From contig JBJXEY010000096.1 in NCBI GenBank assembly GCA_046153355.1, positions 1 through 10,226 on the forward strand: a stretch of 10,226 bases of DNA. Reading direction: 5' to 3'. Source of the stretch: Burkholderiales bacterium (GTDB taxonomy: Bacteria; Pseudomonadota; Gammaproteobacteria; Burkholderiales; SG8-39). A program made the position numbers and the translations under genes. This document shows, one piece after another, positions 1 through 10,226 of the stretch. The first letter of the stretch is position 1, and each line of letters opens with the position of its first letter. Under the pieces are notes generated by a model that had not been told where the DNA came from, searched no databases, and saw only the letters and a list, made by a program, of their open reading frames with translations.

Positions 1-624
1 GCATCGAGCATGATGGAGACACGCCCCGAGAGCACATCCTGATAGGCCTGCGGCGCGGCTTTGTATTTTACTTCCAGAATATCAATGCCGGATTTCTTGT
101 TGATCCAGGAACCGATCATGGAGAATAAAGGCACGATCGAGGCATAGGACAACTTGCCGGGATTGGCTTTGGCAAATGTCGCCATCTCTTGAATCGTGTT
201 AAACGGCAAGGAGGGATGCACGAACACCCCTGAAGCCCCGGTGTCATCGAGCATAACCGCGATATGGGTGAAATCGCGATCCGGATCGACTGGCATGACC
301 TTCTTTATATGTGGGTCGATGCCGAATATGGATTGCGAGGCGAAAAACAAAGCGTGCCCATCCGGGGCGGACTTTGCAACGTGCTCCGCGGCAATGTAAC
401 CATCCGCGCCAGGTCTATTCTCTACTACCACGCCTTGATTGATCACGCGCGACAAATGATCGCTGAACACGCGCGCTGAAACATCGGTGGCGGTGCCTGG
501 CGAATTGGCGACCAAAACACGCACCGGCGCGGTGGGCCAGCGTTGCTGCGCGTTGGCCGCGCCGCTCAGTGCCGCGCTCAATACCCAGACTATCGACAGG
601 GCAGAAATAGCAAGCTTTTTCATA
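1..624 (-). CDS. Tripartite tricarboxylate transporter substrate-binding protein, Bug/TctC family; partial: N-terminal 208 aa in window, 3' end beyond the left edge
   Basis: Manual reverse-complement translation from ATG (complement of 622-624) gives MKKLAISALSIVWVLSAALSGAANAQQRWPTAPVRVLVANSPGTATDVSARVFSDHLSRVINQGVVVENRPGADGYIAAEHVAKSAPDGHALFFASQS.... This shows a signal peptide and the typical Bug-family pattern (VENRPGA, PDGY/H). GGAGGCT Shine-Dalgarno lies 6 nt upstream. The frame stays open to position 1. Confidence 0.8.
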
Positions 625-645
625 TAGCCTCCTGAGAGTAACAAT

Positions 646-658
646 TTCAATAATTGAA
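646..658. promoter_or_regulatory. 13-bp perfect palindrome TTCAATaATTGAA in the 5' leader/promoter region of the TctC gene; candidate operator
   Basis: Inverted repeat TTCAAT-a-ATTGAA read directly at 646-658. It sits 22-34 nt upstream of the minus-strand start codon, inside an AT-rich intergenic region. Confidence 0.3.
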
Positions 659-747
659 TTAATTTGTTTATTGATCAAAGCAACAGCGCCGTCAAATAAC
701 AAATATCAATATCATTTTTAAGATTGCATAGGAGGTCGATCGCTCAA

Positions 748-764
748 GGATTTTATTAAAATCC
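748..764 (-). terminator. AT-rich hairpin (7-bp stem GGATTTT/AAAATCC, 3-nt loop) just downstream of the FGE-domain gene stop; weak terminator-like element
   Basis: Perfect inverted repeat ggattttATTaaaatcc, 5 nt after the TGA stop (complement of 769-771). No clear U-tract follows, so it is weak. Confidence 0.3.
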
Positions 765-768
765 ACCC

Positions 769-1698
769 TCAGCGCTCGCGCACCACGCGAAAACCGATGT
801 GATAAAAACCGATCGCGGCTTGATAGTTGCCGCGATTGGCGAGACGCACATTGTTCTTGTGGCTATTCCAGGAGGCGCCGCGCGGCACGCGCATCGAACA
901 GTCGCCTGCAAGCCGTGCACTGCCGTCATCGGGCGCGCCCGCGTAACCTAAGTTCCAGCAATCCGCGGTCCATTCCCAGGCATTGCCCAGAACGTCGTAC
1001 AAACCAAAGGCATTGGGCCGATAAGAACCGACTGGCGCGGTGAACACTTGACCATCGTCGCAGGTGACAAATGCTTCGACGCCCTGCTCGCGTTTGAGCG
1101 ACGCATCACCAATATTGGCGTAGGCGCAACCTTCATCGATACGTTCGCCCCAATTACGTGCACCCGTGGCGCCCGCGCGCGCGGCATACTCCCATTCCGC
1201 TTCGCTGGGTAACCGATACCGCTTGCCTGACTTTTTGGATAGCCAGTTTGTGTACGCGATAGCGTCGTCCCAGGAAATACACACCACTGGATGCTCGTTA
1301 TCTTGCGCGAATCCTGGCGCCTGCCAGTTGCGCGCCGGATCGTGAATCCACGTCTGTTGGCTATAATGCGCGCAAGCCGCCATGACGCGTTTGGTCTCCC
1401 ATTGAAAACGCCCAAACTCGCCGCGCGTTACCTCGAAGCGACCGATGGAAAACGCATACGGGATGCGCACCGGGTGCCGCGGATCTTCGCGCCCACCCTC
1501 CCATTTATCTAACTCGTCCGCGGGCGATCCCATCAGAAAGGCGCCAGCCGGTATGGCAACCATTTCCGGGCACTCGGCGCAGTCGCGGAAAATACCTGAG
1601 GGAAAATCGGATAAGGCGGTTAAACGCGGGCTAAGCGACGCGCATCCGGCAAGCCCAAGCGCAGCCACAAAAATGGCGCAACGCGAAAAACAATTCAT
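769..1698 (-). CDS. Formylglycine-generating-enzyme (FGE/SUMF1)-domain lipoprotein
   Basis: The ORF-track 769..1920 frame is trimmed to the internal ATG (complement of 1696-1698). This gives MNCFSRCAIFVAALGLAGCASLS, a lipoprotein signal with an L-A-G-C lipobox. The body shows FGE-sulfatase family hallmarks: RVIRGGSW-like RGASWNS, GLYDVLGNAWEWTADCW, HPVVCISWDDAIAYTNWLS and GFRVVRER at the C-terminus. It lies 28 nt downstream of the enolase-family gene stop. Confidence 0.8.
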   Translation of the reverse strand: MNCFSRCAIFVAALGLAGCASLSPRLTALSDFPSGIFRDCAECPEMVAIPAGAFLMGSPADELDKWEGGREDPRHPVRIPYAFSIGRFEVTRGEFGRFQWETKRVMAACAHYSQQTWIHDPARNWQAPGFAQDNEHPVVCISWDDAIAYTNWLSKKSGKRYRLPSEAEWEYAARAGATGARNWGERIDEGCAYANIGDASLKREQGVEAFVTCDDGQVFTAPVGSYRPNAFGLYDVLGNAWEWTADCWNLGYAGAPDDGSARLAGDCSMRVPRGASWNSHKNNVRLANRGNYQAAIGFYHIGFRVVRER

Positions 1699-1726
1699 GG
1701 TGACCCGCCCGTCAAAGTACCATCCA

Positions 1727-2803
1727 TCAAACGCTTTGGTATTTCTCCTTGGCGCCCGGCGCGAGCACCACGCCATGCCCAGGTCGCTCCGGAATCTGGA
1801 AACAACCCTCCACGCATTGCAACGGATACTCGAACAAATCTGTAGGTATCCAATCCATGAATTCGACCAGGAACCCGTTGGACAAGGCACCCACCACATG
1901 AATCGACAGCTCGTGCGCAAGGTGGGGCGAGACGATTAATTGGTTTGCCTGGGCCAACGCGGCGATACGCAGGGTTTCGGAGAAACCGTTGGCATGCTGC
2001 ACATCCGGCATCAGATAACGCGCGGCGCGCGCCTCGATGAGATCGCGAAATTCGTAGCGGGTGTAGGCGTTCTCGCCCGTGGCCACCGGAATACGAATCG
2101 AACGCGCCACCTCGGCGCAGGCCGCCACATCGTCGGCGTTGACTGGTTCCTCGTACCAAAGCAAATCCAAATCCTCCAGCATCCTTGCCTGCTCGATACT
2201 CGCATGCACATCATGTCGTTGATTTACATCCACCATCACGCGCACGCCATCGCCCAACGCGCGGCGCACTGCCTCCACCCGTTTTCGATTTTCGCGAGGA
2301 TCGGGATGATGAATTTTCATTTTGTAGTACTTACAACCCATGGCGACATAACTCTTCGCCTCGTTGATGAGATCGTCAATGCTGTAGTTGACGAAACCGC
2401 CACTGCCGTAAGCAGGGATGCGATCATTCACCGCGCCCCAAATTTTATACAAGGGCATCTTCGCCACCTTGCCGACGATATCCCACAGCCCGATATCGAT
2501 GGCCGAAATGGCGAACGCCACGAGACCATGTTTCTTTCCCGACTCGCCGCGCGTCATGGCATCCCATAGGCGCTGAACGTAGAGCGGGTCCTTGCCGATC
2601 AAGGCCGGCTTCAAGCGGGTTTCCAAATACACCTGGATGGCCTCGACATTGCCGCCACCAAAACCCAGCGTCGTACCTAGGCCGGTAATGCCTTCGTCAG
2701 TTGAAATCTCCGCCACCACCAGCTTGTGATGCGCGAATTGCTTTTTCATCTCGCGTTGCATGGGAATGGTAAGAATGCAGGTGTTGATCGCGGTGATTTT
2801 CAT
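1727..2803 (-). CDS. Enolase-superfamily protein (mandelate racemase / muconate lactonizing enzyme family; probable acid-sugar dehydratase/cycloisomerase)
   Basis: 358-aa ORF with GAGGA Shine-Dalgarno 5 nt before the ATG. Motifs are typical of the MR/MLE family: KxK region (KYYKMKIHH), metal-ligand region (VMVDVNQ...EEP...D) and an N-terminal capping domain (MKITAI...EISTDEGITGLG). Confidence 0.85.
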   Translation of the reverse strand: MKITAINTCILTIPMQREMKKQFAHHKLVVAEISTDEGITGLGTTLGFGGGNVEAIQVYLETRLKPALIGKDPLYVQRLWDAMTRGESGKKHGLVAFAISAIDIGLWDIVGKVAKMPLYKIWGAVNDRIPAYGSGGFVNYSIDDLINEAKSYVAMGCKYYKMKIHHPDPRENRKRVEAVRRALGDGVRVMVDVNQRHDVHASIEQARMLEDLDLLWYEEPVNADDVAACAEVARSIRIPVATGENAYTRYEFRDLIEARAARYLMPDVQHANGFSETLRIAALAQANQLIVSPHLAHELSIHVVGALSNGFLVEFMDWIPTDLFEYPLQCVEGCFQIPERPGHGVVLAPGAKEKYQSV

Positions 2804-2918
2804 TTTTCCTCACTGAAAATTTAACGAAATGGGTAACCGGATTATGATCCGACTCGGCAAAACGGGAGCAGCATCGAGACTGACGCAAGAACGATTTTAA
2901 TTTCAACGGGGAGCAACT

Positions 2919-3893
2919 ATGTTGGCTATTGCATTGCGCGCGTTTTTACGGCGAATCACCAACGCCACCATTTGCGGAATTTGTCTAGTTGGCGGATCGC
3001 AAGCCGCCGAACCCGCGTCCACCAGCATGACGTTGCGCAGAATCGCCGCCGATGTCTACATGATGCAACACCCCACCGGGTCGAGTAATGCGGCCTTCGT
3101 CGTCACCCCCGAAGGCGTGGTGGTGTTCGACGCCGATGTGCGCACCGGCGACCAAGTGATGGCAGCCATCCGCCGCACCACCAAGCAAAAGGTTCGCTAC
3201 GTCATTTCCTCGCACCCCTCCGGCGATCACGCCACTGGCGTGTGGCATTTTCGCGAGGACAAGCCCATCTACATCGCCACGCGCAAGCAGATGCGCGACC
3301 TTTTCATGCAGGAAAAAGTGGAGTTCGAGGAACGCAAGGCTTCCAAGGACCCGCGTTTCGAGGTGTATCGGAAGGCAGAACTGGTGCAACCCGAAATCGG
3401 TTTTGATGGGGCCATGACGCTGCAATTCGGTGGCCTCACCTTCCAACTCACCGAAGAAGGCAGCGCGCACAGCACCAGCGACGTAACACTCTACATCCCG
3501 CAAAGGCGCGTCATGATGATGGGCGACTTGCTCGACACCGAGATCCACCCAGGGCCTGGAGAATCAGCGCAGGTGTTTTTCTCCAATGCGCGAAATTGGA
3601 TTGCGATCCTCGATCGCATTATCGAGCGGCGGCTACCCGTGGATACCTACATCCCCGGACACGGCCCGGTGCACATTGGCCGGGGTGTCGCCGATCTGGA
3701 AGAACAAAAGCGCTACTTCGTGGTGATGCGCGACGAAGTTTCGAAAATGATCGCTGCGGGAAAAACTGTGGGAGAGATTCAAGCGGAATTCAAAGTGCCG
3801 GCGGAGTTCGCCCATTACGGCGGGCCGGCTCGGCTAAAAGCTTTCTTGAATCTTTTTTATCACCAACTGCTAGAGCGTGGGTTCTGGCCGTAA
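2919..3893 (+). CDS. Secreted MBL-fold metallo-hydrolase (metallo-beta-lactamase superfamily)
   Basis: 324-aa ORF with GGGGAG Shine-Dalgarno 6 nt upstream. The N-terminal signal peptide has an AxA-like cleavage region (GGSQAAEP). A beta-lactamase-fold motif region (VISSHPSGDHATG; later HGPVH, D/H ligands) is present, and the second His of the canonical HxHxDH is replaced (H-P-S-G-D-H). Confidence 0.8.
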   Translation: MLAIALRAFLRRITNATICGICLVGGSQAAEPASTSMTLRRIAADVYMMQHPTGSSNAAFVVTPEGVVVFDADVRTGDQVMAAIRRTTKQKVRYVISSHPSGDHATGVWHFREDKPIYIATRKQMRDLFMQEKVEFEERKASKDPRFEVYRKAELVQPEIGFDGAMTLQFGGLTFQLTEEGSAHSTSDVTLYIPQRRVMMMGDLLDTEIHPGPGESAQVFFSNARNWIAILDRIIERRLPVDTYIPGHGPVHIGRGVADLEEQKRYFVVMRDEVSKMIAAGKTVGEIQAEFKVPAEFAHYGGPARLKAFLNLFYHQLLERGFWP

Positions 3894-3902
3894 AGTTTTT
3901 AC

Positions 3903-3948
3903 CCGCACAAAACGCACAGCGCCAACCTGTGGCGCTGTGCGGGTCCTA
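3903..3948. terminator. Bidirectional intrinsic terminator between the convergent MBL and HNH genes
   Basis: Perfect 12-bp stem CGCACAGCGCCA / TGGCGCTGTGCG with a 5-nt loop, nested in a longer imperfect repeat ACCCGCAC...GTGCGGGT. A U-run follows on the minus strand (TTTTGTG) and a weaker T-rich tail on the plus strand. Confidence 0.7.
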
Positions 3949-4509
3949 CTTTCGCAGCCGGCTAGTTTTAGGCACGCGGTCCAGCAAAAAGGCCATTTGA
4001 TCCGCGAGGATATGGCGATTGCGCAGAATAAAGTGCTCGTGCCGGTTGGGCGTGTAAGGCACGAATAGCAGCGGCATCCGCGCCTGCTCTGGCGTTCTAT
4101 CCGCTTTGCGAGAATTACACGCACGACACGCCGCGACAATATTCGTCCACAGATGGCGCCCGCCTTTGGATACCGGCAAAACGTGATCGCACGACAAATC
4201 GCCATCGCTAAAACCAGCACCGCAGTACGCGCACAAATGGCAATCACGCGCGAACAGCAAATCGTTATTGACCGCGGGCGTACGCGCCAACAGGCGTGAA
4301 GCATGCCCAACGCCGCGAAGCGCCAGGATCGACTGCGTTTCCAGGCGTGAACGGCGTCCATCGCGCTGAAATCCGCCGCGGTATTCGCACACCCGCTCGC
4401 CCAAAGACCACGCAACCTGCCTCTTGGCGTGGTAGGTCATTGCCTCGTCCATGCTGGCCCAAGCTTGTGGCAGGCCGGCCTGATCGAGCGTGAGGATCAT
4501 GGTTTTCAT
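3946..4509 (-). CDS. HNH endonuclease (McrA-like HNH nuclease family)
   Basis: 187-aa ORF. The HNH core is recognisable: CHLCAYCG...DHVLPVSKGG...N..ACRACNSRK, i.e. the Cys4 zinc knuckle plus catalytic His/Asn. It is co-directional with, and 93 nt downstream of, the SPFH gene. Confidence 0.8.
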   Translation of the reverse strand: MKTMILTLDQAGLPQAWASMDEAMTYHAKRQVAWSLGERVCEYRGGFQRDGRRSRLETQSILALRGVGHASRLLARTPAVNNDLLFARDCHLCAYCGAGFSDGDLSCDHVLPVSKGGRHLWTNIVAACRACNSRKADRTPEQARMPLLFVPYTPNRHEHFILRNRHILADQMAFLLDRVPKTSRLRK

Positions 4510-4547
4510 AAATTCGCCTATCTCATTTCCGTCTCGATATCCATTCG

Positions 4548-4561
4548 GCGGCTTTCGCCGC
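4548..4561 (-). other. GNRA-tetraloop hairpin (GCGGC-GAAA-GCCGC on the transcribed strand) in the SPFH-HNH spacer
   Basis: Read directly from the sequence. No U-tract follows, so it is not a terminator. Likely an RNA structural or stability element within a bicistronic transcript. Confidence 0.4.
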
Positions 4562-4602
4562 AGGATGGCTCGATTGCGCGACTCATAAACTTACATTCAG
4601 AC

Positions 4603-5745
4603 TCAAGCTCGGATTTTCACCAAATCCTTGAGAATGCCATCCAACCCGCCATATACCGAGATCTTGTCGATCTTCTCGGTCACCCTTTCCAAGGTTTCCA
4701 GCTCCTTCAAGCGCAGCGCAACTGGGTTGTCTTCCATCACCTTTGCCGTGTTCAGCAAAGACCGCGTTGCTGCGGTCTCCTCGCGCCGGCGAATCACATT
4801 GGCCTGCGCCGCCTTTTCGGCCTCGACGACGCGATTCAAGATTGTTTTCATCTCTCCCGGCAGGATGATGTCTTTCACCCCGACGGATTCGATTTCCAAT
4901 CCGTAACCTTGCACGCGCCGCTTGATAGTGTCGCCAACCGCCTCGTTGGTAATGCTCTTGTTCTCGAGCAATTCATCGAGGCTGCGCGTACCCACTGCCG
5001 CGCGCAGGCCGAATTGCAGCTCCTTGTACAGAAACTCCATTGGCTTGGCCTGCTTCGTAAATGCCAGCATGGCATCGGTGATGCGATAACCCGCGGTCAG
5101 GTTCACCCGCAAGCTCACCTTGTCGCGCGTCAGGATTTCCTGGCCGGCAACCTCCAACACCTGCAAACGCAGATCGATGTTTTCCACCTTCACCTCGCGC
5201 AGATGGCGCCAGAAATAGTGCATTCCAGATTCGAGCAAGCCCGAAAACTTTCCATCCACGTAGAGCATCCCGACGCTGTGGGAAGGCACCATGGCGACGA
5301 AAACCCCTTCGCTGCCAAGAAACTTCAACGGGCCGCGCGAGACGAATGCCGTTACTTTGGGAACCAATTCGGGCGCAATCGTGCATTCGGTCCCGATGTC
5401 AACTTTCTCAAACGCCACATCGATATAGCCCCTCCAATAAAGGCGACGCGTATTAGGACGCAAAATCTCGACCAGCACTCCGCCCTCATATCGCAATGCG
5501 ATTTGTGCAGCGCCCACTTCGATGGTCACGAACTCGCGCGCCACCAGATCCGGCTCCGCCATACGCAGGTAGTCGACCAACTTGTGATCGAACTGGGTTT
5601 GCGCCAACGAAAACTTCTCGACAGTAAGGCGATGCAAGGGATCGAAATAGGTGTATTCGCCGGCGCCAAGAAAGTCTACAAAATCGCCTTTGCGAAGCAG
5701 CATGGCGCGCTCGTCTTTCTTTACAAACACTTTAGTCATCAACAT
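4603..5745 (-). CDS. SPFH/band-7 (stomatin/slipin-like) domain protein, predicted cytoplasmic (no N-terminal TM helix)
   Basis: The ORF-track 447-aa frame is trimmed to the ATG (complement of 5743-5745), which has AAGGAG 7 nt upstream. The start is MLMTKVFVKKDERAML. The C-terminal half has SPFH hallmarks (GLEIESVGVKDIILPGEMKTILNRVVEAEKAAQANVIRRREETAATRSL...NPVALRLKELETLE). No hydrophobic membrane anchor is present. Confidence 0.8.
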   Translation of the reverse strand: MLMTKVFVKKDERAMLLRKGDFVDFLGAGEYTYFDPLHRLTVEKFSLAQTQFDHKLVDYLRMAEPDLVAREFVTIEVGAAQIALRYEGGVLVEILRPNTRRLYWRGYIDVAFEKVDIGTECTIAPELVPKVTAFVSRGPLKFLGSEGVFVAMVPSHSVGMLYVDGKFSGLLESGMHYFWRHLREVKVENIDLRLQVLEVAGQEILTRDKVSLRVNLTAGYRITDAMLAFTKQAKPMEFLYKELQFGLRAAVGTRSLDELLENKSITNEAVGDTIKRRVQGYGLEIESVGVKDIILPGEMKTILNRVVEAEKAAQANVIRRREETAATRSLLNTAKVMEDNPVALRLKELETLERVTEKIDKISVYGGLDGILKDLVKIRA

Positions 5746-6006
5746 TGTTTTTCTCCTTCTCATAAAAATGGTTCCGGCTTCCCGGCCGTTCGAGGGACAA
5801 CCGTGTTGCAAGCAAGGGAGACAAGCCGCGCCGCCCGCGATCGACCAATCCAATCTCATATTCGATCGGATAGACGGCCACGTATGGCTGTTGCTTTCTC
5901 GCCAACCTGCGCCAACGGCGCACATTTCGAACGGCTGGCGCGGCAAACCACTTGCCGCCGAAGCCGAACCCGGGCACTACATAAAACAGGCCTTTCAAGG
6001 ACCTAG

Positions 6007-6080
6007 GTTTTCCAGCGGGATTTGAACCCGCGACCTATCGGTTATCAGCCGATTGCTCTACCCAACTGAGCCATGGAAAT
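6007..6080 (-). tRNA. tRNA-Ile(GAT)-like, no encoded CCA, discriminator C, A1.A72 mismatch
   Basis: Hand fold of minus strand: ATTTCCA TG GCTC AGTTGGGTA GAGC A ATCGG CTGATAA CCGAT AGGTC GCGGG TTCAAAT CCCGC TGGAAAA C. The anticodon loop CUGAUAA is canonical. Pos 1 (A) cannot pair with pos 72 (A). Confidence 0.65.
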
Positions 6081-6153
6081 GGAGCGGAAGGTAAGAATCG
6101 AACTTACGACCTCGGGCCATGCCGCCCGCGCTCAACCACTGAGCTACATCCGC
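6080..6153 (-). tRNA. tRNA-like gene with CAU anticodon in a 6-nt anticodon loop (non-canonical; possible pseudo-tRNA); CCA encoded, its terminal A shared with pos 1 of the downstream Ile gene
   Basis: Minus strand: GCGGATG TA GCTC AGTGGTT GAGC G CGGGC GGCATG GCCCG AGGTC GTAAG TTCGATT CTTAC CTTCCGC T CCA. It has a perfect 5-bp anticodon stem but only 6 loop nucleotides. There is a U.U mismatch at 6:67 and a shortened D-loop. Confidence 0.5.
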
Positions 6154-6303
6154 ACGTATCCATCGTTCCCGCATCGCGGTATGCGCCCATCCAATTTTCA
6201 GGACGAGCGCACCAGGGAGGTCTCAAGAGCCTCGCCCGCTGACAACGCGTTCGCGACGAATTCTTTTTCTGCCAACTGTGGCAGTGGATATGGCAATAAA
6301 AAT

Positions 6304-6382
6304 TGGCGCCGCCGGTAGGACTCGAACCCACAACTTCCGCGTTCGAAGCGCGGCACTCTGATGCCAATTGAGTTACGGCGGC
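6304..6382 (-). tRNA. tRNA-Arg(TCG), CCA encoded
   Basis: GCCGCCG TA ACTC AATTGGCATCA GAGT G CCGCG CTTCGAA CGCGG AAGTT GTGGG TTCGAGT CCTAC CGGCGGC G CCA. All stems pair, with one G.U in the T-stem. Confidence 0.8.
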
Positions 6383-6388
6383 ATAAAT

Positions 6389-6465
6389 TGGGGTGATCGA
6401 CCCGATTCGAACGGGCATCTACTTGGTTCACATCCAAGTGCTTTGCCGATTAAGCTACGATCAAC
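6389..6465 (-). tRNA. tRNA-His(GTG) with G-1 and C73, CCA encoded
   Basis: G(-1) TTGATCG TA GCTT AATCGGCA AAGC A CTTGG ATGTGAA CCAAG TAGAT GCCCG TTCGAAT CGGGT CGATCAC C CCA. G-1/C73 is the bacterial His identity. Pos 1:72 is U.C. Confidence 0.75.
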
Positions 6466-6471
6466 GCTGAC

Positions 6472-6549
6472 TGGTCAGTGCGGTGAGATTCGAACTCACG
6501 ACCTCCGCGTTCCAAGCGCGGCGCGCTAGCCTGGCTGCGCTACACACTG
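6472..6549 (-). tRNA. tRNA-Pro(TGG), CCA encoded
   Basis: CAGTGTG TA GCGC AGCCAGGCTA GCGC G CCGCG CTTGGAA CGCGG AGGTC GTGAG TTCGAAT CTCAC CGCACTG A CCA. Confidence 0.85.
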
Positions 6550-6557
6550 AATAAATT

Positions 6558-6633
6558 TGGCAGGGACGGCGCGATTCGAACGCGCAACCCCGAGCTTCAA
6601 AGGCTCGTGCTCTACCGATTGAGCTACATCCCG
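6558..6633 (-). tRNA. tRNA-Gln(TTG), CCA encoded, G73
   Basis: CGGGATG TA GCTC AATCGGTA GAGC A CGAGC CTTTGAA GCTCG GGGTT GCGCG TTCGAAT CGCGC CGTCCCT G CCA. Pos 1:72 is C.U, compatible with the known weak 1:72 pair of Gln tRNAs. Confidence 0.8.
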
Positions 6634-6641
6634 ATAAAACA

Positions 6642-6717
6642 TGGCGCCGCCGGCACGGCATCGAACCGGCCTCTCGGGGGCTTCAAACCCGCGCTAATCC
6701 TTCTCAGCTACAGCGGC
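6642..6717 (-). tRNA. tRNA-Phe(GAA)-like, irregular (U.C at 31:39, one extra bulged nucleotide in 3' T-stem strand), CCA encoded
   Basis: GCCGCTG TA GCTG AGAAGGAT TAGC G CGGGT TTGAAGC CCCCG AGAG GCCGG TTCGATG CCG(T)GC CGGCGGC G CCA. Confidence 0.55.
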
Positions 6718-6724
6718 TATGTTT

Positions 6725-6801
6725 TGGTGCTGTCGGTCACGCATCGAACGGACGACCTCCCGCTTACAAGGCGGGTGCTCTTCCCACTGAGCTACGACAG
6801 C
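6725..6801 (-). tRNA. tRNA-Thr(TGT), CCA encoded, with one extra bulged nucleotide in the 3' T-stem strand
   Basis: GCTGTCG TA GCTC AGTGGGAA GAGC A CCCGC CTTGTAA GCGGG AGGTC GTCCG TTCGATG CG(T)GAC CGACAGC A CCA. All other stems are perfect. Confidence 0.7.
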
Positions 6802-6809
6802 GTAATAAA

Positions 6810-6885
6810 TGGCATCCCCGGCAGGATTCAAACCTACGGCCTGCGGATTCGTAATCCGCCGCTCTATCCTCTGAGCTACGGGGAT
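6810..6885 (-). tRNA. tRNA-Arg(ACG), CCA encoded
   Basis: ATCCCCG TA GCTC AGAGGATA GAGC G GCGGA TTACGAA TCCGC AGGCC GTAGG TTTGAAT CCTGC CGGGGAT G CCA. The T-loop has U56 with A at the D-loop position expected to pair with it (apparent A19-U56 covariation). Confidence 0.8.
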
Positions 6886-6887
6886 TT

Positions 6888-6963
6888 TGGCGAACCGTGC
6901 GGGGCTCGAACCCGCTACCACCGGCTTGAAGGGCCGGGCGCGCGGCGCTTTGCATTGCGGTTC
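6888..6963 (-). tRNA. tRNA-Glu(TTC)-like, non-canonical (C33, A8, degenerate D-arm lacking G18G19, C.A at 7:66), CCA encoded
   Basis: GAACCGC AA TGC AAAGCGCCGC GCG C CCGGC CCTTCAA GCCGG TGGTA GCGGG TTCGAGC CCCGC ACGGTTC G CCA. The T-arm and anticodon stem are perfect. It starts 2 nt after the Arg(ACG) gene. Confidence 0.5.
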
Positions 6964-6986
6964 CTAAAATTGATATTTCTGCCAGC

Positions 6987-7048
6987 CCACCCGGCGAGGT
7001 ACAAAGGGAATCGTGTGTGAGGTCACGATTCGCCCGCCTCGCCGGGTG
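6987..7048. other. 62-nt compound hairpin (12-bp outer stem, 8-bp inner stem) in the spacer between the Glu-like and Leu-like tRNA genes
   Basis: Outer stem CACCCGGCGAGG (6987-6998) / CCTCGCCGGGTG (7037-7048). Inner stem GAATCGTG (7008-7015) / CACGATTC (7024-7031) with an 8-nt loop. No U-tract follows on either strand. Confidence 0.5.
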
Positions 7049-7135
7049 ACGACAGAACTTATTGCCACATCCAAATTTTCAAAGAGCAATCCGCCTTGTT
7101 CCGGTCTCTATGCCGGCGCGGTTACAGCAAATTCC

Positions 7136-7213
7136 TGGTGCCCCACCCGAGATTCGAACTCGGAGAATCCGGTTTCTAAGACCGGCGCGTATGCCAGATT
7201 CCGCCAGCGGGAC
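7136..7213 (-). tRNA. tRNA-Leu(TAG)-like with short (5-nt) variable loop, i.e. class-I architecture; A73; CCA encoded
   Basis: GTCCCGC TG GCG G AATCTGGCATA CGC G CCGGT CTTAGAA ACCGG ATTCT CCGAG TTCGAAT CTCGG GTGGGGC A CCA. The D-arm is Leu-type (GCG/CGC 3-bp stem, long D-loop). The acceptor pairs with two G.U. There is no long variable arm. Confidence 0.6.
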
Positions 7214-7235
7214 ATTGCTAAAAATCGAACGGACA

Positions 7236-7275
7236 ACAAAAAGCCCGGGGACCTTGCGGATCAACCCGGGCTTTG
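7236..7275 (-). terminator. Intrinsic terminator (minus-strand orientation) 22 nt upstream of the first tRNA of the array
   Basis: Minus strand reads AAGCCCGGG-TTGATCCGCAAGGTC-CCCGGGCTT followed by TTTTGTTG. The plus strand has the same stem but only a weak T-rich tail. Confidence 0.6.
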
Positions 7276-7634
7276 CTGTTCGTTCTATTGAACGCTTACA
7301 TCAAAAACTTCTCCCGAATTGTTCCTGTCCGCTTCGGCTCATGACCGCCATTTAGCGAAAAGCCGGCGGTATAGGAGTCGCGGTCATTTACCTGCGCCAG
7401 TCGCGTGGTCGCGATTGACACCGGAACGACGATGGACCAAGCGAAACACCGAGCGTCTGGCGACATTGATCCCACGGCGCTACGCCGCTCTATCGATCTC
7501 TGGAATGTGGCTGTGTTCGGTTGCATGGCTTTGGCTTACTTCGATTCCTGGTTAAACGGGGTCGCATCAGGTCTGGATACGATGACAACGCAGCAGAGTC
7601 TAAACAGCGTTTTACTGCTTGTCAATCATTTTAT

Positions 7635-7669
7635 GCAAGTATATTTCATATTCTGTAAGGTTTGCTATA
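7635..7669 (+). promoter_or_regulatory. Sigma70-type promoter with extended -10 (TGcTATAAT) for the XRE regulator gene
   Basis: TATAAT at 7664-7669 is preceded by TGC (TGn), with a weak -35 (ATTTCA) 17 nt upstream. It lies in an AT-rich stretch ~30 nt upstream of the RBS GAGGG and the ATG at 7701. Confidence 0.5.
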
Positions 7670-7700
7670 ATTCAGGCTTCGATTTGTGAGGGTCGAATCC

Positions 7701-7943
7701 ATGACATCCAGTACTGCAAAGCCGCGCCGGCTCAAATGGCGCACCCGCGTAGTAATGGCCGAACGCGGCGTTCGTTCCGTATCAGCGCTTCGCCGCAAAC
7801 TTGAGGATCTGGGCATTTCCATCTCCGATGCCCAACTGGGCCGCATCATTGACGGCAGATCCAGTCATTTCAATTCCATTGTCGTCGGCGGACTGTTGAC
7901 GGCCTTGAACTGCGGTTTGACTGACCTATTCGCTGTTGCCTAG
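7701..7943 (+). CDS. XRE-family (Cro/CI-type) helix-turn-helix transcriptional regulator, 80 aa
   Basis: The ORF-track 7686..7943 frame is trimmed to ATG 7701 (GAGGG 8 nt upstream). The HTH_XRE pattern is RVVMAERGVRSVSALRRKLEDLGISISDAQLGRIIDGRSSHFNSIVVGGLLTAL. Confidence 0.7.
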   Translation: MTSSTAKPRRLKWRTRVVMAERGVRSVSALRRKLEDLGISISDAQLGRIIDGRSSHFNSIVVGGLLTALNCGLTDLFAVA

Positions 7944-7954
7944 TCCAAAAAGCA

Positions 7955-7988
7955 AAAAACCCGGAAAGCCTTAGCTGTCCGGGTTTTG
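7955..7988 (+). terminator. Rho-independent terminator of the XRE regulator gene
   Basis: AAAAACCCGG-aaagccttagctgt-CCGGGTTTTG, a GC stem followed by a T-run, 12 nt after the TAG stop. Confidence 0.7.
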
Positions 7989-8077
7989 AGTGAACGCTCT
8001 GCATTCGCCGCTATTGATGGTCCTCCGGACGAAGGATTGACTGTTTTTGGTTGCCATGCTGACGAGAATTTCTCGCC

Positions 8078-8115
8078 GGGCATAGCTCAGCGATTTGCCA
8101 TTCGAACGAGCGCAT
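8078..8115 (+). other. Possible decayed tRNA fragment (GGGCATAGCTCAGCG ... TTCGAACGAGCGC)
   Basis: Contains the tRNA-diagnostic U8-A14 string TAGCTCAG and a T-loop-like TTCGAAC ~15 nt later. It cannot be folded into a complete cloverleaf. Confidence 0.25.
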
Positions 8116-8385
8116 TCCTCGCAAGCTTCGCAAGATAGGTAGGTTGCCTGGCTGAATCATCATCGGTGCAAAAGGGTGGCTGTGTTTGCCGCCGCGTTCA
8201 TGTAACAAAAGGGCGTGAAGTGTCCCCCAACCTTCCGCTAGCGTCAATAGAAAAGGCGATTTTGGCCATCTATATCATCTGTTGATACAATGCGGGATGC
8301 ATGAAGACCCCGGAATCGAATCCCTGCTTGACCTCCATGGAGAGATCATTGATCAGGATCAAGGTTATTTGGTCAAAAGAGAAAA

Positions 8386-8733
8386 ATGAAAGCTACCGTG
8401 ATTGGCATCATGTCGCAAAGCAAAATTCGCGAGAGAATATTGTCGATCGCCCGTGGAGAGTACAAACCCAAACCTGATGAGCCGAAAATCTGGTTTACCT
8501 CAATGCGATCACTTGCCGAAGTGTTGAGCGACGAGAATCGCGCGCTTCTAAAGATTATCGAAGATACCAAGCCCCAGTCCATATCCTCCTTGGCGCAGGC
8601 AACCGGCCGCAAGCCGGGCAACCTTTCACGTACCCTCAATACAATGTCGAATTACGGCATTGTCGAGATGAAACGCGAGCGCAATCAGGTGCGCCCGATA
8701 GCGAAGGCCACTGAGTTTCGAATTGTTGCGTAG
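8386..8733 (+). CDS. Small winged-HTH (ArsR/MarR-like) putative DNA-binding protein / predicted transcriptional regulator, 115 aa
   Basis: The ORF resembles the COG4190-like small regulator architecture: N-terminal region ...SIARGEYKPKPDEPKIWFTSMRSLAEVLSDENRALLKII, then a wHTH (PQSISSLAQATGRKPGNLSRTLNTMSNYGIVEMKRE) and a C-terminal strand. The family assignment is from memory and was not searched. Confidence 0.55.
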   Translation: MKATVIGIMSQSKIRERILSIARGEYKPKPDEPKIWFTSMRSLAEVLSDENRALLKIIEDTKPQSISSLAQATGRKPGNLSRTLNTMSNYGIVEMKRERNQVRPIAKATEFRIVA

Positions 8734-8754
8734 CGCCGACCCTGACCCGATCTG

Positions 8755-9735
8755 TTAGTCGGCTGTCGCTCCCGAAACCGCCACCACCTCGGCCCAACGC
8801 GCCACGTCATCGCGAAACTGCTTGGCAAATTCATCGAGGGTATTGCCCACCGGCTCGGCGCCTTGCTCCAACATGCGTTGGCGTAGGGCCGGTGTATTTG
8901 CCGCCGCGATAACACCGTTGGCCAAGGTTGTCAGGATCGGGCGTGGCGTCGCCGCTGGCGCCAACAAGCCATACCACAGCACCACCTCCACCCCATCCAG
9001 ACCGGCCTCTTTGATGGTCGGCACTTCGGGCATTAGGCTTGTGCGCTTGGTCCCCGCCACGCCCAAGGCACGCAGTCGCCCCGCCTTGACCTGCTGGCCT
9101 ATCGCCACTGGATTGATGAAGCTCAACTGCACTTCGCCCGCCATGAGAGCGGTAATGGAGGGCGCGCTACCCTTGTAGGGCACATGCACGATCTTGGTGG
9201 CAGCGCGCAGGTTAAACAGTTCGCCCGCCAGATGTTGCGTGGTGCCCGATCCCGCCGACGCGTAATTGAGCGTGCCCGGTTTGGCGCGAGCTAAATCGAT
9301 AAGCTCCTTGATGGTTTTAACGGGCAAAGACGAGGGCACCACCAAAATATTGGTGCTATCGGAGAACACTGATACCGGCACGAAGTCGCGGAGCGCGTCG
9401 TATGGTGGATTCTTATAGAGCGACATGTTGATTGCCACCGCAGGACTGGTAAACAAAAGCGTGTAACCATCCGGGGTCGCTTTGGCAACGGCTTCATTGG
9501 CGATATTGGTACCCGCGCCGGGGCGGTTCTCCACCTGCACCTGCTGGTTGAAAATTTCCGTCAGTCGCGATGCCAATAACCTGGCATTGATATCGACGCC
9601 GCCCCCAGGGGCGAAACCCACCAACAGGCGAATTGGCCGGCTTGGGTAGGCCTGCGCAAAAGCGCTGGCACCCGTCAGAACTAAAGCCATCCACGCAACC
9701 ATGCGCAAATACCAAAGCGGCGCCGGGCGATTCAT
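8755..9735 (-). CDS. Tripartite tricarboxylate transporter substrate-binding protein, Bug/TctC family
   Basis: 326-aa ORF with a signal peptide (MNRPAPLWYLRMVAWMALVLTGASAFAQA). It shows Bug-family features (YPSRPIRLLVGFAPGGGVD, ENRPGAGT, PDGYTLL). GAGGG RBS is present. The start lies 3 nt after the cupin gene stop, so the two form an operon. Confidence 0.85.
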   Translation of the reverse strand: MNRPAPLWYLRMVAWMALVLTGASAFAQAYPSRPIRLLVGFAPGGGVDINARLLASRLTEIFNQQVQVENRPGAGTNIANEAVAKATPDGYTLLFTSPAVAINMSLYKNPPYDALRDFVPVSVFSDSTNILVVPSSLPVKTIKELIDLARAKPGTLNYASAGSGTTQHLAGELFNLRAATKIVHVPYKGSAPSITALMAGEVQLSFINPVAIGQQVKAGRLRALGVAGTKRTSLMPEVPTIKEAGLDGVEVVLWYGLLAPAATPRPILTTLANGVIAAANTPALRQRMLEQGAEPVGNTLDEFAKQFRDDVARWAEVVAVSGATAD

Positions 9736-9738
9736 GGC

Positions 9739-10221
9739 CTATCCCTCGGTTCCAAGGTGTTTTGCCTCGAAGCTGGGCAGCTTGGCATCCACCAGCACGA
9801 AGGCAATTACGCATGGCACCGTGCCCTTATTCACCCAGTTGTGAATGGTGCCGCGCTGCACCAGGATGTCACCGGTTTTCAAAGTCACGACAACACCGTC
9901 GTCCAGTTCCATGTCGATCTCACCGGCCATCACCACCGCATAGTCGATTGAGGCGGTGCGGTGATTGCGCGGCGTGGCGCCGGGTTGATATTCGACAATG
10001 CGAAACACCGTGCCCCCGGCATGCGCGGTACTCACCGTTTTTAACCCGCCGTCTTCTTCGTCACTCAGATCGGCGGGAATGCTATCGGTGCTCCATGCGA
10101 GACATGCAGTAACCCCTGGCCGCAAGGAGGAGATGCTGGCCGTCGGCACCGAATCCATTTTCACCATGGCGCGCCCGTTTTGGTCATGGCCGGTCACCAC
10201 GCGTCTGATTTGCAATGCCAT
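9739..10221 (-). CDS. Cupin-domain protein (cupin_2-like small barrel)
   Basis: 160-aa ORF with a cupin signature region (GATPRNHRTASIDYAVVMAGEIDMELDDG...LKTGDILVQRGTIHNWVN). The start codon is 5 nt from the window edge, so the true start and RBS could lie outside the window. Confidence 0.7.
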   Translation of the reverse strand: MALQIRRVVTGHDQNGRAMVKMDSVPTASISSLRPGVTACLAWSTDSIPADLSDEEDGGLKTVSTAHAGGTVFRIVEYQPGATPRNHRTASIDYAVVMAGEIDMELDDGVVVTLKTGDILVQRGTIHNWVNKGTVPCVIAFVLVDAKLPSFEAKHLGTEG

Positions 10222-10226
10222 GTGAG

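What the first reader, a model, noticed from the sequence alone, without database searches (positions are those of the whole stretch)
6007..7213. Dense minus-strand array of 11 tRNA/tRNA-like genes, several of them non-canonical, between a nuclease module and HTH regulators
Eleven tRNA-type genes lie on one strand within 1.2 kb: Leu(TAG)-like, Glu(TTC)-like, Arg(ACG), Thr(TGT), Phe(GAA)-like, Gln(TTG), Pro(TGG), His(GTG), Arg(TCG), a CAU tRNA-like gene and Ile(GAT). Spacers are only 2-8 nt, one pair overlaps by 1 nt, and two longer structured gaps interrupt the run. Ten of the 11 encode CCA. At least five members deviate from the universal cloverleaf (see the separate findings). This mixture of intact and irregular genes at extreme packing resembles the tRNA gene arrays of phages and integrative elements more than a housekeeping tRNA operon. 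Such arrays are thought to supplement host tRNAs or replace ones cleaved by anticodon nucleases. The flanking context fits an accessory origin: an HNH nuclease and SPFH gene pair, small HTH regulators and a drop in GC between 7290 and 8385.
Basis: partly seen in the sequence, partly recalled or inferred. Interest (0 to 1): 0.8.

Follow-up and report, generated by a model that had tools for sequence, protein, structure and literature searches.

The report
Spare tRNA array plus tRNA mimics
The 1.2-kb run is real but holds two things: a nine-gene accessory tRNA array of a known horizontally spread type, and two tRNA look-alikes that belong to the membrane-protein (SPFH) gene downstream, a module usually linked to the RNA-repair ligase RtcB.

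Summary
ARAGORN finds 9 tRNA genes at default settings and Rfam finds 10. Spacers, the CCA count and the non-canonical features are confirmed.

The run is not one homogeneous array. Bases 7213-6304 are a nine-gene accessory array of the L-array type. Its HNH neighbour belongs to the family found beside the Anabaena trn array, mycobacterial plasmid arrays and some phage tRNA regions. It also has a tRNA-Leu without the long variable arm, as the Anabaena array does.

Bases 6153-6006 ('CAU-like' and 'Ile-GAT') are tandem Band-7-associated tRNA-like RNAs. The second one lies 241-450 nt upstream of the SPFH gene in 74 of 80 related loci, with or without an array. Its cloverleaf covaries strongly, yet it shows 26 different 'anticodons' and has no CCA. 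The first has its anticodon loop replaced by a 4-6-nt loop.

RtcB lies within 6 kb in 60 of 80 relatives. In Pseudomonas the module sits in an rtcR-rtcB-rtcA operon. The window itself has no RtcB.

Most likely this is an island that responds to tRNA damage or translation stress. This is inferred from context and was not tested. It combines two known kinds in a new variant.

The parts
7686..7943 (+). Small Cro/C1-type HTH gene (HTH_26), transcribed divergently from the array. Candidate regulator.
   Evidence: Pfam PF13443, E 3e-4, just below the cut-off. Homologues at 50-89% identity lie in the same divergent position in 8 related array loci.
7597..7660 (-). Sigma-70-like promoter (TTGACA, 17 nt, TAGACT at 7625-7597) with conserved TTGCAT-type operator repeats just upstream.
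   Evidence: Promoter scan. Alignment with four relatives shows the invariant block TTGCATnATATGCAA ... TTGCATAAAATGATTGACA. The upstream palindrome is degenerate in the window itself.
7296..7526 (-). Small leader ORF of 76 codons, ending ...IREKFLM-stop.
   Evidence: One search shows open frames of 69-94 codons ending at the same ATG-stop in the window and L007-L009. Counted from the first Met these are 57-76 aa. L006 keeps the frame by eye, ending ATG-TGA. Only the C-terminus is conserved. No Pfam match.
7227..7285 (-). Strong terminator hairpin followed by a T-run, ending about 14 nt before the first tRNA.
   Evidence: Invariant in 5 loci. Fold of the surrounding 135 nt: -51.3 kcal/mol, z = -4.1. 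Terminator scan.
7136..7213 (-). tRNA-Leu(UAG) with A73 and a Leu-type D arm, but a 5-nt variable loop in place of the long arm.
   Evidence: ARAGORN and Rfam at 51.9 bits. The anticodon is kept, with compensatory stem changes, in L006, L007, L009 and L016. The Anabaena array has the same short-arm Leu type.
6964..7135 (-). Conserved structured spacer: a small hairpin plus a roughly 85-nt long hairpin.
   Evidence: Conserved in L006, L007 and L009; only its first part aligns in L016. 35 predicted pairs, 6 with compensatory changes. No Rfam family.
6888..6963 (-). Glu(UUC)-like tRNA with an irregular D arm, C33 and CCA.
   Evidence: Found only at the ARAGORN 90% threshold and missed by Rfam. 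L007 and L009 carry a regular cloverleaf version with covarying stems.
6810..6885 (-). tRNA-Arg(ACG).
   Evidence: ARAGORN; Rfam 64.1 bits.
6725..6801 (-). tRNA-Thr(UGU) with a bulged U in the T stem.
   Evidence: ARAGORN; Rfam 55 bits. The same bulge is present in L006.
6642..6717 (-). Phe(GAA)-like tRNA with a bulged T stem, U31/C39 mismatch and G37.
   Evidence: Rfam 33.2 bits, threshold 29. ARAGORN at 90% only. The bulge is kept in L006 as C instead of U.
6558..6633 (-). tRNA-Gln(UUG) with a C1/U72 mismatch.
   Evidence: ARAGORN; Rfam 64.9 bits. The mismatch is kept in L006.
6472..6549 (-). tRNA-Pro(UGG).
   Evidence: ARAGORN; Rfam 65.4 bits.
6389..6465 (-). tRNA-His(GUG) with an encoded G-1 and C73.
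   Evidence: ARAGORN; Rfam 53.3 bits. G-1 read from the sequence.
6304..6382 (-). tRNA-Arg(UCG).
   Evidence: ARAGORN; Rfam 63.7 bits.
6154..6303 (-). Conserved structured 5' leader of the tRNA-like pair.
   Evidence: Aligned in 22 loci, including ones with no array. 26 predicted pairs, 16 with compensatory changes. In Pseudomonas it begins just downstream of a sigma-54-like TGGCAC-N5-TCGC site.
   Evidence: Rfam 54.4 bits; ARAGORN cannot assign it. In 22 of 23 aligned homologues the loop is not 7 nt. Thirteen are tetraloops, 5 of them GNRA and 2 UNCG.
   Evidence: Covariance model R1 gives 87.7 bits. Found 241-450 nt before the SPFH start in 74 of 80 loci, with 26 different 'anticodons'. 94.9% of cells paired, 238 double-change cells, 0 of 500 shuffles as high.
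5743..6005 (-). Structured leader between the tRNA-like pair and the SPFH start. It begins with a small terminator-like hairpin at 6005-5987.
   Evidence: 57 predicted pairs, 30 with compensatory changes, in 14 loci. Terminator-like site.
4603..5742 (-). SPFH/Band-7 (slipin) gene, 379 aa.
   Evidence: Pfam PF01145, E 7e-28. Identical to P0001, 'slipin family protein', MAG Burkholderiales bacterium. The scan confirmed 538 related places in one-genome-per-species contigs.
3946..4509 (-). HNH endonuclease, 187 aa.
   Evidence: Pfam HNH_5, E 9e-17. Same family as the HNH beside the Anabaena trn array and those on Burkholderiales megaplasmids.

Best explanation
The region is a composite island that most likely responds to tRNA damage or translation stress.

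(1) Bases 7213-6304 are a nine-gene accessory tRNA operon of the horizontally spread long-array ('L-array') type. It probably supplies spare, chargeable tRNAs when the normal pool is cleaved or translation is impaired.

(2) Bases 6303-5743 encode a structured RNA leader holding two fused tRNA mimics, the Band-7-associated tRNAs. These belong to the SPFH gene downstream and do not decode. One has its anticodon loop replaced by a short loop. The other has an anticodon loop that is free to vary. I infer that they act as tRNA-shaped cofactors, decoys or sensors for the SPFH protein and, in most relatives, the RtcB ligase.

(3) The HNH endonuclease is the array-linked homing-type nuclease seen beside such arrays in other phyla. 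It probably helps the array persist or spread.

Expression most likely starts at the sigma-70-like promoter at 7625-7597, controlled by the divergent HTH protein. Transcription must then read through a leader ORF and a strong terminator before reaching the first tRNA.

Shown here: the anatomy, the conservation, the covariation and the gene linkage. Inferred: expression, charging, the regulatory logic and the physiological role.
For: tRNA calls.

b7a (Band-7-associated tRNA) module:
- tRNA-like RNA 2 lies upstream of SPFH in 74 of 80 loci, whether or not an array is present.
- Its cloverleaf covaries: 94.9% paired, 238 double-change cells, 0 of 500 shuffles.
- It shows 26 different 'anticodons', no CCA, and mostly unpaired 1:72 and 2:71 positions.
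- tRNA-like RNA 1 has a 4-6-nt loop in 22 of 23 homologues.
- In ten near-identical Pseudomonas loci, variation in this leader RNA is highest in the anticodon arm of tRNA-like RNA 1, with a smaller peak at the loop of RNA 2.

Linkage:
- RtcB in 60 of 80 loci, HNH in 34, RtcR in 21.
- Pseudomonas nitroreducens has rtcR, then a sigma-54-like site, the tRNA-like pair, SPFH, rtcB and rtcA.
- Arrays go with HNH (odds ratio 6.5, p = 1.8e-4) and against RtcR (odds ratio 0.16, p = 0.004).

Literature:
- The Band-7-associated tRNA was predicted by Burroughs and Aravind 2016, as quoted in bioRxiv 10.1101/312249.
- The P. aeruginosa SPFH gene PaFlo8 is embedded in the rtc locus (PMC13086221).
- Cyanobacterial L-arrays keep an HNH neighbour, are co-regulated with rtcB and are induced by translation stress. 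In vivo, 23 of 26 of their tRNAs are charged (PMC8421152).

Shared ancestry with L-arrays:
- The HNH domain is 48% identical to the HNH directly upstream of the Anabaena trn array.
- Both arrays carry a short-variable-arm tRNA-Leu.

Functional conservation of the odd members.

Control region.
Against: - The window, a whole 10.2-kb contig, has no RtcB, RtcA or RtcR. The repair link rests on relatives.
- Nothing here shows that any of these RNAs is expressed, processed or charged.
- The rest of the MAG is not available, so redundancy with a housekeeping tRNA set is untested.
- The variable anticodon loops could reflect absence of constraint and not selection.
- The terminator is bidirectional in form, so the read-through model is weak.
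- In the nearest relatives the 'Ile' loop stays Ile- or Met-like (GAU, UAU, CAU). A residual decoding role in this clade cannot be excluded.
- One flank (MR_MLE, 84% identical) is syntenic with the closest relative. This copy may therefore have been inherited vertically for some time.
Confidence: 0.65

Rival explanations
1. It is an ordinary housekeeping tRNA operon of this bacterium, and all eleven genes are normal decoders.
For: Ten of 11 genes encode CCA, and seven score 52-65 bits against Rfam tRNA. Array GC (0.56-0.60) matches the flanks. The block sits beside the same MR_MLE gene as in the nearest relative.
Against: Array content differs between close relatives. Of 58 related loci, 23 have no array. 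The last two genes have homologues with 26 different 'anticodons' or no anticodon loop. HNH homologues sit beside arrays on plasmids and in a phage tRNA region. Several members are non-canonical.
Confidence: 0.05
2. It is a remnant of a phage or integrative-element tRNA cluster that only supplements codon usage, with no link to RNA repair. The SPFH and HNH genes are unrelated neighbours.
For: Full-length HNH homologues occur in two jumbo phages, and an HNH-domain homologue lies within a cyanophage tRNA region. One relative (L005) is surrounded by IS66, an integrase and toxin-antitoxin genes.
Against: There are no phage or integration genes in the window. Phage and plasmid collections hold no near match to the array. 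The order tRNA-like pair, then SPFH, is fixed in 74 of 80 loci, and RtcB is linked in 60 of 80.
Confidence: 0.12
3. The irregular members (Glu-like, Phe-like, Thr, the 6-nt-loop gene, Ile-like) are decaying pseudogenes in a silent array with no function.
For: Two of them fail default tRNA detection. In Anabaena, 3 of 26 array genes are pseudogenes and the array is silent under standard conditions (PMC8421152).
Against: The same odd features recur in relatives, with compensatory substitutions. Examples are the T-stem bulge (U in the window, C in L006), the covarying stems of the Glu-like gene, and the short-arm Leu kept across two phyla. The tRNA-like pair covaries strongly.
Confidence: 0.1
4. 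The array tRNAs recode or mistranslate. For example, the short-arm Leu-anticodon tRNA or the odd Phe-like tRNA may be charged with a non-cognate amino acid under stress.
For: The identity-relevant architecture is unusual. Anabaena operonic tRNA-Phe and tRNA-Ile migrate aberrantly on acid gels (PMC8421152).
Against: The short-arm Leu keeps A73 and a Leu-type D arm. From my own knowledge, these are the main bacterial LeuRS determinants. No mistranslation was found in Anabaena.
Confidence: 0.08

Closest known systems
Long horizontally transferred tRNA gene arrays (L-arrays), e.g. the Anabaena sp. PCC 7120 trn operon (Santamaria-Gomez et al. 2021, PMC8421152)
   Same: Tightly packed, same-strand, non-periodic tRNA genes. 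An HNH endonuclease of the same family is a conserved neighbour. RtcB is linked in relatives. A short-variable-arm tRNA-Leu is present. Some members are irregular. Distribution is patchy and includes plasmids.
   Different: Only nine true array genes, against 26 in Anabaena and up to 43 elsewhere. The array is fused head-to-tail with an SPFH/tRNA-mimic module. The candidate regulator is an HTH_26 protein, not the RHH repressor TrcR (PMC10272220). A leader ORF and terminator precede the array. No expression data exist.
[quoted passage not shown]
   Same: A tRNA-like gene directly upstream of a Band-7/SPFH gene. RtcB is adjacent in most homologous loci. RtcR and a sigma-54-like site are present in Pseudomonas.
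   Different: This copy has no RtcB, RtcA or RtcR. It carries an HNH gene and an upstream tRNA array instead. Here the mimic is a fused tandem pair with conserved structured 5' and 3' leaders. I could not check whether the original description covers these features.
Bacterial Y RNA YrlA with Rsr (Ro60) in the rsr-yrlBA-rtcBA operon
   Same: A tRNA-shaped non-coding RNA encoded next to a putative RNA-binding partner, in the same operon position before rtcB. It has been proposed as a cofactor or as a competitive inhibitor of an anticodon nuclease (PMC7790460).
   Different: No Ro60 gene. The Rfam YrlA model scores only 23 bits against a threshold of 69. These mimics keep a full four-arm cloverleaf, which YrlA does not (my own knowledge).
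Phage tRNA clusters with embedded homing endonucleases (T4 SegB; Synechococcus phage S-CBWM1)
   Same: An HNH or homing endonuclease embedded in a dense tRNA region, with pseudo-tRNAs present (PMC8421152).
   Different: No phage genes in the window. No close DNA match in the phage collection.

Membership tests
L-array (long, horizontally transferred tRNA gene array) | Many tRNA genes in one orientation, close enough to be co-transcribed, with no periodic pattern | tested here: met
   Nine array genes on one strand with 2-8-nt spacers, interrupted by one 172-nt spacer after the first gene, and no repeated order. This is shorter than the classic 20-43-gene arrays. Relatives carry up to 18 upstream tRNA genes.
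L-array (long, horizontally transferred tRNA gene array) | Patchy distribution and signs of horizontal transfer | tested here: met
   The array is present in 27 and absent in 23 of 58 loci that share the SPFH gene. Content varies between close relatives. Related HNH-plus-array loci lie on a conjugative megaplasmid. L005 lies among IS and toxin-antitoxin genes.
L-array (long, horizontally transferred tRNA gene array) | Conserved neighbouring HNH homing endonuclease of the all8564 type | tested here: met
   The window HNH is 48% identical over residues 76-154 to the pCC7120delta HNH that lies directly upstream of the trn array.
L-array (long, horizontally transferred tRNA gene array) | Supernumerary genes that duplicate the housekeeping tRNA set | not testable with these tools
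   The window is a whole 10.2-kb MAG contig. The other contigs could not be retrieved.
L-array (long, horizontally transferred tRNA gene array) | Silent under standard conditions, induced by translation stress, with tRNAs charged in vivo | not testable with these tools
   Needs RNA and acid-gel experiments.
Band-7-associated tRNA / Band-7 / RtcB repair system | A tRNA-like gene immediately upstream of a Band-7/SPFH gene | tested here: met
   The pair lies at 6153-6004 and SPFH starts at 5742. The same arrangement is found in 74 of 80 loci.
Band-7-associated tRNA / Band-7 / RtcB repair system | The RNA folds as a tRNA-like cloverleaf | tested here: met
   Covariation on 61 sequences: 94.9% paired, 14 of 21 pairs with double changes, 0 of 500 shuffles as high. 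The alignment was fitted to the model, so it leans toward that structure.
Band-7-associated tRNA / Band-7 / RtcB repair system | Adjacent RtcB ligase gene | tested here: not met
   No RtcB in the window by tblastn. It is present within 6 kb in 60 of 80 relatives. The window is filed as a member of the RNA-plus-SPFH module, not of a complete RtcB operon.
Band-7-associated tRNA / Band-7 / RtcB repair system | RtcR / sigma-54 control | tested here: not met
   No RtcR in the window. Its promoter is sigma-70-like, with an HTH_26 neighbour. RtcR matched in 21 of 80 relatives (at least two weakly, 36% identity); 18 of the 21 lack an array.
Canonical elongator tRNA (applied to 6153-6080 and 6080-6006) | A 7-nt anticodon loop whose anticodon is conserved among orthologues, a paired 7-bp acceptor stem, and a CCA end or a processable 3' end | tested here: not met
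   RNA 1 has a 6-nt loop here and a loop of another length than 7 nt in 22 of 23 homologues. RNA 2 shows 26 'anticodons' in 67 loci, mostly unpaired 1:72 and 2:71 positions, and no CCA.
Y RNA (YrlA, RF02553) | Match to the Rfam model at gathering score | tested here: not met
   Best hit 23.2 bits against 69, and it overlaps ordinary tRNA genes.
allo-tRNA (8/4 or 9/3 acceptor/T-stem tRNAs, Mukai et al. 2017; recalled from memory) | An 8- or 9-bp acceptor stem with a 4- or 3-bp T stem | tested here: not met
   ARAGORN draws Thr and Phe-like with an eighth position, but that position is a U/C mismatch. A 7/5 fold with one bulged base in the T stem fits better.

The most novel reading that the evidence does not exclude
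The two fused tRNA mimics may be decoys or sensors for anticodon nucleases. One is made uncleavable by replacing its anticodon loop with a tetraloop. The other carries a fast-changing anticodon arm that tracks whichever tRNA the local toxins attack. Together with the spare-tRNA array, the SPFH protein and (elsewhere) RtcB, they would form a dedicated immunity island against tRNA-cleaving toxins from phages or competitors. The conserved 5' and 3' structured leaders would be part of one large regulatory RNA.
Probability: 0.2. Interest if true: 0.8.

Novelty: new variant of a known kind. Interest (0 to 1): 0.5.

Why it matters
Both parent kinds are poorly understood. The role of L-arrays has been probed only in Anabaena. 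As of the 2018 preprint that cites it, the Band-7-associated tRNA had not been validated experimentally.

This locus and its 80 relatives tie the two together physically. The recurring partners are spare tRNAs, tRNA mimics, an SPFH protein, an HNH nuclease and RtcB. This suggests one common response to tRNA damage across Burkholderiales, Pseudomonas, cyanobacteria and mycobacterial plasmids.

There is also an annotation point. Standard tools label the mimics as tRNA-Ile, Met, Thr, Asn, SeC or even suppressor tRNAs. That can mislead tRNA censuses and searches for genetic-code variants.

The covarying cloverleaf with a variable or deleted anticodon loop gives a clear, testable object for work on tRNA mimicry.

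Tried and rejected
- Near and distant DNA searches of the whole array against plasmids and phages gave only generic single-tRNA similarity and no homologous array.
- Exact-protein look-ups of the HNH and SPFH products, meant to recover the source contig and the rest of the MAG, found nothing on record.
- The PADLOC defence library had no match for SPFH. HNH gave only generic PtuB/Cas9-type HNH similarity.
- NCBIfam gave only weak HflK/C and IscB-HNH similarity, below the cut-offs.
- Rfam at a permissive E-value found no known family for the two long gaps or the leaders. Weak YrlA, ycf2 and other hits are chance matches over tRNA genes.
- I considered 8/4 allo-tRNA folds for Thr and Phe-like and rejected them, because the eighth position is a mismatch.
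- I looked for a sigma-54 promoter in the window's gaps by eye and found no GG/GC match. A convincing site exists only in the Pseudomonas loci.
- A leader-peptide attenuator was considered. The ORF and terminator are conserved, but I found no convincing antiterminator, and the terminator looks bidirectional. It stays a hypothesis.
- The E. coli slipin island (49% identical SPFH, present in 1629 of 5426 genomes) was checked as an annotated reference. It has no tRNA-like RNA and a different partner, a nucleotidyltransferase, so it is not informative.
- The Burroughs and Aravind 2016 paper itself could not be read. Its content is taken second-hand.

Full report
**1. The observation**

All features lie on the minus strand. 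ARAGORN at default settings reports nine tRNA genes between 7213 and 6006. Rfam's tRNA model reports ten hits above its gathering score. The extra hit is a low-scoring one at 6717-6645: 33.2 bits against a threshold of 29.

Both tools miss it at default settings. Spurious calls on the opposite strand begin only at 80%.

Reading the sequence confirms:
- spacers of 2-8 nt;
- one 1-nt overlap at 6080;
- two long gaps, at 7135-6964 and 6303-6154;
- CCA encoded in ten of eleven genes.

The claimed irregularities are real:
- Leu-UAG has a 5-nt variable loop.
- The Glu-like gene has a D arm without the GG motif, and C33.
- Thr and Phe-like each have one bulged base in the T stem.
- One gene has a 6-nt 'anticodon' loop.
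- The Ile-like gene has an A1/A72 mismatch and no CCA.

**2. Where it comes from**

The SPFH protein encoded at 5742-4603 is identical to a protein annotated 'slipin family protein' from a MAG named Burkholderiales bacterium. That protein's longest contig is 10,226 bases, so the window is the whole contig.

The array has no close DNA match in the plasmid or phage collections. Only generic single-tRNA similarity was found.

**3. The last two 'tRNAs' belong to the SPFH gene**

I fetched loci encoding relatives of the SPFH protein. Five came from public assemblies. Eighty came from one-genome-per-species contigs, where the scan confirmed 538 related places in all.

tRNA scans show a pair of tRNA-like genes a few hundred bases upstream of the SPFH start in most loci. 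Some of these loci have no other tRNA gene nearby, for example L011-L014, L025, L031, L032 and the Pseudomonas loci.

I built a covariance model from 25 copies of the second element. It finds that element 241-450 nt before the SPFH start in 74 of 80 loci, plus the window. Scores run from about 58 to 93 bits, mostly above the ordinary tRNAs in the same loci.

On 61 sequences the cloverleaf is strongly supported:
- 94.9% of cells form pairs;
- 238 cells carry changes on both sides;
- none of 500 shuffles reaches any observed measure;
- slid controls fall to 34-44% paired.

That alignment was fitted to the model, so it leans towards its structure. Compensatory swaps are also plain in the raw sequences. 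Examples are TTCCA/TGGAA against TTGGA/TCCAA and TTCGA/TCGAA.

The element does not behave like a decoding tRNA:
- The 67 copies with a 7-nt loop carry 26 different 'anticodons'. Seven more have loops of 5, 6 or 8 nt.
- Few copies (at most about 1 in 10) have CCA after the stem; the window's copy has none.
- Pairs 1:72 and 2:71 are mostly unpaired.

ARAGORN consequently names it Ile, Met, Thr, Asn, Phe, Tyr, Cys, Leu, Arg, SeC or 'Stop' in different genomes.

It keeps regular acceptor, D and T arms, but its anticodon loop is not 7 nt in 22 of 23 aligned homologues. Thirteen have tetraloops, including five GNRA and two UNCG.

The two elements are fused. Spacing ranges from an overlap of about 3 nt to a gap of 2-3 nt.

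Among ten Pseudomonas loci whose RtcB proteins are 95-100% identical, variable columns within this leader RNA are densest in the anticodon arm of the first element. A smaller peak lies at the loop of the second element. The rest of the leader RNA is almost invariant. This shows either relaxed constraint or diversifying selection. The data cannot separate the two.

**4. What the pair is**

A 2018 preprint on Y RNA structure quotes Burroughs and Aravind (2016). [quoted passage not shown] This RNA strongly resembles a true tRNA and had not been validated experimentally (bioRxiv 10.1101/312249). I could not read the 2016 paper itself.

The loci fetched here fit that description:
- RtcB lies within about 6 kb of the SPFH gene in 60 of 80 loci.
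- In Pseudomonas nitroreducens the order is rtcR (divergent), a sigma-54-like TGGCAC-N5-TCGC site, the tRNA-like pair, SPFH, rtcB, rtcA.
- A P. aeruginosa SPFH gene has been noted inside the rtc locus (PMC13086221).

The pair thus occupies the place that Y RNAs and Rsr hold in the Salmonella rsr-yrlBA-rtcBA operon. The Rfam YrlA model does not match it: 23 bits against a threshold of 69.

The window itself has no RtcB, RtcA or RtcR.

**5. The second long gap and the region after the pair are part of the same RNA module**

The 150 nt at 6303-6154 align with the sequence upstream of the pair in 22 loci, including loci without arrays. They fold into helices of which 16 of 26 pairs show compensatory changes.

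The 263 nt at 6005-5743 begin with a small terminator-like hairpin. A large domain follows, in which 30 of 57 predicted pairs show compensatory changes in 14 loci.

No Rfam family matches either stretch.

**6. The other nine genes are an L-array-type accessory array**

Upstream of the module, 33 of 80 loci carry three or more further same-strand tRNA genes, up to 18. Their content differs even between the closest relatives:
- L006 has Asn and Lys where the window has Arg-ACG.
- L007-L009 have RtcB embedded in the array.

Arrays go with the HNH gene: 22 of 33 against 11 of 47, odds ratio 6.5, p = 1.8e-4. They go against RtcR: 3 of 33 against 18 of 47, p = 0.004.

The HNH protein has several kinds of homologue:
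- Full-length homologues at 43-48% identity lie on megaplasmids of Variovorax, Methylibium, Polaromonas and Burkholderia.
- On the conjugative Methylibium plasmid the gene follows 27 tRNA genes interspersed with AlkB and HD-domain genes.
- The HNH domain is 48% identical to the HNH gene on Nostoc/Anabaena PCC 7120 plasmid delta. That gene lies directly upstream of the 24 tRNA genes ARAGORN finds in the trn operon.
- Further homologues are on Tolypothrix and Mycobacterium plasmids. Full-length copies occur in two jumbo phages, and one HNH-domain copy lies within the tRNA region of cyanophage S-CBWM1. One jumbo-phage copy has no tRNA genes nearby.

The Anabaena array is the studied example of the L-array class (PMC8421152):
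- It is horizontally spread and supernumerary.
- It is silent in standard culture and induced by ribosome-targeting antibiotics.
- It is co-regulated with its HNH neighbour and with rtcB.
- 23 of its 26 tRNAs are charged in vivo.

One more shared trait is a tRNA with a Leu anticodon, A73 and a Leu-type D arm, but a 5-nt variable loop. It opens the array in the window and in L006, L007, L009 and L016, where the anticodon is kept and the stems covary. Four such genes occur in the Anabaena array. From my own knowledge, bacterial LeuRS does not need the long arm, so these are probably chargeable. This was not tested.

**7. The irregular members are conserved, not decaying**

- The T-stem bulge of Thr and Phe-like is present in L006. 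In Phe-like the bulged base changes from U to C.
- The Glu-like gene has a regular cloverleaf counterpart in L007 and L009. Both stems changed in a compensatory way, and L009 shares C33.
- The C1/U72 mismatch of Gln is kept in L006, next to compensatory acceptor changes.

In contrast to the SPFH-linked mimics, the array genes shared between the window and L006 keep their anticodons.

**8. Control region**

The HTH_26 gene at 7686-7943 is divergent from the array. It has homologues in the same position in eight array-bearing relatives.

An alignment of the intergenic region in five loci shows, in order:
- conserved TTGCAT repeats, palindromic in the relatives and degenerate in the window, abutting a TTGACA-17-TAGACT promoter at 7625-7597;
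- a leader encoding a small ORF of 57-76 codons, of which only the C-terminus is conserved;
- an invariant GGGAGA-N8-ATG-stop;
- an invariant strong hairpin with a T-run, ending about 14 nt before the first tRNA.

There is no room for another promoter there. I therefore infer that the array is transcribed by read-through. I found no convincing antiterminator, and the hairpin has the form of a bidirectional terminator. The attenuator idea remains a hypothesis.

**9. Origin of this copy**

The block HTH, leader, array, mimics, SPFH and HNH is shared with the closest relative: SPFH 81%, HNH 83% and HTH 89% identical. In both it lies next to an orthologous MR_MLE gene, 84% identical. The other flank is not orthologous: the TctC genes are 32% identical.

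This copy may thus have been inherited vertically for some time. Relatives show the same module among IS66, integrase and toxin-antitoxin genes (L005), and array-plus-HNH loci on plasmids. The GC dip at about 7400-8600 is mild and is weak evidence.

**10. Verdict**

It is an accessory array of a mobile type, and a link to tRNA damage is plausible.

Two of the eleven genes are not array tRNAs, however. They are tRNA mimics of an SPFH/RtcB-type module, and the 'flanking' SPFH and HNH genes are integral parts.

The locus is a new variant that combines two known kinds. Its physiological role is inferred from context only.

Noticed in passing
window 7227-7660 (minus strand): The control region upstream of the array contains conserved TTGCAT operator repeats, a sigma-70-like promoter, a 76-codon leader ORF conserved only at its C-terminus, an invariant GGGAGA-N8-ATG-stop, and an invariant strong terminator about 14 nt before the first tRNA. 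It looks like a read-through or attenuation switch.
   Followed up: partly
window 6154-6303 (minus strand): A 150-nt structured element lies upstream of the tRNA-like pair. It is conserved in 22 loci, including ones with no array, and 16 of 26 predicted pairs covary. No Rfam family matches. In Pseudomonas it starts right after a sigma-54-like site.
   Followed up: partly
window 5743-6005 (minus strand): The 263-nt leader between the mimics and the SPFH start folds into a large conserved domain. Thirty of 57 predicted pairs have compensatory changes in 14 loci. A small terminator-like hairpin precedes it. It may be a regulatory RNA or part of one large non-coding RNA.
   Followed up: partly
window 6964-7135 (minus strand): The spacer after Leu-UAG is conserved in L006, L007 and L009; only its first part aligns in L016. 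It contains a roughly 85-nt long hairpin. Its small hairpin loop (UGAAAAUUUGGAUG) resembles one in the 6154-6303 element. Function unknown.
   Followed up: partly
window 7136-7213; L086 4326-4862: tRNA genes with Leu anticodons, A73 and a Leu-type D arm, but only a 5-nt variable loop, occur both here and four times in the Anabaena trn array. This suggests a shared, ancient L-array trait.
   Followed up: partly
window 6472-6549 and 6304-6382: Pro(UGG) and Arg(UCG) have identical anticodon stems (CCGCG/CGCGG) and differ by one base in the loop. This hints at duplication followed by an anticodon switch.
   Followed up: no
window 8386-8733 (+): A 115-aa winged-helix protein of the HVO_A0114 family (Pfam E 1e-19) lies in the low-GC stretch. 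It was not found next to the array in any of the 80 relatives.
   Followed up: no
L087 (Methylibium petroleiphilum plasmid RPME01, 241163-255708): A conjugative megaplasmid carries 27 tRNA genes interspersed with AlkB, HD-domain and NADAR genes, followed by an HNH homologue. It is another array mixed with repair-type genes, but without SPFH.
   Followed up: partly
L090 (E. coli, between yjbD and lysC): A slipin gene 49% identical to the window's SPFH, paired with a nucleotidyltransferase gene, is present in 1629 of 5426 complete E. coli genomes. No tRNA-like RNA is detectable upstream.
   Followed up: yes
L043 and L046 (Rhizobacter sp. UKL202a chromosome): The same chromosome holds two copies of the module (tRNA-like RNA plus SPFH) at distant positions. 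One has RtcR upstream.
   Followed up: no
L015 3608-3679; L033 5652-5723: In these loci ARAGORN labels the SPFH-linked mimic as tRNA-SeC(TCA) or as a suppressor tRNA(TTA). Such calls could be mistaken for recoding tRNAs in genome surveys.
   Followed up: partly

Follow-up and report, generated by a model that had tools for sequence, protein, structure and literature searches.

According to a preprint on the structure of YrlA that quotes their work (bioRxiv 10.1101/312249), Burroughs and Aravind (2016) described a Band-7 protein and a predicted b7a-tRNA beside RtcB. By the account of the same preprint, this predicted Band-7-associated tRNA was without validation as of 2018. An SPFH gene has been placed within the P. 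aeruginosa rtc locus in a 2026 study (PMC13086221), and operons controlled by RtcR respond to 5' tRNA halves with 2',3'-cyclic phosphate ends (PMC7790460). Long, horizontally transferred tRNA arrays, known as L-arrays (Santamaria-Gomez et al. 2021, PMC8421152), are linked to HNH endonucleases and share their regulation with rtcB in cyanobacteria. Another RNA with a link to RtcB is YrlA (Y RNA-like A, RF02553) of the rsr-yrlBA-rtcBA operons. Its acceptor stem is closed and lacks CCA, it contains a stem that binds Ro60, and rsr is a neighbouring gene. The substrates and cofactors of bacterial RtcB repair systems are still undefined.

Here, we analyzed a tRNA-like element at positions 6080-6153 of the window, by which we mean the whole 10,226-nt stretch of DNA under study. 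The comparative evidence indicates that this element is very probably a conserved, non-decoding tRNA mimic of a slipin module. As far as the description of the b7a-tRNA in the citing preprint goes, the window system is of the kind predicted in 2016. It shares with it a tRNA-shaped non-coding RNA by a Band-7/SPFH gene, a presumed non-decoding nature and, in related genomes, the link to RtcB. The downstream gene, called tRNA-Ile(GAU), fits this description directly. In contrast, the element at 6080-6153 is a second, upstream tRNA-like RNA that follows a leader, i.e. an additional mimic in a b7a-type unit. In the window clade the upstream element ends with an encoded NCCA and its loop is hypervariable (4-14 nt); in other clades only a minihelix is left of it.

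The other two systems differ in more respects. Like the window element, YrlA mimics a tRNA, has tertiary elements of the D- and T-arms, is encoded in an operon linked to RtcB and lacks a functional anticodon loop, but the acceptor of the window element is open and carries NCCA, and no TROVE/Ro gene was found in the neighbourhoods examined. We rejected YrlA, or any bacterial Y RNA, as the identity of the element, because of the open acceptor with UCCA, the RF02553 scores of 19.9-23.2 bits as compared to a gathering score of 69, and the lack of a TROVE domain in any of these neighbourhoods. The Rfam search of the window gave matches to tRNA only, with YrlA and Plastid-ycf2 as sub-threshold tRNA look-alikes. 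The L-arrays share with the locus the same-strand supernumerary tRNA genes, the HNH neighbour and, in related lineages, the linkage to RtcB, but the tRNA-like RNA is located at the array's 3' end, does not keep one anticodon among lineages and, in one of them (L026), is present where there is no array. An L-array tRNA gene was rejected as its identity on these grounds, whereas the neighbouring genes at 6304-7213 do fit such an array.

Fold of the tRNA-like RNA

The features of the locus are summarized in Table 1. ARAGORN called nine tRNA genes on the minus strand between 6006 and 7213, among them the two tRNA-like RNAs. The upstream one was reported as 'tRNA-?(Cys|Met)(ca)' with a length of 74 nt, and the two-base 'anticodon' in this call implies a loop of 6 nt. 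Scoring with a covariance model, which had been proposed as a check in an earlier sequence-only reading, gave 54.4 bits for 6083-6153 with the Rfam tRNA model (E about 1e-9, gathering score 29); the alignment placed 6 residues in the loop where the model has 7.

Table 1. Features at and around the tandem tRNA-like RNAs, in window coordinates.
Feature	Position	Strand	Basis or remark
HNH endonuclease gene, 187 aa	3946..4509	(-)	Pfam HNH_5 / HNH
Slipin / SPFH (Band-7) gene, 379 aa	4603..5742	(-)	Pfam PF01145
Terminator-like hairpin and U-run	5987..6005	(-)	Immediately 3' of the second tRNA-like RNA
Second tRNA-like RNA, called tRNA-Ile(GAU)	6006..6080	(-)	ARAGORN; Rfam 64.9 bits
tRNA-like RNA	6080..6153	(-)	ARAGORN, Rfam tRNA, covariation in 8 lineages
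Encoded CCA of the tRNA-like RNA, abutting the second tRNA-like RNA	6080..6082	(-)	
Anticodon stem CGGGC/GCCCG closing the GGCAUG loop	6124-6128 + 6113-6117	(-)	Sequence
'Anticodon' loop GGCAUG, 6 nt	6118..6123	(-)	Direct reading of the sequence and MFE fold
Conserved structured leader RNA, about 130-150 nt	6154..6303	(-)	RNAalifold on two alignments
Long-range inverted repeat arms	6285..6299 + 7059-7073		15 nt, 93% complementary
Same-strand tRNA gene array	6304..7213	(-)	CCA encoded in all, 7-nt loops

The RNA reads GCGGAUG UA GCUC AGUGGUU GAGC G CGGGC GGCAUG GCCCG in its 5' part, followed by AGGUC GUAAG UUCGAUU CUUAC CUUCCGC U CCA. It folds into a cloverleaf with a 7-bp acceptor stem that includes U6.U67, a D-loop with G18G19, a 5-nt variable loop and the T-loop UUCGAUU, and it ends with the discriminator U and the encoded CCA (UCCA). 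The six-nucleotide loop on a perfect 5-bp stem, which the sequence-only reading had singled out, was recovered by direct inspection, by ARAGORN, in the Rfam alignment and in the MFE fold, where both stem and loop were retained. The absence of U33 and the U.U at 6:67 were also as described, and the latter is marked as non-canonical in the Rfam alignment. This mismatch is confined to the window lineage, with U-A at the same position in L002. The D-loop, on the other hand, had been described as shortened, which was not borne out: with 7 nt (AGUGGUU) and G18 G19 in place it is within the normal range, and its sole unusual feature is U21, where the homologues have A. A canonical 7-nt loop in another stem register would have spoken against an aberrant loop; by inspection, none of the alternative registers provides one, and opening of C31-G39 yields only an 8-nt loop.

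Homologues and covariation of the cloverleaf

Homologues were sought via slipin homologues and their genomic neighbourhoods, and by two DNA-pattern scans. The scans of genomes and metagenomes, for which strict patterns were used, returned 4 and 2 loci, mostly duplicates, and most of the homologues came from slipin neighbours. The order of leader, tRNA-like RNA, second tRNA-like RNA and slipin was observed in nine lineages, namely the window and eight others (L002, L003, L004, L015, L020, L021, L022 and L026) with slipin orthologues of 67-81% identity. All relatives in the window clade are metagenome-assembled genomes. In six of the eight (L002, L003, L004, L015, L022 and L026), ARAGORN reported a "tRNA-???" followed directly by a tRNA. 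The homologue in L020 was called Gln, and that in L021 was missed because of its 14-nt loop.

In an alignment of eight lineages, 96.4% of the cells in the cloverleaf were paired and 12 of the 21 pairs showed compensatory changes, in a covariation sample that is small (8-9 lineages) and consists of related sequences. None of 500 shuffles matched the cloverleaf on any of five measures, and when the 3' partners were slid by 1-3 columns as a control, pairing fell to 35-55%. L003 and L004 have the compensatory CGAGC/GCUCG in place of the anticodon stem CGGGC/GCCCG. Among the homologues, whole acceptor stems are exchanged, as exemplified by GCGGGUG/CAUCCGC, GGUGAUC/GGUCACC and UGGGAAU/AUUCUCA. The covariation indicates that selection maintains the acceptor, D, anticodon and T helices together with the elements of the L-shape, i.e. 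G18G19, the UUCGA T-loop and the 5-nt variable loop.

These patterns bear on the suggestion that the element derives from an array tRNA (Met, Ile2, Cys or Gln), has lost one loop nucleotide and is now decaying as a pseudogene. Degenerate members do occur in the window array, U6.U67 is specific to the window, and the loop in L020 is 7 nt long and Gln-like. However, all four helices are upheld by compensatory changes, the element keeps its place between leader and downstream mimic in 9 lineages, and L026, which has no array, carries it as well. Its identity is about 70-75% to many tRNAs, with no similarity to a specific isoacceptor, although tRNA-Gln was suspected from the CUUUGUG loop of L020 and the CGAGC stem. 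We consider a pseudogene very unlikely. The sequence-only reading had left open whether the molecule is a decaying pseudo-tRNA or deliberately aberrant; the compensatory changes and the fixed position in the module point to the latter, and decay found no support.

The terminal loop varies freely

In striking contrast to the helices, the loop of the 'anticodon' arm differs from one lineage to the next. It is 6 nt long in the window (GGCAUG), in L002 (CGUGUG), in L003 and L004 (CCCAAA) and in L015 (CGCAAU). The loop of L022 is UGGU (4 nt, or 6 nt with a 4-bp stem), and that of L026 is either UGUCAG (6 nt) on a 4-bp stem or GUCA (4 nt) if U.G closes a 5-bp stem. In L020 the loop is CUUUGUG (7 nt) and in L021 it is AAUGCGAAACCAUG (14 nt). 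All six positions are variable among the five 6-nt loop sequences, for which the mean pairwise difference (n=5) is 0.53 in the loop, 0.11 at other unpaired positions and 0.14 in the stems, so that the loop diverges about five times as much as the remaining RNA. The discriminator is U, G or A across the homologues. The ordinary array tRNAs at the same loci, in contrast, have 7-nt loops and constant anticodons, for example CUUCGAA in Arg, CUUUUAA in Lys and CUGUUAA in Asn. This pattern suggests that the loop is under no detectable constraint and drifts in sequence and length like an exposed hairpin loop.

The same data speak to the quality of the sequence. The window is a single short contig of a metagenome-assembled genome, and an indel in a normal tRNA gene, either from sequencing or from assembly, could in principle produce a 6-nt loop. 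One homologue does have a 7-nt loop, yet four sequence types other than that of the window (L002, L003, L004 and L015) also have a loop of 6 nt. Identical copies from separate assemblies were obtained for the types of L002 (three), L004 (five), L015 and L022 (two each), such that three of the four 6-nt types are reproduced in 2-5 assemblies. An indel is almost certainly not the explanation.

Altered sizes of the anticodon loop change the reading frame in suppressor tRNAs, and the complete cloverleaf with its encoded CCA could be taken to indicate a working decoder with an unusual loop, be it a doublet-decoding or frameshift-promoting tRNA or a Met, Ile2 or Cys tRNA. Frameshift suppressor tRNAs share with the element the cloverleaf with an anticodon loop of other than 7 nt, but they decode through a defined loop sequence, whereas neither the sequence nor the length of the loop is conserved among the positional homologues studied here. 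A loop-size frameshift suppressor was rejected for this reason. The label CAU (Met/Ile2) given by the sequence-only reading is undermined by the same variation. We also rejected elongator tRNA-Met and tRNA-Ile2(CAU), given the 6-nt loop, the absence of U33, the failure to keep CAU and a discriminator that is U and not A73. Bacterial Met and Ile identity involves A73 as discriminator. With U33 absent and the discriminator varying among homologues, decoding in any form is extremely improbable. Annotation programs will label such elements tRNA-Ile, tRNA-Met, tRNA-Thr or "tRNA-???", and they should not be counted as decoders.

The downstream RNA and the shared base

The second tRNA-like RNA lies directly upstream of slipin, has no encoded CCA and begins with an A1.A72 mismatch. 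Among 14 lineages it displays 86% mean identity, 93.5% pairing and compensatory changes in 11 of 21 pairs. The end of the acceptor is frequently unpaired, at 1:72 in 10 of the 14 lineages and at 2:71 in 5, and a CCA is never encoded. The anticodon reads GAU, UAU, CAU, AAU, UGU, CGA or AAA depending on the lineage, position 33 is U, C or A, and in Burkholderia cenocepacia (L024) the anticodon loop is replaced by a GAAA tetraloop on a 6-bp stem. Judged by these features, the "tRNA-Ile(GAU)" is itself a predicted tRNA mimic of the b7a type. The terminator-like hairpin that follows it covaries among the homologues (AAGCC/GGCUU, AACCCC/GGGUU and CACCU/AGGUG).

The two RNAs abut in the window, with the junction ...UCCA|UUUCCA... 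The sequence-only reading had assigned A6080 to both genes. The ARAGORN calls do share this base, but the overlap disappears unless a 7-bp acceptor, with A.A as its first pair, is imposed on the downstream RNA. In most relatives the CCA and the downstream mimic are separated by an extra base, which is C in L003, L015, L020, L021 and L022 and U in L004. This spacer is missing in the window and in L002, a loss that would be tolerable because the base is position 1 of the downstream RNA, which is unpaired in most lineages. If RNase P were to cut before A6080, the upstream mimic would end in CC and require the CCA-adding enzyme; if it were to cut after A6080, the downstream RNA would begin one base later, with a 6-bp stem. 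The earlier argument that the overlap of 1 nt requires CCA repair is thus formally correct for the window, but it is weakened by the unpaired position 1 in 10 of 14 lineages and by the separate C or U spacer in most relatives.

The structured leader and its promoters

The consensus fold of the leader, as obtained with RNAalifold, contains 42 pairs, of which 13 show compensatory changes. It combines two stems, the long-range closing stem AUUCGUCG/CGAUGGAU and a second one, with a 5' hairpin and two further hairpins; one of the latter carries GAGGCUCUUGAG..CCUC followed by CCUGGUGCGC. The terminal loop of the long covarying hairpin is also freely variable. The leader had no match in Rfam. A homologous leader is present, unannotated, in 1,632 of 5,426 complete E. 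coli genomes (~30%).

The leader and both tRNA-like RNAs occur in L026 without the tRNA array, and the tRNA-like element therefore belongs to the slipin leader and not to the array. Other elements occupy the corresponding position in more distant loci. L017 and L019 have an acceptor-like minihelix that ends in UCCA, L010 a truncated T-arm element with CACCA at its end, L012 another copy of the downstream mimic, and B. cenocepacia L024 a minihelix of the acceptor/T-arm type. The 'CCA' of the L010 and L024 minihelices may be base-paired, and the homologue in L026 ends with GCUG rather than NCCA. Since the NCCA end is not universal, a role that relies on a free CCA cannot be general.

In the array-free loci L010, L012, L024 and L025, an exact sigma-54 consensus (TGGCAC-N5-TYGCW) is located just upstream of the leader. 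Neither a sigma-54 promoter before the leader nor an RtcR gene was present in the window clade. Because this consensus is the sole recognizable promoter in the four array-free loci, slipin would have to be read through the leader. This arrangement is consistent with a cis-acting 5'-UTR structure, in which the tRNA-like folds would be signals for attenuation or for processing by RNase P or another ribonuclease. The folds would then determine the 5' end of the slipin mRNA, its stability or its read-through, with no release of RNAs that act in trans. It would also account for the elements always having the same orientation and lying within about 350 nt upstream of slipin, and for the covarying terminator-like hairpin between the RNAs and the slipin gene. 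However, G18G19, the T-loop, the 5-nt variable loop and the 7-bp acceptor with NCCA exceed what a processing signal would be expected to need, and we regard a purely cis-acting role as unlikely.

A cis-acting function and tRNA mimicry are not mutually exclusive.

Neighbouring genes and the predicted link to tRNA repair

The slipin gene begins 263 nt downstream of the tandem tRNA-like pair, and this arrangement was constant in all related loci examined. An HNH gene (187-195 aa) follows slipin in L002, L003, L015, L017 and L021 and precedes it in L020. The search for a specific defence system that includes slipin and HNH gave generic HNH matches only with PADLOC and nothing specific with NCBIfam. 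RtcB adjoins the unit in L003, L004, L010, L015, L022 and L026, and was found neither on the 10.2-kb contig of the window nor in the examined 21-kb stretch of L002. The module also includes an AAA ATPase in L026 and at the P0046 locus, and in E. coli a nucleotidyltransferase.

In the setting of a tRNA-repair module, an RNA with a loop that evolves about five times faster than its remainder could be a decoy or sentinel for anticodon-loop ribonucleases, with diversifying selection on the loop. Its cleavage would either soak up the toxin or yield a 5' half with a 2',3'-cyclic phosphate that signals damage, and for operonic tRNAs a role as 'sponges' of toxin RNases has been suggested (PMC8421152). 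However, loops with 4, 6 or 14 nt mimic no 7-nt anticodon loop, and the terminal loops of the long hairpin in the leader vary likewise, which fits a simple lack of constraint. The window clade also lacks the RtcR gene and the sigma-54 promoter. We consider a decoy under diversifying selection improbable.

Proposed organization and role of the unit

The locus is best read as a putative three-part non-coding unit at the head of the slipin module, composed of the structured leader, the CCA-ending tRNA-like RNA and the b7a-type RNA. Neither the upstream mimic nor the leader is represented in Rfam, which has no model for the b7a-tRNA either. We infer that the unit would be transcribed together with the upstream tRNA array, or from the sigma-54 promoter in array-free relatives, and that RNase P would cleave at the 5' ends of the tRNA-like RNAs. 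Cleavage directly before the downstream mimic would at the same time create the 3' end of the 6080-6153 RNA. In the window clade the resulting end would already be N-CCA, or, in the window itself, CC as a substrate for the CCA-adding enzyme. Once released, the tRNA-shaped RNAs may work with slipin and RtcB when tRNAs are damaged, whether as cofactor, scaffold or model substrate, in analogy with the tRNA-like Y RNA YrlA in its operons. The whole reading, including co-transcription, processing by RNase P and a role in tRNA repair, appears probable to us from the comparison of sequences. The specific role in the repair of tRNA damage is held with much less confidence than the identity as a tRNA mimic.

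A more far-reaching hypothesis is that the leader, the CCA-ending mimic and the b7a-type mimic constitute one uncurated composite RNA system of ~300 nt for repair of the slipin/RtcB type. This we put forward tentatively, as a rather doubtful extension. If true, the system would span Burkholderiales and Rhodocyclales and, in a reduced form, reach ~30% of complete E. coli genomes. The tRNA module with its free loop would be a built-in model substrate or sentinel, such that its state of cleavage and ligation, or an association with the slipin cage, would report on or organize tRNA repair. The covarying long-range inverted repeat would serve as an rRNA-like processing stem for the whole cassette.

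The RNA side of these loci is richer than one tRNA-like gene, in that a covarying leader is combined with two tandem mimics, one with NCCA and the other without CCA, and that in the window clade a mobile tRNA array is joined to the unit. The locus offers concrete RNAs for asking how slipin and RtcB recognize damaged tRNA.

The tRNA array and the inverted repeat

The array in the window comprises Leu-UAG, Arg-ACG, Thr-UGU, a Phe-like gene, Gln-UUG, Pro-UGG, His-GUG and Arg-UCG. Its degenerate members are the Phe-like gene at 6645-6717 (only 33 bits), the Thr gene with a defective T-stem and a Gly/Glu remnant. We rejected a phage origin of the tRNA cluster, since the flanking genes are ordinary bacterial ones and neither a search for related phage records nor two motif scans over viral contigs gave a match.

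A looser anticodon-arm scan returned one unrelated, odd tRNA-like element.

The arms of the inverted repeat bracket the segment of the array from the Leu(UAG) spacer to the leader. The same pair of arms is also present in L002 (13 nt, 100% complementary) and in L015 (28 nt, 79%), where it has changed on both arms and encloses RtcB.

Structured elements around the tRNA array

A structured leader RNA was located between the tRNA array and the tRNA mimic, the tRNA-like RNA with a 6-nt anticodon loop; its position and those of the other features are summarized in the table below. The predicted leader fold contains 42 pairs, of which 13 are compensatory, and the search against Rfam gave no family match for this segment. 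The leader was also observed, in reduced form, downstream of sigma-54 promoters in Rhodocyclaceae, Accumulibacter, B. cenocepacia and E. coli.

Features of the tRNA-slipin cassette and related elements
Feature	Location	Strand	Remarks
Structured leader RNA	window 6154-6303	(-)	~150 nt; conserved, covarying; upstream of tRNA mimic
Motif GCAGUACCC(G)	window 5960-5990	(-)	reads GUAGUGCCCGG in window
Long-range inverted repeat TTATTGCCACATCCA / TGGATATGGCAATAA	window 6285-6299 and 7059-7073		flanks array segment on both sides
Non-coding spacer	window 6975-7135	(-)	160 nt; conserved; after tRNA-Leu(UAG)
Phe(GAA)-like tRNA gene	window 6645-6717	(-)	Rfam only, 33.2 bits
tRNA-Thr(UGU)	window 6725-6801	(-)	T-stem defective in window
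tRNA-like remnant	window 6886-6960	(-)	ends ...CGCCA
tRNA-Leu(UAG)	window 7136-7213	(-)	variable loop only 5 nt
Small ORF	window 7686-7943	(+)	divergent from array
E. coli slipin + nucleotidyltransferase locus	L025 4660-5000 (CP061233)		between rluF/DUF3811 and lysC
tRNA-like element	L001 1180-1282		IMG/VR viral contig 3300009529_000076

In E. coli, the slipin + nucleotidyltransferase locus was found in 1,632 of the 5,426 complete genomes. This locus has a sigma-54 promoter followed by a leader with a T-arm-like element, which carries no annotation in RefSeq, and it could serve as a culturable model.

The motif in the slipin 5' UTR lies downstream of the second mimic, the tRNA-like RNA called tRNA-Ile(GAU), about 20 nt 3' of a terminator-like hairpin. 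It is kept in the window and in six related loci (L010, L012, L020, L021, L024 and L026), and this conservation suggests that the UTR, of approximately 260 nt, contains further conserved structure.

Pairs equivalent to the long-range inverted repeat, with both arms changed, were identified in L002, where 886 nt separate the arms, and in L015, where the arms are 3.5 kb apart and the RNA ligase gene RtcB lies inside. The repeat could form a stem for RNA processing or mark the boundary of a cassette. The non-coding spacer contains a 12-bp hairpin (6988-6999 / 7037-7048), for which covariation was observed in L002.

Probably degenerate and unusual tRNA genes

In the Phe(GAA)-like gene, for which ARAGORN made no call, the T-arm is disrupted, and the anticodon stem, whose loop reads UUGAAGC, is closed by a U.C mismatch; the gene probably represents a degenerate member of the array. 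The tRNA-like remnant retains an anticodon-like arm (CCGGC CCUUCAA GCCGG) and a T-arm (GCGGG UUCGAGC CCCGC), and its position is occupied by intact tRNA-Gly and tRNA-Glu genes in L015. It looks like the leftover of a deletion or fusion. Bacterial tRNA-Leu is expected to carry a long variable arm in place of the 5-nt loop seen in tRNA-Leu(UAG) of the window; the Leu genes of related arrays likewise measure only 77-78 nt.

Several otherwise normal array tRNAs in related loci (L004, L015, L020, L021 and L022) lack U33, with the loops CCGCCAG in Gly, CCGAUAA in Ile, CCUACAA in Val, UCCGGAA or CCCGGAA in Pro and CAGCAAA in Cys. The absence of U33 may be linked to evasion of anticodon nucleases.

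Candidate regulator and viral element

Visual inspection of the small ORF suggested a putative HTH_26 (Cro/C1-type) protein, and no match was obtained with PADLOC or NCBIfam. Since the equivalent relative position in both L004 and L015 is occupied by a small HTH_26 gene, the ORF would be a candidate regulator of the cassette.

In the tRNA-like element of the viral contig, the D-loop carries an insertion, the T-loop is non-canonical and the 3' end reads CCACCA. It has the stem CGGGC/GCCCG in common with the tRNA mimic of the window, with a loop of 5 nt.

What the first reader, a model, noticed from the sequence alone, without database searches (positions are those of the whole stretch)
7136..7213. 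Leu(UAG) anticodon on a class-I body: Leu-type D-arm and A73 but a 5-nt variable loop
The anticodon stem-loop is perfect (CCGGT-CUUAGAA-ACCGG), the discriminator is A73 and the D-arm closely matches bacterial tRNA-Leu (GCG...AATCTGGCATA...CGC). Only 5 nt (ATTCT) separate the anticodon and T stems, where every known bacterial tRNA-Leu carries a long class-II variable arm. The gene is either a novel type-I leucine-family tRNA or a tRNA of altered identity, possibly a decoy or a mis-charging species. Both possibilities are unusual.
Basis: seen in the sequence. Interest (0 to 1): 0.7.

Follow-up and report, generated by a model that had tools for sequence, protein, structure and literature searches.

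The report
Short-arm leucine tRNA in mobile array
This is a real leucine tRNA gene that lacks the usual long extra arm, but such short-arm leucine tRNAs turn out to be common in phages and in mobile tRNA gene arrays like the one it sits in, so it is an unusual-looking member of an existing, little-discussed group rather than a new kind of molecule.

Summary
A 78-nt tRNA gene lies at 7136-7213 on the minus strand. It has anticodon UAG, A73, encoded CCA, a Leu-type D-arm (3-bp stem) and a 5-nt variable loop.

The premise that every bacterial tRNA-Leu has a long arm is wrong. The gene is the first of at least 10 tRNA genes in a horizontally spread tRNA array (operator/promoter, array, slipin, HNH endonuclease; RtcB in relatives) on a Burkholderiales MAG contig.

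The same body plan occurs in at least 145 viral contigs, in GenBank phages (KVP40, Cronobacter, Vibrio, Mycobacterium, Gordonia and Mesorhizobium phages), in other MAG arrays, and as all four Leu genes of the studied Anabaena trn operon. With the anticodon left free, 119 of 121 viral matches carry Leu anticodons and A73. The E. coli-type LeuRS determinants (A73, A14, A15-U48, G18G19, A20a, U54-A58) are near-invariant. Ser and Tyr in the same arrays keep their long arms.

A type-I tRNALeu charged by LeuRS is already published for Streptomyces coelicolor.

Best reading: a functional, leucine-accepting backup tRNA, although charging by a proteobacterial LeuRS has not been shown. No evidence supports a decoy or a mischarging species.

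Novelty: new member of a known kind. Interest: modest.

The parts
7136..7213 (-). tRNA-Leu(UAG), type I: 7-bp acceptor stem (two G.U pairs), 3-bp D stem with G13.A22, 5-nt variable loop AUUCU ending in U48, A73, encoded CCA
   Evidence: ARAGORN. Rfam 51.9 bits. MFE fold is the cloverleaf. Family model R1 scores 78.2 bits, the best hit in the window. 95% identical in L156 and L161, against 42-62% for the leader.
7234..7271 (-). Conserved GC-rich hairpin (GCCCGGG...GCAA...CCCGGGC) followed by a U tract, ending about 20 nt before the tRNA. Terminator-like, possibly an attenuator.
   Evidence: Sequence. Conserved in L156 (90%) and L161 (72%). The terminator scan reports only partial sites here (7247-7230 on -, 7267-7282 on +), not the full hairpin. 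Function is inferred.
7296..7526 (-). Small leader ORF (76 aa) ending just upstream of the hairpin. Its C-terminus NGGHEP.R...IREKFLM* is kept in L156.
   Evidence: Whether it codes for a protein is not established.
7597..7660 (-). Sigma-70-like promoter TTGACA-17-TAGACT (7625-7597), with a conserved AT-rich near-palindrome (consensus ATGCAAAATATTTGCAT) directly upstream. Operator-like.
   Evidence: Promoter scan. Three-locus alignment. The role is inferred.
7686..7943 (+). Divergently transcribed Cro/C1-type HTH (HTH_26) gene, the candidate regulator of the array. The same gene sits at the same place in L158 and L161.
   Evidence: Pfam, weak, E = 3e-4. Synteny. The role is inferred.
6886..7135 (-). 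Conserved 250-nt stretch between Leu and the next tRNA. It holds a long hairpin (6986-7050) and a sub-threshold tRNA-like element (6888-6963).
6006..6885 (-). The rest of the tRNA array: Arg(acg), Thr(tgt), a weak Phe-like(gaa), Gln(ttg), Pro(tgg), His(gtg), Arg(tcg), a tRNA-like gene with a 6-nt loop, and Ile(gat).
4603..5742 (-). Slipin (SPFH/Band 7) gene directly downstream of the array, a conserved partner of the array in all relatives.
   Evidence: Pfam. P0001 is 100% identical, 379 aa, NCBI 'MAG: slipin family protein [Burkholderiales bacterium]', contig 10226 bp. Synteny.
3946..4509 (-). HNH endonuclease, a conserved partner of the array and the type of gene reported next to L-arrays.
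   Evidence: Pfam and PHROGs. 83% identical in L156. PMC8421152.

Best explanation
The gene encodes a working leucine tRNA that reads CUN codons (CUA and CUG at least) but has lost the long variable arm. It belongs to a large family of short-arm ('type I') tRNA-Leu genes carried by phages and by horizontally transferred tRNA arrays. Bacterial LeuRS of the E. coli / Aquifex type does not use the long arm as an identity element. It reads A73 and the shape of the tRNA elbow and core (U8-A14, A15-U48, G18G19, A20a, U54-A58), and this tRNA keeps all of these. Leu is therefore the only one of the three class-II tRNA species that can lose the arm and still be charged, while SerRS and bacterial TyrRS substrates keep it. 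In this Burkholderiales contig the gene is the first tRNA of an array. Upstream lie a conserved operator/promoter, a small leader ORF and a terminator-like hairpin. Downstream come slipin and HNH genes, and relatives also carry the RNA ligase RtcB inside the array. By analogy with the Anabaena trn operon, the array is probably silent normally and switched on when translation or the tRNA pool is damaged, giving a backup decoding set. SHOWN: the anatomy, the family membership, conservation of the identity elements, the coupling to Leu anticodons, the Leu-specific loss of the arm, and the synteny. INFERRED: charging with leucine by the host LeuRS, conditional expression, and the backup role.
For: (1) Anatomy and fold. 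Of 121 unique sequences, 119 carry Leu anticodons (TAG 54, CAA 28, TAA 27, CAG 5, GAG 3, AAG 2) and 119 have A73. For the window's own D-loop variant, every match with an intact acceptor stem carries a Leu anticodon. (3) In 126 diverse members, A73, A14, A20a, U54 and A58 are 126/126, A15 is 125, U48 is 124 and G19 is 124. Position 13:22 is never Watson-Crick, so the D stem has 3 bp as in class-II tRNAs. (4) Covariation: 98.2% of cells are paired, 19 of 20 pairs show double changes, and the score is 1.05 against 0.23 in shuffles and 0.12-0.18 when partners are slid. (5) In the same viral loci Leu is 229 short / 54 long, Ser 2 short / 92 long and Tyr 1 short / 46 long. (6) Orthologues in related islands are 95% identical, the stem changes preserve pairing (U2.G71 to C2-G71; C5-G68 to U5.G68), and the leader is only 42-62% identical. 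(7) A model built only from viral members scores the window gene at 78.2 bits. (8) Literature: the long arm is not a determinant for E. coli LeuRS and arm-less variants stay active (PMC9976931). A. aeolicus behaves similarly (PMC2377443). The S. coelicolor type-I tRNALeu is leucylated (PMC6614811). [quoted passage not shown] (9) HNH and rtcB linkage of such arrays.
Against: No aminoacylation or expression data exist for this gene or this host. The one direct cross-test in the literature is negative: E. coli LeuRS (described as charging only type II) and SpurLeuRS did not charge the Streptomyces type-I tRNALeu(CAA) (PMC6614811). That tRNA has C48, so it lacks the U48 partner of the A15-U48 pair this family keeps, but the result still shows a proteobacterial LeuRS need not accept a 5-nt loop. 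The window's D-loop has one more nucleotide before G18G19 than E. coli tRNALeu, and that spacing matters for E. coli LeuRS. A strong terminator-like hairpin lies between the only recognisable promoter and the gene, so expression may be low or conditional. The acid-gel data from Anabaena show charging but not which amino acid, and the paper's text does not say which tRNAs went undetected. The covariation set was chosen by ARAGORN, which favours cloverleaves. R1 separates Leu from other class-I tRNAs by only about 10 bits.
Confidence: 0.75

Rival explanations
1. Uncharged decoy or sponge. The RNA is made but not aminoacylated, and it soaks up tRNA-directed toxins (anticodon or variable-arm nucleases), or feeds RtcB-linked signalling, to protect housekeeping tRNALeu.
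For: The authors of the Anabaena study raise a 'sponge' role for array tRNAs (PMC8421152). The array sits with RtcB in relatives. It also contains clearly non-decoding tRNA-like genes, including the one with a 6-nt loop. E. coli LeuRS failed on a heterologous type-I tRNALeu.
Against: A decoy for nucleases that attack class-II tRNALeu should mimic the long arm, not lack it. Near-invariance of A73, A15-U48 and A20a, the exclusive use of Leu anticodons covering all six Leu codon groups, and the encoded CCA are what is expected of a charged decoder. 23 of 26 Anabaena array tRNAs are charged in vivo.
Confidence: 0.1
2. Altered identity or mis-charging. The class-I body is recognised by a synthetase other than LeuRS and inserts another amino acid at CUN codons.
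For: LeuRS does not read the anticodon, so in principle body and anticodon can be uncoupled. Aberrant gel mobility of two charged Anabaena array tRNAs (Phe, Ile) left misacylation open for those species.
Against: No identity element of another synthetase is present. From established identity rules: there is no G3:U70 (C3-G70 here), the anticodon UAG does not fit the anticodon-reading synthetases that share A73 (Val, Ile, Met, Phe, Lys, Arg, Pro), and SerRS needs the long arm. The D-arm and core are Leu-type. If the body had another identity, anticodons would not be restricted to Leu across 119 of 121 family members.
Confidence: 0.05
3. Silent relic. The gene is an intact-looking but unexpressed passenger of an old mobile element in this genome.
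For: A terminator-like hairpin lies directly upstream. Neighbouring array members are degenerate: a weak Phe-like gene at 33 bits, a tRNA-like element at 24 bits, and the 6-nt-loop gene. L-arrays are silent under standard conditions.
Against: It is 95% identical across three islands whose leaders have diverged to 42-62%, all stem changes preserve pairing, and the promoter/operator and hairpin are conserved. That pattern indicates purifying selection, not decay.
Confidence: 0.1

Closest known systems
Short-arm tRNA-Leu genes of phages (e.g. Vibrio phage KVP40 tRNA-Leu-1/-2, Cronobacter phage LPCS28 tRNA-Leu(tag), Vibrio phage vB_ValS_X1, Mycobacterium phage MAckerman, Gordonia phage Fryberger, Mesorhizobium phage Cp1R7A-A1)
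   Same: 72-78 nt. They share the Leu-type D-arm with a 3-bp stem, A15/U48, A73 and a 5-nt variable loop, and they sit in tRNA clusters. The T-arm and 3' acceptor strand of the Mesorhizobium phage Leu(caa) differ from the window's at one base, and overall identity is 80%.
   Different: Those genes are on phage genomes, while the window's gene is in a chromosomal island of a Burkholderiales MAG. I found no paper that discusses them as a class; they exist as database annotations.
The four tRNA-Leu genes of the Anabaena/Nostoc PCC 7120 trn operon, an 'L-array' on plasmid delta
   Same: All four (taa, gag, tag, caa) are 75-78 nt with the same body. Ser(gct) and Tyr(gta) in that operon keep long arms. 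An HNH endonuclease gene is adjacent, and the operon is co-regulated with rtcB. The array tRNAs are induced by translational stress and 23 of 26 are charged in vivo.
   Different: That array is cyanobacterial, plasmid-borne and has 26 genes, controlled by the RHH repressor TrcR through direct repeats. Here there are 10-12 genes, an HTH_26 neighbour, a palindromic operator-like site, a leader ORF plus hairpin, and a slipin gene.
Streptomyces coelicolor type-I tRNALeu(CAA) (Fan et al., NAR 2019, PMC6614811)
   Same: A bacterial tRNALeu with a 5-nt variable loop that coexists with type-II tRNALeu and a single LeuRS, and is leucylated at roughly half the type-II efficiency. A five-nucleotide loop is the minimum length.
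   Different: Its loop is ACAGC (C48, not U48), and A73 is not an identity element there. It is charged by ScoLeuRS through a special leucine-specific domain and not by E. coli LeuRS. Whether it is array-borne was not examined here.
Animal mitochondrial tRNALeu (e.g. human mt-tRNALeu(UUR))
   Same: Class-I shape, with identity set by A73 and A14 (PMC9976931).
   Different: It is organellar, has a floppy structure and its own LeuRS. No sequence relationship was tested.

Membership tests
tRNA (Rfam RF00005) | Score at or above the curated gathering score; cloverleaf with conserved U8, A14, G18G19, U33, G53-U54-U55-C56, A58, C61 | tested here: met
   51.9 bits against 29. ARAGORN call. The MFE fold is the cloverleaf. 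All listed bases are present.
Bacterial tRNALeu (substrate of E. coli-type LeuRS) | Discriminator A73 | tested here: met
   A73 in the window gene and in 126/126 family members. Rule taken from PMC9976931.
Bacterial tRNALeu (substrate of E. coli-type LeuRS) | Core and elbow elements: U8-A14, A15-U48 Levitt pair, G18G19, A two bases after G19 (A20a), U54-A58 | tested here: met
   All are present at the sequence level in the window gene. In the family: A14 126, A15 125, U48 124, G18 126, G19 124, A20a 126, U54/A58 126 of 126. The D-loop has one extra base before G18 compared with E. coli tRNALeu.
Bacterial tRNALeu (substrate of E. coli-type LeuRS) | Leucine anticodon (NAG or YAA) | tested here: met
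   UAG.
Bacterial tRNALeu (substrate of E. coli-type LeuRS) | Long class-II variable arm (a hallmark of cellular tRNALeu, but not an identity determinant in E. coli or A. aeolicus) | tested here: not met
   5-nt loop AUUCU. So it is not a canonical class-II tRNALeu. The D stem still has the class-II form (3 bp, G13.A22).
Bacterial tRNALeu (substrate of E. coli-type LeuRS) | Is actually leucylated by LeuRS | not testable with these tools
   Needs an in-vitro or in-vivo aminoacylation assay. Precedents point both ways.
Short-arm (type-I) tRNALeu family of phages and tRNA arrays | Leu-type D-arm with 3-bp stem, 5-nt loop ending in U48, A73 and a Leu anticodon; similarity to members | tested here: met
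   A model built from 90 viral members, without the window or its relatives, scores it at 78.2 bits, the top hit in the window and among the top Leu hits. The margin over other tRNAs is about 10 bits. blastn hits to phage tRNA-Leu genes.
Short-arm (type-I) tRNALeu family of phages and tRNA arrays | Located in a dense tRNA cluster of a phage or mobile element | tested here: met
   It is the first of at least 10 tRNA genes in 1.2 kb. The module occurs in different chromosomal contexts in relatives.
L-array / tRNA array unit | Long array (Tran et al.: at least 20 tRNA genes at 2 or more per kb; Santamaria-Gomez et al.: up to 43 genes, spread horizontally) | tested here: inconclusive
   Density is met (about 8 per kb), but the window has only 10-12 genes. 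Related islands have 19-20 (L158, L161). Definitions from the abstracts listed.
L-array / tRNA array unit | Neighbouring HNH homing endonuclease; rtcB linkage | tested here: met
   HNH at 3946-4509. RtcB lies inside the array in L157, L158, L161 and L162 but is absent from the window and L156. Literature.
L-array / tRNA array unit | Silent, then induced under translational stress | not testable with these tools
   Only cis-elements were seen: promoter/operator, leader ORF and hairpin.
S. coelicolor-type type-I tRNALeu | 5-nt variable loop on a tRNALeu that coexists with type-II species | tested here: inconclusive
   The 5-nt loop is met. The host's other tRNALeu genes are not on this contig. 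This gene has U48 where Streptomyces has C48, and the recognition mode differs.

The most novel reading that the evidence does not exclude
[quoted passage not shown] Mobile-element and phage tRNA-Leu genes shed the arm because LeuRS alone among the class-II synthetases allows it. That makes them invisible to host or competitor effectors that recognise or cut class-II variable arms (retron-Eco7 and Septu cut the tRNATyr variable loop; VapC52 cuts at variable or anticodon loops). On this reading, the Burkholderiales island (operator/promoter, leader ORF plus attenuator-like hairpin, array with short-arm Leu, RtcB, slipin, HNH) is a stress-induced cassette that replaces and repairs damaged tRNAs.
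Probability: 0.2. Interest if true: 0.65.

Novelty: new member of a known kind. Interest (0 to 1): 0.33.

Why it matters
For this gene alone, little changes: it is one more short-arm tRNA-Leu in a mobile tRNA array.

The wider pattern deserves attention. In phages and horizontally spread arrays, tRNA-Leu has very often lost its class-II arm, including all four Leu genes of the best-studied array, while Ser and Tyr almost never have. I found no paper that treats this as a phenomenon. It fits what is known about LeuRS recognition. It gives annotators a rule: a Leu-type D-arm with A15/U48, A73 and a 5-nt loop still means Leu.

It also raises a testable question that touches current work on tRNA-targeting immunity and phage tRNAs as anti-defence: is arm loss neutral, or does it protect against arm-directed nucleases? 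And it offers natural substrates for asking which LeuRS enzymes accept type-I tRNALeu.

Tried and rejected
- Megablast of the whole window against phages found no match. Distant blastn of the array against plasmids gave only scattered single-tRNA hits.
- Exact look-ups of the window's HNH and TctC proteins found nothing on record. The source was identified through slipin homologues instead.
- The genome-collection scan with the window's D-loop variant returned only 4 loci, one of them a chance match, and did not return the window's own genome. It is therefore not a census of cellular genomes.
- Literature searches for an explicit description of phage or array short-arm tRNA-Leu found none.
- Phage Gaia needs its own tRNA-Leu-CAA for lysogeny (PMC10865867), which could have given in-vivo proof. 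I could not retrieve its gene, so the lead stays unresolved.
- The first 50 kb of the Anabaena delta plasmid has no tRNA. The operon lies in the last 6 kb. That paper's supplements are not held.
- The conserved spacer after the Leu gene matches no Rfam family. The YrlA hit (20 bits against 69) and the mir-491 hit are noise. Its fold z-score is only -2.2.
- I considered whether the leader ORF is enriched in codons for the array's amino acids, as in classical attenuators. By eye about half of its residues belong to those amino acids, roughly as expected, so I did not pursue it.
- An alternative fold with a long variable arm is rejected. 78 nt leaves no room for one, and the MFE fold is the class-I cloverleaf.
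- TrcR-type regulation is rejected as a direct homologue: TrcR is an RHH protein, whereas the neighbour here is HTH_26.

Full report
**1. What is at the coordinates**

ARAGORN calls a 78-nt tRNA-Leu(tag) at 7136-7213 on the minus strand. Rfam's tRNA model matches 7139-7213 at 51.9 bits, against a gathering score of 29, with E = 4.7e-9.

The RNA reads GUCCCGC UG GCG(G) AAUCUGGCAU(A) CGC G CCGGU CUUAGAA ACCGG AUUCU CCGAG UUCGAAU CUCGG GUGGGGC A CCA. CCA is also encoded. The 78-mer folds on its own into exactly this cloverleaf, with a 3-bp D stem and no long arm. The gene is on the minus strand.

**2. Context in the window**

The gene is the 5'-most member of a tight minus-strand array at 6006-7213. 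The order is Leu(tag), Arg(acg), Thr(tgt), a weak Phe-like gene, Gln(ttg), Pro(tgg), His(gtg), Arg(tcg), a tRNA-shaped gene with a 6-nt loop, and Ile(gat). A sub-threshold tRNA-like element lies at 6888-6963.

Downstream on the same strand come a slipin (SPFH) gene and an HNH endonuclease. Upstream, transcribed divergently, is a small Cro/C1-type HTH gene. The outer flanks are ordinary metabolic genes: FGE-sulfatase, an enolase-superfamily gene, MBL, TctC and cupin.

The slipin protein is 100% identical to an NCBI protein from a 10,226-bp contig of a 'MAG: Burkholderiales bacterium'. The window is therefore that whole contig.

**3. Relatives of the locus**

Contigs encoding slipins of 76-81% identity carry the same module: HTH, then a tRNA array, then slipin, then HNH. 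In several of them an RtcB RNA ligase gene sits in the middle of the array.
- L156 (a Betaproteobacteria MAG) has the module in the same chromosomal context as the window.
- L157, L158 and L161 have it in different contexts, next to integrase, IS66 and toxin-antitoxin genes. The module is therefore mobile.

Short tRNA-Leu genes recur in these arrays. L156 has Leu(tag) of 78 nt and L161 has Leu(tag) of 77 nt, both at the head of the array as in the window. L158 has Leu(taa) of 78 nt. Ser(gct) at 93 nt and Tyr(gta) at 88 nt in the same arrays keep their long arms.

The window's Leu gene is 95% identical to those of L156 and L161. The leader between promoter and tRNA is only 42-62% identical. The stem differences keep pairing: U2.G71 becomes C2-G71, and C5-G68 becomes U5.G68. 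That pattern indicates purifying selection on a structured RNA.

**4. The gene belongs to a large family**

A distant blastn of the 91-nt region against GenBank phages hit 110 records. Many hits are annotated tRNA-Leu genes of 72-78 nt in phages of Vibrio (including KVP40), Cronobacter, Mycobacterium, Gordonia, Streptomyces, Caulobacter and Mesorhizobium. All those inspected share the Leu-type D-arm, A73 and a 5-nt loop, except one Gordonia gene with a 7-nt loop.

I then scanned IMG/VR with a pattern that fixes only a Leu-type D-loop, U33, class-I spacing and the T-loop, and leaves the anticodon free.
- Of 121 unique sequences, 119 carry a leucine anticodon (TAG 54, CAA 28, TAA 27, CAG 5, GAG 3, AAG 2).
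- 119 have A73, and 105 have a perfect 7-bp acceptor stem.

The window's own D-loop variant (AAUCUGGCA) occurs in 25 more viral contigs and in 3 genuine MAG loci that hold tRNA clusters, two of them dense arrays. One of those has 17 tRNAs in 4.2 kb, including three short Leu genes. Every match with an intact acceptor stem has a Leu anticodon.

Running ARAGORN over all fetched loci gave these counts for the viral contigs:
- Leu: 229 short, 54 long.
- Ser: 2 short, 92 long.
- Tyr: 1 short, 46 long.

Among Leu genes that the pattern did not select, 87 are short and 54 long, and the short ones cover all six Leu anticodon types.

Finally, the experimentally studied trn operon of Anabaena/Nostoc PCC 7120 (plasmid delta) has four Leu genes, taa, gag, tag and caa. 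All are 75-78 nt with the same body, next to a 90-nt Ser, an 87-nt Tyr and an HNH gene.

**5. Structure and identity elements across the family**

I aligned 126 diverse members, most of them under 80% identical to each other. The class-I cloverleaf is paired in 98.2% of cells. 19 of 20 pairs show compensatory double changes. The covariation score is 1.05, against 0.23 in column shuffles and 0.12-0.18 when partners are slid. One caveat: ARAGORN selected the sequences, which favours cloverleaves.

The bases that define leucine identity for E. coli-type LeuRS are A73, the A15-U48 Levitt pair, G18G19, A20a, and the tertiary pairs G18:U55, G19:C56 and U54:A58. The review that lists them states that the long arm is not a determinant and that variants without it remain active (PMC9976931). 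A. aeolicus behaves similarly (PMC2377443). These bases are nearly invariant in the family: A73 126/126, A14 126, A15 125, U48 124, G18 126, G19 124, A20a 126, U54/A58 126.

Position 13:22 is never a Watson-Crick pair, since A22 is invariant. The D stem therefore has 3 bp, as in class-II tRNAs. This suggests descent from class-II tRNALeu by loss of the arm.

A covariance model built from 90 viral members, with the window and its relatives left out, scores the window gene at 78.2 bits. That is the best hit in the window and sits among the other short Leu genes at the top of the list (L161 83.1, Anabaena Leu-caa 79.3, L127 78.4, L156 75.5). The margin over the best non-Leu tRNAs is only about 10 bits.

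**6. How it most likely works**

The simplest reading is a leucine-accepting decoder of CUN codons. Bacterial LeuRS ignores both the anticodon and the long arm. SerRS and bacterial TyrRS depend on the arm (established identity rules; for Leu). This explains why only Leu loses the arm in compact mobile arrays.

Published precedent exists. S. coelicolor has a type-I tRNALeu(CAA) with a 5-nt loop that its LeuRS charges with kcat/Km of 6.25, against 14.2 s-1 uM-1 for a type-II species. Five nucleotides is the minimal loop length (PMC6614811). [quoted passage not shown] Four of the 26 are short Leu genes and only three tRNAs went undetected, so at least one short Leu is charged in vivo. The paper's text does not name them, and acid gels do not identify the amino acid.

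The array as a whole matches the 'L-array' class: it is horizontally spread, sits next to an HNH homing endonuclease, is functionally linked to rtcB, and is silent until translation is stressed.

The window shows cis-elements consistent with conditional expression:
- a sigma-70-like promoter (TTGACA-17-TAGACT, 7625-7597, minus strand), conserved in L156 and L161, with a near-palindrome beside it;
- a small leader ORF whose C-terminus is conserved;
- a strong conserved hairpin plus U tract (7271-7234) ending about 20 nt before the tRNA.

Regulation and the backup role are inferences.

**7. What argues against, and the rivals**

No data exist for this gene or this host. In the only direct cross-test, E. 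coli LeuRS did not charge the Streptomyces type-I tRNALeu, and the authors describe EcLeuRS as charging only type II. That tRNA has C48, so it lacks the U48 partner of the A15-U48 pair this family keeps. The negative result may not transfer, but it stops me from treating charging as proven.

- Decoy or sponge (0.10): it fits the RtcB context and the presence of non-decoding tRNA-like genes in the array. It does not explain the strict retention of LeuRS determinants, the Leu-only anticodons, or why a decoy would lack the very arm that marks its supposed model.
- Mis-charging (0.05): it lacks any positive determinant. There is no G3:U70, the anticodon does not fit the other A73-using synthetases, and there is no long arm for SerRS.
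- Silent relic (0.10): it is contradicted by 95% conservation against a diverged leader.

**8. Comparison with what is known, and novelty**

The closest relatives are the short-arm tRNA-Leu genes of phages and of the Anabaena L-array (same body plan and context). Next is the published S. coelicolor type-I tRNALeu (same loop length, different core base and recognition mode). More distant are the mitochondrial tRNALeu.

The gene fails one hallmark of canonical cellular tRNALeu, the class-II arm, so I do not file it there. It meets every tested feature of the short-arm family.

I rate it a new member of a known kind. The kind exists in databases and, for Streptomyces, in the literature. I found no paper that describes the phage/array family or the Leu-specific loss of the arm as such. 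A cyanobacterial survey merely lists tRNALeu variable loops of 5-18 nt (PMC6933170).

**9. The most novel reading not excluded**

Defence nucleases that cut class-II variable loops are now known. Retron-Eco7 and Septu act on tRNATyr, and phage T5 tRNATyr escapes through a different loop (PMC13096335). VapC52 cuts at variable or anticodon loops (abstract). Arm loss in mobile tRNA-Leu might therefore be a counter-defence trait, and the island a rescue-and-repair cassette. I give this about 0.2.

**10. Verdict**

Interest is 0.33. The gene is ordinary for its family, but the family-wide pattern is under-described and experimentally tractable.

Noticed in passing
window 6080-6153 (-); also L156 7559-7633, L157 7577-7650, L158 7575-7648, L161 7578-7651: A tRNA-shaped gene whose 'anticodon' loop has only 6 nt and no U33. 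The stem and the rest of the body are conserved in every related island, but the loop sequence varies freely (GGCAUG, CGUGUG, CCCAAA, CGCAAU). It ends in CCA and overlaps the next tRNA (Ile or Met) by one base. It cannot decode normally, and its role is unknown.
   Followed up: partly
window 6888-6963 (-): An unannotated, sub-threshold tRNA-like element (Rfam tRNA 24.4 bits against 29; family model R1 32.3 bits). It has a good T-arm, acceptor stem and CCA, a defective D-arm, and the loop CCUUCAA (Glu-like UUC, with C at position 33). It is 93% identical in L156 but not conserved in L161.
   Followed up: partly
window 6645-6717 (-): A weak tRNA (Rfam 33.2 bits; ARAGORN does not call it) with a GAA (Phe) loop and a U.C mismatch in the anticodon stem. 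It may be decaying.
   Followed up: no
window 6964-7135 (-): A conserved non-coding stretch between tRNA-Leu and the tRNA-like element, 73-86% identical in L156 and L161. It contains a long hairpin (6986-7050) whose distal part changes sequence between loci while staying self-complementary. It matches no Rfam family.
   Followed up: partly
window 7234-7660 (-): The array leader. A conserved promoter-like site (7625-7597) has an AT-rich near-palindrome just upstream. A 76-aa ORF (7526-7296) follows, with the C-terminus NGGHEP.R...IREKFLM* kept in L156. Then comes a strong hairpin plus U tract (7271-7234) about 20 nt before the first tRNA. The layout resembles a leader-peptide attenuator, which would suit a stress-induced tRNA array. 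This is untested.
   Followed up: partly
L157 5388-6437, L158 5162-6382, L161 5619-6839, L162 540-1760: In relatives an RtcB RNA ligase gene is embedded in the middle of the array. The sub-array downstream of it is conserved (Trp, Asn, His, Gln, Lys, Arg(tcg), the 6-nt-loop gene, Ile/Met). From my own knowledge, several of these are classic anticodon-nuclease targets. The window and L156 lack RtcB.
   Followed up: partly
window 4603-5742 (-) and 3946-4509 (-): A slipin (SPFH/Band 7) gene always sits between the array and the HNH endonuclease in this island family. HNH linkage to tRNA arrays is published, but I found no mention of a slipin partner. Its role is unknown.
   Followed up: no
window 6006-6080, 6389-6464, 6558-6633 (-): In the Rfam alignment, several array tRNAs (Ile, His, Gln) have a non-standard 1:72 pair. 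The His gene appears to start with U rather than an encoded G-1. This was not examined further.
   Followed up: no
window 8386-8733 (+): A winged-helix gene (Pfam HVO_A0114, E = 1e-19) with a strong match to a phage protein family of unknown function (phrog_11214, E = 5e-35), lying just beyond the HTH gene. It may mark the edge of the mobile module.
   Followed up: no
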